Assembly: GCA_041736805.1 (NCBI GenBank)
Contig: JBGSSW010000016.1
Coordinates: 66,526 to 130,525 of the forward strand
Origin: Minisyncoccia bacterium
GTDB taxonomy: Bacteria; Patescibacteriota; Minisyncoccia; Phycocordibacterales; UBA918
DNA length: 64,000 bases
Reading direction: 5' to 3'
Numbering within the stretch: position 1 is the first letter of the stretch; each line of letters starts with the position of its first letter. The notes beneath the pieces are model-generated. The model had not been told where the DNA came from. It searched no databases and saw only the letters and a program-made list of their open reading frames with translations. A program made the translations under genes and the position numbers. This document shows positions 1 to 64,000 of the stretch, one piece after another.

Positions 1-887
1 CAGGATAGTAGACCGTTACCGAACGCAAACTTCATTGCGCCTTTCTGTAAAATTGGATTGTTATTTTTCTTATCTAATTCACGTTGTACTTCTAGAAACA
101 AGCTCTTTTTAATTAGTGGCTCGTATCGATGAGGAAAGTTACCATATTGAGTTTGCATCACGCCGTGGTAAAAGGGATTACACAGTAAGTGGTGCAAAGC
201 ACTAGATTTAAATGGTAGACCCTTCTTTGTTTTTACTTTTTCCTTCGCCAACCAATCACATAGAGTATTGAGTGAGTAGTTGCCTGTCCTGTACCGTTCA
301 AAGATTTCTTTTACGTAATATGCCTCGTAGTGGTTAACTACCAAATCAGCTCTTGTTCTCTTTTCTTTATTACGAGGCACGTTATCGTATCCAAATAGTG
401 CAGTTCCTATCCAGCATCCATCCTTTCTTTTATGCTCGAAAGCACGCTTAACGTTGTCACTTAGTTGGAGAACATAACTTTTAGCAAATAAGACTCCCAT
501 ATCCCACCTGATGATTTCGGCACTATTAGAATCACGATGAATGACAAGACCCTCTCTGTAAAAGTGCAATTCAACCTTTCCAGTCTTTCGCATCTCATCA
601 AGCATTACAGACTCTTTGTAACTACGCTGTAGTCGGTCAATAGTATCGACAACCAAAGCACAGGTATTTTTTGACTTACTAATTTCAGCAATTATTTCCT
701 GAAACTTTTTTCTGTCGGCTTTGGTAGATGATTCTTTGATTTGATATTCAATGACTTCCTTAAAGCCAACTGATTGCGAGTAACGTCTAAGGCGATGTAT
801 TTGTGCTTCGTTTGATTCTTGTTCCTTATCGGAAACTCGTGCCACTACATAAGCAGTGACATCCTTTTTTGTTTTTATATGACTCAT
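1..887 (-). CDS. Large serine recombinase (site-specific integrase/resolvase family), 5' portion only; the 3' end lies beyond the window start
   Basis: My reverse-complement translation from the ATG at 887 gives MSHIKTKKDVTAYVVARVSDKEQESNEAQIHRL... The YxxARVSxxxQ motif is the catalytic serine motif of the resolvase/invertase N-terminal domain. The reading frame stays open for at least 295 aa to the window edge, consistent with a large serine recombinase. It is absent from the ORF track because its stop is off-window. Confidence 0.8.
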   Translation of the reverse strand, partial: MSHIKTKKDVTAYVVARVSDKEQESNEAQIHRLRRYSQSVGFKEVIEYQIKESSTKADRKKFQEIIAEISKSKNTCALVVDTIDRLQRSYKESVMLDEMRKTGKVELHFYREGLVIHRDSNSAEIIRWDMGVLFAKSYVLQLSDNVKRAFEHKRKDGCWIGTALFGYDNVPRNKEKRTRADLVVNHYEAYYVKEIFERYRTGNYSLNTLCDWLAKEKVKTKKGLPFKSSALHHLLCNPFYHGVMQTQYGNFPHRYEPLIKKSLFLEVQRELDKKNNNPILQKGAMKFAFGNGLLS

Positions 888-907
888 ACTAGGTACTATA
901 CGATTGA

Positions 908-1090
908 TTAATTTCCATTTACGATTTCCTTAATGTAGTCAGGTGCATTTGGGTCGGAATTCAATCTTTCTGCAATACCATAGAGAATCACAAACAAATC
1001 ACCCACGTGAGTGTTTGATTTGCTTTCAACTTCAGGAGTGTCGAAGCCAGTTTGTAGTTCTTGTTGGCGTTGTTTTTGTTTCCGACTCAT
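908..1090 (-). CDS. Small hypothetical protein (60 aa) immediately upstream of, and co-oriented with, the recombinase. A recombination directionality factor role is speculative.
   Basis: ORF track. Tight spacing with the recombinase gene. No recognisable motif. Confidence 0.3.
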   Translation of the reverse strand: MSRKQKQRQQELQTGFDTPEVESKSNTHVGDLFVILYGIAERLNSDPNAPDYIKEIVNGN

Positions 1091-1135
1091 ACTTATGATG
1101 AGCTTTTTGGGCTCATCTAAAGCATAAGTGGCAAC

Positions 1136-1954
1136 TTATAAAACGTCCTTTTTAAAGGATTCTATAGTCTCCAAAAGGAAACTATAGGACGGTTTAGGAC
1201 GAAACGATTTATTAACTTGGTTCGATTTAAGTCTTTCGTAACTTCTTTTAAGCATCTTCTCTGAGCAAAATAAGTTATCTATGTCGCTTTGTAAAACAGG
1301 GTTTTGGAAATGGACACTTTTTGCAGAAGCTATTGGAAAAAAGGCTTTACTAAGAGGTTTAATAAAACCATAGTTGTTTAGGGTCTTACGAACTGAAAAA
1401 GGTTCCCTCGTACCAGTTTTTTGCTTTATATAATTTAGGATATCAATTGTGGGGATGTCCTTGTTTGGATTTTTTAAAATATGTTGCCAAAAATGATAAG
1501 GCTGACTACCATCCTGTGGTTTAAGTAGTGTAAACTCATTATTAAAAACAATACCATCTTTAAAATTCATCGTTATTATGAACCGAGGAAACAACGAAAG
1601 GGGTACTACAATTTTAGTAAATTTTTGAAAGTTAATTGTAAAAGTTGCTATCGCACCGTAAATGATTTCATCATTATCATCTGGCATAGACACATCAAAA
1701 GTCTTCGTTCCAATTGCCAGCTTTGATACTGCCTGATGTGCTTCCAAAAACCGCAATACTGCATATTTTTCAGTGCCATCTTGTCCCTCGTTTCCACCAT
1801 CAACTTCACCCAAATACATTGAAAGCTCCGCTGACTTTGCGTCAACATTAACTGCTTTCTCTAATGCTAGAAAGACGTCACGTATGTGGCGAGAGAAGTT
1901 TTTTGGGTAAACTGTAATATCCTGCATATCATTAAGTATAATAGCAATTCTCAT
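1136..1954 (-). CDS. Hypothetical protein (272 aa), accessory/phage-like
   Basis: Long ORF co-oriented with the recombinase. Very low GC. No recognisable motif. Confidence 0.45.
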   Translation of the reverse strand: MRIAIILNDMQDITVYPKNFSRHIRDVFLALEKAVNVDAKSAELSMYLGEVDGGNEGQDGTEKYAVLRFLEAHQAVSKLAIGTKTFDVSMPDDNDEIIYGAIATFTINFQKFTKIVVPLSLFPRFIITMNFKDGIVFNNEFTLLKPQDGSQPYHFWQHILKNPNKDIPTIDILNYIKQKTGTREPFSVRKTLNNYGFIKPLSKAFFPIASAKSVHFQNPVLQSDIDNLFCSEKMLKRSYERLKSNQVNKSFRPKPSYSFLLETIESFKKDVL

Positions 1955-2279
1955 CGGACAAAGTTAGATGTTTAATGAACGTAATCCTGCTTATTACCCT
2001 GTGAATAACTATAATCGAAAAAAGTATTACTAGATTTAAGAATAATAGCCATATTTAATATAGCTATTTTAAGAATTTAATTACTAATTTTAAGAATGCA
2101 TTATAGAAGCAAATTCATAGTTTAAATAGTTATGCGAGTTACGTGAGTTTTTAGTTGAACTCTCCTCTTTGTATAGTGCGTTAAGGTGTTGGGTTGTGGC
2201 GACCAAATACAAAAATCTTATTGGATATGTCGCCACGCTAATAAGGTTTTTGTATTTACAACTAGCCCTCAACAACACT

Positions 2280-2738
2280 CAATCGTTTATCTGGGAATGA
2301 TAAACGTGCTCTTTTAATCCAGATGCTGGCACTGACTGCAACTTGTCACCCAGCGAAGCCTAGTGTGGAGGGGTGGATTTTACTACCTAGGCTTTCCCGT
2401 CATTGTCGGAAGTAAGCAAAGTCGATTATTAGTAACGCTTGCCAATGAGGGAACCAGAGACGAATTGTGACGATACTCAATCACCTCGGTAACGCAATAC
2501 CTGGACGAGGAAGTAGTCTCTTAATCCACCAAGCAGAATGGAACACTCACTTGTCTTGTCGCTGACCGTACTTACTTTGAATTAACAAGGTTGGAAGGAG
2601 AAATCCAAGGAGACGGAAGTACGAGAGAACACACCAAGTGCCGATAGTCATTCGAAAGGAGTTAAATTGTATCACTCATAATGCGACCGAATACCGCTCT
2701 TTAGCGTAAGGGAAAAAGCTTTACCACTTTTATCAACA
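2280..2738. ncRNA. Candidate structured noncoding RNA (~450 nt, ORF-free on both strands, GC about 48% within a ~30% GC neighbourhood). Family and strand unknown.
   Basis: No ORF of 60 aa or more on either strand between 2279 and 2738. There is an abrupt GC rise and many short complementary segments. I found no match to RNase P, tmRNA or tRNA consensus. Confidence 0.25.
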
Positions 2739-2937
2739 ATGTGGCGGAGCTTCGCTCCTAATTGCTATATATGTATGACAAAAAATAATGTAATAACAAT
2801 AATTAAAGTAAGTAATTTTTATTACCGTTTTTTGTTGTGTCTATCTATTTTATATAAACGTAGACAGCTATCCGATGCAATCAGTCGTTCACTAACGGTA
2901 TACACATTACAAATCAATTACGTAGAATCACGTATTT

Positions 2938-3534
2938 TTGCGTGTAAATTACAGTATGTTTAATTCACTTAACTTAAAAGAAATAACTGCAATCGAACTA
3001 AAATATTTAGGAAATACCAATGTTCAAATTGCTGAAAAAATTGACATCCCTGCACGCACTGTAGAGGGTTGGTTTATTAGTGGAGGTAAGCTTGAAGTCG
3101 AGTATCACGATTATTCAAAGCGTTTAAATAAATTACGTTTTGAAAACGTCTCTGAGCAAATTGCTTTAAACGACCAAGAAGTTTTGATTACCACTACAAA
3201 TGTAGTGCGTCACTTCGCTCGCAGACTACAACCAAGAGAAGTTACGCTAGTTCGTGAAGATGGTAATGCTGTGGTAGATGAAAACGGAAAAGCCAAAACT
3301 GTTTTGGTTGAACCAGACGCTCGTTTCACTATGAATGACTTTAAGACGGCTTGGCAGATACAACGCATTATGCAAGGCAAGCCAATTGACTACGTAAAGC
3401 AAGAAATTGAGACGACAAGCTTTGAACACGATGTGGTTATGAAAGAGCTTGGTTTGACAACAGAAGACTTCTCTGACGAAAGAATTGATGAAACAACCAA
3501 ACTGATCACGGACTATTTACTTAATTGTAAATAA
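2938..3534 (+). CDS. Hypothetical protein with a possible N-terminal HTH (phage-like); the true start may be the Met at 2956
   Basis: ORF track. The segment LNLKEITAIELKYLGNTNVQIAEKIDIPARTVEGW resembles a sigma-region-4/terminase-small-subunit type HTH. Confidence 0.45.
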   Translation: MRVNYSMFNSLNLKEITAIELKYLGNTNVQIAEKIDIPARTVEGWFISGGKLEVEYHDYSKRLNKLRFENVSEQIALNDQEVLITTTNVVRHFARRLQPREVTLVREDGNAVVDENGKAKTVLVEPDARFTMNDFKTAWQIQRIMQGKPIDYVKQEIETTSFEHDVVMKELGLTTEDFSDERIDETTKLITDYLLNCK

Positions 3535-3761
3535 TCTGCTTAGTTTGAGATTCTGCAATATCAATATATAATCTCTATACAACTGAATATAGACCTAACC
3601 CGTTAGTTTCGACTGACGGTATGGTTGAAAAACGCACGATACAAGAGACCCTGTCATATTAGGGCGTATCGTGCGTTGCCACTGGAAACGGTGGTAGGGG
3701 TTACCGAAAGGTGTCCTCCTAATGTGGCAGGTTTTGTTGTACCTGCTTCTAACTTTTAATT

Positions 3762-4274
3762 ATGACAAACATAAATGAAGCAAGGGCAGTCTGCCCAAAG
3801 TGTGCAGAAGATGTGAAGCCTGAAGCAAGTATTTGCAAACACTGCGGAAGTAAAATTACTCCAGTTTCCGCCGATAAAGTTAAGAAGCGAAGCGTCCCTG
3901 TTTTAAAGTGGTTTATTTTTATTTGTATAGCAGGAATTATAACGTCGTCAGTTATTTCAAGTACGAGCCAAATGAGTAGCCAATCTACGGCACCTGACCA
4001 CTGTTCTATGGCTTACGTAAAAAGCCAAAACTACGTCGAAGATGTTTTAAAGTCACCTAAGTCTGCAGACTTTCCAATGTTTGAATATACCGCTACCGAT
4101 ATTGGTGACGGTGGATGTGAAGTGAGTGGCTATGTTGATGCAGAAAATAGCTTTGGAGCTAACATTCGTAGCTACTGGACAACCACTGTTCGATTCAATG
4201 GTGGAAGTACAGGAGACTCACTGAACTGGACGCTCGAAAAAATGGTGGTAGATGGTGAAGTCGTATATCCATAG
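3762..4274 (+). CDS. Zinc-ribbon (CxxC-x15-CxxC) membrane-anchored protein with an extracytoplasmic domain
   Basis: CPKC...CKHCGSK near the N-terminus, one hydrophobic helix (VLKWFIFICIAGIITSSVI), then a Ser-rich linker. Confidence 0.5.
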   Translation: MTNINEARAVCPKCAEDVKPEASICKHCGSKITPVSADKVKKRSVPVLKWFIFICIAGIITSSVISSTSQMSSQSTAPDHCSMAYVKSQNYVEDVLKSPKSADFPMFEYTATDIGDGGCEVSGYVDAENSFGANIRSYWTTTVRFNGGSTGDSLNWTLEKMVVDGEVVYP

Positions 4275-4313
4275 CTCCTCACCAGTACAAACGGCCTACA
4301 AGGCAGATTTAGG

Positions 4314-4556
4314 CTAAATACGGCAGGCTACAACGGGTACTGACTGGTATTGTTTTGCTGTAAGTTCATTACTTTGGCCAGATAGGATATCTGCCAGTAT
4401 TTTACTCTCAAAAGGTAGAGTGGCTTCACCTGTAGTAGTTTTAATGTGGGTCACAAACGGAAAAGTGCTTCCGCTGATAGGAGTAGTACGAATTACCTCA
4501 ACTCCGTCAGTTAGGTATAAACATTGTTTTGTGGCTTTCTCAAATAGGCTTCGCAT
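4314..4556 (-). CDS. Hypothetical small protein (80 aa)
   Basis: ORF track only. Confidence 0.25.
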   Translation of the reverse strand: MRSLFEKATKQCLYLTDGVEVIRTTPISGSTFPFVTHIKTTTGEATLPFESKILADILSGQSNELTAKQYQSVPVVACRI

Positions 4557-4598
4557 ACTTAAATGCTAACACTTAATTTTGTTTATGTAGACTATAAG

Positions 4599-7283
4599 TT
4601 AACTCAAAATTGAGATGAGCCATTCGTAAGAAGCTTCACCTTGCTTTCTTTCAACATTATTCATTACACGCCCGTGCTTGACTGCATTTCTGTATTCCTT
4701 GAGTTGCAAGAAGTGCTTCTCGACTTCACCCCTAGAGCCAAAGACGCTCTCAAAAATATCCCAGTTTACAGATATAGTTTCTTGGTAATCCATTATATCG
4801 CAATAGTCAAAACGGTTTCTTGCACTAATAGGCTGACTTCTTTCTGCTGGGTGACGTTTAAATCTTTGCTCTAACTTTTGTTCAACACGTTGCTTTACAC
4901 CATTTGAAACTTTAGCGTCCCAATAATCAGCACCGAAAGCTTTACTCAAATGGGAATCAATAAAGTCTCTCAAATTTAATTCTAATTCATCAACTGCTGT
5001 TTCAGGTGCAGTTTCAAGAACTTCTTCGGTGTCAGGACTCAAGCCAATTTTGCTTCTAATTACCCTAATGATACTTTTTTCTCTTTCTTCGAGAAACCCA
5101 TCGAAGTTATCACTTTGAAGTAGAGCAAGTCCAACCGCACTAATTGTGTGCGACTCCAGTACTTCTGTAAGCGCCTGTTCATTGGATGAGTATTTGTCAG
5201 TTAAAAACTCATTTATGTAGACAGAAGGTACTTTATCCCTTTTTCTCATATTAGTTTCTTTTGACAACCAGGTCATATTAAGAACTGAATTAATATACGG
5301 ATGTTGCGAAAAACCAGCACTGTTAGACTTTGGGAAAATATGGTCTTTGTCATTACTTCTAGCCATCTCTAAAGCGTGTCCTGTTTCAAAATCTACAGCT
5401 CCAGCTAAAGCAATTAATGACATCACACCTTTGTATATTGCATTAGAATGGTTGTTTACCTCTTTTAAATCAAGATTTGAAAGGTCATTTCTGGCTTGTG
5501 TCACTACTTTAGGAATATTTTCTTCACCATTGAACCAATTCATAACCTCCTTATAGTCAGAAGTCATTTGAGTCTCTGCAGACGATGAGTAAGCGTTAGT
5601 AAAAATTGCTGACCAATACCACTGATCAATCTTTGACTGGCACAATAATCTGTCTGCTCTTGTGGCCGCTTCCATATTCAAAGCTGTGAGTACAGGAATC
5701 ATTGGAGAAAACGGCACCTCCTTATCATTTAATACACCGTAACCTGTACGTAAGTTTTCGAGCAAGTTAAAGGTTGATTCGAGATTTTCAACCACTTGAT
5801 TCCAGAGCGTGATAAATTCTTCAGCTGAAGATAGGGACAAGTTCTCGTATAAAGAAAGTAAATCTTTCTTCTTTGCTGAACTTGAGGGATGATGGATTAA
5901 TGAAAGGCACTGAAAAATGAACATCTTGGTTTTTTCAGACTTACAGTAGTTATTGATTCCTTCATAGTTCTCAAGTACCGATTCCCAGAGATTTCTCAAG
6001 TTGATGCCATTCCTAAGCAGTTTTGCGATTAGCAAATCAAATGTGCCAAGTGGTTTACCTTCAGTGTTAATTTTTTCAAAAATAACTGATACTTGTGCTA
6101 AGTCCATACTGCTAGGCAGAACAACAAACGGTATCTGAAAGCCTTGCCACATATGCCTGACTCTGGATTCAATCAATCTTTTTAGGTCTCTTAATTTCTC
6201 ATACGGTAAGTCAGCTTCAGTTGTATGTAAGTAGTCTTCAAGTCCGTCTAGCCATTCAAATGAATTTGAGAGCTTGTTAATTGGAAATAACAAACTTTCA
6301 TAGGTTTCAATGTTTGACAACTCTCTATCCTTCACAGTAATAATCCTCTCACTATTTTGTTCAAGAATAAAATTCTTAAAATCAATATAGTAATATGAAT
6401 TTTTAGAAGTACCCTTAAGAGGAAAATCGGGTGACTTAATCGCATAGTAAAGTGCGGTACAACGCTGTTGCCCATCCAGTATTATAAAATCAGTTCGACT
6501 CAATGAATTTGACGAACCTTGAATCGCAATCAACTCTAAAGGGGCTTGCTCATCTGATTCCCACAGTAAAAAGGCTCCGACATAGTAATCATTAAAGATT
6601 GATTCCAGAAGTGACCGCACGCTTTCTCTATTCCAATCAAAATATCTTTGGAAATTAGGAATCGCCCATCTGGTATCTAAATTTTCTATAATTCGTGCGA
6701 CATCAATTCTGTCCGGGCTACTTAAAGCGTGGGGAGAAAAACTGACAGTCGATAAATCTACTGATGTTACAAAATGCTTCAATCTTTCAGTTTCGAGTAC
6801 AGTGTCTACATCATAGTTTTCTGATGTAACAATTCTTTCAAAATCAGCAGAATTAATTTTCCTTATGCCACCCTGTAGATACGGCCCCCAAGAATAGGGA
6901 TTTTTGATAAATGACAAGTTGTTTAGTAGCGGTTTTATTGGCTTTGGTCTATCAAAAATTAATATGTCCGCTAAGTCCAGTCTGAACATATCCTCACTAC
7001 TAAAATAATTGTGAGAAGTATCACTTTCTCTATAAGCGGATGATGTGGCAGTAGCTGTACCAACAAAATGCTGATTTTCACCACCTAAGTAAAAAACAAT
7101 CTTGTCTCCAGGGACAATCTTAGCTCTTGCGGCTGTTCTAGGGTGTAAACCCCAAACACTCTTCGACATTAAATCAGTATAGATTTCAGATGCAGAAATC
7201 CTGTTGCCTGTACTGTCCTGATGCGACGTTATTATTGATATATAGTTACTCATAATGATGATTACTTTGAGTAAGCATATCAT
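4599..7283 (-). CDS. GmrSD-like type IV restriction endonuclease fusion: N-terminal EVE/PUA-like domain, DUF262 (DGQQR), DUF1524 (His-Me finger, DHIFP) and a C-terminal HEPN-like Rx4H motif. The probable true start is the Met at 7253.
   Basis: VWGLHPRTAARAKIVPGDKIVFYLGG...FVGTATATSSAY matches the EVE pattern (W.G....ARN....pGD...FY). IILDGQQRCTALYYAI is the DUF262 signature. DKDHIFPKS...N...L is DUF1524 HNH-like. The terminal LKEYRNAVKHGR is a HEPN Rx4-6H motif. Confidence 0.7.
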   Translation of the reverse strand: MICLLKVIIIMSNYISIITSHQDSTGNRISASEIYTDLMSKSVWGLHPRTAARAKIVPGDKIVFYLGGENQHFVGTATATSSAYRESDTSHNYFSSEDMFRLDLADILIFDRPKPIKPLLNNLSFIKNPYSWGPYLQGGIRKINSADFERIVTSENYDVDTVLETERLKHFVTSVDLSTVSFSPHALSSPDRIDVARIIENLDTRWAIPNFQRYFDWNRESVRSLLESIFNDYYVGAFLLWESDEQAPLELIAIQGSSNSLSRTDFIILDGQQRCTALYYAIKSPDFPLKGTSKNSYYYIDFKNFILEQNSERIITVKDRELSNIETYESLLFPINKLSNSFEWLDGLEDYLHTTEADLPYEKLRDLKRLIESRVRHMWQGFQIPFVVLPSSMDLAQVSVIFEKINTEGKPLGTFDLLIAKLLRNGINLRNLWESVLENYEGINNYCKSEKTKMFIFQCLSLIHHPSSSAKKKDLLSLYENLSLSSAEEFITLWNQVVENLESTFNLLENLRTGYGVLNDKEVPFSPMIPVLTALNMEAATRADRLLCQSKIDQWYWSAIFTNAYSSSAETQMTSDYKEVMNWFNGEENIPKVVTQARNDLSNLDLKEVNNHSNAIYKGVMSLIALAGAVDFETGHALEMARSNDKDHIFPKSNSAGFSQHPYINSVLNMTWLSKETNMRKRDKVPSVYINEFLTDKYSSNEQALTEVLESHTISAVGLALLQSDNFDGFLEEREKSIIRVIRSKIGLSPDTEEVLETAPETAVDELELNLRDFIDSHLSKAFGADYWDAKVSNGVKQRVEQKLEQRFKRHPAERSQPISARNRFDYCDIMDYQETISVNWDIFESVFGSRGEVEKHFLQLKEYRNAVKHGRVMNNVERKQGEASYEWLISILS

Positions 7284-7321
7284 TATAATTCATTATTTTC
7301 AGCTAAAATGATATAGTTTAA

Positions 7322-7939
7322 ATGACATTTATTTATATGGTTAAATACATAATTTTTCGATACCTAACTAACGCAGATTTTTTTAATATCTATAAACAAC
7401 CTGGTACGGAGTTAGGTGGTGGTGGTCAGGCTTATATTGATTTTCCTGCACAAGATGTATCTCTAGAGAAATGGGGTAAGTTTTTTGAAGACGCAAATAG
7501 TATTGTTTGTGACTCTGGAGAACAAGGCCCTATCTGGTATGTGCCACTAAATAGTATCGGTGTACAAGGTTCTCAAGAGGTAAAGATTTACCAGAGAAGA
7601 GCACAAAGTATATGCATTGCTTCACAACGAATTACTAGCACTAGAGAAAATCGAGTTAAGTCGTGGCATCCAGAAAATGGCTTTCCAGAACCTGCCGACC
7701 CATTAGAACGTAATCAACTTCCTCAGAATCTTCTTGTTTATCTACTTAGAACTAGCAACGATGAATTTTGGGCTGGATGGTCATTAAATCAAGTTCCTGC
7801 GAGAGACAATAATGCGATACAGCTAATTGCTGAAATGCACAATGAGGCTATGTCAGAAGGTCATTCTGGTTTTATTGAACCAACTGACACCCTACTGTTT
7901 GATTCAACTGATAAGGAAAAACCCTTCTTTACATCTTAA
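7322..7939 (+). CDS. Hypothetical protein (205 aa); candidate restriction endonuclease partner of the adjacent methyltransferases
   Basis: It lies between the type IV gene and the two methyltransferases, converging on them with an 11-bp overlap. It contains a possible D...EVK PD-(D/E)xK-like arrangement (CDSGEQG...SQEVKIY). The assignment rests mainly on genomic context. Confidence 0.4.
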   Translation: MTFIYMVKYIIFRYLTNADFFNIYKQPGTELGGGGQAYIDFPAQDVSLEKWGKFFEDANSIVCDSGEQGPIWYVPLNSIGVQGSQEVKIYQRRAQSICIASQRITSTRENRVKSWHPENGFPEPADPLERNQLPQNLLVYLLRTSNDEFWAGWSLNQVPARDNNAIQLIAEMHNEAMSEGHSGFIEPTDTLLFDSTDKEKPFFTS

Positions 7940-9005
7940 CCTCAATCAAATACTCAGTTAAGTTTTTACCAAGCTTGCTAGCGTTACTTTTAAATCGCTT
8001 ATGACTTATTTCCTCTAATGAAACTTCTCCGTATTTTTTTAATCCTACGAGTAACTCCTTTATCGGAATTAAACCATCTTCACTATAACTAATTAAAAAG
8101 CTATTGCATTTGACACCAGTCAAAATTTTATCAAAGGAGTCCCAAATTTTTGTTTTGGTGCAAAAATTTGAATATTGGTCTCGCCAAGGTCTTAGTCCAC
8201 TCACACCAATGGCTTGAGGGTCATCCTCCCGTGCCAACGTTTCTAGAATATGGTAGTTAGCCGCATATTGTCTTTTCATATATGGAGGGTCAATGTAACA
8301 AACACTGCACTGAATTGTATTTGCTAAATCTTCAGCATATCCCTTATAAACATTGTGCTTTGATAATTTTGAATCAGCAACAAAATTTGTTGCTATTGAC
8401 GGCTTTAAATACAGAACATCATTTGCTCGCCCAGTCAGCTTGGAAAGATAGTGACCGTAAGTTCCTGAAATATTTGCTACGTCATTTACCGCCAAGATTA
8501 AATCATTCAATAGTAGTGAATGCTCGATGTCATTAATTACTTTTTCTTGGTAAGCGTTTCTTATCCAATTTCTAATTGCATCAATTTTAGAAGCATTGTG
8601 TGGAGAAAAGTAGTTACGTGGCCCATCACCAGAGCTAGGCTTTCCTTCAATACAAAACTCTTTATAAAAATACTTTTTTTGTGGCTTAAGATTGTTTAGA
8701 TAAAGTAAAACATCTACATAGCCGTTTTCATTGTCATTTTTATTCAGCTTTTGATTAATAAATTTATTGGCTTTTTTAAAAGTAGGAGTCTTATCAATTA
8801 AAAGCACTACACGAGCGTGATGGTATGAATATGTCATAACATCTGTCGCAATTACAGAAAAACCCCGCTCTTTTAAAGCTTTAGAAACTGTAGCTGTACC
8901 ACACATCAAATCACAAACCACGTCTCCTTCCTTTGTAATTGATTCAATTTTGTCTACAATTTTGTCTACAATTTTACTTTTAGAACCAATATACCTATGT
9001 CCCAT
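7929..9005 (-). CDS. DNA methyltransferase (N6-adenine or N4-cytosine) with motif I FxGxG-like near the N-terminus and DPPY motif IV near the C-terminus (alpha-class order)
   Basis: VVCDLMCGTATVS (AdoMet-binding motif) ... CYIDPPYMKRQY (DPPY catalytic motif). Confidence 0.8.
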   Translation of the reverse strand: MGHRYIGSKSKIVDKIVDKIESITKEGDVVCDLMCGTATVSKALKERGFSVIATDVMTYSYHHARVVLLIDKTPTFKKANKFINQKLNKNDNENGYVDVLLYLNNLKPQKKYFYKEFCIEGKPSSGDGPRNYFSPHNASKIDAIRNWIRNAYQEKVINDIEHSLLLNDLILAVNDVANISGTYGHYLSKLTGRANDVLYLKPSIATNFVADSKLSKHNVYKGYAEDLANTIQCSVCYIDPPYMKRQYAANYHILETLAREDDPQAIGVSGLRPWRDQYSNFCTKTKIWDSFDKILTGVKCNSFLISYSEDGLIPIKELLVGLKKYGEVSLEEISHKRFKSNASKLGKNLTEYLIEVKM

Positions 9006-9006
9006 T

Positions 9007-10746
9007 TTAAAATATGTCGTTAACCGAAACGTTAGTCAGTGCTTTAATAGGAAGCAGGCTATCAACTTTATTAAAAGTTTCGTATATAACCCCGTAATCC
9101 TTTTTGGTTAGACCAAACAAAGTTGCCACTAGACGCTCTATTTTAGCATCAATGGACTTTGGTACAACCTTATTGTTTTCAAGGTATGGCTTTAAAGTTG
9201 AGACAATTGCCTTTGAAATCTTTCCAAAAGATGCAGATTTTATATCTGGGAATGGTAAGTTAAGAATTTGACCTTGTGTTAAATAAGGATGAGAGCGCCA
9301 TTCAGTTTCACCGTATTTTTTGAGTAAAAAATAATACATCGCTCTTGAGTTAATTACACTCAACACTAACTCAATTGGAGCCGTCTCACTTGCCGGACTT
9401 TCTTTAGGTCTAAACATATACACAACCTGATTTGTGAGCGATTGTGTGTAATCAATAGATGCTGTAATTCCAACGCCAGTTTTGCGGACAATAATTTTTG
9501 GTTCGTAGTAAACACTAATATCCTTGTAGTTTATTCCTTTATTATCGACAGAAATCCAGTACTCAGAAGATATTGAGTAGCGTCGAATACTCTCACCTAC
9601 TAGGAGGGGCTTTGATCCTTTAAATTTTTTCTTACTAACAATATTTTGAACTTCGACTTTAGATAAGTCTGAATTTTTGGCGCAATGGTTACACTTAGGG
9701 CGCAGACTGTTTGGGTATGGGTTCCACTGACTACAGTAGTCACACTTATATACCTTCCCTGATTTAGACAATTCTACCCCTCTTGATGAAGATACGAAGT
9801 CACCAATAACTTTCTTACTAGAAGACAGCTTTTGTATTACCTTTAATTCATTGTCCTTTGTGTCTATATCGAAAAGGTATAGACCAGTTTCAGAAAAACG
9901 CTTTTGAAAAACTTTGTGTGACAACTTAGAGTTTGCATCCTCGTATGATAATTCATTCTTGAGAATTAGCTTTCTAGTTTCAAGATTCAACCGCATACAC
10001 TCAACTTCATTCTCAGCTGAAGGTACAGTGTTTTTAAATATTATTATCGTACATCCTCTACTAACGTCTTTAAATATTTTTTCACCAAGTCGTGCTATAT
10101 ATTTAATTTCTGTATTTTCAGTAAGTAATTTCCTAAGAACCTTTTTTTCGTGACTAAAAATTGAATCTGGAATTATGAAGGCACAATATCCACCTTTACG
10201 AACAATTCTTAGTGATAGCTCAATAAATAAATCAGATGAGTCAAACTGCCCTTTATTTAAAGTGTAGTCGCTGTGATTTAATTCCTTAACATAATGACTC
10301 ATATCCGCTCCCCAGGGAGGGTTGGCAACCAAAACATCAAAACCATCTTGTGCATTAAAATGACTCTGAAGTGACTTGATATCAAATATACTCAGTCTAC
10401 TTTCATAAGGAAATAAGGCATTTATTTTCAGAGTGTTTTTAGCAGAAATTAACTTAGAAGTGGTTTCCACTGCGTATTTATCAATATCTGTACCATACAA
10501 ATCAAAATGATTTGAAAGTTGATTTCGAGACAAGTATCTATTTACCGAGTGAAGTAATTCACCCTCTCCACAAGCGGGGTCAATTATTTTGAGACTATCG
10601 ACTTGTCTGTAAGCGCCTCTAGAAATATCTTCAGATAAAAAGTGTAGTACTTTACTGACCAGAAAATCCGCAAGGGGTTTTGGTGTATATACAATACCTA
10701 AATCACTTTTATACTGTGTTTTTTTATTTTTAGTGACTAAAACCAT
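9007..10746 (-). CDS. N6-adenine DNA methyltransferase, gamma-class (Eco57I/TaqI-like, NPPW motif) with a C-terminal target-recognition region containing a Cys4 zinc ribbon
   Basis: IIDPACGEGELL (motif I) ... LVANPPWGADMSHY (motif IV NPPW) ... CDYCSQW...CNHCAKN. Confidence 0.8.
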   Translation of the reverse strand: MVLVTKNKKTQYKSDLGIVYTPKPLADFLVSKVLHFLSEDISRGAYRQVDSLKIIDPACGEGELLHSVNRYLSRNQLSNHFDLYGTDIDKYAVETTSKLISAKNTLKINALFPYESRLSIFDIKSLQSHFNAQDGFDVLVANPPWGADMSHYVKELNHSDYTLNKGQFDSSDLFIELSLRIVRKGGYCAFIIPDSIFSHEKKVLRKLLTENTEIKYIARLGEKIFKDVSRGCTIIIFKNTVPSAENEVECMRLNLETRKLILKNELSYEDANSKLSHKVFQKRFSETGLYLFDIDTKDNELKVIQKLSSSKKVIGDFVSSSRGVELSKSGKVYKCDYCSQWNPYPNSLRPKCNHCAKNSDLSKVEVQNIVSKKKFKGSKPLLVGESIRRYSISSEYWISVDNKGINYKDISVYYEPKIIVRKTGVGITASIDYTQSLTNQVVYMFRPKESPASETAPIELVLSVINSRAMYYFLLKKYGETEWRSHPYLTQGQILNLPFPDIKSASFGKISKAIVSTLKPYLENNKVVPKSIDAKIERLVATLFGLTKKDYGVIYETFNKVDSLLPIKALTNVSVNDIF

Positions 10747-11410
10747 TACTTAATTTTAGCACGTCACTCATTCATTTTTTGTAGTTATCCAAAATTTTAG
10801 TATTGTAAATTAAGGATATTATTAGTATAGGTATCTACATTTGCTTCATCTTAAACTTTGTAAGTGACCACTCATTCTTAGAACGTCCATTGCCTGGCTT
10901 CTTTCCAGTAAACGCTCCCATTCTACCCAGTTTACGTTTATAAAGGTGCTTAGATTGCGGAGCAAATCAAAAAACGCCTTAGGGTGTTTTTTGTTTGTGA
11001 CGCGGGAGAACGTGACTAAATGTCACGTTCGTTAGGATTCGAAGCCGGATTGAGCTAGATTTGAGCTTGCGAAAAATCTAGCCAATTTGGTTACTGGTCG
11101 TGTAACGACCGAAATTCCTACCGCGGAGCAAACTTGACACATCCTTTTGATAAGATAATGTTCTTATGGGTTCGGCATCGACCGGACATCTCTAGGAAGG
11201 TGTAATGAATCATATTCGTATAGTCACCCAGCACATGTTGTGCATCGGAGCACCTGTAGTCGGGGCTCTCGCTCTCACCCAAATCAGTCTTTGGCTAGGT
11301 AATGGTCCAGTGGTACTAAATCCATTTGTCTGTGCCCTAGCCCTGGTTGCCTCGCCGTTTCTATACATGATGGGAGTGCGAATGAAGGGCGGGGCCTGAA
11401 TGTTGTTACT

Positions 11411-11455
11411 ACCGCTTGTACAGACACCGCGTCTGTATGAGCGGTTTCTGTTTTT
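11411..11455 (+). terminator. Rho-independent terminator-like hairpin followed by a T-run
   Basis: accgcttgtacagacaccgcgtctgtatgagcggt forms an extended stem of about 13 bp and is followed by ttctgttttt. Confidence 0.45.
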
Positions 11456-11501
11456 ATACACAAGCGGTTCGAACATCCTTCACCCAGCGGAGCAAAATAG
11501 G
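11448..11501. repeat. Left copy of an ~55-bp imperfect direct repeat (putative att-like boundary)
   Basis: tttttatacacaagcggttcgaacatccttcacccagcggagcaaaa aligns with 16781-16836 (ttattttatacaaaaaacgcagcggttcgagcatcacacacctagcggagtaaa). Partial copies occur at 11117-11146 and 17117-17132. Confidence 0.5.
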
Positions 11502-11870
11502 ATAACCCTTCACTTCAGTCATGAGGTCGAAGGTTTTTGCCTAATGTGGTAACTTTCATCGGCATCAACTAAATTCTCTAGTTGAAGACTTAATGACTCG
11601 CTGTCTGTGTCTTAATTCTTTCTCTTTCTTGTCATATTCATCCTGAGCAATTCTCCACTTTGGTACGGAGTTTCTCTTTACATTCTAATTCTGAACTTAT
11701 CTATGAAAACAAATTCAGTTACCTTCTCTAACAGGGCGTTTTTCCATTAGACTTAAGGTTTTAATACCACTTGCCATTTAAATGATTCCAACTTTTATGA
11801 CTTACAAATCTTTAATTTGTTAATGTGGATAATAAACAATTTATACTTTAATAATTGATATTATAAAGTT

Positions 11871-11898
11871 TGATTAATTGTTCATTAACTTAATTAAC
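11871..11898. promoter_or_regulatory. AT-rich TTAATTAA-containing operator-like motif upstream of the ClpP-like gene, followed by RBS GAGGTG at 11899-11904
   Basis: tgattaattgttcattaacttaattaac. A related motif is repeated upstream of the 13262 gene. Confidence 0.3.
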
Positions 11899-11909
11899 GA
11901 GGTGTACAA

Positions 11910-12575
11910 ATGGTCTCTAAAATTAGACTTGGAAAACTGGATGAATTTGAACGTGCTACATTACTAATGGAAAGAGGTATTGACTTGGGTCGTCGAAAGA
12001 TGATTGTCGGTGTCCCATACATAAGTAACAACAGTGAAAGTGATGTAGGGTTCCCCCTTGTAGCAAACTTCTTTACCGGCCTCCATGCTCTGGAACACTT
12101 TTATGAGCCAAAAGCTGGAGAAACTCCAAGAGAGCATATCGATATTGAGTTTGTCAGCTACGGAGGAGACTTGCATGCATCGTTCGGAATATTCGATCGA
12201 ATCACCATGGTGTCTGTCCCCGTACATATCTATGTCTATGGGCCATGCATGAGTGCCGGTAGCTTGATTCTCCAAGCAGCGACCAAACGTTTTATGTCAC
12301 CAAAATCAAGCTTGATGCTTCATTATGGTTTTACTGCAGATGAGGGTACTTCGGACCCCAAACGTCTTGAAGAGGTACTTCGTTATCACAAGAAGCTCAT
12401 GGATACACTAGTCAGTATATATCTATCTAGTTGTAACAAAAATATTCTCACTGAAGAAATACTTCGAAACAAGATTCTTCCGATTGAGACATATCTAGAT
12501 GCAGAGTCTTGTCTAAAGTACGGACTTACCGATGAAATAATCGAGCCAGTAATTCCAGGATTAGCTAGTTGCTAG
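11910..12575 (+). CDS. ClpP-family (S14) serine peptidase, orphan and divergent, with an intact Ser-His-Asp triad
   Basis: IDIEFVSYGGDLHASFGIFDRITMVSVPVHIYVYGPCMSAGSLILQAATKRFMSPKSSLMLHYG aligns with the E. coli ClpP segment [66 protein letters not shown]. The C-terminal YGLTDEII aligns with YGLVDSIL. Confidence 0.75.
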   Translation: MVSKIRLGKLDEFERATLLMERGIDLGRRKMIVGVPYISNNSESDVGFPLVANFFTGLHALEHFYEPKAGETPREHIDIEFVSYGGDLHASFGIFDRITMVSVPVHIYVYGPCMSAGSLILQAATKRFMSPKSSLMLHYGFTADEGTSDPKRLEEVLRYHKKLMDTLVSIYLSSCNKNILTEEILRNKILPIETYLDAESCLKYGLTDEIIEPVIPGLASC

Positions 12576-12608
12576 CAACAAAAAGGGTGGCGTCTGTCAC
12601 CCTTTTAC

Positions 12609-13085
12609 TTATTTATTCTTTAATAGACTCTCATTTTTAATAACCTTCTTCAAAACAGAAACAAAATTTTCATACTCATCTGAATCAAGATTTTTTAGAA
12701 GGGGCTCAAAAAAGACTAAAAACTGTTGTTGTGAGAGAGATAGAATCTTTTTACCCTCTTTTGTTATACACATACTTTTTTTTCGTTTATCTCCACCATT
12801 TGCAATGATTGAAATAAGACCACGATTCTCCAATTTAGTTCCTATGACAGTTAAAAATGAATCCTGAATTCCTAACTCTTCAGCAACATCTGAAAAAGAC
12901 ACGAAGTCACCTTTATGATCGAGAAAACCAAGAAGAATCCAGTCTCCAGTATTGAGCTCAAATACTCTTAGAGCTCTTGTCATGTAGCTTTTTGTAATTC
13001 TATGAAATTTACTTTGTAACAAAGCGACTTTTGTTGCCTTTTGTATAAAAGGTATTTTCAAGGAAAACTTATTGATCATAAGCAA
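12609..13085 (-). CDS. MarR-family winged-helix transcriptional regulator, divergent from the 13262 operon
   Basis: Size is 158 aa. It has the central wHTH pattern (FSDVAEELGIQDSFLTVIGTKLENRGLISI...GDKRKK) and is divergently arranged with a shared intergenic region carrying repeated motifs. Confidence 0.6.
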   Translation of the reverse strand: MLMINKFSLKIPFIQKATKVALLQSKFHRITKSYMTRALRVFELNTGDWILLGFLDHKGDFVSFSDVAEELGIQDSFLTVIGTKLENRGLISIIANGGDKRKKSMCITKEGKKILSLSQQQFLVFFEPLLKNLDSDEYENFVSVLKKVIKNESLLKNK

Positions 13086-13170
13086 TATTGTATCTCAAAA
13101 TAATTACATAGCAAATTTTTTCCACATCTGAGATTTGTTAATAGATAGTTAAGTTAGTAAACTATAAAGT

Positions 13171-13223
13171 AGATTAATTAAGTTAATGAATAATTAAGTT
13201 AATTAATTGTTAGTTCCTTGACA
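13171..13223. promoter_or_regulatory. Divergent promoter/operator region: direct repeats of taattaagttaat plus a TTGACA -35-like hexamer (13218-13223)
   Basis: agattaattaagttaatgaataattaagttaattaattgttagttccttgaca lies between the divergent MarR gene and the 665-aa gene. Confidence 0.3.
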
Positions 13224-13261
13224 TTTATCTTCCCGCTTACCTTTACTAAAGGAATTTTATC

Positions 13262-15259
13262 ATGGCAAAGAATGTTAAAGTCCGGAAAGCTGTCTTGGTT
13301 GACAGGTCTAAAATCAATGATTTCATCAAAAGTAATCGCCAACTTTCAAGAAAGGAACTCGCTGAAAAATGTGGCATCAGTAAGAATGCCGTGAAGGAAC
13401 GTGAACATCTAATGAACCTGACTAGGGAATGGAAAATGGCAGAAAAAGCACAGCCCGAAGACAGGCTTTCTCAGCGACAGGAGTTTGCCAGCATCTGGAA
13501 CGATGCCCGAACATACCCGGCTAAGTATGACCTGGAGCGCGCTCTAGGTAGTAACTTTCGCGCTCTGCAGGCAAGGGCGCGTCGCTACACACAGTTTCGG
13601 GTCAACCAGCCAACCCTTGGTTTACCAGAACTGATTTGGCGACAACAAATTACCGGGGGTATGATTGCGGTACCAGAAGGCGTCATACGTCAATTGGATG
13701 AATTTCGAGTCACTCCGGAGTTACTTGACGCTCTTTCTAAAGGGAAAATTTCCAAGGTACTACTGACCGGCTACCAGTTCGGTGCCAGCTTGAACCAAAA
13801 CTTCTGGAAATCCCTGAAACATTACGAAACAGAACGTGGTACTCCCCTACTGGTCTTGCCAATCAAGTACGGCCCAATCAAAACTGTTGCCCATAAAGGT
13901 ACCGGTAATCGTATCTTGACCAGTACCTTCCCGGCCGAGCTTCATGGTCACATGATTTTCGAGAATCAAGTCATATTCAATGATGAACTTGAGATCAATG
14001 TGATGCGCATGCGCCCGACATTGGTTACCTTTCTCACCCCTAGTGTCTGTCAAAGGGGTGGTACGCGGTCGCAGATATTCGCAGCGCCCAAACTAGAGCT
14101 CAAGCACCAAATGCGGATTGGACGACATCAACCCAAGGCCCTTATGACAACTGGGGCAGTAAGTTACCCAAGCTACTCAGTCGATAACCTCGGTCAACAA
14201 GATCGAACAGGGGAAATTGCCGCTCAAGAGCATGAATTTGCAGCCGTGGTGATTGAGCTTGGCAAAAAAGGCTTTCACTTCCGCCAACTCCTAGCCAATA
14301 AACGTGGTGAGTTCTACGACATCAACATCAATAAGGGTGGGGCCGACCTCTTCACACCAAATGGGGTTGAGCACCGTCCAGACGACGTTGATGCGCTTTA
14401 TTGCGGTGATCTGCATATCGGGATTACCGATCCCCAGGTAGAGGAAGCCACGTTCGAGAAGAATGGTATTGTCTCCATCCTTAAGCCAAAAAATATCGTG
14501 TTTGGGGACGATATCGATGGTTGGAGTATCAACCATTATGACGAAGAGCATCAGGGCGCTAGGCGGTCTTGGAAAGCTCAACACGGTCTGGATAGTCTAG
14601 AACGTGAACTCGAGATGGCAGTGGCAAAGCATAAGTGGATACATGCCAAAGTTACTTCCTACGTACCAAAAATCAAGATACATCGCATTGCTGCCAATCA
14701 CCCCGAGTTTGTGTCGGAATACATCGAAAGTAGAAAATGGGCAATGCGAGGGCATGACGTCAACGCCGTAATCGGGGCTGAACTATTCTTGGCCATGCGA
14801 GAAAGCATCAGAAAGCCAAAGCTGAAGCTACTCAGGTCTGGTGGATTTGGAACAGAGTTTTTGACTCCCAAAGACTTGGACGTCAGCCCCATCGACCCAG
14901 TTGTTTGGTACTTCCGCAAGCATTGTCCAGAGATAATTTCCTACGAACGAAAAGATCAACTGTTCTTCCCTAAAGGAGTCAAGCATCCGATACTTTGTTC
15001 ACTTCACGGTGACAAAGGTAGCCGTGGTGGCAAAACGCGAAGCACAAAAGAATTTCAAAACGTGGGGAGACGGACACTGCTCGGCCATAACCATTCTGCC
15101 GAAATCAATGGCATAGCTTGGCGTGTTGGTACGTCGACCGGACGAACCCAACACTACGTGATGTTCCCAGGCACAAACTGGTCACAGTCACACGCTGCCA
15201 TCTTCAAGAATGGTCAGCGACAACTGTTAAACATCATCATGGGTGAGTGGCACGGGTAA
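13262..15259 (+). CDS. Large protein (665 aa) with an N-terminal HTH-like segment and a C-terminal region carrying calcineurin-like metallophosphoesterase-type motifs in canonical order; function unknown
   Basis: The N-terminus has RQLSRKELAEKCGISKNAVKERE (HTH-like). The C-terminal half has YCGDLHIG, VFGDDIDGW, IAANHPE, LHGDKGSRGG and LLGHNHS, resembling the PPP/MPP motifs GDxHG, GDxxDRG, GNHE, HGG-RG and GHxH. GC is higher (about 50%) than the surrounding DNA. Confidence 0.55.
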   Translation: MAKNVKVRKAVLVDRSKINDFIKSNRQLSRKELAEKCGISKNAVKEREHLMNLTREWKMAEKAQPEDRLSQRQEFASIWNDARTYPAKYDLERALGSNFRALQARARRYTQFRVNQPTLGLPELIWRQQITGGMIAVPEGVIRQLDEFRVTPELLDALSKGKISKVLLTGYQFGASLNQNFWKSLKHYETERGTPLLVLPIKYGPIKTVAHKGTGNRILTSTFPAELHGHMIFENQVIFNDELEINVMRMRPTLVTFLTPSVCQRGGTRSQIFAAPKLELKHQMRIGRHQPKALMTTGAVSYPSYSVDNLGQQDRTGEIAAQEHEFAAVVIELGKKGFHFRQLLANKRGEFYDININKGGADLFTPNGVEHRPDDVDALYCGDLHIGITDPQVEEATFEKNGIVSILKPKNIVFGDDIDGWSINHYDEEHQGARRSWKAQHGLDSLERELEMAVAKHKWIHAKVTSYVPKIKIHRIAANHPEFVSEYIESRKWAMRGHDVNAVIGAELFLAMRESIRKPKLKLLRSGGFGTEFLTPKDLDVSPIDPVVWYFRKHCPEIISYERKDQLFFPKGVKHPILCSLHGDKGSRGGKTRSTKEFQNVGRRTLLGHNHSAEINGIAWRVGTSTGRTQHYVMFPGTNWSQSHAAIFKNGQRQLLNIIMGEWHG

Positions 15260-15391
15260 AATCAATAGTAATGATTTTGCTGGTTTATGAGCACTTATTG
15301 TAAACCAGCATATTTTTCAGATTACGAATTAATTTTCGCAATTTGAAAGATATTAGTTCTTTGACATAACCTAACAGTAAAGGAGAAATTT

Positions 15392-15712
15392 GTGAATAAA
15401 TTCAATTTACGTCGTCTATTTGAAAATATGATTAGCTTTGTTGTGCTCGATACAAACATCATACTAAAGGAACTAATTGTCCCCGGGTACTACATTGCAA
15501 AATCAAAAACACTGCGAATTTCATCAACAAAAGATGGTGCTGATTTGGTGAAAATTACCTACGCCGCCTTGATTCATCATCTCCATCCTAAAACCTCCCT
15601 GGAGACTTGTCTGGAGTACGCGGGGGAAATGACCTTAAAAATAAACAAGTCAGAGATGCAGTGGGCAATAAAATATATTAGGGACCATACAATAAAACTT
15701 TCCATTGTTTGA
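15392..15712 (+). CDS. Hypothetical protein (106 aa); its stop overlaps the next gene's start by 4 nt, so it is in the operon
   Basis: ORF track. ATGA overlap with the start of the 15709 gene. Confidence 0.4.
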   Translation: MNKFNLRRLFENMISFVVLDTNIILKELIVPGYYIAKSKTLRISSTKDGADLVKITYAALIHHLHPKTSLETCLEYAGEMTLKINKSEMQWAIKYIRDHTIKLSIV

Positions 15713-16251
15713 AACGGAGAATCGAAATGAAACCTGTAGATATTGATACCGTTCGGAAAATTCCCCTTAAGTATAAAACAATCTATCTAGCTGGAGGACT
15801 TTTCAATGCTGGAGAGCAGGTTCATAACCTGCTATTACGCCTGTCTCTAAGTAAGTACGGGTTCAAGGTCATACTTCCACAAATTGAGGCTGAGAAATTC
15901 AAAAGAGATGACGGTACTTTGGATATGCAAAAAGTTGTCGAGGATTGCTACTCTCATGTGGAGGATCCGCTAACTCTTGTAGTTGCCAACATGGATGGAG
16001 TGGATGCCGAATCTGGGACCGTCGCTGAGGTAGCAACTGCTCATGCCGTCAATGGTTACGCCATCATGTACCGAACAGACTTTCGTACTTGCCCAGAACA
16101 TGAGGCTGGAGTAAATGCGATGTTTCGATATCTAAAGCCCTCCATCATTTACTGCCCTTTTCACCTGAGCTCTATTTATGAAGTAGAAGACAACTACGAC
16201 AAACTGGCGCTGAGGATTGTCGAGACAATCATAACGAAACTTCCTAAGTAA
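15709..16251 (+). CDS. Nucleoside 2-deoxyribosyltransferase-like (NDT/DNPH1/Rcl fold) protein
   Basis: IYLAGGLFNAGEQ (YLAGPFF-like N-terminal motif) and VVANMDGVDAESGTVAEVATAHAVNGYAI (D.DSGTxxExG catalytic-Glu motif of the PF05014 family). Confidence 0.7.
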   Translation: MKRRIEMKPVDIDTVRKIPLKYKTIYLAGGLFNAGEQVHNLLLRLSLSKYGFKVILPQIEAEKFKRDDGTLDMQKVVEDCYSHVEDPLTLVVANMDGVDAESGTVAEVATAHAVNGYAIMYRTDFRTCPEHEAGVNAMFRYLKPSIIYCPFHLSSIYEVEDNYDKLALRIVETIITKLPK

Positions 16252-16270
16252 CATGAGGCGGAGTCCGTTC

Positions 16271-16304
16271 ACCCCTGTACTAATTTAGTACAGGGTTTGT
16301 TTTT
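16271..16304 (+). terminator. Rho-independent terminator of the 13262-16251 operon
   Basis: cccctgtac-taattta-gtacaggg followed by tttgttttt. Confidence 0.65.
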
Positions 16305-16759
16305 GATTAATTATTTTTTAAAATAAAAACTGATTTTAATTACCTTTTATACTTACTTTCTTTTAAGTAGTAACCTCATCAAGAAAGCAGGCTGGAGATT
16401 TATTGTAGACTCTAACAGTTCTTTCCTGAAACCGGGTAATGTGCAAGCACATTACCCGCATATATTGACACTGGGTAAACATAAGTACGCTGTTCGTAAT
16501 TTCAAGCGAAAAAGGGTCTCGTATCTGGAGCCCAGACTTCGTAGAGGCAAACCAAGTAATCCAGGACGCTACCCAAATGCCGACGGTCGCGTGCGACATT
16601 GGTTCCGATGCCATTCATGTCCGCGGAGAAGACGCAAACGGTCGTTTCTTGGTCAAGACGTTCTACAACTCAAAAAAGTGATTCGCGGCCGAGATGACTA
16701 AATGCACAGGTAGAACAGACCGCCACTGCGGGCGGAAGAAAGGACAACTGTCCCGACTT

Positions 16760-16788
16760 CCCCACTTGGTGGGCGTTTATTTATTTTA
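16760..16788 (+). terminator. Terminator-like hairpin with a T-run inside the noncoding block, immediately before the right repeat copy
   Basis: ccccacttggtgggcg followed by tttatttatttt. Confidence 0.45.
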
Positions 16789-16836
16789 TACAAAAAACGC
16801 AGCGGTTCGAGCATCACACACCTAGCGGAGTAAATC
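16781..16836. repeat. Right copy of the ~55-bp imperfect direct repeat (see 11448-11501)
   Basis: ttattttatacaaaaaacgcagcggttcgagcatcacacacctagcggagtaaatc. It shares tttatacaMaa, gcggttcgaRcatc and ccNagcggagYaaa blocks with the left copy. Confidence 0.5.
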
Positions 16837-17454
16837 AAAAATGTGTATTGATTGTGTAATAATCAATATTACTGATCGCAAAGTACAGAAATGACCTGGT
16901 TGTAAAATAACTTAACTACTCACCCAAATTACTATATACTAGTGACCATGACACGAATAATTGCATCAAGCCCAAAAAAGAATACAAAAACACGTCCTTA
17001 TAAATCACCAAAGCGTTTAGCAGCAAAGAAGGAAATGCTTGCAAAAAAGTCGGGCAAAAAAGGAAGATAATAGAATATTTAAACGACTACTTCACAACTC
17101 ACTATTAAACTAAGGGGGTTCGAACGTCCTTCTTCCTACAGAAGCTGTCCACTTTGTCGCTATTTTTTCCTAGCGTCAAAATAGCTGGCAAAGCCTTGCG
17201 AAATGCTCCCAGCATTTCTCACCCAGTGGGGCAGAGAAAAATAACCATGATAAACATGGTTATTTTTTATTCAGAGTTAATACCCCGGGAGGACGCGTTC
17301 GAACTTTTGCTTGACTTTATGATTATTTTAATGTGTAATAAACTACGAAACGGGTTTACGCTTACCCACTCACAATTAAGCGAGTTCCCTCTAAATAGAG
17401 CTGCTGCTTTGAAACCCTATTAACCTGTAATATAATAATCTTAATAACTAAGAT

Positions 17455-18150
17455 ATGAGTGAGTTCTCAGAGCAGCAAAGTAGCGGTTTTCAAGCTGGTT
17501 GGCTTGACGGGAAATTGTATGACTCGATTTTTATTTTTGGTGTCGCTTTAACGGCTTTGGCTTCAGGCGCCATAGTGCTTTATAGACCTGATTTATTTTA
17601 TCCAGTTCTGTTGGCCGATATTTGGTTGCTTGGTTACCATCATGTGATAGCAACTTTTACTAAGTTAGGTGGAACAAAAGAGGACCGTGAAGAAAACGCA
17701 TTTTTAATTTATTACTTACCTATAATTGTCCTAGCGGCCGTTTTTGCCCTTTATTTTAGCTTAGGTATTTGGTCAATTGTGACGGTGTACTTTTTTTGGC
17801 AATGGTTTCATTACACTAGGCAAGCTTACGGGATTAGTGTTTTTTATCGAAGAAAAATTAAAAATGTCTTTACTGAAAATAAATGGTTAACTATACTTTC
17901 AGTTTGGTCCATTCCGGCTTGGGGTTTGCTTCATCGCGGTTCCCAAGGTTGGGATGAATTTCTATCGCTACCGGTTTTTATACCCCTTGTACCTAAATCT
18001 ATCGTTTTACTGGCTGCCGGAGTAGCTATATTCAGTATTGCTTGGTGGCTTTGGAATTGTTTTTTAAATTTTAAAAAAGGCACCTTGTCCCTCGCTTATA
18101 TGTATTTCATGTTTTCGCACATGATTATTTTTTTGTGGGATATGTCCTAA
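17455..18150 (+). CDS. Polytopic membrane protein (231 aa); possibly the N-terminal part of one gene split from 18135-18536 by a frameshift
   Basis: Multiple hydrophobic helices. Its end overlaps the next ORF by 16 nt in a different frame, next to a T7 homopolymer run at 18128-18134. Confidence 0.45.
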   Translation: MSEFSEQQSSGFQAGWLDGKLYDSIFIFGVALTALASGAIVLYRPDLFYPVLLADIWLLGYHHVIATFTKLGGTKEDREENAFLIYYLPIIVLAAVFALYFSLGIWSIVTVYFFWQWFHYTRQAYGISVFYRRKIKNVFTENKWLTILSVWSIPAWGLLHRGSQGWDEFLSLPVFIPLVPKSIVLLAAGVAIFSIAWWLWNCFLNFKKGTLSLAYMYFMFSHMIIFLWDMS

Positions 18151-18536
18151 TTAAAGACATTAACAGCGGTTGGCTGGTGGCCAATGTTTGGCACAATGCC
18201 CAGTACATTTTGTTTGTCTGGCTTTATAACACTAATCGTTTTAAGAACGATGCTGTTGATGGCACAGCAAAGGTTTCAGTTATGAGTTGGTTGTCACAGC
18301 GAAAACCAATTAGGGTTTTGTCATATTTTATCTTTACTCTTATTATGACAACCATCTTTTATCAATCTATAACAGAAGGTTTTAAGCTGATTGCAGGGAC
18401 CAACCTTATCTTACTCTCCTCTCTATATATTGTTGGTTATCAGACGGTCAATTTTCATCACTATATAGTTGATAGTTTGATTTGGAAAGCTAAAAATAAG
18501 AAGAATCAAAAGGCCCTCAATGTAGCGGTTGAATGA
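18135..18536 (+). CDS. Membrane protein (133 aa, GTG start); possible C-terminal continuation of the 17455 gene
   Basis: ORF track. Hydrophobic. The upstream frame stays open back to 18075, overlapping the previous ORF. Confidence 0.4.
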   Translation: MGYVLIKDINSGWLVANVWHNAQYILFVWLYNTNRFKNDAVDGTAKVSVMSWLSQRKPIRVLSYFIFTLIMTTIFYQSITEGFKLIAGTNLILLSSLYIVGYQTVNFHHYIVDSLIWKAKNKKNQKALNVAVE

Positions 18537-20248
18537 AATATATGAGTTTTGTTGCGGAGTCTAAGGAATTTATAAAACTCAATTGGCCTTATATATTTGT
18601 AGGGCTGACTTCGACCATTATGCTGGTAAGCTTTTTTGATGTGTATTTAATGTGGTTTGCTGATGAAGGTGTTTTTGGCCACCTGGCCGAAAGAGTTTTG
18701 CAAGGTGATATATATGGAGTAGACGTTTATGATTTTCATGGCGGATACCAAACTTTCCTCAACGCTTGGTTATTTCAAAATTTTGGTATTGATTTAGTTG
18801 TTCTGAGATATCCGATGGTGATTTTAGGAGTAATTCAAGCACTATTAGTCACTTATTTACTCAGAAATATTTCTCCCGGTATTGCGGCAGCTGGTGGTAT
18901 GTCAAGTGTAGTATTTGGTTTTTTACTATTTCCAAATCCATCGCCAAACTGGTATGCACTTTTTTTTGCCGTCCTAACAATCACAATTCTTAGCACAAAT
19001 AAGATTAACCGTTTACATATATTGACGACCGGTTTCATCATTGGATTATGTTTCATGTTTCGTCACCCCAGTGCTGTTTATTTGACGCTAGGCGTTTTAA
19101 CTTATTTATTATATAGACTTAGAACTAATGAAGTTTCCTTTTGTAATAAATACTTAACTCAAGGTTTTTTACTTATTTTAGGTATAGCGGTCATAACATA
19201 CAGCTATTTAGTTTTTGAACCCTTAGCTTTTGCCCTGTTTGCATTACCACCACTAGTAATTATAGTTCTAATTTTTAGATTACAATTCTTTAATTTTCAA
19301 GCCTGGCTAAAGCAAGTAACGCTGCTCTTTTTGGGATTTTCTACCGCTATTACCCCAATGGTCGTGTACCAAATTTTATATGGCAGTACCTTGTCTTGGT
19401 TTTATACTGCTTTTGTATCCGGTACCCAGATGATAAAAAAAGATTTTTTTAATGACTATACATATATACAACAGATAGTGGCTTATATAAGTTCAGCCTT
19501 AAACAACTACTCAATTAATATCTTTATCCTCGAAACCTTCTTTTGGTTGGTTGTTATGCTGACTCCAATTACAGCTCTGCTTCTAACATTTAAAAATTTT
19601 AATCAAAGTATAGATAAGCCCCTTCATCCGGTTTTGTTCATTGCTCCATTCTTTGGCCTTGTCTCATTTCACTTTCAGATAACTTTTTACTTTTTTATTA
19701 GCTTTATTATATTTTTAATTGCCATTCTGGTTCAGTTACCAAAACAAAGTAACCTGACAAAGATTGCCCTCTACACGCTTATCTTTATAAATATTTGGGG
19801 CTCGATAAGCCCGATGCATGGATTTGTCTTTGCGACTCGCCAGAACGAAAGGCTAATCGAGTCTTCTATCCCTAAAGCAAATTTACTAGTTAAAGAAAAC
19901 ATAGAATACCAGTCTCATAAGCAATTAATTGATTATATTAAAATTAATTCTGACCCTAAAGATAACATATATGTATTACCCATGAATCCTGAAATATATT
20001 TCCTATCATCGAGGAATAACCCCTTCCCTTTTATCATGAGTGGTTTTTCAATATATGACGATAAGACATACGATGGATTCCTAAGTAAAATATTTGAAAT
20101 AAAACCTAAATTTATTATCTTTAATCAAGAAGATAAATACGCCACCGAATATGATTTTAAGTTTTATGCCCTGATAAAGGAAAACCCTAACTATGAGTAC
20201 GTAAATAGTTTTGGTGACTTTCAAATTTTTCTACTGTCACCTGAATAA
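18533..20248 (+). CDS. GT-C fold glycosyltransferase of the PMT/ArnT-like (GT39/GT83) type, polytopic membrane protein
   Basis: Many TM helices and a first-loop acidic motif WFADEGVFGHLAERVLQG, of the DExxxxxxAxxxxxG type typical of ArnT/PMT-family enzymes. Confidence 0.6.
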   Translation: MKYMSFVAESKEFIKLNWPYIFVGLTSTIMLVSFFDVYLMWFADEGVFGHLAERVLQGDIYGVDVYDFHGGYQTFLNAWLFQNFGIDLVVLRYPMVILGVIQALLVTYLLRNISPGIAAAGGMSSVVFGFLLFPNPSPNWYALFFAVLTITILSTNKINRLHILTTGFIIGLCFMFRHPSAVYLTLGVLTYLLYRLRTNEVSFCNKYLTQGFLLILGIAVITYSYLVFEPLAFALFALPPLVIIVLIFRLQFFNFQAWLKQVTLLFLGFSTAITPMVVYQILYGSTLSWFYTAFVSGTQMIKKDFFNDYTYIQQIVAYISSALNNYSINIFILETFFWLVVMLTPITALLLTFKNFNQSIDKPLHPVLFIAPFFGLVSFHFQITFYFFISFIIFLIAILVQLPKQSNLTKIALYTLIFINIWGSISPMHGFVFATRQNERLIESSIPKANLLVKENIEYQSHKQLIDYIKINSDPKDNIYVLPMNPEIYFLSSRNNPFPFIMSGFSIYDDKTYDGFLSKIFEIKPKFIIFNQEDKYATEYDFKFYALIKENPNYEYVNSFGDFQIFLLSPE

Positions 20249-20352
20249 AAAGTAATAGTTAAGTTGTCTCTAATTAAAATAGCTATATTATGTTGCAAGA
20301 GTCAATTCTATAAGTGAACGGGTTAATATTTTAACTCTGCTATAATCAAGTC

Positions 20353-20748
20353 ATGGAAACATACAACTGGTATCAAACCCTGATCAAGCCGGGATGGGCT
20401 CCGCCGTCTTGGTTATTCGGCCCTGTTTGGAGCGTGTTATATCTCATCATCGCTGCCTCGTTTGGCTACGTCATTTATTTGTATTTTAAAGGTTTAATTC
20501 CCTTTCAAGTCTTGTTACCCTTTATTTTAAACCTAGTCTTCAACTTTGCTTTCACGCCATTACAATTTGGCTTGCAAAATAATCTACTAGCGGCTATTGA
20601 TATTATCCTGGTCTTGATTACTTTAATTTGGGCACTATATGCTATTTATAATTATGTTCCTTGGGTGACCTATATCAATATTCCCTACTTGCTCTGGGTT
20701 TCATTTGCAACCGTATTGCAAATAACAATTACTTACTTAAATTTTTAG
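20353..20748 (+). CDS. tspO: TspO/MBR family tryptophan-rich sensory protein
   Basis: YNWYQTLIKPGWAPPSWLFGPVWSVLYLIIAAS matches the TspO signature (kP.w.Pp.w.F.pvW..LY). Confidence 0.8.
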   Translation: METYNWYQTLIKPGWAPPSWLFGPVWSVLYLIIAASFGYVIYLYFKGLIPFQVLLPFILNLVFNFAFTPLQFGLQNNLLAAIDIILVLITLIWALYAIYNYVPWVTYINIPYLLWVSFATVLQITITYLNF

Positions 20749-20749
20749 T

Positions 20750-21157
20750 ATGACAATGATTCAATACATCTACCTATACCTCCTTACCATCCCCGTTTTT
20801 TTTATCATTGATATGACTTGGCTTGGTTTTGTTGCCAAAGATTTTTATCAAGAGAAGTTGGTTGATTTCCTCGGACCGGTCAATTGGCCGGCAGCAATAA
20901 TTTTCTATCTAGTCTTTATTGTCGGAGTTATCATCTTTGCGGTTGTTCCTGCCCTTGAATCACATTCCCTAACTAAAGCCATTGTCCTAGGAGCTCTTTT
21001 TGGTTTTTTTACCTACGCCACCTACGACCTCACCAACCTAGCTACCCTAAAAGACTGGCCGCTGATGGTCGTGTTTGTTGATATTCTCTGGGGAGCCGTC
21101 CTCTCTTGTAGTGTTGCTACTTTAAGCTATTTGATTGGTAAATCTTTGTTTATCTAG
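20750..21157 (+). CDS. Small polytopic membrane protein (DUF2177-like), start 2 nt after the tspO stop
   Basis: 135 aa with 4 predicted helices, tightly coupled to tspO. Confidence 0.5.
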   Translation: MTMIQYIYLYLLTIPVFFIIDMTWLGFVAKDFYQEKLVDFLGPVNWPAAIIFYLVFIVGVIIFAVVPALESHSLTKAIVLGALFGFFTYATYDLTNLATLKDWPLMVVFVDILWGAVLSCSVATLSYLIGKSLFI

Positions 21158-21211
21158 ACGCCTATTTTCAAATAGTACATTTCGTACTATAAACAATAGA
21201 TAACGAAATGT

Positions 21212-21817
21212 ATGGCCACAATAAAAAAGACGAGGGTTATCCCTCTTTCTGCGGTAAACAAACACATAGACGAAATAGTGAAAACTTTCAAACAAGGAGG
21301 GGTGGTTTTGTACCCAACAGATACTCAGTACGGCTTAGGAGTGATAGCCAGAAATAGACAGGCGGTTGAAAAGGTTAATGCTATTAAACACGCGAATGTA
21401 AATAAAGCCGTCTCAATTATAGTGTCAAGTATAAAAGAGGCTGAAAAGTATGTGCACGTAAATGAACGTGCGAAGAAAATAATGGAGAAACATCTACCCG
21501 GAGCACTGACAGTGATTTTGCCAGCCAAAGACATTGAGCTAGCTAAAAGCAGAGGTGATGAAAAAGAAATTGGAGTAAGAATTCCTGCTCAGGATGACGT
21601 ACTAAAAATTGTCCAGACTTTGGGAGAACCAATTACTGCCACCAGTGCCAACCTACACGGACAGATTCCTTACACCAACTGTCAGGATATTTTAGATTCC
21701 TTATCAGGAATTGATTTAGCCATTGACGGAGGAACCCTCGATGGAGAAGCTTCTACTATCATTAGATTTATCAGGGATGATTTTGAAATAATAAGAGTCG
21801 GAAGTATCAAGCCCTAA
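21212..21817 (+). CDS. tsaC: L-threonylcarbamoyladenylate synthase, YrdC/TsaC family (t6A biosynthesis)
   Basis: VVLYPTDTQYGLG (YPTDTVYGLG motif) and TATSANLHGQ (TSANxSG motif). Confidence 0.85.
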   Translation: MATIKKTRVIPLSAVNKHIDEIVKTFKQGGVVLYPTDTQYGLGVIARNRQAVEKVNAIKHANVNKAVSIIVSSIKEAEKYVHVNERAKKIMEKHLPGALTVILPAKDIELAKSRGDEKEIGVRIPAQDDVLKIVQTLGEPITATSANLHGQIPYTNCQDILDSLSGIDLAIDGGTLDGEASTIIRFIRDDFEIIRVGSIKP

Positions 21818-21914
21818 CTTCGATCTTTTAAAATTAGGTTGCTTTAAAAGTAACAAATTGACTTCTCTGTTTTTTAGCTGTTTAATAACTTACAGACTCA
21901 GTTAACCTTATGAC

Positions 21915-22409
21915 TTGAAGGGATTTGTCATGGGCCTTTCGAATTTTTTCGAAATTGACCAAGAGCGTCTTGGTCAAAAAATAAAAGTTGCTCTTATTTG
22001 TACAATTTGCGCATTGCTTCCTTACTATGCAGCAGTGTTCACAATAGATTACCCTCACACGAAGTGGGTACGCAACGATTATTACTATTACGAATGTATG
22101 TTTAGACTAGTATTAGGTGAAGAAGCGCTTTATCGGCTTCTGCCCTTAATGCTGGTTATTGAAATCTTTGGCGTACGATGGTGGGTTATTTTTATTACTA
22201 TCCTATCCACTAGCACATACTTCGCACTCATCCACAACGGGTATAGTAGTCTACTCGCCATTGGACCTGCAGCCGTTCTATTTTCAATCGCATTTCTGAG
22301 CTTCGGAGGGTTGAATAAGAAATATCTCCAAGCCTTCATCTGGTGCAGTCTAATTCACACGGCCATGAATTTAATCGTATTTGTCTTTGTTCCTATTGTG
22401 TTCTACTGA
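21915..22409 (+). CDS. CPBP-family (CAAX protease-like) intramembrane metalloprotease
   Basis: EEALYRLLPL (EExxxR), FALIHNGY (FxxxH) and HTAMNLIVF (HxxxN) on a polytopic scaffold. Confidence 0.6.
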   Translation: MKGFVMGLSNFFEIDQERLGQKIKVALICTICALLPYYAAVFTIDYPHTKWVRNDYYYYECMFRLVLGEEALYRLLPLMLVIEIFGVRWWVIFITILSTSTYFALIHNGYSSLLAIGPAAVLFSIAFLSFGGLNKKYLQAFIWCSLIHTAMNLIVFVFVPIVFY

Positions 22410-22452
22410 TTAAGCGCCTTGCTTATTCCGTGAGCAGAAATAAGTGTGGGCC

Positions 22453-22482
22453 GTAGCAATTGTGATTGCTACGGCCCCTTGT
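22453..22482. terminator. Bidirectional terminator-like perfect 13-bp hairpin between convergent genes
   Basis: gggccgtagcaat-tgtg-attgctacggccc. Confidence 0.45.
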
Positions 22483-22732
22483 CCCTTTGATGCTCACACC
22501 TTCTCAAACATGCTCGCGTCATAAACGCCTTCCTGCCCAACAAACTTCAATTGCCCTTCATGAGAATGGACAGTGAAAATAGGATTGTTCTGTTTTTTCC
22601 TTATTCCGGCATCTATGTAGCGTAAACGATCACCAGGTTTAAATCTGGTAGGGTGAGTGAAATTGAACCTATCTGAAAAAAGCCGATTGTGGTGCATCTT
22701 ACACCTCCCTTCTTACTCTACCTTAGCAGATT

Positions 22733-23296
22733 TTGCAGAAAAAGATACCCGACATAATTCAGTTTTATTTAAATAGATTGTATACTCATAATATGAAAAA
22801 AGTCGTAGTTAATGACAAAATGCAAAATGAGTATACCTATACCAGAACCGAGCCCATTGGTAAAAATTTTCATTCTGATTTTAAACCACACTTAACCCCT
22901 CCTGCAATGTTAAAATTAGGAATTTTTGGTGGCCTATACTTTGGTGACAAGCCTAAGGAATTTCCCCGAGAATGGTTCACTAAAGCCAAACTTTCACCTG
23001 ACGGAAAAAAGCATAAGGAACTTAACTATTACGAAGTAAATGCCAGTCAGCCATTGTCTATCTGGAAAGCTAAAGGTTGGATACACCAAGACGACCCTCG
23101 TGGTTGGTTTCAGTGGTATTGTCGTTATTACCTTGGTCGACGCCACAATGATGACGAAAGGCAAATCAAGCGCTGGAAAGCGATTGTTAGACACGCTTCA
23201 CAAATTGTCCATAATTGCCGTAGTGGAGACCAGAATTGTAGACGCCGCCAACGCCAAGCCATTTTGCATTGGGCCTACGACCCGAGGAAACTTTAG
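22733..23296 (+). CDS. Hypothetical protein (187 aa), Trp/Arg-rich C-terminal half
   Basis: ORF track. No confident motif. Confidence 0.4.
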   Translation: MQKKIPDIIQFYLNRLYTHNMKKVVVNDKMQNEYTYTRTEPIGKNFHSDFKPHLTPPAMLKLGIFGGLYFGDKPKEFPREWFTKAKLSPDGKKHKELNYYEVNASQPLSIWKAKGWIHQDDPRGWFQWYCRYYLGRRHNDDERQIKRWKAIVRHASQIVHNCRSGDQNCRRRQRQAILHWAYDPRKL

Positions 23297-23396
23297 TGGA
23301 ATAATCCTTTTAATCAAAAAATCCTAAGGTTATTAATTTGAGACAGATAATAACTGTGTTATAACAAAAAAGGCAAGAAAGAATTTAATTTGGAAA

Positions 23397-24017
23397 TTGT
23401 CTCATCCTATAACCTACCCAAAGGACTTACCGATGAAACTGCTCATTATTTTGATTTTCAATTCTGTTCTTTTCAGTGAGGTCGTTGCAGCTGGAAAACT
23501 TAAGGGTTCCCTAGAAGCTCAAAAACGTCAAAATCTTCAGGCTGATGTGGAAGGTCTAGAGCGTTTGTCAGAAACACAACTTGATGAGTACAAAAGATTA
23601 AAAAAACTTATTCCTCTAAGCGAAATCCCTGACATAGCCATTGACAGCCGTTTACCAGAAAAGTATCGCTGGTGTCTGCCTCAGACAAACATTTTCTTAG
23701 TTAACTTGGTAAGTGACTTTAAGAAAAAGTTTGGCCGGACCATCAAAGTCAATTCAGCTGTCAGGACATTCGAGTTCCAAACCGAGTCAACATCTGTAAA
23801 CAAGAATGCGGCTCCAGCTGAACTTGGCCCCAGGCAATCATCCCACCTAACGGGAGCCACGGTTGATATAGGCAAGTTTGGTCTGAGTGAAGATGAACTA
23901 CGGTGGTTGAGAAAGTACTTTATTGACCTTGAAGAAAAAGGTCTTATTGAAGCAACTGAAGAACATTTTCAGTCCGTCTTTCACATCATGGTCTTCAGAC
24001 AATATGCTGAAAACTAA
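23397..24017 (+). CDS. Secreted LAS/M15-family peptidase-like protein (VanY / D-Ala-D-Ala carboxypeptidase-like)
   Basis: N-terminal signal/TM segment (KLLIILIFNSVLFSEVVAA) and SSHLTGATVDI matching the SxHxxGxAxD zinc-binding motif. Confidence 0.55.
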   Translation: MSHPITYPKDLPMKLLIILIFNSVLFSEVVAAGKLKGSLEAQKRQNLQADVEGLERLSETQLDEYKRLKKLIPLSEIPDIAIDSRLPEKYRWCLPQTNIFLVNLVSDFKKKFGRTIKVNSAVRTFEFQTESTSVNKNAAPAELGPRQSSHLTGATVDIGKFGLSEDELRWLRKYFIDLEEKGLIEATEEHFQSVFHIMVFRQYAEN

Positions 24018-24131
24018 AAACTGCGATTTTCGCAAAACCCCAGCTTTGTGTGCTGGGGTTTTACATACCTTCATAGAGTGTTTTATACCAAGAAATGATT
24101 GCGCTACTGGCAATAGAATAATACACTTTAA

Positions 24132-24638
24132 GTGTACTTTTGTTCTTTGGAGGTTGCTATGCAAACTATTTTTGAAGAAGAGGGTTTTCCCTTAGACTTG
24201 AAAGCTACCTATCTAGCAATGATTCTCGGTAGTGTTGGCTCAAACCAGTATCGTAAACTTTTTGTCCAAACACCTTCGCGTACTTTGGATGTAATAGAGG
24301 ATGGTGATTTGGCTTGCGCCTACTTTGCCTCTTCGGTTTTGACACTGTGTGGAATGACAATCGGTGGAGTACACACCACAGTTAGTGCAACCATAGCTGA
24401 CTTAAAAACCTCAGGCTGGTCAACGGTTCGCCGGTTAAAAATCGGTGCGGTCATAATTTGGCGACCAAAATTATGTACGGATAACCTTTACCATAAACAC
24501 ATAGGTTTTTATATTGGGAAAGGCAAAGCCATAAGTACTAACCCGATTAAGAAAACCCCAGTCCTTCACAGCACCACCTACGATGGTACTCGTGAAATAG
24601 AAAGCGTCTATTTTCATGAAAAGCTCAAGGCCACTTAA
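24132..24638 (+). CDS. Hypothetical protein, possibly a papain-like (NlpC/P60 or CHAP) cell-wall hydrolase
   Basis: The candidate Cys (GDLACAYFASS) and His (KHIGFYIGKG) spacing resembles NlpC/P60. This is a weak call. Confidence 0.3.
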   Translation: MYFCSLEVAMQTIFEEEGFPLDLKATYLAMILGSVGSNQYRKLFVQTPSRTLDVIEDGDLACAYFASSVLTLCGMTIGGVHTTVSATIADLKTSGWSTVRRLKIGAVIIWRPKLCTDNLYHKHIGFYIGKGKAISTNPIKKTPVLHSTTYDGTREIESVYFHEKLKAT

Positions 24639-24766
24639 CCCCGCCACAGAAATTCCGTCTGGGCGGAGTTTCTGTCTAATTTTTATAACTGTTTAATTTT
24701 AGGAAAAATCGTGCTAGCCTAAAATCAGCTCCAAATTTATTTTGGTTTATCTGTTCTCTTAAATAA

Positions 24767-25051
24767 GTGAGGTCAATGATGGTCGCAAAATTCTTACTGG
24801 CTTTGCTGACAGCAATAACACTCGGTTGCGCAACGACAGACAGTACTGATACCAGAATGTTTCAAGCACTCAAGAATGAGTCACGTCTTCTCAGTAAAGG
24901 TACTTGTACGATAAGATATAAAGGGTACTTCTGTGAAAGAATTGCGATGAAGGACCAGCAATACCTCCTCGTTTACAAGGATAAAGAACCCTATCTAATT
25001 ATCCGTCGCGTCGACGGAACAGTGATCTGGGTGGCGGGTAAAAAAACCTGA
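24767..25051 (+). CDS. Small lipoprotein (signal peptide with LGC lipobox)
   Basis: MRSMMVAKFLLALLTAITLGCATTD. Confidence 0.4.
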   Translation: MRSMMVAKFLLALLTAITLGCATTDSTDTRMFQALKNESRLLSKGTCTIRYKGYFCERIAMKDQQYLLVYKDKEPYLIIRRVDGTVIWVAGKKT

Positions 25052-25195
25052 GTACTAGGCCAAACCAATACACAAATGGCTCCCTAAAATTTTTTGGGAG
25101 CCATTTTTCGCAATTTGGGGCATTAAACATAAATCATTTCCTAGTTTATTTATCTATGTTAGGCTAATGACCTTATAGTTCTTTAGGAGAAAATC

Positions 25196-25543
25196 ATGGT
25201 TGTAGAAGTCACCGGCACGAAAGACTATTTTTATGTCGAACCGCTTAGTAGACATACCGACGAACAAATCAGCCATTTTCTAAATGAACTTGGTGATGCT
25301 GCTTTCACAGTGGAGAAGAGGAATATCAAGGTCGGCGACAAGAAAGTTCTCGGCGTCTACGAAGTCCCACACGCTGTGCTGACCAAAATCTCACAGACTG
25401 AACACCGCTACAAAGTACGAATGTACGTTCAGAAAGGGGAAGGTGAAGTTCGTATATACGAACATTTCTCAAAGCGCCTGAGAAGAGTCGCTCGGTCAAA
25501 ATCCGTCAAGACAGCTGCTCGAGTCATCAAAAATATCGAGTGA
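25196..25543 (+). CDS. Hypothetical protein (115 aa)
   Basis: ORF track. It is followed by a hairpin. Confidence 0.4.
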   Translation: MVVEVTGTKDYFYVEPLSRHTDEQISHFLNELGDAAFTVEKRNIKVGDKKVLGVYEVPHAVLTKISQTEHRYKVRMYVQKGEGEVRIYEHFSKRLRRVARSKSVKTAARVIKNIE

Positions 25544-26242
25544 CTCTTTTCGAGCCTATCCTACCCAATTCCGGCCACCTCTCAAGGGTGGCCTTTGCTT
25601 TCTAGATATAAAACTCATTAAATTAAGGTCTTATGATTTCACCAATTTTATCTTCTAGATCATAAAAACCTTTTGCTCTTACCTTTCTTGGTCTGGCCAA
25701 CTTATTGATAATAATTTTTTAATCGTCGCTGGACGTGGTGTAACGATAGCTATTCTATCTGCTAATTCTATGGCTAATAAAATTCTTGGTATTTATTCTA
25801 AAACTAGACTAAGGGCTATACATACTAGAAAAACTACTAATTACCGAAGGAATAATCAGGGCGCCAGCCAAAAGTGGTAAGACAATCATTGCAATTGATG
25901 ACCACATTATTATCAATAAATATTTCCGAGTTTTTTCTACTGAAACGTATATTTCTTCTAACTTTGCTTCTTGAACGTCTAAACGCTCTTTAATTATTTC
26001 ATCCATATTCTTTATATTATACACCCAGAGCGAACTAAAAACCCAACTAAAGAAGGTTTTAGTTTTCTAATTATTTTATCAACCATAAGTCTAAATATTA
26101 TCCTTTAAAGCCCAGTTGCCAACTAATTATAATTTAGACTCAAATTTATTACCTATAATTTTTTTATTGTTGACAATTGTGATTGATGATGATTTCATCA
26201 AAGTAGAAATGGTTCTTAACTCAACCCCCTAAGGAAAGCAAA

Positions 26243-26602
26243 ATGTCCGAAAAAAGCGTTCCTGGTTCTTCAATTGATGAGCAGATGTTAAATCTACAAG
26301 CTGGTGACGTAATCACTAATTTATCTGGCCTATACGGCGCTACTACAGACTGGGTCAATGTCTTGGCGACAATAAACACTTGGCTGATTTTGTCTAAACG
26401 TAGTAAACAAGGTGAACTGAGCTACGACACAGACCTTACAGGCCCTTATCGTTGGGATTCCAAAGCTATGGCTTTAATAGATTGGAAAGGTTTAATTCAA
26501 CATCCACACATCGGACACCTTTCCTTGGTCCTAAAAGGAGTTAGTTTGCAAAACAAAGGAAAAAAACGAGTTGAAAAAATAAAGCTGTGCTGCGTGAAGT
26601 AA
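26243..26602 (+). CDS. Hypothetical protein (119 aa)
   Basis: ORF track. Confidence 0.35.
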   Translation: MSEKSVPGSSIDEQMLNLQAGDVITNLSGLYGATTDWVNVLATINTWLILSKRSKQGELSYDTDLTGPYRWDSKAMALIDWKGLIQHPHIGHLSLVLKGVSLQNKGKKRVEKIKLCCVK

Positions 26603-26685
26603 CAACAACTTTCTTTCCAAGCCACAAAACTCGTTGCCTGCGATGGTGCGAGTTTTCTTTTAGTTAAGCTATTAGGGTAACAGAT

Positions 26686-26973
26686 TTAGTCGTCTTCTAA
26701 ATAGTGAGCGAACTCCTCAAACGCTTCGGTTACTATTTCAGCTTCTTTTTTGTCAATCAAAGACTTTGATAATTTCAATAATACTTGGGCAATCTCTACC
26801 CCACTATAACCTTTTGCTTGTAACTTTTTGGCCACAATAAGAACTTCATTATCAAAATCATTATTGGTTTTGAGTGCTTTATCAAACATTTTTTCAAATG
26901 GGTGAGCCATAATTGTTTGCGAGTATAGCACAAATACCGACACACGAAGTGTGTCGGTATTTGTTCCACACAA
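26686..26973 (-). CDS. Hypothetical small helical protein (95 aa)
   Basis: ORF track. Co-oriented with, and 8 bp downstream of, the glycoside hydrolase gene. Confidence 0.35.
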   Translation of the reverse strand: MCGTNTDTLRVSVFVLYSQTIMAHPFEKMFDKALKTNNDFDNEVLIVAKKLQAKGYSGVEIAQVLLKLSKSLIDKKEAEIVTEAFEEFAHYLEDD

Positions 26974-26980
26974 TTGGTAT

Positions 26981-28201
26981 TTAATCCATGTCCAACAACA
27001 AACCTCCCCAAGTAAAATCTTCAGCCCCTAAACCATCACCAGTTTCTGGATGGTATTGTTCCCTAAAGCCTGATTTTTCAATTAATTTAGTAGTCTTAGC
27101 TTTTATCATTTCAGCTTCGCCCTTAAAACCATATCTTTTTAGACCTTTGTAGATAAACCAATGTGGAGCCAACCAAATAGGACCTCGCCAAAAACCCTCA
27201 TTTGGATCATAAGACTTTTCTTTTTTTGAGGTTGAAGTAATACCAAAATCAGTCATGAAATAGTCTGAGTTGAGCAAATAGTCTTTTACTAATTTATTGG
27301 CTTCTTCTTGCGTAAGTAGGTTGCCGTACAAAGGCATAAAAATATTCCAAGTAATAGTAGGAATATGCTTCTTCCTAAGATGGTCGTAAGATAGAAACAC
27401 TTCTCCATGGCGTAACTGTTTTTTAATTTCTTTTTGTATTTCTCTAGCTCTATTCAAAAATAAACTTTCATCAGCTTTAAAATCAAGTATCGAGGCTATT
27501 TCGGAAAAAGTTAAAAGTTCCTCAGCGTACAAAACATTAAAGGCTACGTCAGCGACACCAAAATGGTCTTTCATACAATCTTTAGCAGCAAAATTACAAA
27601 CGGCATTTTGTTGCATTAAATGAATTCTGCGATCAAGACTTTGGTCAGCCGTTTGTATATCGGGCAAACCAAGTGATTCATCAAACCGGGGTGAATTATC
27701 TTCTCCGGACTCATCAGGATTTATAATATAAGCTAAAACATCGTGATTAAAAGTACGGTCTCTTTCTAAATATGCAAAGTGATTTTTTAGAGCCTCATAT
27801 ACATCAGTCAAAAACTCCTTATCTTCATCAACTTGATAAACCTTGTAAATAGCTTGTGCAGCAACTGGCGGTTGAGTAAGTGAACTAGACCCAGCTGTCT
27901 GCCAAGAGGCGTTAATGGTATGCCCTCTTTTTTCACGCCCCCAATTGGGAAGGGTTTCATTTTCACCGTTCCAATAAATCATATGCGGCAACATGCCTGA
28001 GGGTAATGGTTTTGAAAGAACTGCCCGCATTTCTTTTTTAGCGCTCTCTATATCGTAGTGAGACAAGACAATGGCATGAAAGCAAGAGTCCCACAGCCAT
28101 TGAAATGGGTATACTCTGGCCGAGGGAACAGTGAACTGGTGACCATGTGCTTGTCTACGGTTTCTATCGAATAAATTCTTGATTTCTGAATCAACGTCCA
28201 T
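26981..28201 (-). CDS. (alpha/alpha)6-barrel glycoside hydrolase, GH63 / GH37-trehalase-like
   Basis: YPFQWLWDSCFHAI (WLWDS motif) and NPDESGEDNSPRFDE (acidic catalytic loop of the DxxGxDNSPR type). Confidence 0.65.
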   Translation of the reverse strand: MDVDSEIKNLFDRNRRQAHGHQFTVPSARVYPFQWLWDSCFHAIVLSHYDIESAKKEMRAVLSKPLPSGMLPHMIYWNGENETLPNWGREKRGHTINASWQTAGSSSLTQPPVAAQAIYKVYQVDEDKEFLTDVYEALKNHFAYLERDRTFNHDVLAYIINPDESGEDNSPRFDESLGLPDIQTADQSLDRRIHLMQQNAVCNFAAKDCMKDHFGVADVAFNVLYAEELLTFSEIASILDFKADESLFLNRAREIQKEIKKQLRHGEVFLSYDHLRKKHIPTITWNIFMPLYGNLLTQEEANKLVKDYLLNSDYFMTDFGITSTSKKEKSYDPNEGFWRGPIWLAPHWFIYKGLKRYGFKGEAEMIKAKTTKLIEKSGFREQYHPETGDGLGAEDFTWGGLLLDMD

Positions 28202-28267
28202 TAATGCAGTATAACTTAACGTTTGATCAATATTAGTCTTTTAGAAACAGTTTGATAGAATGAAAAT

Positions 28268-29131
28268 ATGCCAGAATTACCAGAAGTCGAGACAGTTAGA
28301 CTTCAATTACTAGATAAGATAATAAACAAGCCAATTTCTAAAGTTGAAGTTTTTAATGATAAAACCGTTGCAAACAATAATAAATTTTCCACCCAAGTGA
28401 AGGGTAGAAGTTTTAGTCACGTCAGTCGAATTGGTAAACTACTTATCTTTTCCTTCACTGAAAACAAAGATTTATTTCTCCTAGCTCACCTCAAAATGAC
28501 GGGGCAATTTTTCTTCCTCAATCAATCTGAAGTCACTGGAGGTGGACACACTATGCGGGAAGACAATTATGAGCAGTTACCCAACAAACACACTCGGGTG
28601 GCCTTTTACTTCAATGATGGTTCTTCACTGTATTTTAATGATATGAGAAAGTTTGGTTATATCCATCTCGCCAATGCTGAGGAAGTAAACCGAGCAAAAG
28701 CTCGTTTCGGACAAGAATTAATTGACCCAGCTTTTGATAACCTGGCTTTTTTTAATTCAATTAATAAAAAGAAAACTTCTATCAAGGCAGCTCTTTTAGA
28801 CCAAACTTTCGTGGCGGGGCTAGGTAATATCTACGTTGATGAAGCTCTATTTATTGCCAAAGTTCGTCCTGATCGCAAGGCAAACGAGGTAACCAAAAAT
28901 GAAGCCTTGAAAATAACCAAAGCCAGTGGTGAAATAATGAATGAATCTATTAAAATGGGCGGTACTACCTTTAAAAATTTTGCTGATACGGCCGGTCATA
29001 TTGGTAATTACAAAGATCATTTAAAAGTTTTTGGTAAACAAAATACTCCTTGTCAAAAATGTAAAACTCTAATCAAAAAAACTAAAGTGGCTGGAAGAGG
29101 GACCCACTTCTGCCCCACTTGTCAGAAATAG
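28268..29131 (+). CDS. mutM: Formamidopyrimidine-DNA glycosylase (Fpg/MutM)
   Basis: N-terminal MPELPEVETVR with catalytic Pro2/Glu3, H2TH region, and C-terminal zinc finger CQKC...CPTC. Confidence 0.9.
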   Translation: MPELPEVETVRLQLLDKIINKPISKVEVFNDKTVANNNKFSTQVKGRSFSHVSRIGKLLIFSFTENKDLFLLAHLKMTGQFFFLNQSEVTGGGHTMREDNYEQLPNKHTRVAFYFNDGSSLYFNDMRKFGYIHLANAEEVNRAKARFGQELIDPAFDNLAFFNSINKKKTSIKAALLDQTFVAGLGNIYVDEALFIAKVRPDRKANEVTKNEALKITKASGEIMNESIKMGGTTFKNFADTAGHIGNYKDHLKVFGKQNTPCQKCKTLIKKTKVAGRGTHFCPTCQK

Positions 29132-29135
29132 CAGT

Positions 29136-29798
29136 ATGGAAGTAAGTATTGAAAATAGTTGGAAAAAAGTTCTGTCTGCTGAATTTAATCAGGATTATTT
29201 TGTCGACCTCACTAGCCAGCTTAAAAAAGCTTATCTTGAAACCACTGTCTTCCCTCCAGCTGAGCTAATTTTCAGTGTTTTTTCCCTCTGCCCTTTTTCT
29301 GAAGTAAAAGTCGTAATTCTAGGACAAGACCCCTACCATGGCCCTGGACAAGCTCATGGCCTATCATTCTCCGTACCAGATGGTGTAAAGACACCCCCAT
29401 CACTACAAAACATCTATAAAGAACTTAAGTCTGATCTTGGCTTAGAATTGCCACCATCAGGTAATCTCGAACATTGGGCTAAGCAAGGTGTTTTATTATT
29501 AAACGCCACTCTTACTGTATTGCCTGGACAACCTGGTTCGCATCAGGGGTTGGGTTGGGAAACTTTCACTGACAGCGTAATAAATAAAATTTCGGAAGCA
29601 AAAGAACATAGTGTCTTCCTGCTCTGGGGCAAATTTGCTATCTCTAAAAAATATTTAATAGATGAATCAAAACATTTAGTTCTCATCGCTCCCCACCCTT
29701 CCCCTTTCTCTGCCTACACCGGCTTTTTCGGTTGCCGGCACTTTAGCCAAACTAATAAGTATCTAAAAGATAATGGAATAAAAGAAATTGAATGGTAA
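29136..29798 (+). CDS. ung: Uracil-DNA glycosylase, family 1
   Basis: VVILGQDPYHGPGQAHGLSFSV (GQDPYH motif) and APHPSPFSA (HPSPLS motif). Confidence 0.9.
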   Translation: MEVSIENSWKKVLSAEFNQDYFVDLTSQLKKAYLETTVFPPAELIFSVFSLCPFSEVKVVILGQDPYHGPGQAHGLSFSVPDGVKTPPSLQNIYKELKSDLGLELPPSGNLEHWAKQGVLLLNATLTVLPGQPGSHQGLGWETFTDSVINKISEAKEHSVFLLWGKFAISKKYLIDESKHLVLIAPHPSPFSAYTGFFGCRHFSQTNKYLKDNGIKEIEW

Positions 29799-29819
29799 AA
29801 ATTATTACATAGGCCTTTC

Positions 29820-30908
29820 CTATGTAATAGGTTTAGGGACTAACTTGAGTAAGGTCACTTGGTTCTTAGACCCTAGGCGCATGGGTGGACCCCAGGTGCC
29901 TGTTCCGGGCGTAACATGTAGGTACTTTCCTTCTTCCAAGTAAAGACCATTCACATAGCGAAAAAATATACGTACTAGTAAATTAAAAGGGTAGACTTGT
30001 CCGTTATGAGTATGTCCAGAGAGCATAATGTCTATTCCATGTTTTCGAGCCGACTCCCATTCAACTGGGGTGTGGTACATCAGAATACTAGGCAGGTTTG
30101 TATCAACAGCAAGATTACTTAAGATTGAATCTAGAGTAATGGCGCGAGGCAAGCTCTGTCTATCATTAACGCCAATCAACTGTATACCCTCATGGATAAC
30201 CATTTGATTTTCGAGCAACTGCAGTTTGAGATTTTTAACAGTTTCGCGTACATACGGCAGACCTTCATACTCTTCGTGGTTACCGTGCGAGAAGTAACTT
30301 GGAGCTGAAAGTGAGTCGAGTGGACTTAGTATTTGTTCATCTATTGGTACCGATCCATCAAACAAATCTCCAGAAATTAAAACTAAATCCGGTGAAAGTT
30401 TGTTGGTCAGCTCGACCACTCGTTCCAGAAACTTTTCTTGATGAACTGTCCCAACATGAATATCAGATAAATGTACAACGTGGAGTTTTTTGGTTAAGCC
30501 AGCAATGGGAGTAACGTATTCTCTTATTACTAAATTTCTACCTTGCCAGAGGGCATAAAGTGAAAATAAGCCTCCAAGTAAAAGTAGGGCTATTAAGACA
30601 AACTTTGATTCAAAACCAGTGAAGATATGCAGAAGTTCATAGGGTAATACAGCTGAAAACAAAAGCATAATTACTCCGAGCCAACTAGCCGCCAGAAAGT
30701 AAAACTGATCTGTCAGAGTACTGTTAATTTTCCTTACTAGTAAGCTAGCAAAAAAATATGAAATAGCCAAAAAAGCCAAAATGGGAATTGCGGCTGGTAT
30801 AGATAACGAAAATACTCTGGCAGCGGTTTCATACACAAAATAGTGCATGAAAAATAAAACAGTCCAGCCAATAGCAATAAAAATTATGAAACGCATTATG
30901 AGCAGCAT
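29820..30908 (-). CDS. Membrane-anchored calcineurin-like metallophosphoesterase
   Basis: N-terminal TM helices, then LHVVHLSDIHVG, ISGDLFDG, SHGNHEEYEG and LSGHTHNGQ. Confidence 0.7.
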   Translation of the reverse strand: MLLIMRFIIFIAIGWTVLFFMHYFVYETAARVFSLSIPAAIPILAFLAISYFFASLLVRKINSTLTDQFYFLAASWLGVIMLLFSAVLPYELLHIFTGFESKFVLIALLLLGGLFSLYALWQGRNLVIREYVTPIAGLTKKLHVVHLSDIHVGTVHQEKFLERVVELTNKLSPDLVLISGDLFDGSVPIDEQILSPLDSLSAPSYFSHGNHEEYEGLPYVRETVKNLKLQLLENQMVIHEGIQLIGVNDRQSLPRAITLDSILSNLAVDTNLPSILMYHTPVEWESARKHGIDIMLSGHTHNGQVYPFNLLVRIFFRYVNGLYLEEGKYLHVTPGTGTWGPPMRLGSKNQVTLLKLVPKPIT

Positions 30909-30950
30909 ATCACAGAAAAAGCTGCCTTATGAGTTTCATTTTTTAAAATA

Positions 30951-31202
30951 TTACAGCAAAATCGTGACTTGGTTTTGACTGACTTCAAGCGTGCCAGAAC
31001 TAACTGCGAAAGTTTCAGTGGTGCCATCTGCTTTGCGGATAATGATTGTCCCAGCTCGCAGAGCTGACATCAGTGGAGTATGGTCAGCTAGCAATGTCAT
31101 CTCACCTTCACTACCAGGCACCGTCACAGAAGTAACTGGACCAGAAAAAACTGGCGCGTCGACGCGGGCGATTGTGAGTTGTAAGATTTTTATAGGATTC
31201 AT
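30951..31202 (-). CDS. atpC: F-type ATP synthase epsilon subunit (short form, beta-sandwich domain only)
   Basis: Its position after atpD, and an 83-aa sequence with the PG.eGemtvLa.H.p pattern. Confidence 0.75.
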   Translation of the reverse strand: MNPIKILQLTIARVDAPVFSGPVTSVTVPGSEGEMTLLADHTPLMSALRAGTIIIRKADGTTETFAVSSGTLEVSQNQVTILL

Positions 31203-31415
31203 AAGTATAAATTAAATGTTAAAAATCTTTCTTTCTGCTTTCGCTCGAAAACACAAAAAAAACTTTTGTGTTTTGCTCACTCAATTGAAAGGAATGTTTT
31301 AATTCTGCCATATTTTTTAAATTACCACTCATTATTTCTTACCAACTTTATTTACTTTTAAGGAGACAGGAAATCACTAAGGCGAAGGTAAGTGACTGCA
31401 GATACGAGGCGTGAG

Positions 31416-31477
31416 GTGAAAAATATCGTGAGGTGTACTTAGATGTACATTGAGCGATATTTTTCACCTCACAACAA
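31416..31477. repeat. Perfect 18-bp inverted repeat (gtgaggtgaaaaatatcg / cgatatttttcacctcac) with a 26-nt spacer inside the 285-bp atpD-atpC spacer
   Basis: Read directly from the sequence. There is no adjacent U-run on either strand. Confidence 0.5.
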
Positions 31478-31488
31478 AGTAGCTGCTG

Positions 31489-32868
<1,380 letters not shown>

Positions 32869-33111
32869 TTAATAATTGGTGTTTGATAATGAACTCTGTG
32901 ATGGGTACCACCGAGTGATTAATAATCCTCACGAGAATCATTAATCACTCGTAACTACCTTTTAAAAAATTTCAGACGGTCTTGCTCACAAAACTTGTGA
33001 GACGACTTCAGAGGCGCGAAGTGGTGATTATTTTTGAGGAAGATGTACTAGTGGGTACTTCGACCGAAAAAATAATTACCACGACAAAGCATATGAGGTC
33101 GTATCGCAAAT

Positions 33112-34020
33112 TTATGTTTTCATTGCTTCCATACCGCCGGTTATTTCACTTACTTCTGCCGTAATGGCTGCTTGGCGTGCCTTATTGAACTTTAGAGTCA
33201 AAAACTTGGCCACTTCCTTACTCTTATCAGTAGCGTTTTTCATCGCTACCATGCGAGCCGAATGCTCACTCGCTTTACTCTCAAGGAAAGCGTGGAAAAG
33301 AATAATTTGCACCAATTGTGGAATCAGCGCATCAAAAACAGTTTGGGCATCTGGTTCAATGGTGTGATCAATTACCATGTCAGGAGTTACCATATCGTCA
33401 CTAAACTTACCTGTCCTCGGCTTAATACCACGCATAATGAAATGTACTTCTGCTGGATCAAGCGGGAGTACCTGACGCATCGTAGCAGCTTGTTCGAAAG
33501 TCGAAAGGAAGTTTTGATAAATAACTTCAACTTTAGCGTAAGTGACGTCTGAAGCAAAAGCTGTTACTGCTTTAGTAGCTATTTCATAGACATCTGCCAC
33601 AGTGACGTCATCACCAACATTGGTGTATTCACCGAGGAGTGTAATTTTTTCTCGCCCTGCAAATTCGACCGCCTTACGGCCAATCGCAATCATGTCGAAC
33701 TCCACTCCACTGACACGAAGTTTTTCGACGTTCTTGAGAACAGCACTGTTTACACTACCAGCCAGACCTTTGTCACTAGTAACTACTATCACAAGAGTTT
33801 TCCCGGTTGTACGTTTCAATGCAAGTGGGTGTGTAGAAAGTGCTTCTGACTGGGCCACGCGAGTCAAAATCCGCATAGCTGCGTGCACATACGGACGACT
33901 CTCGAAAGCCCGAGCCTGGCTCTTACGCATCTTTACTGCCGAAACAGACTCCATCGCCTTGGTCACTTTGCCAGTCTTTTTGGTAGAGATTATTTTGTTT
34001 TTGATTTGCTTAAGAGCCAC
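33112..34020 (-). CDS. atpG: F-type ATP synthase gamma subunit
   Basis: Operon position. N-terminal MALKQIKNKIISTKKTGKVTKAMESVSAVKMRK and a C-terminal ITxEL-type helix. Confidence 0.85.
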   Translation of the reverse strand: MALKQIKNKIISTKKTGKVTKAMESVSAVKMRKSQARAFESRPYVHAAMRILTRVAQSEALSTHPLALKRTTGKTLVIVVTSDKGLAGSVNSAVLKNVEKLRVSGVEFDMIAIGRKAVEFAGREKITLLGEYTNVGDDVTVADVYEIATKAVTAFASDVTYAKVEVIYQNFLSTFEQAATMRQVLPLDPAEVHFIMRGIKPRTGKFSDDMVTPDMVIDHTIEPDAQTVFDALIPQLVQIILFHAFLESKASEHSARMVAMKNATDKSKEVAKFLTLKFNKARQAAITAEVSEITGGMEAMKT

Positions 34021-34045
34021 GATAATTTTGTATTAACGAGTAAAC

Positions 34046-35617
34046 TTACTCAGCTTTAGTGTAGTAATTAGCATTAGCTTCCTTAAAGTCAGCAATAGAC
34101 TTATTCAATTTTTCTACCAATTCGTCAGTCAATTCACGACCAGTCTCAATCGCGTCCATTATTTCCTTTCGGTCTCTCATAATAAAGTCTAAGAAAGTTG
34201 TTTCAATCGCACTAACCTTTTCTGGAGTAGTGTTATCGAAAAGTCCGTTGTTGGCACCGTAGATAGAAATCACCTGTTTATAGAACGGCATTGGGTTATT
34301 TTGCTTTTGCTTCAGAAGTTCAACGTATTTCCGACCACTGTCAATTCTCTTCTTGGTATCTTCGTCTAAGTCGGAAGCAAATTGCATGAAGGCTTCAAGT
34401 TCACGGAACTGCGCCAGTTCAAGACGAATCTTACCCGCTACTTTTTTCATTGCCTTAGTTTGAGCTGAAGAACCTACTCGGGAGACAGAGATACCAACGT
34501 TTAAAGCAGGGCGAATTCCCTTGTTGAACAAATCACCCTCTAGGAAAATCTGACCGTCAGTAATAGAAATTACGTTGGTTGGAATGTAGGCTGAAACATC
34601 ACCTTCTTGAGTTTCAATAATTGGTAAGGCTGTAATAGAACCACCACCAAGTTCTTTGGAAAGCTTAGCTGAACGTTCTAGTAAACGTGAGTGAAGGTAG
34701 AAAATATCTCCCGGATACGCTTCTCGTCCTGGTGGACGGCGAAGTAGTAGTGACATCTGACGATACGCTACCGCGTGTTTACTAAGGTCATCAAGTACAA
34801 TCACCACATCTCTTCCTTGCTCCATAAAATATTCGCCAATCGCCATTCCTGCAAATGGTGCTAAGAAAAGCATTGGGGACGGCTCAGCAGCTGAGGTTGC
34901 AACGATAGTTGTGTATTCTAGCGCTCCAGCTTCCTCTAATTTTGCCATAATACTCGCTGTTTTAGAGCGCTTCTGGCCAATAGCAACATAAATACAAATT
35001 GGGCGTTTTTCTTTTGGTTCATACTTTTGGTTGATGATGGTGTCGATGGCAATAGTTGTTTTACCAGTCTGACGGTCACCAATGATAAGCTCACGCTGAC
35101 CTCGTCCAATCGGAATCATTGAGTCGATAGCTTTGATACCGGTGTGAATCGGCTCGTTTACAGAAGACCTATCCATCACACCGTAAGCCACCCGCTCAAT
35201 CGGCATATTTTTATCGGTCGCAATTACCCCTTTACCATCAATCGCTTCACCAAGAGTATTTACTACTCGACCAACAATACCTTCCCCAACAGGAACTGAA
35301 AGCAGTTTGCCAGTGCGACTCACTTGCATACCTTCCTTCACCAAATTACTTTCACCCAAAATTACCACTTTGACAGTGTCCTCTTCCAAGTTTAGTACCA
35401 AACCAAAGAGAGTTCCTTCTTGTTTCATTACTTCTTTTACGCTAGCTCCAGCGCCAGTATCGAAAGACACCATTTCCATCATCTGAGCCTTAGTCAGGCC
35501 TTCGATTTCGGCAATACCGTCTCCAACTGACACTACAACTCCCACCTCTTCAGGCTGGGTAGTGGTATCGAGGGATTCGATTTCCTTTTTGATTCTATCA
35601 ATGATTGTTGTACTCAT
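34046..35617 (-). CDS. atpA: F-type ATP synthase alpha subunit
   Basis: [18 protein letters not shown] (Walker A) and 523 aa. Confidence 0.95.
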
Positions 35618-35657
35618 AATAAGTTGTGACTAAATAATTTTGGTGATTAATAATTTC

Positions 35658-36038
35658 TTAAGTGATGATGCGTCGATACAAGTCCACTAAGGCTCTCTTA
35701 TAACTAGCGTCATAAAAAGTACCTTTGACTCTGGCCGTGAAACCACCAACCAAATTTTGGTCAATAGTTTTGGTGTAGCCAGCTTCAGTAGCACCTAATT
35801 TTTCTAGAGCTGCTTGTAGGGTAGCTTCACTAACCTCTCCTTCTTTGGCAATTACTACCTGAGGAACAAAACTCTTAAGCCTGGCTTGAAGTACGCGCAT
35901 ACTTGCCTTGAGTACTTGTGGCCAAAGCCTAAGGTGACCACGCTGTTCCATTTGTTTTTTGATAGACAGCAAAGTTTGCTCGGTATTTTTTCCGGCGAGG
36001 ATACTTTCAGTTAAAGCTTTTACGTAGGCGTTTTTCAT
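35658..36038 (-). CDS. atpH: F-type ATP synthase delta (OSCP) subunit, short form
   Basis: Operon position between b and alpha. The C-terminal pattern (VIAKEG...LVGGF...ASYKRALVDL) is typical of delta. Confidence 0.6.
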   Translation of the reverse strand: MKNAYVKALTESILAGKNTEQTLLSIKKQMEQRGHLRLWPQVLKASMRVLQARLKSFVPQVVIAKEGEVSEATLQAALEKLGATEAGYTKTIDQNLVGGFTARVKGTFYDASYKRALVDLYRRIIT

Positions 36039-36044
36039 AATTTA

Positions 36045-36491
36045 CTAAGCCTGTTCACGGAGAAGTTTTTCAGTCGCCAAAACAGCCAATTGAGCAACTT
36101 CTTTTTCACTAGCTTTAACAGCAACAATTTTTGCCTGTTCGGCTTTGACTTCAGCCTCCTTCAAAATTGAAGCTGCTTTAGCTTGAGCAGCAGAAACTAT
36201 TTCTGTTTCTTGAAGCTTAGCAGAACTTTTAGCTCTCTCACCTACAGCCTCTGCTTCTTTGTGGGCCAAACTCAAAACCGCCTGTTTCTCTGTATCTGCT
36301 TCAGCTTTGGCTAAGGCTGCGGACTCGGCATCCTTTAGTCCTTGAGCAATTTTCTCCTCACGTTCTTTAAGGAGTTTTAAAATTGGCCGATAAAGGAAAT
36401 ATCCCAAGACAGCCATCAAGATACCGAAGTTTACGATTTGGATGACGATTAGCCTTTGATCAATACCGAAGGCTTCAATGATTTCTTCCAT
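36045..36491 (-). CDS. atpF: F-type ATP synthase b subunit
   Basis: Single N-terminal TM helix, a long Ala/Glu/Lys-rich coiled coil, and operon position. Confidence 0.65.
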   Translation of the reverse strand: MEEIIEAFGIDQRLIVIQIVNFGILMAVLGYFLYRPILKLLKEREEKIAQGLKDAESAALAKAEADTEKQAVLSLAHKEAEAVGERAKSSAKLQETEIVSAAQAKAASILKEAEVKAEQAKIVAVKASEKEVAQLAVLATEKLLREQA

Positions 36492-36542
36492 AGGTTAATA
36501 AGTGAGAGTGAGTAATGGTTTGGATTAGCTTGTTCAAAATTC

Positions 36543-36812
<270 letters not shown>

Positions 36813-36939
36813 TTAGTTATTTTAATAATTAATTTCGTCACTTATCCTTTAGTTCTTTTTAGCGAACTAATTTTTGTTACTAGACAAGGTACGAGTCACG
36901 CCCAATTTGTTTTAAACGGGACTCGTGATTATCTACTAA

Positions 36940-37824
36940 CTAATGCGGCTCAGTCACGGCCAATTTAATGAAAAAGAGAGTCAAAATGGCAAAGATAAAG
37001 GCCTGAATAAAGCCGACAAACACTTCAAAAGCATAAAGCGGGACCGGTAATATATACGGTACAAAAAACATTACCACTACGATGAGTGTCTTACCGGCAA
37101 AGATATTACCGAAAAGACGAAAGGAAAATGATATCAGTCGAGCCAACTCTGAAATAAATTCAATAATACCAATAGCAAAATTAAGCGGTGAAGAAAAGTT
37201 TAAAAACTTACTCCCATATTTGAAAACACCAAGAGCTAGAACTCCAGCAATTTCAATGGTGAAAAAAGCAATTAATGAAAAAGCGATGGTGATATTCAAA
37301 TCAGTCGCAGCTGGATAAAGTAACGGAGTAAAATGTCCGTCATGGTATAGACCAATAGCCGCAACACCCGGCAAGAGGCCAATCCAATTAAGAGCCAAGA
37401 CAAAAACAAAAATTGTCATTACAATGGGAAAATATTTCTCAGCCATCTTTCGGCTTTCAAGCACATCACTAACGTAATCAAATGCCCCGCCTACTACCAT
37501 TTCCGCCATATTTTGAACCTTGCCTGGCACAGCGGTTAATCGTGTTTTTAAGGCAACCACTAAAACGATAACCACTGCCATCGCAAACCAAGTTGTAATC
37601 AAAGTGGCCGTTAGTGGAATGCCAAAAAATTCTCCCACTACGTAAGGTTTGAGAGCTACATGAATACCGCCTTCAGTGGCTGCATGCGCTGTATTTATAA
37701 GGGAAAACATAAAAAATACCAAAGTCACCCGAAAGCACTTTTGCGCCGGTATATTAGCATATTTGCAGCAAAAACGAAACTCTGACTGTGGGCCCAGTAA
37801 GCATATTTTAAGTCTATAAAGCAA
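36940..37824 (-). CDS. atpB: F-type ATP synthase a subunit (the annotated start may be too far upstream; a true start near MFSLINTAHA is plausible)
   Basis: Polytopic, with the conserved RLxxNxxAG segment (FRLFGNIFAGKTL) containing the essential Arg. Operon position. Confidence 0.8.
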   Translation of the reverse strand: MLYRLKICLLGPQSEFRFCCKYANIPAQKCFRVTLVFFMFSLINTAHAATEGGIHVALKPYVVGEFFGIPLTATLITTWFAMAVVIVLVVALKTRLTAVPGKVQNMAEMVVGGAFDYVSDVLESRKMAEKYFPIVMTIFVFVLALNWIGLLPGVAAIGLYHDGHFTPLLYPAATDLNITIAFSLIAFFTIEIAGVLALGVFKYGSKFLNFSSPLNFAIGIIEFISELARLISFSFRLFGNIFAGKTLIVVVMFFVPYILPVPLYAFEVFVGFIQAFIFAILTLFFIKLAVTEPH

Positions 37825-38452
37825 TTACTTGGGGGTTAATTTTGTTTTCTACTTCCATTTGTTCAGCCTTCAGGTATTATTTAAGTAGACAAGTTACCTA
37901 CAAAGGAAAAAACGGATGCACAATCTTTATCGCATTAGACACCAATTTCACTGGTTCACTGTGAGTGAACTTACCCTTAAACATTTCAATTTAAGACCTG
38001 ACCAAGAAGTTGATTTAAGGCTGGCTCACGAAATAGTTTGTTTTTGCGAGACTGAAAAGCTGATGCTTGACTTCATATACAGCGTTAGGCAATTTGTTGC
38101 TCAGATTCCTCGTCAACACCTCAAAATGTATCTGCTTGGTCTTAAGATGATACAGATGGGTCATTTGAGGCCACAAGTCTTGCTACTTCCCTACAAACCG
38201 AAACGCTGACCTTGGTCAGCGTTTTTCCTTTGAATTAACCAGGACAGACGAGATGATTTATTTATTAGTCTAAGTTTTCATCATCGTTAATTTGACTATT
38301 TTGTAGTTTAGTGTTATTCTCTATTTACCTTGAGATTCTCGTGTAGGGCTCTTAAGCCACAATCTTTGTATCTGTTTAGATAGTCACGATTGAATTTATC
38401 TACTGCACAGCCCCGGAATTTTCATAAATTCCCCAATAAAATAATAATATAA

Positions 38453-39832
38453 ATGCCAAATTCATCTGGTCGACCAAGTCGACCATCATCGAGTTCATCT
38501 CGACGCCCTTTTAATAGTAATAGCCGAAGTGGTGGAGACAGTACACGTCGTCCTTCTCAACACTCTTCTGCCCCGAGAACTGGTGGGCACTCAAGATCTA
38601 GTTCTCCATACTCATCATCTTCACCACGAAGAAGTTTTTCTGGTGGACGTTCATCTGGTGGGCGTAGTTCATTTGGTGGTGGCCGAGGAGGCCATTCTCG
38701 TGGTGGGCGTGGTGCTAGAGTAATGAGTACTTTCGATGTCTCAAAATTCATCAACCTTAACCCAGCTCAACTAACTAAAGAAGCTCCGTATGTAGCCAAA
38801 CATACTTTTAATAACTTTGGCCTAGATAAAGCTCTATCTGACACGATAGCCGGAATGGGTATTGTTACTCCAAGTGCTATTCAGGACCAAGTTATTCCGT
38901 ATATTTTGCAAGGACATGATGTGGTTGGACTAGCACAGACTGGTACAGGTAAAACAGCCGCTTTTCTTGTGCCCGTTATTCAGAAGACATTACATGAACG
39001 AGGAAGACAAACCTTAATTCTGACCCCTACTCGTGAGTTAGCCATTCAAGTTGAACAAGAACTTCGACTATTAACTCCAAGAATGAATATCTACTCAACA
39101 GTCTGTGTTGGTGGTATGAATATCCGCCCACAAATTAGTGGTCTACGTCGCAAAAACCATTTTATCATTGGTACCCCAGGACGTGTCCAAGACTTAATTG
39201 ACCGTGGCCACATCAAGCCTGGAGCTATCACAACGGTTATCTTTGATGAAGCTGACCGAATGCTTGATATGGGATTTATTCATGACATGAAGAAAATTCT
39301 TAAAGATATTCCGGACGAACGTGAAACTCTCTTTTTCTCAGCTACTATGTCTAAAAGTGTTGAGGGTCTGGTGAAAGACTTCCTACGTGACCCAATTACT
39401 GTTTCAGTTCGAAAGACTGATATCACCAATAGCATCACACAAGACGTAGTCCGATATGAGCATCACAACAAATTTGATACTCTCACAAACCTCTTAAAGA
39501 CTGAAGCGTTTACTCGTGTAATTGTTTTCGGAGCTATGAAGCATAGTGTTGAAAAACTTAGTCAGGAACTGATTCACGCTGGTATAAAGGCCGATGCAAT
39601 TCACGGTAATAAGTCACATATTCAAAGACAGCGTGCTTTAAAGAATTTTAAGGACGGACGAGTGCAAGTTCTGGTTGCGACTGATGTAGCTGCTCGCGGT
39701 ATTCACGTTGATGATGTGTCACATGTAATAAACTACGACCTGCCTGGAACTTACGAAGATTACGTTCATCGTATTGGCCGAACTGGTCGTAGTGATAAAC
39801 AGGGTAAAGCTCTAACTTTTGTTCCAGCTTAA
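38453..39832 (+). CDS. DEAD-box ATP-dependent RNA helicase with a ~90-aa N-terminal Ser/Arg/Gly-rich low-complexity extension
   Basis: LAQTGTGKTAAF (motif I), PTRELA, FDEADRM (DEAD), SAT and HRIGRTGR (motif VI). Confidence 0.9.
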   Translation: MPNSSGRPSRPSSSSSRRPFNSNSRSGGDSTRRPSQHSSAPRTGGHSRSSSPYSSSSPRRSFSGGRSSGGRSSFGGGRGGHSRGGRGARVMSTFDVSKFINLNPAQLTKEAPYVAKHTFNNFGLDKALSDTIAGMGIVTPSAIQDQVIPYILQGHDVVGLAQTGTGKTAAFLVPVIQKTLHERGRQTLILTPTRELAIQVEQELRLLTPRMNIYSTVCVGGMNIRPQISGLRRKNHFIIGTPGRVQDLIDRGHIKPGAITTVIFDEADRMLDMGFIHDMKKILKDIPDERETLFFSATMSKSVEGLVKDFLRDPITVSVRKTDITNSITQDVVRYEHHNKFDTLTNLLKTEAFTRVIVFGAMKHSVEKLSQELIHAGIKADAIHGNKSHIQRQRALKNFKDGRVQVLVATDVAARGIHVDDVSHVINYDLPGTYEDYVHRIGRTGRSDKQGKALTFVPA

Positions 39833-39945
39833 ATTTAATTTGCTATAATATTTCGTATTATGAAATACGTAGTAATGGCAATTGGTTTATTTATTCTTTT
39901 AATGATTGTAAACGCTTACTTAGGCGGTAACTCCTAAAGACCACC

Positions 39946-40935
39946 GTGGAATACTTACTTTCGCTTCTCTTACTGGCAGGTTCAGCCATGTTTTCTGGAT
40001 TAACTCTGGGTTACTTTTCCCTTAACCTAAATACCCTCGAACGCCGTGCAAAGCATGGCAACAAAGAAGCGAGGGCTGTTTACCCCATCCGCAAACGAGG
40101 CAACCTACTTCTTACCACGTTACTTTTAGGTAATGTAGCAGTAAATACTGCCCTTTCGGTCTATATCGGCTCACTTCTAAGTGGCGTAGTAGCTGGAGCT
40201 ATTGCAACTACAATGATTTTTCTTTTTGGAGAAATTATTCCGCAAGCAGCCTTTTCTAGACACGCACTCTCAGTAGGAAGCAAGTTTGCTCCATTAGTAA
40301 AAGTATTGATGTTTATCATGCTTCCAATTACTTTTCCGATTGCTTACGCTTTAGACAAAATACTTGGTGAAGAAATGCCAAACCTTTATTCAAAACGTGA
40401 CTTAATGCAAATTGTTAGTGACTTGGAAGAATCCGAACACAGCGATATAGATGCTGATGAAGAGAGAATCGTGCATGGGGCTTTACAGTTTTCTCACACC
40501 TTGGTTAGGGAAATTATGACTCCAGCAGAAAAGGTCACTGTCTTTGAAAGAAATCAGCGACTTAACCAAGAATTTATCAATAAAGTGGTAGAGACCGATT
40601 ATTCTCGTTACCCAGTCTATAGTGGTAATTCTGACAATATTGTTGGTATTCTTTATGCTAAAGAATTAATTTCAGAAGAGCAAAATACTGCCCTTTTTGA
40701 AACCGAAGATGCTTTTGATGAAAATTTCCTCAAAGTTAATCCGGATGAAAAATTGGATGTAGTGTTAGGAAGAATACTTAAACAAAAAAAACATATGGGG
40801 GTTGTACTATCTAGAAATAAACAATTTCTAGGAGTAGTAACACTGGAGGATATTATTGAAGAAATTATTCAATTCGAAATCGAAGACGAAGGAGATGATG
40901 ATAATGAAAGAGAAAATTTTGAAGAAAGTAAGTAA
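39946..40935 (+). CDS. CNNM/CorC-family transporter (DUF21 transmembrane domain plus CBS pair)
   Basis: N-terminal 4-TM DUF21 pattern followed by CBS-type repeats and an acidic C-terminus. Confidence 0.75.
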   Translation: MEYLLSLLLLAGSAMFSGLTLGYFSLNLNTLERRAKHGNKEARAVYPIRKRGNLLLTTLLLGNVAVNTALSVYIGSLLSGVVAGAIATTMIFLFGEIIPQAAFSRHALSVGSKFAPLVKVLMFIMLPITFPIAYALDKILGEEMPNLYSKRDLMQIVSDLEESEHSDIDADEERIVHGALQFSHTLVREIMTPAEKVTVFERNQRLNQEFINKVVETDYSRYPVYSGNSDNIVGILYAKELISEEQNTALFETEDAFDENFLKVNPDEKLDVVLGRILKQKKHMGVVLSRNKQFLGVVTLEDIIEEIIQFEIEDEGDDDNERENFEESK

Positions 40936-40940
40936 AAAAT

Positions 40941-41762
40941 TTGTTTTTAATCATGCCACTTGAACCCTACACTCTTATTGAAAAAAAAGTTGGCGAAACC
41001 CCTCTTGAGGCCTTGGAAAAATTACGTGCAAGCAGACCCGAACTAGCTGGTACACCTTTGGCTTATGCGGGAAGGCTTGACCCCATGGCCTCAGGTAGGC
41101 TTTTGGTATTGATTGGCGAAGAGTGTAAAAACCAAACAGACTATCATAATTTAGATAAAGAATACCAAGTTGAAATTTTATTTGGAGTTAAATCAGACTC
41201 AGGTGATGTACTTGGATTAGTGACCGAAGGAATAAGGTCAACTATTACTACAGATAAAATAAAATCAACTTTTGTAAATCTGACCGGACCAATTGAACTT
41301 CCCTACCCAATTTTTTCATCACGTACGGTACAAGGTAAACCCCTTCATACTTGGGCCATGGAAAACAGATTGTCTGAAATAACTATTCCAACTAAAAAAT
41401 CAGAAATTTATGCTTTGAATTTAAGCGACCTGACTACTATTAGTCGAGATGAATTAGTAGTAAAATCCTTAGCTAAAATAGAATCTATACCTCCAGTTAC
41501 AGACCCTAGAAAAGCGCTTGGGAATGACTTTAGGCGACCTTTAGTAAGAAAAGCCTGGCAAGAGTTTTTAGATAATGGAGGAAAAGATGATATTTTTTAT
41601 TTAGCAGAAATCACCTGTATTTGTTCAAGCGGCACTTACATGAGGACCTTAGCAGAAATAATTTCTGAACGACTTGATTCTTTAGGATTAGCCTTTAGTA
41701 TTCACCGAACCAAAATTGGTCAATACAATAAAAGTATTGCTGATTGGGATAAAACTTTCTGA
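40941..41762 (+). CDS. truB: tRNA pseudouridine(55) synthase TruB-family
   Basis: AYAGRLDPMASGRLLVLIGEE (catalytic Asp motif GTLDPxAxGxL) and LDKEYQVEILFGVKSDSGDVLG (the dK.Y...lG..TdT.D box). Confidence 0.7.
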   Translation: MFLIMPLEPYTLIEKKVGETPLEALEKLRASRPELAGTPLAYAGRLDPMASGRLLVLIGEECKNQTDYHNLDKEYQVEILFGVKSDSGDVLGLVTEGIRSTITTDKIKSTFVNLTGPIELPYPIFSSRTVQGKPLHTWAMENRLSEITIPTKKSEIYALNLSDLTTISRDELVVKSLAKIESIPPVTDPRKALGNDFRRPLVRKAWQEFLDNGGKDDIFYLAEITCICSSGTYMRTLAEIISERLDSLGLAFSIHRTKIGQYNKSIADWDKTF

Positions 41763-43733
41763 TTACTTAGAAAGTTCTTTCACCTTATTTAGATAAGCAT
41801 CAACTGCAAGTACATACTCTGCATGACTCCAAATTAAAGGGGCGGTAGACAAATGAACTCTAGTATTAGGATGCATTTGCTCTGCCAAAACACCCCCAGT
41901 CGTCGCATGTGAACAGGTCCACTCTAAAAGTCCCAGAGGTTCCTTGAGCTCAGTTAACTTGGTTGCTTTTTTGATTAAGTACTGTGCCATCCAAAGTGTA
42001 GTAATTACCCAGGGATTAGGGCTATCAGCATCACTCATGCGGTAATAACCATCGTTTTCATAACGAACATAACCTTTACTATTGGCATGTACCTGCAGCC
42101 TATCTTTAACAGTTTTTGCGGCTTTAGTTATTTTTGGATCATCAATATCAAAAACATCAAAAGTAATCAGTCCGTAGAAGCTACTAGTGTCTAAAGTTCT
42201 ATCATAAGTTAACTCCCCATCTTCATTATGTAAGACATGCTTTACAAACATACCCATAGACTCATCAAATAATATGCTGCCGATAGCAGCCTGCATTCGT
42301 TGAGCAATCGCTTGATATGTTCTCGAATCATCATCTTTACCTAAAATCATGGCAAAACGTGAAGCCGCAATTAATGCCGCATATACAGAAGAGGCAGTAT
42401 AAGTAGAAGTACCATACTTTTCTTCCCATAAATCGTATGAGGCCTGAGGTAAGCCAGTAGTTGGTTCAATGTAGTCACAAAGAAATTTGGCAGCTGGCTC
42501 AATAAAAGGATTGTAAAGAGACTCAATGAATTCTAAATCGTGTTCTCTTTCATAGTGTCGCCACAAGGCAACAACAGTTGCGGCTGTCTCATCTTCTTGA
42601 ATTGGTAAATGCGGCTTTCCCTGTTGCATCCAAGGATGCCAGGAACTCCCCAGCACCCCGTCTGTTCTATACTTGTGCATAAAATAACCTCCAGGTTCAA
42701 TGCATTCAGTTATAAAACTAAAAAACCTTTTGGCCGCATCATGATATCCAGAAATATCCAAAGCGGTAGCGATAACAGCCGCGTCTCTAGGCCAAACATA
42801 GCTGTAAGTATCACGCCCATGATGTAGCATGTCCGTATCACTAGAAGCAATAATTCCGCCATCATTATCTGTATGAACTCTCATGATAATTAATGATCTG
42901 TTATAAAGAGTTCGAAGTGGCGATGGCAAGATAGACAAATCTCTAGTCTCCTTTTCTAACCAAGCTCGCCAGTAAAATTCAGTAGATGAAATTAGGCGTT
43001 CGGGAGTCTCTTCAATCACATATTCATCAAGCGAATGTACTTCCGGAATATTATCACCACAGACCACCCAATAAAAAGCTTCCGCTGAAGCTTCTGGTTC
43101 TAAGTTTGCAGTGAGACCAATAACTGAATCTACTGAACCGTGCTCGATTGGATTTTTTTCTAACTTCCCATCTAATGCGTCCATGTATGTTCCCTCTTTA
43201 CCTTCAATACCAAAAAGACCAATATTATATTCTGTAAACTGAGTGCCATTGATGTAGGCATTAATTAAAAAAGCTGCTTTACCTTTGTAGTGAACAATCG
43301 CTTTTACACGAGGGTCGTAAAAAGCGGTATCTCCTCGCCTTGATTCGTAAATACGAAACTGTTGCGACAAAAATAATTTAATTTCACAGGAGACAGAACT
43401 TTTGTTAGTTATAGTAAAATTTCTTAAAAAAACATTTTGCTCATTATGTACTGCGTCTTTACTTGAAAGTATAATGCCTAGTTTTTCATTTACCGCTTGC
43501 ATTGAACCCACAGAAGTCTCATGGTGAGAACCAATATCAATCTGCCAATCTTCACTATCGAGCCAGGATAAGTTTCCATCCACAAAGACGCCAATTCTAT
43601 GAACAAAGTTACCACTAGCACCACTAACGTGATTAGCTTCACCAACATGCGGATAATACAAGTCACGTAGTTGACCACGGTAATCTAAACCGACCAACAT
43701 GCTTCCATTACCAATTGTGACAGCTCTAGCCAT
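41763..43733 (-). CDS. GH15-family glucoamylase/glucodextranase-like glycoside hydrolase with an N-terminal beta-sandwich domain
   Basis: SYDLWEEKYG (the GH15 DLWEE catalytic motif), (alpha/alpha)6 domain length, 656 aa. Confidence 0.8.
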   Translation of the reverse strand: MARAVTIGNGSMLVGLDYRGQLRDLYYPHVGEANHVSGASGNFVHRIGVFVDGNLSWLDSEDWQIDIGSHHETSVGSMQAVNEKLGIILSSKDAVHNEQNVFLRNFTITNKSSVSCEIKLFLSQQFRIYESRRGDTAFYDPRVKAIVHYKGKAAFLINAYINGTQFTEYNIGLFGIEGKEGTYMDALDGKLEKNPIEHGSVDSVIGLTANLEPEASAEAFYWVVCGDNIPEVHSLDEYVIEETPERLISSTEFYWRAWLEKETRDLSILPSPLRTLYNRSLIIMRVHTDNDGGIIASSDTDMLHHGRDTYSYVWPRDAAVIATALDISGYHDAAKRFFSFITECIEPGGYFMHKYRTDGVLGSSWHPWMQQGKPHLPIQEDETAATVVALWRHYEREHDLEFIESLYNPFIEPAAKFLCDYIEPTTGLPQASYDLWEEKYGTSTYTASSVYAALIAASRFAMILGKDDDSRTYQAIAQRMQAAIGSILFDESMGMFVKHVLHNEDGELTYDRTLDTSSFYGLITFDVFDIDDPKITKAAKTVKDRLQVHANSKGYVRYENDGYYRMSDADSPNPWVITTLWMAQYLIKKATKLTELKEPLGLLEWTCSHATTGGVLAEQMHPNTRVHLSTAPLIWSHAEYVLAVDAYLNKVKELSK

Positions 43734-43736
43734 AAA

Positions 43737-44108
43737 TTAAACTTTGTATGTCTGTAGATGTTTAGCTATCACTGTTTTAACCGTATTTTGTGTCTTAGCT
43801 TTCCTTAATTCAGCTGCACACTCTGCATCACACAGCACACTGTCTACCCAATCAGCAAAATCGTGTTTATCTTTTCCTACATGGTGAGCGAAAGTAGACT
43901 TTTCCATTGCAGACACCGCTTCACTTAAGGCAAGCAAGCTGTTTAAAATTTGTCCGTCACTAACCCAAAATGAATGTTCATTGTCTGAATAAGTAAGAAC
44001 TTTTTTTGAGCTCTTCTTTTTAGGGGTGGCTACTTTTTTAACGATTTTTTTTGCTGCGGGTTTTTTGACAGCAACCTTTTTAATTGCTGAAGCTGCTTTT
44101 TTTTGCAT
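43737..44108 (-). CDS. Small protein with a lysine-rich histone H1-like N-terminal repeat region (KKVAVKKPAAKK) and a C-terminal globular segment
   Basis: ORF track. It lies between the GH15 and GH57 genes in the same orientation. Confidence 0.4.
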   Translation of the reverse strand: MQKKAASAIKKVAVKKPAAKKIVKKVATPKKKSSKKVLTYSDNEHSFWVSDGQILNSLLALSEAVSAMEKSTFAHHVGKDKHDFADWVDSVLCDAECAAELRKAKTQNTVKTVIAKHLQTYKV

Positions 44109-44121
44109 AAAATAAATGAAC

Positions 44122-45504
44122 TTATTTCTCTTTTACGAGAACTACTAAAGAACTAAAACGTTTCCATAATCCAAACAACCCTTGCTTAGTTTTTTGCCAA
44201 ATGGTTTGCTCTAAGGAAACTTTTTCCGGTGTTGAAACCATAGATTTTTCTTCCGTCAAAGTCTGTTTCTTTAAAGCTTTCTTTTTGGCCCGCTCTTCTT
44301 CAACTACTAAGGCATGGCTTACCCTTAATTGTAAATCACTTAGGGCATTCATGAAAGCGATATACGCATCATATGGGGATTTGTACGGACTGAAGTAAGC
44401 GTGAACATCACCATCCTCAGACCACTTAGTACACATATAATAAAAGTGATCTGAAGTTTGCAGTTTGCGCCAAATTTCAATTAAATCCTTGTCTTTTGTC
44501 TTCATTATCTTTTCTTCCATTTCATAGATAGCCTTAAGTGCATCTTTCTGGATATCATTTCCAGTCCAAGCAGTTAGGTCTCGATCGGTGTCAGCCCAAG
44601 TCAGTACGTCAGGTACATCAATTTCGCCGACTGAATTATAGCTGGCGACTGTTTCTGAAGGAGTTTTAAAAGTTGTGTCATTTCGACTAGTGAGCATGTG
44701 CGGTAAGGCTTTTAAAAAATTAAAAATACCAGTATCTTCCCACTGATGCTCACCAAAAGTCTCGTAATCCATAAAGAGATTTATAGTTTCGGCTCCTCCA
44801 TGATGCGAGTGAATCCAACTTGTGTATGTCTCAGCACTCAGTGGCCAACTTTCCCAAGCCTGATTTCCAAAACGAAAAGCCACGTCGTCAGACAATTTAT
44901 AGTTTTTTAGTAAAACTTTAATTTTTTTACATCCAGGCGGTTGATAAAGAAAATTAGGACTTCTCCATCCCAGATATTTATCCCAGCCTTCAGCCATTAT
45001 TCCAATGTAGCCATTATCTTCACACCACTTAGCTAAATCGTTACGGTAGGACAATTCAGTATTTCTAAAAACTTTTGGCGTCACACCAAATAGTTGTTTT
45101 ACTCTTTTACGATGCTTTAGGACTTGTCTTTCAAATTCTGGCACAGAATAAAAGAAAGCCAAAGAATGGTGATAAGTGTCGGCTAAAATCTCGACTCGAC
45201 CACTGGCCACTAATTTTTGAAAAGACTCTAGTACATCCGGTGCATAAGCTTCAAATTGATCAAGGACGGTTCCAGAAAAAGAAAGTGCAAAACGAAATTC
45301 TGGATGTGTATCTAATAATTCCTGAAGAATTTTATTAGTTGGTCGATATGATTTATTTGCTACTTTCTCTACTATTCTCCGATTATTTAAATCCGTTTCA
45401 CTGCCATCATTAAAGTATTCATTATCGTTACCAATATCAAAAACACGATATTTTTTAATACGATATGGTTGATGAACGTGAAAATAAGGGCAAACACTAA
45501 GCAT
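44122..45504 (-). CDS. GH57-family alpha-glucan-active enzyme (alpha-amylase/branching-enzyme type)
   Basis: N-terminal CPYFHVHQPYR (GH57 HxHQP motif), 460 aa. Confidence 0.8.
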   Translation of the reverse strand: MLSVCPYFHVHQPYRIKKYRVFDIGNDNEYFNDGSETDLNNRRIVEKVANKSYRPTNKILQELLDTHPEFRFALSFSGTVLDQFEAYAPDVLESFQKLVASGRVEILADTYHHSLAFFYSVPEFERQVLKHRKRVKQLFGVTPKVFRNTELSYRNDLAKWCEDNGYIGIMAEGWDKYLGWRSPNFLYQPPGCKKIKVLLKNYKLSDDVAFRFGNQAWESWPLSAETYTSWIHSHHGGAETINLFMDYETFGEHQWEDTGIFNFLKALPHMLTSRNDTTFKTPSETVASYNSVGEIDVPDVLTWADTDRDLTAWTGNDIQKDALKAIYEMEEKIMKTKDKDLIEIWRKLQTSDHFYYMCTKWSEDGDVHAYFSPYKSPYDAYIAFMNALSDLQLRVSHALVVEEERAKKKALKKQTLTEEKSMVSTPEKVSLEQTIWQKTKQGLFGLWKRFSSLVVLVKEK

Positions 45505-45506
45505 AG

Positions 45507-46874
45507 TTATGTTGTGAGGTATTGTAGCAAATTTTTATATAATCTGACTATTTTTTGTGCGGCTTCGCCCCAAGACATTTTTTGCATTTCGCGTTTACCT
45601 TCAGAAACTATTTGATTCCTCATTACTGGGTAACGAAGCGCTGATAGGATTTTATTAGCCATTTCTTCAACATCCCAAAAATCAACCTTCAAAACATTAC
45701 TCAATACTTCACTAATACCAGATTGGTGAGTAATTAAAGATGGTGTGCCATGCAGCAGAGCTTCAAGTGGCACCAACCCAAATGGTTCCGAAACTGAAGG
45801 CATTACCATTAAATCTGCGCTTTGGTACATCCTATCCCTTTCTTCTTCCCATAAGGCTCCAGCAAAAATTACATTCTGCGACAAACCCATCGCCCCAACT
45901 TGTCTCACTATTTGAGTGGTCATATCGCCCCAACCCGAAATGACAAATATAACATTGGGGTCAACGTCAACTACTCTTCTAGCTGCATTAATAAAGTGGT
46001 CCACTCCTTTTTGAATAGTGATTCGTCCATGATAGAGAACGATTTTTTTACCTTGTGCTTTTAGCCCAGCTAAAGTAGGAGTCAATCTAGCAGGTTCACT
46101 TGTATCACATCCATTATGGACAACCTCAACTTTGTTAGGATTAACGCCATGATTATTTACAATAATATTTTTTGTAAATTGACTAACGGTGATTATTTTA
46201 TCAGCCTGAGCAAAAGCTTCGCATTCAATTTTAAAAATAGAAGGGTCAACATTTGTACCAGCGGCTTGATCATAAGAGGTTGCGTGAACATGCAAAACAA
46301 GTGGCTTACCGCTAGCTAGTTTAGCTGCCACACCAGCCAAGTATGATGTCCAATCATGAGCGTGGATAATATCAAAATCTTCTTCTAAGGCTATTAAAGA
46401 AGCTTGGTGAGCAAAGCGGTGGGCTTCTTCGACAATGGTGCGTGACTTAATTATGGGCCTTCCTTCTGTGTCATATGACTCAATATAATGAACGCGACTT
46501 TCAGCGGCATGATAGGGTTGTAAAAATGAATTCACTTCACGTACCTTTACTTTTCTAGCTGAGTCAGCAAAGACAAAGCGAACATCGCCGACAACATCTT
46601 GCCTTCTAGGTAAGACAAAAATAACTTCCACTCCATTACGAATTAGCTCACGAGTCATACCAAAACAGGCAACACCAAGACCGCCATTTCGTGATGGTGG
46701 AAAGTCCCAACCAAAAGTGAGTACTTTCATGAAAAAATGGCTATTTTCTTTATCAAGTTTGATAAATACATAGCTCCAAAACATAATATCACACAAGACT
46801 TTTCTATCGCTGCTATTATTAACTTTTTTTGCTTTTAACCCCTCGAAAAATGAAGACTTAGTCTGATTTATCAT
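45507..46874 (-). CDS. GT-B glycosyltransferase, glycogen/alpha-glucan synthase-like (GT4/GT5)
   Basis: PSRNGGLGVAC (KTGGL-like motif) and EPFGLVPLEALLHGTP (the EX7E motif of retaining GT-B enzymes). Confidence 0.65.
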   Translation of the reverse strand: MINQTKSSFFEGLKAKKVNNSSDRKVLCDIMFWSYVFIKLDKENSHFFMKVLTFGWDFPPSRNGGLGVACFGMTRELIRNGVEVIFVLPRRQDVVGDVRFVFADSARKVKVREVNSFLQPYHAAESRVHYIESYDTEGRPIIKSRTIVEEAHRFAHQASLIALEEDFDIIHAHDWTSYLAGVAAKLASGKPLVLHVHATSYDQAAGTNVDPSIFKIECEAFAQADKIITVSQFTKNIIVNNHGVNPNKVEVVHNGCDTSEPARLTPTLAGLKAQGKKIVLYHGRITIQKGVDHFINAARRVVDVDPNVIFVISGWGDMTTQIVRQVGAMGLSQNVIFAGALWEEERDRMYQSADLMVMPSVSEPFGLVPLEALLHGTPSLITHQSGISEVLSNVLKVDFWDVEEMANKILSALRYPVMRNQIVSEGKREMQKMSWGEAAQKIVRLYKNLLQYLTT

Positions 46875-46989
46875 AAAAGACAGTACTATTTGGACTAAGT
46901 CAAGTTCTGATAATTCTCGAAGTGAATATTAAAGTTTTTAAGGCTACCAATTGACTAAAAGTGACTTATTTGCTAGAATCGAGACCACT

Positions 46990-47169
46990 ATGTCACAAGA
47001 TTTACTAATAAAGCTAGTCTCGGTTGGAGATAAAAACGGTGTTGGTAAGGGCCATACCTACTACACTCGTTTCAATAATAAGGTTAAAAAAGACCCTAGT
47101 AAGAAATACGAAACCAAAAAGTTTAATCCAGTTTCTCAGACACACACAGTCTATAAGCAAAAGAAATAA
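46990..47169 (+). CDS. rpmG: 50S ribosomal protein L33 (an alternative TTG start at 46951 would add a 13-aa extension)
   Basis: IKLVSVGDKNGVGKGHTYYTRFNNKVKKDPSKKYETKKFNPVSQTHTVYKQKK aligns with E. coli L33 [45 protein letters not shown]. Confidence 0.8.
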   Translation: MSQDLLIKLVSVGDKNGVGKGHTYYTRFNNKVKKDPSKKYETKKFNPVSQTHTVYKQKK

Positions 47170-47172
47170 AAA

Positions 47173-47199
47173 GACCTCCTACAAAGGAGGTTTTTTTAT
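47173..47199. terminator. Bidirectional rho-independent terminator between rpmG (+) and fba (-)
   Basis: gacctcct-acaa-aggaggt followed by ttttttt, with an A-run on the other side. Confidence 0.6.
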
Positions 47200-47217
47200 T
47201 TCTTTTGCATTTATTAT

Positions 47218-48237
47218 CTATTTATCGTCTGCGGGATTATACTTGCCTTGTGCAGCTAAACTATTCATTTTACATGAGTGCAAAAGAGCACTTTGGGCAG
47301 CACCGATATTTTCTGGTTTACCCTGCCAAGCCATCAAAACAGGTTCTTCAATCGCTCTTGAGAACGAATAGGTAATTGGCCAAGGTTGTGCTCCTAAGCG
47401 GGCAATAGCGTTTAAATTTTCTGTAGATCGTTTAGGTGTTTGCCCACCAGAAAGGAAAGCTATTCCGCCCACTTCATGAGGGACTGACAAATGGAAAGTT
47501 CGCAGCGTAGCATTAGCTACCTGCTCGGGAGTTGATTGTTCAGAACACATGTCTCCAGCCAAAACCATTGAAGACTTTAATATCAAACCCTCTAAGTCAA
47601 CTTTGTAAGTTTGAAGGGTGTGAAAAAGTATTTGTAAAGTGCGAGTAGTGACCATTTCTGCTTTAGTTAAATCATGATCCCCGGCATAGATAACTTCTGG
47701 CTCTACCATTGGTACAATTCCTGCGGCTTGGGCAATTTGTGCATAACGAGTCAGCATGACACAATTTGCAGTTATAGCTTCGTCGGTTGGCAGATCATCT
47801 TCATCAATATTAATTACAGCGCGCCACTTTGCAAAACGAGCTCCAAGGTCATAATACTCCTTAAATCTTTCCTCTAAATTGTCTAACCCTTGAGAAACTA
47901 CTTCCCCTTTGAAGCCTTGTAGATCAACAGTCCCTAAGTCAACTTTAATACCGGGCACAATCCCTTTGGCTGTGAGTAAATCCGGAAACGGTGTTCCATC
48001 ATCAGTAAAGTTCTTAATGGAAGAATCATACATAATTACACCTGACAAAAATTCCTCAATTCCTGGGGCCCCAAAAAGTATCTCACGGAAATCCTGTCGG
48101 TTTTCTGGTTTGTTTGGTAGATTAACCATCGCCAGTCTTTTTCCTGCTGTAGCATCACTTTCATCAGCTGCTAAGATTCCTTTACCCGGAGCCATCATGG
48201 CTGCCACAGTCTCATACAATTTAGTGTTCTTTTTCAT
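47218..48237 (-). CDS. fba: Fructose-bisphosphate aldolase, class I
   Basis: PGKGILAADESDATAGKRL matches the class I aldolase N-terminal signature. 339 aa. Confidence 0.85.
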   Translation of the reverse strand: MKKNTKLYETVAAMMAPGKGILAADESDATAGKRLAMVNLPNKPENRQDFREILFGAPGIEEFLSGVIMYDSSIKNFTDDGTPFPDLLTAKGIVPGIKVDLGTVDLQGFKGEVVSQGLDNLEERFKEYYDLGARFAKWRAVINIDEDDLPTDEAITANCVMLTRYAQIAQAAGIVPMVEPEVIYAGDHDLTKAEMVTTRTLQILFHTLQTYKVDLEGLILKSSMVLAGDMCSEQSTPEQVANATLRTFHLSVPHEVGGIAFLSGGQTPKRSTENLNAIARLGAQPWPITYSFSRAIEEPVLMAWQGKPENIGAAQSALLHSCKMNSLAAQGKYNPADDK

Positions 48238-48371
48238 ACTAACTATAAGTGTAGCAAAATTATAAAAACAAAAAGTACCTGCCTGTTGGCAACTTATTAA
48301 AAAAACGACCAGGTAAATTGTCTAGGCATAACAACTTACATGGTCATTAGGTTCAGATGCAATAAAAAGTT

Positions 48372-48710
48372 CTAGCTATTCTTTATTCCATGTGTATACG
48401 CAACACAAATTAATAAGATATGAAATCTTTGTTCCCTAGAACATGAACACTCTTGGGGGTTACTGAAATTAAATCCGCATAAGGAACTGATGGCAAAAAG
48501 ATCTTCGTAGTTCAACTGTCCCTTGAACTCTTCAATGACTTGAAAGAAAACCTCATTCTTGAAAATTGATCTATGAACAGTAATCCTTCCCGACTGGGCA
48601 AACTGAGCTAGCAAAAATTCCGACAAACCAAATACAACCTTTGTGTTTGTGTTCATTAGTCTTCCCCTACGGCCGTTGACAAATACGATTCTACCCTTAT
48701 AATGCAACAT
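48372..48710 (-). CDS. Hypothetical protein (112 aa)
   Basis: ORF track only. Confidence 0.3.
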   Translation of the reverse strand: MLHYKGRIVFVNGRRGRLMNTNTKVVFGLSEFLLAQFAQSGRITVHRSIFKNEVFFQVIEEFKGQLNYEDLFAISSLCGFNFSNPQECSCSREQRFHILLICVAYTHGIKNS

Positions 48711-48715
48711 TATTT

Positions 48716-49471
48716 ATGCTTAGTCAAGAAATAGCTTGGTTGTTGAAGGAGAAGTATCAAGGTGAAAAAACCAAAGGTTTTTTTACAGACTGCACTAGAC
48801 TTGAATCTGGTGAACCACTAGCTTACATAATAGGCTCAATTCCCTTTCTTGGAACAACAATTTACCTTAACTCAAAACCCCTAATACCTAGAGTAGAAAC
48901 TGAGTTTTGGATTGAGAAATTAATTTTGTATATTAAGAAAAGAGTTTCAGAGGGACAAAGAAATATTACTTTACTTGATTTGTGTGCTGGTAGTGGCTGT
49001 ATTGGCGTGGCCGTAGCTAACGCCATACCTGAAGTGACAGTGCACTTTGTTGAACTAGAAGAAGAGCACTTAGATACAATTAAAATAAATTGCCTATCCA
49101 ATTCTATTGATGAGAAAAGATTTAAATTGTTTCAAGGTGACCTTTTTTTAGTCGAAAACAAGGCTTTAAAAAAATACGACTACATAGTCTCTAACCCCCC
49201 ATACATCGACCCTAAGTTGAATCGAACTGAAAATTCAGTCCGTAAATTCGAGCCGAGAAATGCCTTGTATGGAGGAATCAACGGCATGGAGCTAATTAGT
49301 AAAATTATACGGCAATCTGCGTCCTACTTGTTAAAAAATGGTGAATTGTGGTTAGAACATGAGCCAGAACAAGCTGTGCTAATTAAAACAGTAGCCTCTA
49401 ATAAATTTTCTACTACCACCAATTTTGATCAATATAACGTGGTTCGTTACTCCCAATTAGTGTTAAAATAA
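48716..49471 (+). CDS. prmC: Release factor glutamine N5-methyltransferase (HemK/PrmC family)
   Basis: LDLCAGSGCIGVA (motif I) and YIVSNPPYI (NPPY). Confidence 0.85.
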   Translation: MLSQEIAWLLKEKYQGEKTKGFFTDCTRLESGEPLAYIIGSIPFLGTTIYLNSKPLIPRVETEFWIEKLILYIKKRVSEGQRNITLLDLCAGSGCIGVAVANAIPEVTVHFVELEEEHLDTIKINCLSNSIDEKRFKLFQGDLFLVENKALKKYDYIVSNPPYIDPKLNRTENSVRKFEPRNALYGGINGMELISKIIRQSASYLLKNGELWLEHEPEQAVLIKTVASNKFSTTTNFDQYNVVRYSQLVLK

Positions 49472-49476
49472 AGTAT

Positions 49477-49707
49477 ATGGACTCAATTTCTAATATTTCG
49501 GCGATGATTAATATTCCCTTTCATGCAATGTCTACTTTAATCTTTTATATCACCACTATCGTTTATATTATATTTTCTATAATTGTTCATTATCACTGGA
49601 ACGAATATAGTGTTGATGAAAAAATTACTAGATTAACGCTAATACTGTATTACTCTACTACTCTGCCTTTGATGATCTTGATGGGAATAATGGTTTTAAT
49701 TATTTAA
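49477..49707 (+). CDS. Small membrane protein (76 aa, 2 TM)
   Basis: ORF track. Hydrophobic. Confidence 0.35.
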   Translation: MDSISNISAMINIPFHAMSTLIFYITTIVYIIFSIIVHYHWNEYSVDEKITRLTLILYYSTTLPLMILMGIMVLII

Positions 49708-49711
49708 TACT

Positions 49712-50278
49712 ATGTTATTCGAAAAAATTGAACTTGAAAATGAAGAACACATAATATCGACTATACGTAAACATTGGTTTATTATTTTTTCAGACTTGTT
49801 TGGCACTTTTACAATGGTCTTGGCACCCATATTTGTCATTTTTTTGTTAGCTGTCTTTCCCCAAATAATCCCAGAATCTTTACACCTACAATCACATCTA
49901 CCTCTAATAGCTTTCGTTATATCAATTTGGCTATTATTTAGTTTGCTGGCTGGTTTTATGGTCTGGACGCATTATTATCTGGACCTTTGGATAGTAACAG
50001 ATCATCGCATTATCGTGATTGATCAAGTTCGTTTTTTTAATCGTAAAGTCAGTAGTTTTAGACTTGAAAGACTGCAAGACACTAAGGTAGTGGTTGACGG
50101 TGTAATTCCAACTTTTCTTAATTTCGGAACCTTGCACGCACACACCGCTGGTACAGGTGAAGAAAATTTCACTATTAATGGCTTGCCAGACCCAAGGGGT
50201 ATTCAGGCGACTATCCAGAAAGCAACCGACGCTAGGCTTAGAAGCTTAAGTAATCCTGCCCAGAATTATAGTAATTAA
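49712..50278 (+). CDS. Membrane protein with a bacterial PH-like (bPH_2/YdbT-like) domain
   Basis: Two TM helices followed by HYYLDLWIVTDHRIIVIDQ...RLERLQD, typical of bPH_2. Confidence 0.5.
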   Translation: MLFEKIELENEEHIISTIRKHWFIIFSDLFGTFTMVLAPIFVIFLLAVFPQIIPESLHLQSHLPLIAFVISIWLLFSLLAGFMVWTHYYLDLWIVTDHRIIVIDQVRFFNRKVSSFRLERLQDTKVVVDGVIPTFLNFGTLHAHTAGTGEENFTINGLPDPRGIQATIQKATDARLRSLSNPAQNYSN

Positions 50279-50318
50279 GCTTGCACTTCAGACACCTCTC
50301 ACCTACAATCATGTAAAT

Positions 50319-51590
50319 ATGGATAAAAAACTCTCAACTGAAGCGTATAAAGGAGTTCGTGATTTTTACCCTGAAGACATGGCAATTCAAAGTTATATTT
50401 TTAACAGTTGGCAAAAAACCGCTGAGCTATTTGGATTTGAACGTTATGAAGCTTCAATTTTAGAACCGGCGGATTTATACAAAAGTAAAGGCACAGCCAA
50501 TGAAGAGATTGTCACTGAACAGACTTATAGCTTTATTGACAGAGGTGAACGTGAAGTGACTTTAAGGCCCGAGATGACGCCAACAGTTGCACGTATGGTG
50601 GCAGGAAGACAAAGAACACTTCGTTTTCCATTACGTTGGTACTCAATTCCCAACTTGTTTAGATATGAAAGACCTCAACGTGGACGCCTACGCGAGCATT
50701 GGCAGTTAAATTGTGACATATTTGGAGCAGATGACTATATAGCTGATGTAGAAATTATTTCTTTAGCTTGTCAAATCTTAATAGATTTTGGTGCCACTCC
50801 CGACATGTTTGAAGTAAAAATTAATAATCGAAGTGATATGTCTACCTACTATGATTCAATTGGTATAAAAGATGTTTCTAAACAAACTAAAATCACTAGA
50901 TTAAACGATAGATTTAGAAAAATATCTTCAGAAGAATATCTTTCGGAACTAGAAAATATTTTGGGAGATAGACAGATAGCAGAAGTAGTCCAGTCTAAAG
51001 TCAGTACTTCAGTAAATCCCGTTGATAACGAAGTCATCAGCGGATTAAAGGCTCTTGGTATTACAAACGTGAAAATTGACTACTCTCTAGCTCGCGGTTT
51101 TGATTACTATACTGATACAATTTTTGAAATTTTTGATATCTCTGGAGAGAATAATCGTTCCCTTCTTGGCGGCGGACGTTATAGTAACTTAACTAGTATG
51201 TTTACAGATAAAAAAATTTCTGGCACCGGTTTCGGTATGGGAGACGTGACTATGAAAGATTTTCTCTTTACTCATAAACTAATTCCCAGTTCAATCCAGA
51301 ATACCACTGCAAAAGTAGTAATTATTCCTACCGATGAAAAATTAAATCTTGAAGCAACTATGGTAGCTCAAGCTATACGTAAACGAGGCATTTCTGTAAG
51401 TACCGATATCGGTACTAAAAAAATAGGTAAAAAAATAGCGGAAGCGGTTGATAGAGGTATCACATACTCGATAGTAGTTGGGACAGATGAGATAAATTCT
51501 AGTAAATTTACCTTGAAAAATCTAGTCCTTTCAACAGAAATTAAAGGTAACATACACGACATACTTACTTACTTAATCGCCAACCAATAA
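50319..51590 (+). CDS. hisS: Histidine--tRNA ligase
   Basis: TLRPEMTPTVARM and FRYERPQRGRLREHWQ (class II motif 2 as in HisRS), and a C-terminal anticodon-binding domain. Confidence 0.9.
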   Translation: MDKKLSTEAYKGVRDFYPEDMAIQSYIFNSWQKTAELFGFERYEASILEPADLYKSKGTANEEIVTEQTYSFIDRGEREVTLRPEMTPTVARMVAGRQRTLRFPLRWYSIPNLFRYERPQRGRLREHWQLNCDIFGADDYIADVEIISLACQILIDFGATPDMFEVKINNRSDMSTYYDSIGIKDVSKQTKITRLNDRFRKISSEEYLSELENILGDRQIAEVVQSKVSTSVNPVDNEVISGLKALGITNVKIDYSLARGFDYYTDTIFEIFDISGENNRSLLGGGRYSNLTSMFTDKKISGTGFGMGDVTMKDFLFTHKLIPSSIQNTTAKVVIIPTDEKLNLEATMVAQAIRKRGISVSTDIGTKKIGKKIAEAVDRGITYSIVVGTDEINSSKFTLKNLVLSTEIKGNIHDILTYLIANQ

Positions 51591-51591
51591 G

Positions 51592-52167
51592 ATGCGCTAT
51601 ATTGTTTTTGACTTAGAAACCCAGAATATTTTCCAAGATGTGGGTAGTACAGACCCCACAGCCTTAGACATTTCTGTCGGTACTTTTTATGACAGCGAAA
51701 CGGAGATTTATACTACTGTTTCGGTTGATGAATTACAGAAAGTTTGGCCCATGCTTGAACAGACAGATGCTTTAGTTGGTTATAATAGTAATCACTTTGA
51801 TATTCCGTTATTGAATAAATACTATCCAGGTGATTTAACAACCATAAAAAGTATCGACTTGCTTGAAGAAATTAGAAAATCACTTGGCCGGAGACTGCGC
51901 CTAGATAGCGTAGCCGAAGCTACTGTTGGTGCCAAAAAATCTGCTAATGGACTTCAAGCAGTTCGTTGGTGGAGGGAAGGAAAAATTGCTGAGATAAAAA
52001 AATACTGTGAGCAGGACGTTAGGGTCACAAAAAAAATCTTTGACTACGCCTTAAAGAATGGACACATAAAATTTAAAGATGGTTCAAGAAAAAGAGAGGT
52101 TCCACTTGATACTAGTACTTGGCTAATAAAAGAAGACGGGGCAATGACTCACTCTTTACTCTTCTAA
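51592..52167 (+). CDS. DEDD-family 3'-5' exonuclease (RNase H-like fold)
   Basis: IVFDLETQN (Exo I), YNSNHFDIPLL (Exo II-like) and KYCEQDVRVT (Exo III YxxxD). Confidence 0.5.
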   Translation: MRYIVFDLETQNIFQDVGSTDPTALDISVGTFYDSETEIYTTVSVDELQKVWPMLEQTDALVGYNSNHFDIPLLNKYYPGDLTTIKSIDLLEEIRKSLGRRLRLDSVAEATVGAKKSANGLQAVRWWREGKIAEIKKYCEQDVRVTKKIFDYALKNGHIKFKDGSRKREVPLDTSTWLIKEDGAMTHSLLF

Positions 52168-52177
52168 TCTTTATAAT

Positions 52178-52987
52178 TTAGACGTAAACAGCCACATACC
52201 CAACTACCATAGATAAAATAATGCTGTACCAAATAAAAGGCCAAAGTGTATATCTTCGGATAAATTCAATGAAGAAATGCAACACTATCAAAGCTGTTAC
52301 AAAGCTAGTGCAAGCACCGATAGTTACCGGTAACCAGGCTACGCTGCCACCGTCAACAATTAGTTTTAAAAGCATTTTTATACCGACAGCTAAAGTAATT
52401 GGTATAGCCAACAAAAATGAAAACTTGGCTGACTCAAGCCTGGTCATTCCTAATAACATTCCTCCCGCTAGAGTTGAACCGGAACGAGAAAAACCCGGTA
52501 ATAAGGCTAAGGCCTGAAAGCAGCCTACCAAAAAACCTTTTCTAATAGTCAATGCTCCTTGTGGGGGGTTTTTATAATATCTCCACTCTGCATACATAAA
52601 GAAAATTGCCGCAAGGAACAACATTGTTCCGACTATTTTTATGGACTGGAAATGTTCATTCATTATCGATTCAAACAACAGGCCAATTATTACAGCTGGA
52701 ACTGTTCCAATTAACAATGCGTAGAGGAGGGTTTGGTCTTTGGTATTAATTGGCAGGCGTCCCAATTTTCTAATCGCAGTTTGAATTAGTACCAAAATAT
52801 CACTCCAAAAGTAAATTATAACAGCTAGCGTGGTAGCCAGGTGGAGAACGCCATCAAAAGCGAGGGTATTAACCTCATCAATTTTGATAAATTCCTGAAC
52901 TAAGACCAAATGACCACTTGATGAAATTGGTAAGAATTCTGTTATACCTTGAACAATACCAAGAATTAGAGCGTCAAAAATATCCAT
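52178..52987 (-). CDS. uppP: Undecaprenyl-diphosphatase (UppP/BacA)
   Basis: GITEFLPISSSGHLVL and LPGFSRSGSTLAGGMLLG (SRSGxT motif), 8 TM. Confidence 0.85.
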   Translation of the reverse strand: MDIFDALILGIVQGITEFLPISSSGHLVLVQEFIKIDEVNTLAFDGVLHLATTLAVIIYFWSDILVLIQTAIRKLGRLPINTKDQTLLYALLIGTVPAVIIGLLFESIMNEHFQSIKIVGTMLFLAAIFFMYAEWRYYKNPPQGALTIRKGFLVGCFQALALLPGFSRSGSTLAGGMLLGMTRLESAKFSFLLAIPITLAVGIKMLLKLIVDGGSVAWLPVTIGACTSFVTALIVLHFFIEFIRRYTLWPFIWYSIILSMVVGYVAVYV

Positions 52988-53056
52988 ATGGTGAATATTA
53001 TATCACTACACAATATTGAACATGCTATAATTTATACATATTAATCAAATTACAAT

Positions 53057-53809
53057 ATGGAACCATCAACAAATAACTCTTCTTCGATTGCCATTCCTGC
53101 CGCAATCATTTTTGGCTTCGCTCTTATTGCTGTTGCAATATATTATACCGGTACTGGTAGTAGTCTCTCTCCAACAAATGAATCAGTGACTACTATCTCT
53201 AAAGAAGCAAACACCATTCGCCCAGTTGATGAAACTGATTACATCCGAGGTAATCCAAACGCTCCAATTTTAATTGTGGAGTACTCAGATTATGACTGCC
53301 CTTTCTGTAAAACTTTTCACACAACAATGAATCAAATTATGAACGAATACGCTGTGGACGGTAAAATTGCTTGGGTTTACCGTCAATATCCAATTCCTGA
53401 GTTACACCCTAATGCCCCGCGTATCTCTGAGTCGGCACTTTGTGTTGGTGATTTAGGTGGAAATGACGCTTTTTGGAAATTTACTGACCAGGTCTTTGAA
53501 GAACGCAGACTCGAAGAAGGAACTAATATTAGTAAAATACCTGACTATGCTAAAGAAGCTGGCGTAGATGAGGCTGCTTTCAAGAATTGTTTGGAGACAG
53601 GCAAAATGAGGGACGTTCTAGCGGCTAGTCTTAAAGATGGTGCACAAGCAAAAATAGAAGGCACGCCCAATTCTTTCGTTATAATCGGTAATCAGAGAGC
53701 TCCAATTGAAGGTGCTCAACCTTATGATGTGATTAAACAAATAGTTGAAAATCTTCTTGGTCAACTAGAAGGATCTGGTCCAACTGCTTCCACTACACCC
53801 CAGGTTTAA
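53057..53809 (+). CDS. Membrane-anchored thioredoxin-fold thiol:disulfide oxidoreductase (DsbA-like)
   Basis: N-terminal TM helix and YSDYDCPFCKTFH (CxxC active site). Confidence 0.7.
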   Translation: MEPSTNNSSSIAIPAAIIFGFALIAVAIYYTGTGSSLSPTNESVTTISKEANTIRPVDETDYIRGNPNAPILIVEYSDYDCPFCKTFHTTMNQIMNEYAVDGKIAWVYRQYPIPELHPNAPRISESALCVGDLGGNDAFWKFTDQVFEERRLEEGTNISKIPDYAKEAGVDEAAFKNCLETGKMRDVLAASLKDGAQAKIEGTPNSFVIIGNQRAPIEGAQPYDVIKQIVENLLGQLEGSGPTASTTPQV

Positions 53810-53859
53810 TTTGTACCACCAAAATAAAATACTTAGCTATTTTTACTCGGCTAAGTATT

Positions 53860-56859
53860 TTATTTATTTAAAAGTTCAACTAAATGGCAGAAACTGCAAT
53901 TTTCGCTGTCACAAACTGTTTGTAAACAATCTCCTGAAACTATTTGCTGAGTAGCTTCAATTATTTCAGATTTCAGATTGGAAATTTCTTCCTTGGTTAT
54001 ATTAAATACTTCTTCATGTATATTGCCCTTACTATCAGGCTCAACAAATGAAAGGACTCCGTTTGTACACCGAAACTTTTCATCTGGTTGAAGCGAAAGG
54101 AGTAGAGCATAAAAAACTAACTGTCTTTTATAATTACCTTGACTATTTTTTGTAGTTCCTTCAATCTCTCCACGCGTCTTTGTTTTACCTGTCTTGTAGT
54201 CAACAACTTTTACAACCCTTCCCTGTTCGTCATAGTCAAGTCGATCAAAATTACCAGTCAAAAGTACTTCCGGAAAATCCTCAATCCCGGTTTTCAACAA
54301 TGCTTTAATTGAATACTCTGTCCTCATTGTAGTTGTCAGTGATTTTTGCAAAACTGGTAAATAAGCCAGTACTGCCTTTAACCCCCTTTCATGTTGTCTA
54401 GTAAATTCTTCAAGTGTAACTGAATTTACACTCAAAATATTTTTTAACCAATCGTTAATTGCTGTCTCTTTTGGCATTTTACCCTCTTCATTAAAGTGAC
54501 GAATGATTTTTTCTAAAACCGCATGAACAGAACTACCAAACTGTAATTCGGGAGTCTTAATAGTTGGAATTCTAAGAGCATTCTTGTAAATATACTCCCA
54601 AGGGCTTTTACTGTAATTGTTGAAAGAAGTTGCTGACCAACCCCGTTTTGACAAAGACAACCGCAGAAAATCCGTATCCAAAGATGGAGCGCAGACTTTT
54701 TTTATACTATCTAAAGGCCTAAAATTATCTTCAAAATTAGTAGTTGATTCTTCGGTAATCTTATTTCCCTCAAGAGCAACTAAGAAGCGGGATAAGACCA
54801 ATTCTCTACCGTCGTTATTTTGGTTTGAAAATGAAAATTGTAAAACTCTTTTTGCCCTAGTCATTGAAACGTAAAAAAGTCTTCTTTCATCATCTTCGAT
54901 TAAAGACTTACTATCGGCAGTGTGTTTTACTACCGGTAATTTAAATAAGTTTGGTCTTTGGTTTGCTCCCCAAACGTTATCGGTTAAGTGCGGAATTATG
55001 ACTACCTCAAATTCTAAACCCTTTGACTTGTGAGCCGTCATGACATTTACAGCTTTAGCAGTTGTACCCACATAGGGAGCCAGTAAAGGTATTTTGTATT
55101 TTTGGCAGGTGTCTAGGTACTTTAAAAATGAGGTTAGATTTTTTATTTCACCTTTTATAAACATTGATTCCAATTCATCATACAGTCTTCTAATTATCCT
55201 AATTGACTCAAATGTATCCTGCTTTATTACATAATCTATAAAGCCACTTTCCCGTAAAAGATATTCTGTTACTTCGGCCGGATTTTTAGTTATTTGATAT
55301 TGACGTGCCATCTTTAACAAGTTGATAAACTTATTAAAGGCAAACACTTCCTTGATTCCAATTTCAGATAATCTTGCTTCACTTTCTATTAGGTCAAAAA
55401 GTCTAGTGCCGATATTGCGAGCAGATAAAAAGGTTACTAAATCTGGCGTAGGGATACCTAAATAAGGGGCGTGGAGAAGCTCAGCTAAAGCTTGTTCGTT
55501 TTTCGGTTCAATAACTACCTTTATTAAATTAATAATCTGTAAAGTTATCGGGTGTTCCAAAACATCTCCATCAGCCGAAGGAAGGGTTGGGATGTTTTCT
55601 TTGCGTAACAACTTACTAAATTTCTCTACCTCGCGGTTTGTCCGCACAATAATAGCCATTTCATCATATGGAACTCCAGATTTTTGGTGATTCACTATTT
55701 GTTGAACTACCCACGAATCTTCGATTGCACTGTGGGAGAAATTTTGTTGGGAAACAATAACAGATAATTTTTGTTCCGCCTGTAGTGGAACTCGTAAATC
55801 TTTCAAGAGTGGGTCATCGGTAGCAATACTATTGTGAGCAACATCTAGGATTTTTTGATCGGAACGATAATTGCTAGTTAGTGTGATTATCTTTGCTCCT
55901 TTATAGATATCACTAAAATAGAGAAAGTTATCTAACGAAGCGCCTTGAAAACGGTAAATAGCCTGTTTTTCGTCTCCGACTACAAAGATATTGGGTTTAT
56001 CGTGGTAAGAGGCTATAAGCTCCATCAAACGATTCTGACTCTGATTTACATCTTGATGTTCATCAGCCAGAATATATAAATACTGCTCTTGCACATCAAA
56101 CAACATTTCTTGGTTATTTTCTAAGGCCTCAATTGTGTCAAGGATCATATCTTCAAAATCAAACAGTCGGCCTTGATGTAGCTGATTAATGTAAAGTTGA
56201 TAAATATTCAATAATTCCTTATTACGCTCGAGGAATTTCTCTGCTTCCAAATATTCCCCTCTGACCTTTCCTTTGTGAGCGCCTTTTTCGTGAATCTTTT
56301 CTATTTGTTCCAAATCTCTTTCCTGTTGATTTATAAAAGTTGCAAATTTATCTGGAGAAATATTCTCCTTTTTCATGGTAGCAATAGCGTCAAGAATCGG
56401 TTTTACATAGTAGGAATGATCACCGTGTGGTCTTAGACGTCTATAGCTGCCTGCTTCCAACAACTCTTCAATTAAAGTAATTTTCTCTAAATCAGAAGCT
56501 GGCCTACCACCAACTATGTTTTTATAAGAATCAGGATACTTTCTAATCAGTTCCCCAGCAAAACTATGGAAGGTATGTATAGGGACACGGTAGGCTTCAA
56601 CGCCAATAAAAGCAGCCAACCTACTCCGCATTGCCTTTACACCAGATTCAGTAAAAGTTAAGGCGAGGACTTGTTCCGGACGAGTATCTGTTCTTTTTAA
56701 GATATTAGCTATCCGCAAAGTTAAAATTTGTGTTTTACCGGTTCCGGGACCAGCAATAACCATTACCGGGCCTTCAATATTATCCACTGCTTCAAGCTGA
56801 GCTGGGTTTAGCTTAGATAAAGCCTGGTCAAAAACACTAATTTCTTTAACCTTTTTCAT
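53860..56859 (-). CDS. UvrD/PcrA-type SF1 helicase fused to a C-terminal PD-(D/E)xK nuclease domain with a Cys cluster (AddA/RecB-like helicase-nuclease)
   Basis: IAGPGTGKTQIL (Walker A) and helicase motifs. The C-terminus has a RecB-like nuclease segment (VDYKTGK) and SGDCLQTVCDSENCSFCH. Confidence 0.8.
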   Translation of the reverse strand: MKKVKEISVFDQALSKLNPAQLEAVDNIEGPVMVIAGPGTGKTQILTLRIANILKRTDTRPEQVLALTFTESGVKAMRSRLAAFIGVEAYRVPIHTFHSFAGELIRKYPDSYKNIVGGRPASDLEKITLIEELLEAGSYRRLRPHGDHSYYVKPILDAIATMKKENISPDKFATFINQQERDLEQIEKIHEKGAHKGKVRGEYLEAEKFLERNKELLNIYQLYINQLHQGRLFDFEDMILDTIEALENNQEMLFDVQEQYLYILADEHQDVNQSQNRLMELIASYHDKPNIFVVGDEKQAIYRFQGASLDNFLYFSDIYKGAKIITLTSNYRSDQKILDVAHNSIATDDPLLKDLRVPLQAEQKLSVIVSQQNFSHSAIEDSWVVQQIVNHQKSGVPYDEMAIIVRTNREVEKFSKLLRKENIPTLPSADGDVLEHPITLQIINLIKVVIEPKNEQALAELLHAPYLGIPTPDLVTFLSARNIGTRLFDLIESEARLSEIGIKEVFAFNKFINLLKMARQYQITKNPAEVTEYLLRESGFIDYVIKQDTFESIRIIRRLYDELESMFIKGEIKNLTSFLKYLDTCQKYKIPLLAPYVGTTAKAVNVMTAHKSKGLEFEVVIIPHLTDNVWGANQRPNLFKLPVVKHTADSKSLIEDDERRLFYVSMTRAKRVLQFSFSNQNNDGRELVLSRFLVALEGNKITEESTTNFEDNFRPLDSIKKVCAPSLDTDFLRLSLSKRGWSATSFNNYSKSPWEYIYKNALRIPTIKTPELQFGSSVHAVLEKIIRHFNEEGKMPKETAINDWLKNILSVNSVTLEEFTRQHERGLKAVLAYLPVLQKSLTTTMRTEYSIKALLKTGIEDFPEVLLTGNFDRLDYDEQGRVVKVVDYKTGKTKTRGEIEGTTKNSQGNYKRQLVFYALLLSLQPDEKFRCTNGVLSFVEPDSKGNIHEEVFNITKEEISNLKSEIIEATQQIVSGDCLQTVCDSENCSFCHLVELLNK

Positions 56860-56947
56860 TAATTTTCAGTATACATGTTATACACTTGCTAGTCAGCCTA
56901 AGTGAGAGTATAGTAGCAAACTAACACTTTAAAAAGGTTGTCTACTT

Positions 56948-59029
56948 ATGCTTACTGCAAACGCTACTCTAGCCATTTTTACCATGCTTGGCATCTCAAG
57001 TTTGGCCGTTTTTTGGGCTAGACGTGTAAAACTACCCCATACTGTTTTTCTGGTTATTATTGGTCTAATTTTGGGCTTATTGGCTCAAATTCCCGCTTTC
57101 CATTTCTTTAGCGAATTCACCCTTACACCACAACTATTGTTTTACCTGCTTTTACCAACTCTTATATTTGAATCCGCCTACAATATAAATGCCCGCAGAA
57201 TCGTTGAGGATGCACCGATAGTCTTAGTTCTTTCTATCCTAGGCTTAGTTTTGTCCACTCTTGTCATCGGTGGAGCCATGTATTTCCTCTTAACTTTTCT
57301 TGGCTTTAATGTACCTTTTATTCTGACCTTGTTATTTGGTGCCCTAATATCTGCCACTGACCCAGTGGCAGTTTTAGCTTTATTCAAGGAATATGGTGCT
57401 CCTCGACGTCTTTCATTAATTTTTGAGGGCGAAAGTCTATTCAATGACGCCACAGCTGTGGCACTTTTTATTGTCTTACTCGAAATCGCTAGATTTGGTT
57501 TCCATGGTTATGAGACAGTTATTGAAGGTCTAATTAGTTTCACCTCAATGCTAGTCGGAGGAGTTATTTTCGGAGTAGTGATAGGCGCTATCTTCGCTAA
57601 GTTAGTTGGTATCTGTCGAGAGAACGAAGTAGCCAGCATAACTCTAACCATAGTATTGGCTCATGTAACCTTTATTTTGTCTGAAATAATTTCAGGACTT
57701 TCTTTTTTTGACGAACATAACTTACATCTATCCCCGATTATTGCTACTACAATTTCAGCCTTGCTGATGGGTAACTACGGAAGAAGTAAAATTCATCCTC
57801 GAGCTGAGGAATTCGTTAAAAAACTTTGGGCTCAACTTGCCTTCATGTCCAACTCTCTAATATTCATCTTAATTGGTATTTTGTTTGTAAATGTTCCGAA
57901 ATTAAATGCCTTAATGATAGGCGTAGTAGTTGCTACAATATTGATTGTTGCTATTGCCAGAGCTATATCTATCTACCCTTTAGTTGGACTATTTAACTTA
58001 TTCTCAAGTGATTCGAAAAAAATTCCGACTGCTTGGCAACACTTATTGTCTTGGGGATCACTTCGTGGTGCCTTAGCGGTAACAATGGTGTTGCTTATTC
58101 CTGATGATTTAACTTTTGCGGGTTGGAATATCACTACTTCCCCAAAAGAATTCCTGCTAGCAATAACTGTAGGCTGCATCTTTGCCACCTTATTTATTAA
58201 AGCCACTACTATCCAAGGCTTTATGAAGCGTTTAAAATTAGACGCTTTGACTGAAATAGAAAAGGTGGAAGCTCAAGAAGCTCGAGCTTTCATTCATCAC
58301 GAGGTAAAAGACAGAATGAAGCGCTATGAAAAAAGAGGTTATATTGATAGTAGCATTGCTGATAAATTAGCAATTATTCACAACAAAAAATATGAAGATG
58401 CTTGCCAATCACTTGCAAACTTAGATACTAAAGACCTCTCACTTAGAGTTCTGCGTATTTTTGCCATCGGTATTGAAAAAAGACATTTAAAAGAACTTTA
58501 CCACCATCAAGAAGTTAACGAGACTGTTTATAGAAAACTTATAGGTAAACTGCAACTTCAACTAGAAGCAATAGAAATTGGAAACCTTGAATCGAACATG
58601 TCTATCCATAGTGATGGAAAGGATGTGTTTGAATTGTTGGCGAATAAATTTAAACTGATATTCCGGGACCTTACTGAAACGGAAAAGACTGAAAATTTAT
58701 ATATGTACTACCGTGCCCAAACAATTATCTCACGTAAGGTGTTGAAAGAACTTGCCGCCATTGATAAATCTAGCGCTGAACATATCTTTACTAGCGAGGC
58801 CTTGAATCACGTATTAACACTTTATACCAGCTTTAAGGACCAGTCGCAAAAGAAAATGAATGACTTAGCTGAACTTCACCCTGAATTATTAAATGATTTA
58901 TCATTCAAACTTGCTACTTGCGCAGTACATAAAATTGAAGAAGTCGTGCTTGATGAACTTTTTGAACGCCAACTAATTACACCAAAACTATATATTGCCC
59001 TGAAAGAAGAGGATGCTCAGTCAATTTAG
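56948..59029 (+). CDS. Monovalent cation:proton antiporter (CPA1/NhaP-type) with a long C-terminal cytoplasmic domain
   Basis: About 12 TM helices including the ATDPVAV motif (the conserved TDP of CPA1), followed by a ~270-aa soluble tail. Confidence 0.75.
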   Translation: MLTANATLAIFTMLGISSLAVFWARRVKLPHTVFLVIIGLILGLLAQIPAFHFFSEFTLTPQLLFYLLLPTLIFESAYNINARRIVEDAPIVLVLSILGLVLSTLVIGGAMYFLLTFLGFNVPFILTLLFGALISATDPVAVLALFKEYGAPRRLSLIFEGESLFNDATAVALFIVLLEIARFGFHGYETVIEGLISFTSMLVGGVIFGVVIGAIFAKLVGICRENEVASITLTIVLAHVTFILSEIISGLSFFDEHNLHLSPIIATTISALLMGNYGRSKIHPRAEEFVKKLWAQLAFMSNSLIFILIGILFVNVPKLNALMIGVVVATILIVAIARAISIYPLVGLFNLFSSDSKKIPTAWQHLLSWGSLRGALAVTMVLLIPDDLTFAGWNITTSPKEFLLAITVGCIFATLFIKATTIQGFMKRLKLDALTEIEKVEAQEARAFIHHEVKDRMKRYEKRGYIDSSIADKLAIIHNKKYEDACQSLANLDTKDLSLRVLRIFAIGIEKRHLKELYHHQEVNETVYRKLIGKLQLQLEAIEIGNLESNMSIHSDGKDVFELLANKFKLIFRDLTETEKTENLYMYYRAQTIISRKVLKELAAIDKSSAEHIFTSEALNHVLTLYTSFKDQSQKKMNDLAELHPELLNDLSFKLATCAVHKIEEVVLDELFERQLITPKLYIALKEEDAQSI

Positions 59030-59114
59030 CTGAATTTTGACCTGCAGACTTATTTATTTCATTATGCAATAAATAGTCTATACAAATAAAAATTGAGGAG
59101 TATTATAAATATTA

Positions 59115-59573
59115 ATGGAAGTTATAGACATTACAAAACCAGCCATTACTATCCACGAAAATACTACTTTCGAAGATACAATTAAAACTATGGTTGAAAA
59201 GCAGACAAATTCACTTTTAGTGGTTAATGACCAAGGTTTGTTGGTTGGTGAAATTGGTATGTCTGATGTGTTAGATGCTATTGTTCCAGAATACATGGAC
59301 GGCGATAGTATTGCTGCCCACTTTGCTAGCACAGATATGTTCACCGATGCTGTAGCAGACGCCAGACTGACTTTAGTAAAAGATTTCATGTCACTAAATA
59401 TAAGTCCCATTGAGACTACAGATAGTCTTATGGCCGTAGCGGCCTTAGCCATAGCCAACAACCGCACCCATATTCCGGTTGTAGATAACGAAGGCAAGCC
59501 AGTTGGTGTTATATCAAGGAGAGGAGTAAAACACATTATTGCCCACGCTCTAAATATCGCTGACAGCGAATAA
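59115..59573 (+). CDS. CBS-domain pair protein
   Basis: Two CBS repeats (TMVEKQTNSLLVVNDQGLLVGEI... and IANNRTHIPVVDNEGKPVGVISRRGV). Confidence 0.7.
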   Translation: MEVIDITKPAITIHENTTFEDTIKTMVEKQTNSLLVVNDQGLLVGEIGMSDVLDAIVPEYMDGDSIAAHFASTDMFTDAVADARLTLVKDFMSLNISPIETTDSLMAVAALAIANNRTHIPVVDNEGKPVGVISRRGVKHIIAHALNIADSE

Positions 59574-59640
59574 ATTGATCCTTAAAAAAGTACAATCAAA
59601 TGTACTTTTTTTAGTTTTTAACATTTTATAAATACCTATT

Positions 59641-61008
59641 ATGGAAACCGTCGGAATCATTTCATTAGTAATCTTTGTTATTACTTTCATTTTTATCTTA
59701 ACTGAGAGAATTCACCGTACAGTTATCGGTCTGCTGGGAGCTCTAACTATGTTACTAGCTGGAATGTACTTTGATTTTTACCACCCTAACAACGCTCTTG
59801 AAGCAATTGATTTTAATACCCTTGGACTTCTGTTCGGTATGATGATTCTGGTAAGTATGTTAGAAAAAACCGGTGTTTTTCAATACTTAGGCATTTGGAC
59901 TGCTAAAAAAACCAAAGGCGATCCCTGGAAGTTAATGGTTGCCCTTTCCGCTATCACAGCAGTATTATCGATGATTTTAGATAATGTGACCACAATCATC
60001 ATGATTGTTCCTATCACCATCATTATCGCTGATATGCTCAAGATTAATCCGATTCCAATTTTGATGGCCGAAGCCTTACTTTCTAATGTTGGTGGTACGG
60101 CCACCCTGATTGGTGATCCGCCAAATATCATGATTGGTACCGCAGCTGGTTTTACTTTCAATGACTTTTTAGCACACGCTCTACCAGTAGTATTGGTTAC
60201 TTGGCTAGTTACTCTTATCTTGTTCCGTTTTATTTTTCGTCGCGACCTCAAAAAAGAACCAAAAAATGTAGAGAAGTTACTTCAAATGAACGAAAGAGAA
60301 GCTATCACTGACGTCGTGATGCTAAAAAAACTACTTGGCGTTTTTGGACTTGTGGTAATCATGTTCTTTACACACTCATTACTCCATCTTGAGGCGTCAA
60401 TGGTCGCTCTAATTGGAGCGGCCTTAGCTTTAGTTATTATTGCTCCTCATACCGACCCACAACACATTATAGAGAAATGCGAACTATCTGTTCTACTTTT
60501 CTTTGGTTCACTTTTTGTAATTGTCGGTGGCCTTGAATTTTCTGGTGTTCTTGAATCCGGAGCCAACCTACTTACCTCAGGTGCTCAAGACAATCTTCTC
60601 CTAACTGCTATTGTCCTACTTTGGGCCAGCGCTTTTCTTTCAGCCATTATCGATAATATTCCTTTTACAGTAGCCATGATTCCTATTATCGCTTACCTAG
60701 GAACTCAGGGTATCCCAGTTGATCTTTTATGGTGGGCTCTAGTCTTCGGGGTTGGGTTTGGTGGTAATGGTTCTCCTATTGGTTCAACGGCTGGGGTAAT
60801 TGTAATTGCCAAATCAGAAAAGACTGATACTCCAATCAAGTTTATTGACTGGATGAGACAAGGAGTTCCAACCATGATTTCAGGATTAATTGTTGCCACT
60901 ATTGCTCTAACCGCTCTTAGTCCTTGGTTTGGTAATAGCAGCTCAACTGAACCAGATAACTTAGAAATTGAAATTAATGAGCTGGAGATGCAAAAAGAGG
61001 CTAAATAG
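59641..61008 (+). CDS. Anion/ion permease of the ArsB/NhaD (IT superfamily) type
   Basis: 455 aa, about 12 TM helices with internal duplication and LDNVTTIIMIVPIT / IDNIPFTVAMIPII repeat motifs. Confidence 0.65.
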   Translation: METVGIISLVIFVITFIFILTERIHRTVIGLLGALTMLLAGMYFDFYHPNNALEAIDFNTLGLLFGMMILVSMLEKTGVFQYLGIWTAKKTKGDPWKLMVALSAITAVLSMILDNVTTIIMIVPITIIIADMLKINPIPILMAEALLSNVGGTATLIGDPPNIMIGTAAGFTFNDFLAHALPVVLVTWLVTLILFRFIFRRDLKKEPKNVEKLLQMNEREAITDVVMLKKLLGVFGLVVIMFFTHSLLHLEASMVALIGAALALVIIAPHTDPQHIIEKCELSVLLFFGSLFVIVGGLEFSGVLESGANLLTSGAQDNLLLTAIVLLWASAFLSAIIDNIPFTVAMIPIIAYLGTQGIPVDLLWWALVFGVGFGGNGSPIGSTAGVIVIAKSEKTDTPIKFIDWMRQGVPTMISGLIVATIALTALSPWFGNSSSTEPDNLEIEINELEMQKEAK

Positions 61009-61105
61009 TCTTTTTTAAACAAGCATTTTCATTGAAATAAAACCCCCCACAATTACTTGTGCGGGGTTTAATATAAAGTCGCACATTTAGTAAGACTTGA
61101 GACGT

Positions 61106-61237
61106 CTTGCCCTATAAATAAGGAGTAGCGGTAGCTACGACTATATTTATAGTGTGCTTGTAGACATTGGATTCGACCTCCGGGAGAGAATCCAATGTAG
61201 AAAGTCATATGATTAATATGACTTTAGTCTACGAGCC
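61106..61237. repeat. Copy A of a tandemly duplicated ~130-nt hairpin-rich element (candidate structured RNA)
   Basis: The first 85 nt or so are identical to copy B. Internal hairpins are ctataaata...tatttatag, acattggattc...gaatccaatgt and gtcatatgattaatatgac. Confidence 0.6.
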
Positions 61238-61345
61238 CAATAAACAAGGAATGACATAGTCATGACTATGTTTATGGAGTGCAAGACACTAGAGAAAAAG
61301 CCCCTCACAGGGCTTTTTCTCTAACTCAAGTCTTATTTTAGACGC

Positions 61346-61475
61346 CTTGCCCTATAAATAAGGAGTAGCGGTAGCTACGACTATATTTATAGTGTGCTTG
61401 TAGACATTGGATTCGACCCCAGAGGGAGAATCTATTGTAGAAAATCTTACTTAGTAAGATTTTAGTCTACGAGCC
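61346..61475. repeat. Copy B of the tandem element; its last ~25 nt overlap the 3' end of rpoD
   Basis: Same 5' ~85 nt as copy A. The divergent 3' hairpin atcttacttagtaagat replaces gtcatatgattaatatgac with full base pairing preserved. Confidence 0.6.
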
Positions 61476-62818
61476 TTCTCATGCTGTCGTATCTTCTCGA
61501 GTGCCTTCGCTTCAATTTGCCGAATACGTTCACGGGTTACACCGAATTCTTTACCGACTTCTTCAAGAGTATGATAAGTACCATCGAGTAGGCCGTGTCG
61601 CATTTCCAAAATTTTACGTTCCTTTTCAGATAGAGTGTCGAGAATTTCAGTAATTTGATCAGTTAAAATACTATGCGCAACCTCTTGATCTGGGGAGACA
61701 ATTTTATCATCAGCAATAAAGTCTGACAGTCGTGACCGATCGTCATCATCTCCAACTGGAAGTTCGAGCGAAATAGTATCCTGACTAATTTTTTCAATTT
61801 GATAAACTTTTTCTACCTCAACCCCCATTTCAGTAGCAATTTCCTCAGGCATAGGATCTCTTCCCAGGTCTTGAGAAAGACGACGAGAAACTTGTTTATA
61901 TTTAGCCATAGTTTCAACCATGTGAACAGGAATACGGATAGTCCGTGACTGATCAGCTAAAGCTCGAGTGATAGCTTGTCTAATCCACCAAGTTGCATAG
62001 GTAGAAAATTTAAAACCTTTAGTGAAGTCAAACTTATCAACAGCCTTAAAAAGTCCTAAATTCCCCTCTTGAATCAAGTCAAGTAAAGTAAGGTCTGGAG
62101 AACGACCTACATACTTCTTGGCAATTGATACCACTAGACGTAAGTTAGCTCTAGCTAATAAGTTTCTAGCCTCCTCATCACCATCGACAATTCTTTTGGC
62201 CAAGACCCTTTCTTCTTGTGCATTCAAAAGTGGATACTGGCCGATTTCACGAAGGTACATTTGAATTGAATCAAAACCACTATCACTTCGCTTAAAAGCA
62301 TTTTTCTGGGCAATAATATCAATGCTAGCGTCGTCACCTAACATCCCCCCACTTTGGAGTACGTCTATTCCTGCAATTGAAAACCGCTCATAGAGAACAT
62401 CAAGAAACTCAATGTCTTTTTCTATTTCTGGAAATGAGCGTAGCATTTCATCATATGTAACATAGCCTCGTTCTCGTCCCAGCTTCATCAACTCAGCGGC
62501 TTTTAATTCTAGAATTTTTTCACTCTTAGTTAAGGCTACTTTTTTTACCTTAGCAACTTTTTTTACTGATTTTTTTACTTCCTTCTTAACTACTACTTTA
62601 GGTTTAGCCTTCGCCTTTTTAGCGACGGTTTTGACAACTTTCTTAGTATTCTTCTTAACTACTTTCTTAGCCACCTTCTTGCTAGGCTTTTTTACGACTT
62701 TTTTTACTACTGTTTTAGATTTAACCTTCGCTTTTTTAGCGATTGGTTTTTTAGCTTTTTTAGTGACGGTTTTGACCGCTTTTTTTACGACTTTTTTTGT
62801 GGCCTTTTTGGTAGCCAT
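61451..62818 (-). CDS. rpoD: RNA polymerase primary sigma factor (sigma-70 family) with a ~95-aa lysine-rich repetitive N-terminal extension
   Basis: Region 2-4 hallmarks: [55 protein letters not shown] and the C-terminal [27 protein letters not shown]. The dnaG-rpoD gene order supports the call. Confidence 0.9.
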
Positions 62819-62869
62819 AGTTTTACAACTATACAGAAAATTTCAAAAAAGTCCAGCTATACTGTTATT

Positions 62870-64000
62870 TTACTTAAGTAAATCAACGTTGTATGGTTCG
62901 ACTTGTCTAAGCTTAGATAACTCACCAATTCTTAAAGAAAGCGCCGAGCCCTCATCTTCATCACCATTTAATTCCAACTCCTTTTGCAGTCCCTTAAGAA
63001 CCTTAAGCTGGTCCTTTACAAGTGTGTTTCTATATTCATTCAATTTATATATAAATTCTTCATCAAACACTTTTCGCGGATTCTTATCAAGAAATGTCTC
63101 AACTCTGAAAAGTACCTCCGCTTTAGCGGCGGGGGTTAGATTTTCATCTAATTCACTAAAAGTTTTTCCAGCCACATTCTCTATTATGTCCTTAACTTTT
63201 TGTTCTGCTTCGCTACTTAACAACGGCAAAGCCCCAATAAGATAAGTAAGTAAAGTGGAATTTAGTTGTTTAGGTGAACTGGTTATTATTTTATCTTTTG
63301 ATTTTAAAGCCGCTACATCTCCAAACTTCTCATTTGACTGACTTTTATTTTCATTTAGTCTTTCCACTTCATAATGAATAGCCTCTTTGGTAGTTTTTAA
63401 AACTTCAGCTAGTTTACCTTCAAAATGATCTTGGTCAATATGATTTGGTAAAAGTATAATATAAGGAATAATTTCTTCTCTAGCTCGTAGCTTAAAAGTC
63501 CTTTCGTCCAAATTTTGTGACTGAAGAACTTTAAGTAAAAATTCAATCACGTGAACTGATTTACCGATGACTTGTTTATAATCTTTTACATTCTTTAAAA
63601 CCATATCGGCCGGGTCACTACCAGCTGGTAGCATAGCGACTTTGACATCCAAGCCCCGCCGCAACATCAAATCGGCCGCTCTCCTGACCGCTGCCACCCC
63701 AGCTTTATCGGCATCTAGCGCTAATACTACTTTATTAGACATTCTCTCTAGTAGTTGAACATGTAGAGTCGAAAGAGCGGTCCCGGAAACAGCCACCGTA
63801 TTGGTATAGCCAGCTTGGTGGCTCATTACTACATCAAACTGGCCTTCCACAATCAATGAAAAGTCCAAGTGTCTAATTCCCTGCTTGGCGAAATTGTACC
63901 CGTAAAGTAACTCCGACTTTTTATATAAATCTGTTTCTGGAGAATTGACATATTTTGGTATTCCTTCTCCCGTCTCCATGGTTCGACCAGAAAATCCCAC
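62870..64000 (-). CDS. dnaG: DNA primase DnaG, C-terminal two-thirds; the N-terminal zinc-binding region lies beyond the window end
   Basis: EGIPKYVNSPETDLYKKSELLYGYN (RNA polymerase domain motif), Toprim LIVEGQFDV...LALDADKAG. It sits immediately upstream of rpoD. Confidence 0.85.
   Translation of the reverse strand: MGFSGRTMETGEGIPKYVNSPETDLYKKSELLYGYNFAKQGIRHLDFSLIVEGQFDVVMSHQAGYTNTVAVSGTALSTLHVQLLERMSNKVVLALDADKAGVAAVRRAADLMLRRGLDVKVAMLPAGSDPADMVLKNVKDYKQVIGKSVHVIEFLLKVLQSQNLDERTFKLRAREEIIPYIILLPNHIDQDHFEGKLAEVLKTTKEAIHYEVERLNENKSQSNEKFGDVAALKSKDKIITSSPKQLNSTLLTYLIGALPLLSSEAEQKVKDIIENVAGKTFSELDENLTPAAKAEVLFRVETFLDKNPRKVFDEEFIYKLNEYRNTLVKDQLKVLKGLQKELELNGDEDEGSALSLRIGELSKLRQVEPYNVDLLK

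Follow-up and report, generated by a model that had tools for sequence, protein, structure and literature searches.

What lies between the 3′ end of a primary sigma-factor gene and the convergent transporter gene that faces it, and how did the last codons of rpoD come to be repeated there? In the 64-kb window (the whole stretch of DNA analysed here), a sequence-only reading had noticed a tandem pair of hairpin-rich elements at this place, possibly acting in the rpoD 3′ untranslated region, and had taken matched changes between them as a sign of selection on RNA or cruciform structure. The covariance model and the translations instead resolve an array of three tandem, hairpin-rich units of ~120 nt at 61111-61474 (minus strand, rpoD sense) with a displaced copy of the rpoD tail behind them.

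Organization of the array

Along the rpoD strand, the order is unit B, unit C, unit A, a fourth copy of the rpoD tail and then a terminator (Table 1). Each unit opens with the last seven codons and stop of rpoD (A-R-R-L-K-S-Y-stop), synonymously recoded, and the last 24 nt of rpoD are themselves the first 24 nt of unit B. The window holds four rpoD tail copies, a direct repeat of the target gene's 3′ end as at att sites, and tail repeats with a stop-codon hairpin are found at rpoD only, among 44 window ORFs. The tails of units A and B differ by A/G, T/A and C/T at third codon positions, the oldest tail (61087-61110) has 7 changes in 24 nt relative to the coding tail, each of them synonymous, and the tail of unit C has decayed to GCA AGG CGT CTA AAA TAA (ARRLK-stop), that is, the oldest tail minus ~11 nt.

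The two repeats first noticed lie where they had been placed (61097-61209 and 61337-61449 are 91% identical, 61213-61237 and 61451-61475 88%), their perfect run being 73 nt (61106-61178 = 61346-61418) rather than the ~85 nt claimed. Copy B extends over the final 8 codons of rpoD (ORF 61451-62818, minus strand), an overlap that had been recognized; that both copies and the sequence past copy A encode ARRLKSY-stop, the rpoD tail, had gone unseen. What had passed for a spacer is unit C: its 18-bp palindrome is real, sits 2 nt from the position given (at 61254-61271) and is part of hp3, and the terminator-like hairpin between the copies (61290-61323) is its hp2. The reverse-complementary flanks (61091-61101 and 61325-61335) also find their place, taagacttgag being the L-K-S-Y codons of the oldest tail and its reverse complement the surviving hp1 arm of unit C. 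At the distal end, the closing hairpin has a core stem at 61045-61066 and a T-run on the minus strand, and the covariance model matches this region weakly (60966-61103, 22.6 bits); it has no match outside the array region in the 64-kb window.

Table 1 Features of the rpoD end, the array and its distal boundary
Feature	Position	Strand	Details and evidence
rpoD, primary sigma-70 factor, 455 aa	61451..62818	-	ORF list, translation; homologs with Sigma70 r1-r4 Pfam domains
Unit B (earlier copy B), closest to rpoD	61351..61474	-	Covariance model 108.9 bits, E 1.7e-21
Unit B coding tail	61451-61474	-	GCT CGT AGA CTA AAA TCT TAC TAA
Unit B P1	61465-61474 with 61396-61405
Unit B hp1	61454-61463 with 61441-61450		Stop codon in loop
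Unit B hp2, X type	61410-61432		Loop CTCCC..GGTCGAA
Unit B hp3	61352-61392
Unit C (earlier 'spacer'), partly decayed	61237..61350	-	Covariance model 71.9 bits, E 1.6e-13; fold; inverted repeats
Unit C P1	61344-61350 with 61281-61287
Unit C hp2, Y type	61289-61324		GC stem between A-run and T-run
Unit C hp3	61237-61277		Contains the 18-bp palindrome
Unit A (earlier copy A)	61111..61236	-	Covariance model 110.4 bits; translations; identity run
Unit A non-coding tail copy	61213-61236	-	GCT CGT AGA CTA AAG TCA TAT TAA, still ARRLKSY-stop
Unit A P1	61227-61236 with 61156-61165
Unit A hp1	61216-61225 with 61201-61210
Unit A hp2, X type	61166-61196
Unit A hp3	61112-61152
Oldest displaced rpoD tail	61087..61110	-	GCA AGA CGT CTC AAG TCT TAC TAA (ARRLKSY-stop); translation
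Terminator-like intrinsic hairpin closing the array, facing the transporter gene	61032..61077	.	Inverted repeat, terminator scan
Convergent CitMHS-family transporter gene, distal array boundary	59641..61008	+	Pfam PF03600, E 7.6e-89

A conserved, strand-symmetric fold

Each unit is predicted to fold into a three-way junction (P1, hp1 and hp2) followed by a separate hairpin, hp3. Downstream of the tail lies sequence complementary to its codons: the A-R-R codons pair in P1, the L-K-S-Y codons pair in hp1 with the stop codon in the loop, and hp2 forms the third branch, either as a GC hairpin flanked by an A-run and a T-run (Y type) or as a variant in which a GGTCGAA motif accompanies a TC/TC internal loop (X type). 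The hp3 element has a TC/TC internal loop and A/T-rich arms, and the unpaired TC/TC loops, GGTCGAA and an ACAC/ATAA linker are conserved among units. In the window, the nested hairpins reported earlier (ctataaata/tatttatag and gtagc/gctac) are recovered by inverted-repeat and folding analysis, the middle stem of copy B has the one G-U and one mismatch described when read on the plus strand, and the two copies fold with z = -9.1 and -7.7 (plus strand) and -7.2 and -5.9 (minus strand). Their terminal hairpins do have different sequences and the same fold. The arms of this hairpin have changed in a matched way, as the compensatory-change interpretation held, although the driver is coding, namely three synonymous third-position changes in the K-S-Y codons.

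Across all units, 95.2% of cells are paired, compared with ~42% when partners are slid, and double changes affect 34 of 45 pairs (305 cells, versus 93 in shuffles), at a mean column identity of 69%, much of that from the tail codons. Pairing is Watson-Crick only and alike on both strands: G.T (26) and A.C (25) are each no commoner than other mismatches among 1239 cells, and mean folding energies are -52.4 and -53.7 kcal/mol for the two strands. The earlier claim of selection on structure stands as far as a conserved and strongly covarying fold is concerned, and falls where it implied selection on one RNA strand. As in attC arrays, conservation concerns the structure and not the sequence, in arrays of one orientation. 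Whatever the explanation of the units, their 125-nt fold has good support as a conserved structure, and it has no counterpart in Rfam.

Terminator-like features are distributed unevenly over this fold. The terminator scan flags 61045-61066 and, on both strands, the hp3 inner stem with its T-rich arm. The GC stem between an A-run and a T-run in Y-type hp2 is evident by eye and goes uncalled by the simple scan because the two runs pair with each other. X-type hp2, to judge from its sequence, is not a terminator, lacking that design. In Y-type units, the strands of P1 lie on opposite sides of the terminator-like hp2, so that, if such hairpins terminate transcription, no single transcript could form P1. 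Relatives without units have a plain terminator directly 3′ of the tail.

Distribution among relatives

The element is not confined to the window. In Paceibacteria-like CPR bacteria, the covariance model recovers 28 distinct units spread over 18 lineages (29 matches in total, 103-129 nt long, most 124-128 nt). Every significant match in 1.46 Mb of related loci starts at an rpoD tail or within an array, on the rpoD strand, answering the earlier question of whether copies always sit at the rpoD 3′ end, and neither the rest of the 64-kb window nor the sequence flanking ~160 related loci contains further unit copies. Arrays hold 0-4 units, neighbouring units are usually very unlike in sequence, and model scores drop toward the distal end. 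Across 19 arrays, there are two to four tail copies per array, typically spaced 125-128 nt apart with a few longer gaps, and none has cargo genes between tails; nor does any of the units compared enclose cargo or an integrase remnant. The species retrieved through P0030, P0069 and P0078 have no arrays. The closest rpoD DNA among the related loci compared is only ~82% identical to that of the window.

Proposed exchange of gene ends

Copy number varies under an identical RpoD protein (P0017), with no unit in L086, one in L089 and two in L082/83/85/88. The coding tail of L089 equals tail 2 of L082, and the extra unit of L082 is therefore the rpoD-adjacent one; in the interval -168 to -30 of rpoD, the same two loci are separated by 11 synonymous differences, so that flanking rpoD DNA came in with the unit. 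The rpoD-adjacent unit supplies the working tail, and the outer tails are former working tails. In the 19 arrays, displaced and coding tails differ at 156 nt, 140 of which fall in synonymous codon pairs (26% expected at random), in a census that is biased by admitting at most two amino-acid changes; among distal units defined by the model alone, an intact ARRLKSY-stop is kept in 7 of 12.

The units are demonstrably mosaic and common to lineages with far more diverged rpoD DNA. The first unit of L198 and the third of L091 (L198_u1 and L091_u3) are 92% identical, with the last 75 nt identical, at array positions 1 and 3, and L198_u2 consists of the first 104 nt of L091_u1 plus the hp3 end of L091_u2. 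L081_u2 combines a foreign tail and an L080_u3-like junction with an hp3 identical to that of L081_u1, and the junction of window unit B is ~91% identical to that of L141_u1, where the rpoD ends are 73% identical. Near-identical unit parts in general occur between lineages with rpoD DNA just 73-85% identical. The hp3 shared by L081_u1 and L081_u2, and the 73-nt identity of units A and B, indicate that duplication or gene conversion within an array also occurs.

Most junctions coincide exactly with the first tail codon, and in a few (L027, L103, L129) the position is shifted upstream by 21 nt; among related loci, no empty site could be cleanly paired with a filled one having identical flanks. 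A transposon target-site duplication is rejected, since the tails on either side of a unit are distinguished by as many as 8 of 24 nt, every change being synonymous, and so are not identical copies created at insertion. Crossover within the tail or hp1 loop is rejected as a general rule, because the anti-tail arms match the upstream tail and not the downstream one. We note that such a crossover can happen, as in L081_u2. The earlier placement of the element 3′ of rpoD is correct; the array, tail copies, copy-number polymorphism and mosaicism point to DNA cassette recombination over a simple 3′-UTR motif.

Searches against known elements

Rfam 15 at gathering thresholds yields only LOOT (3592-3716) in the whole window, and at E ≤ 10 the interval 60950-61550 has just sub-threshold matches from terminator hairpins. 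A tRNA, tmRNA or tRNA-like element, prompted by the GGTCGAATCC motif, is rejected, with 0 genes called by ARAGORN in the window. The units have no terminal inverted repeats (the best match of the 5′ end to the reverse-complemented 3′ end averages 5.2 of 14 nt), and dispersed repeats of the MITE, REP or BIME kind are rejected for want of further copies in the window or the ~160 locus flanks, so the element is not a recognized MITE or terminal-inverted-repeat element, the identity that would have undone the sequence-only reading. A diversity-generating retroelement is rejected as well: there is no reverse transcriptase domain in the window, the tail differences between units A and B are not adenine-confined and the repeat is mostly non-coding. 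The attC core sites R″ (RYYYAAC) and R′ (GTTRRRY) occur in 0 of 29 units on either strand, and attC, terminal-inverted-repeat, retroelement and CRISPR-like assignments all fail because their defining features are missing. No viral contig encodes a relative of the window RpoD, a pattern scan of viral sequence for units gave 7 chance matches, 0 recognized by the model, and blastn against plasmids and phages found nothing. No sigma-70-like promoter lies on either strand of 60900-61600, and an independent antisense gene with its own promoter is rejected for that reason.

Competing explanations

The reading we favour, held with about even confidence, is that recombination has built up here a stack of rpoD gene ends that can replace one another. 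Recombination between co-occurring strains would insert a package of tail and structure between the rpoD body and the resident tail, where the very conserved rpoD body would serve for pairing at one side and the tail or unit repeats at the opposite side, by unequal crossing-over; the former gene end would be shifted downstream, to decay or be deleted. The module may itself act as a gene end, its hairpin cluster from the stop codon onwards terminating or insulating transcription both ways and protecting the 3′ end, a bidirectional role for which both strands would have to pair strictly by Watson-Crick rules. The data fit a role of the junction at the level of DNA equally well. Several points tell against a stack built by recombination. 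Tails of 24 nt and identities of 70-85% make poor substrates for homologous recombination, and the regularity of junctions at the first tail codon better suits a site-specific process. Other conserved window genes have nothing similar, so a generic by-product of recombination is insufficient alone. The placement of P1 across the terminator-like hairpin in Y-type units and the lack of a terminator in X-type hp2 sit poorly with it, and the TC/TC loops, GGTCGAA and the ACAC/ATAA linker are left without explanation.

A site-specific process is what a second reading supplies, in which the units are structure-defined mobile DNA cassettes: protein-less, with the folded single strand (three-way junction plus hp3) as substrate for a recombinase encoded elsewhere, which would insert at the K/A codon junction of rpoD, while the replacement tail keeps the essential gene intact, like attC cassettes at attI and Xer-dependent elements at dif. 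Such cassettes would suit the strand-symmetric, Watson-Crick-only pairing of a structure kept while sequence is not, the retention of P1 across the Y-type hairpin, the growth of arrays on the rpoD side, the mostly exact unit boundaries, the same unit at different array positions across genomes and the restriction to one gene among the window ORFs; the conserved unpaired TC/TC loops could be protein contacts. However, no integrase, transposase, HUH enzyme or reverse transcriptase is found in the 64-kb window or beside five other arrays, where the called neighbours (of L080, L081, L082, L196 and L198) are rpoC, dnaG, DabA, a Na/H exchanger, NUDIX and a UvrD-type helicase, and window ORFs of at least 150 aa have no recombinase domain, that of an integron integrase included. 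Against it also stand the absence of units away from rpoD ends and in viral contigs, plasmids or phages, the missing attC cores, the junctions lying 21 nt upstream, and the movement of flanking rpoD polymorphisms with the unit, which together with the chimeric units shows ordinary homologous exchange. We consider mobile cassettes improbable. We are likewise sceptical of a related form, a new protein-less cassette homing to the last eight sigma-factor codons via structure-specific single-strand recombination, for example during natural transformation, with a recoded tail that prevents its loss without damage to rpoD.

A third reading, which follows the sequence-only proposal and which we think unlikely, is a structured RNA on rpoD, either an mRNA 3′-UTR element or a cis-antisense RNA transcribed from the other strand, that would control sigma-70 stability, termination or translation termination, with distal units as young relics. 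The strong conserved fold with its covariation, the stop codon always within a hairpin loop and the X-type units, which would be transcribed through, agree with a functional RNA. On the antisense strand, X-type units fold ~9 kcal/mol better, their TC/TC loops becoming tandem G.A pairs, and in other lineages a second long hairpin, unrelated to the units but occupying their site, also favours antisense (G.U at 72/634 pairs versus 30/580). Yet G.T and A.C are roughly equal in the units, mean folding energy is alike on both strands, P1 straddles the terminator-like hairpin in Y-type units, and neither a promoter-like site nor an Rfam match is found; tail copies and arrays are not explained by an RNA alone.

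A duplicated target-gene 3′ end is the classic mark of integrative-element insertion, and the tails are synonymously different, as expected for element-borne copies, so that the array might consist of scars left by larger elements (phage, island or plasmid) through att accretion at the rpoD 3′ end. This reading is already disfavoured, and we regard it as very improbable, given the constant unit size and conserved architecture, the lack of cargo or integrase remnants in units and tail gaps, the lack of an RpoD relative in viral contigs and of units in sequences from viruses, phages or plasmids. Simple tandem duplication in place, copying the rpoD end together with its terminator and involving neither inter-strain exchange nor function, could account for the 73 nt shared by A and B and the identical hp3 of L081_u1 and L081_u2, but is highly unlikely where adjacent units are usually very different, tails differ at up to 8 of 24 nt and only synonymously (which in-place non-coding drift would not yield) and near-identical unit parts accompany such diverged rpoD DNA.

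Discussion

The rpoD units share traits with several known systems and match none fully. Like integron attC arrays, among them attC clusters without an integrase, they are recombination-prone, ~60-140 nt long, head to tail in one orientation and conserved in fold over sequence, with new members beside a fixed entry point and content that varies between close strains. They differ in having no R″/R′ cores, no strand-specific extrahelical bases and symmetric TC/TC loops, no integron integrase in the window and no ORF in the cassettes, and in an entry point within an essential gene, to which each cassette brings a replacement tail. In orphan C-terminal modules behind rhs/cdiA toxin genes, an incoming end displaces the old one. 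There, too, the working end sits on the main gene with older ends downstream, a short main-gene-homologous piece precedes each end and exchange is recombination-driven; those modules encode differing toxin tips and immunity proteins, with obvious advantage, whereas the rpoD peptide is always ARRLKSY and the payload is a ~100-nt non-coding structured module. The array works like such modules and does not belong to them, all tails encoding ARRLKSY-stop and the units having no ORF.

Integrative elements duplicate 3′ ends of tRNA or protein genes, and their att sites accrete in tandem. In both cases, the native gene end gives way to a slightly different foreign version and persists downstream as a direct repeat, and successive events give tandem repeats, but the rpoD repeats enclose only a constant 100-nt structured segment, with neither integrase nor cargo. 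REP/BIME, ERIC and MITE repeats are likewise short, hairpin-forming, non-coding and found at gene ends; they have many dispersed copies per genome and conserved sequence or terminal inverted repeats, unlike the rpoD units, which lack such repeats and occur only behind rpoD in the loci searched. Hairpin clusters downstream of stop codons are known (PMC8355165). Bidirectional terminators resemble the units in the GC stem with A-run and T-run of Y-type hp2, in an hp3 that is terminator-like on both strands, in lying directly 3′ of the stop codon, often between convergent genes, and in a need to fold on two strands that would give Watson-Crick-only pairs, whereas ordinary terminators neither pair with a gene's final eight codons nor carry copies of them, and are not exchanged as array-forming 125-nt units. 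Literature searches found no account of such an arrangement, and the swapping of rpoD ends by recombination is apparently undescribed.

The end of rpoD, an essential gene and one of the most highly conserved in bacteria, is here a fast-changing site at which strains exchange, stack and delete small structured cassettes. The homing cassette, should it prove true, would give CPR bacteria a system of 'gene-end cassettes' that is integron-like or selfish. If upheld, the stack of gene ends would provide a strain-resolved marker, readable from metagenomes, of recent DNA exchange between uncultivated CPR strains, a natural case of synonymous coding change and hairpin pairing co-evolving base by base, and possibly a new way for non-coding DNA to attach itself to an essential gene, through recombination that is either homologous or structure-specific.

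Structure of the array behind rpoD

Behind rpoD in the window lies a tandem array of ~125-nt cassettes, hereafter units, each combining a recoded copy of the last rpoD codons (the tail, ARRLKSY*) with a shared fold. The two copies described in the sequence-only reading (units A and B) are present where it placed them (61097-61209 versus 61337-61449, 91% identity; 61213-61237 versus 61451-61475, 88%), and both strands of each fold far better than their shuffled counterparts (z -5.9 to -9.1), although the segment they share in full identity spans 73 nt (61106-61178 and 61346-61418) rather than the ~85 nt claimed. What had passed for a spacer between them is a third unit (unit C) by its covariance-model score. 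Its second hairpin (hp2) is the supposed bidirectional terminator, a terminator-like hairpin at 61290-61323, and its third (hp3) holds the 18-bp palindrome, which exists but occupies 61254-61271 rather than the position first reported. The tail of unit A also reads ARRLKSY*, and the damaged tail of unit C differs from the oldest tail by one base and a deletion of ~11 nt, being otherwise equal. This deletion left an orphan arm, TAAGACTTGAG, which accounts for the reverse-complementary 5' flanks observed earlier (61091-61101 and 61325-61335). The hairpin said to be wholly different between copies A and B yet identical in fold does keep its fold, with the stop codon in its loop, but the difference amounts to three synonymous third-position substitutions among K-S-Y, with a matching change in the other arm for each. 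Among the 44 ORFs of the window, rpoD alone has tail repeats or a stop-codon hairpin. No tRNA or tmRNA was found in the window, and a search of Rfam returned no family for the unit at gathering thresholds or at E<=10.

Features of the window, with tail codons read on the rpoD strand
Feature	Position	Strand	Tail codons	Remarks
rpoD	61451-62818	minus		ORF and translation
Unit B	61351-61474	minus	GCT CGT AGA CTA AAA TCT TAC TAA (coding)	Adjoins rpoD; first 24 nt are the real last rpoD codons
Unit C	61237-61350	minus	GCA AGG CGT CTA AAA TAA (damaged; after copy B)	71.9 bits with covariance model built from other genomes' units
Unit A	61111-61236	minus	GCT CGT AGA CTA AAG TCA TAT TAA	Between unit C and oldest tail
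Oldest rpoD tail	61087-61110	minus	GCA AGA CGT CTC AAG TCT TAC TAA (third version)	Directly after unit A
Terminator	61032-61077			After oldest tail, in minus-strand order
CitMHS transporter gene				Convergent to rpoD; distal to terminator
GmrSD-type endonuclease with EVE domain	4599-7283	minus		
D12-class adenine methyltransferase	7929-9005	minus		
Eco57I/TaqI-like methylase	9007-10746	minus		

Anatomy and covariation of the unit

In each unit, helix P1 pairs the A-R-R codons with a segment ~65 nt downstream, hp1 pairs the L-K-S-Y codons with the 10-13 nt following the stop codon, and hp2 sits between the P1 and hp1 strands to give a three-way junction. A 4-nt linker (ACAC, ATAA and similar) leads to hp3, whose outer stem is A/T-rich, whose internal loop ends in TC on each side, and whose 5-bp inner stem is capped by a loop of 3-4 nt. 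Two forms of hp2 occur: type X combines a TC/TC internal loop with a CTCCC...GGTCGAA top, and type Y is a fully paired GC stem with A-run and T-run flanks, the predicted design of a bidirectional terminator.

In an independent MAFFT alignment of 17 units (A1), 94.2% of cells are paired, double changes occur at 32 of the 45 pairs, and 177 cells carry double changes versus 55 +/- 5.5 in shuffles; shifting the partners by 1-3 columns leaves only 35-45% of cells paired. An alignment of 28 units (A2) gives 95.2% paired cells, 34/45 covarying pairs and 305 double-change cells versus 93 in shuffles, but because A2 was fitted to the model and its sequences are related, the slid-partner control and A1 are the safer evidence. 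The fold is real, but its pairing is almost purely Watson-Crick (1153 Watson-Crick, 26 G.T, 25 A.C and 35 other cells), and mean folding energy is equal on the two strands (-52.4 versus -53.7 kcal/mol). A single functional RNA strand is expected to tolerate G.U and not A.C, and such asymmetry is not seen. In first-position units of type Y (loci L090, L091, L080, L089 and L125), P1 is perfect or almost so even though a terminator-like hairpin separates its two strands, which, with the predicted termination there, would make an RNA helix at P1 unlikely in such units. Two readings fit: the structure may matter as DNA (a folded single strand or cruciform), or hairpins may be needed in the transcripts of both strands, for example in bidirectional termination. 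Template switching, a mutational bias that perfects quasi-palindromes, could add to the observed pairing.

Occurrence in relatives

We collected 198 rpoD loci (L001-L198) from genomes, metagenomes and exact-protein look-ups. Judged by its RpoD relatives, the window comes from a CPR bacterium of the Paceibacteria / Nomurabacteria / Kaiserbacteria type; in the fetched loci, every close relative has a C terminus reading ...RRLKSY* or nearly so, and the nearest rpoD DNA is ~82% identical, same-species relatives being absent from the set. A covariance model built on A1 (R1) was searched against rpoD flanks of 1.5-6 kb and gave 29 matches below E = 1e-9 (E-values being rough after a short calibration), representing 28 distinct sequences and 18 lineages including that of the window. 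Every such match begins at the rpoD tail or after another unit, and all lie on the rpoD strand in tandem arrays of at most four; away from the arrays, neither these flanks nor the remaining 63 kb of window sequence gave a significant match. In variant forms at four loci (L027, L041, L103 and L129), the duplicated piece of rpoD is longer and comprises K-I-R-Q-H-E-K plus the tail. The majority of lineages have no unit, and a terminator alone follows the tail.

A more distant lineage with the tail AKRLRSY* has a minimal version (L077, 1871-1957), in which the tail is followed by 39 nt including the complement of the A-K-R codons and then by a second, synonymously different tail; this may represent an early or an independent form of the same process. 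In L081 (5604-5702), the MAG assembly runs into a stretch of N within the array. Arrays made of such similar units evidently assemble poorly, and short-read MAGs may therefore understate copy number.

Gain, exchange and decay of units

Arrays differ among loci encoding an identical RpoD (protein P0017), with no unit in L086, one in L089 and two in L082, L083, L085 and L088. Because the coding tail of L089 recurs in L082 as its second tail, the extra L082 unit is the rpoD-proximal one. L086 and L089 carry one common set of differences from L082 in the last ~170 nt of rpoD up to -21; past that point they part from each other, which places a junction at the first tail codon. Eleven synonymous differences separate L082 from L089 between -168 and -30 of rpoD; the extra unit thus arrived with at least 170 nt of flanking rpoD DNA through homologous exchange.

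The units are mosaic. The first unit of L198 and the third of L091 are 92% identical, with the last 75 nt fully so, and the two rpoD ends are 85% identical; the second unit of L198 is the first 104 nt of L091_u1 joined to the hp3 end of L091_u2. L081_u2 is made up of a foreign tail, an L080_u3-like junction and an hp3 that it shares in full identity with the neighbouring L081_u1, and the junction of window unit B is ~91% identical to that of L141_u1 versus only 73% for the rpoD ends. Model scores drop toward the distal end of arrays (for example 122, 104, 102 and 43 bits in L091; 117, 117, 103 and 45 in L080; 124, 119 and 32 in L082). Across 19 arrays, in a census restricted to tails with at most two amino-acid changes, displaced and coding tails differ at 156 nt, 140 of them in synonymous codon pairs (26% expected at random). 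When distal units are instead delimited by the model alone, ARRLKSY* is intact in 7 of 12 and damaged in 5. The tails thus diverged while coding, in different lineages or alleles, and were united later with little decay since.

Other features of the locus and window

A second, unrelated structure directly follows rpoD in L002, L006, L007, L012, L030, L045, L047 (7063-7210), L101, L116, L117 and L131, and by eye also in L016, L038 and behind the displaced tails of L125 and L129. It is a rod-like hairpin of ~145-180 nt with the apex CACCGTAC-N4-5-GTACGG, its distal arm paired with the rpoD tail codons, and has no Rfam match. Its fold, in contrast to that of the units, is ~10 kcal/mol more stable on the strand opposite rpoD, where G.U pairs are also more frequent (72/634 versus 30/580); this suggests an RNA from the antisense strand.

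The sole Rfam match in the window is a LOOT RNA (RF03000; 3592-3716, plus strand; 73.3 bits against a gathering score of 46.4) between two small ORFs without Pfam match. Three minus-strand genes form a probable defence or restriction island (4599-10746). Two 152-aa ORFs on opposite strands overlap almost fully (59078-59536, minus; 59115-59573, plus); the plus-strand ORF alone matches a family (CBS domain pair), and its minus-strand counterpart is therefore probably spurious. RpoD itself begins with a lysine-rich, low-complexity extension with KKxxKK repeats before region 1 (residues 1 to ~95; 62530-62818, minus), and relatives align only from residue ~70-100 on, so this part varies among lineages.

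Mechanism and function

Complete rpoD gene ends, exchanged among strains, form a polar and polymorphic stack, and we infer the route by which a new end enters. As the flanking SNP tract, chimeric units and identical segments show, homologous or unequal recombination certainly acts at the rpoD end. A dedicated structure-specific recombinase that inserts new gene ends, a genuinely new recombination system, would better explain why junctions are sharp, why a single gene is affected, why pairing is strictly Watson-Crick and why the unpaired TC/TC loops are conserved, but we consider it unlikely: no recombinase gene was found in the window or in the gene calls beside five arrays, units occur in none of the viral contigs, phages or plasmids searched, and they lack attC cores and terminal inverted repeats. 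The stack works like integron cassette arrays, the orphan gene-end modules of rhs and cdiA loci, and att-site duplication at gene 3' ends, but falls outside each by the tests that define them. We found no description of the arrangement in the literature searched; by analogy, it would belong with displaced gene-end and cassette arrays as a variant of them.

In L001-L198 and the window, dnaG-rpoD is constant upstream and the gene right after rpoD differs by lineage (CitMHS transporter, Na/H exchanger, CBS protein, VTT/DedA-like protein, DabA, NUDIX or IF-2B), making the rpoD end the border of a variable segment; slightly further downstream, many loci have a UvrD-plus-PD-(D/E)XK (AddA-like) helicase-nuclease gene. 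In the most economical proposal for a putative function, the hairpin cluster would end rpoD transcription, block read-in from the often convergent neighbour gene and hold the stop codon within a protected structure.
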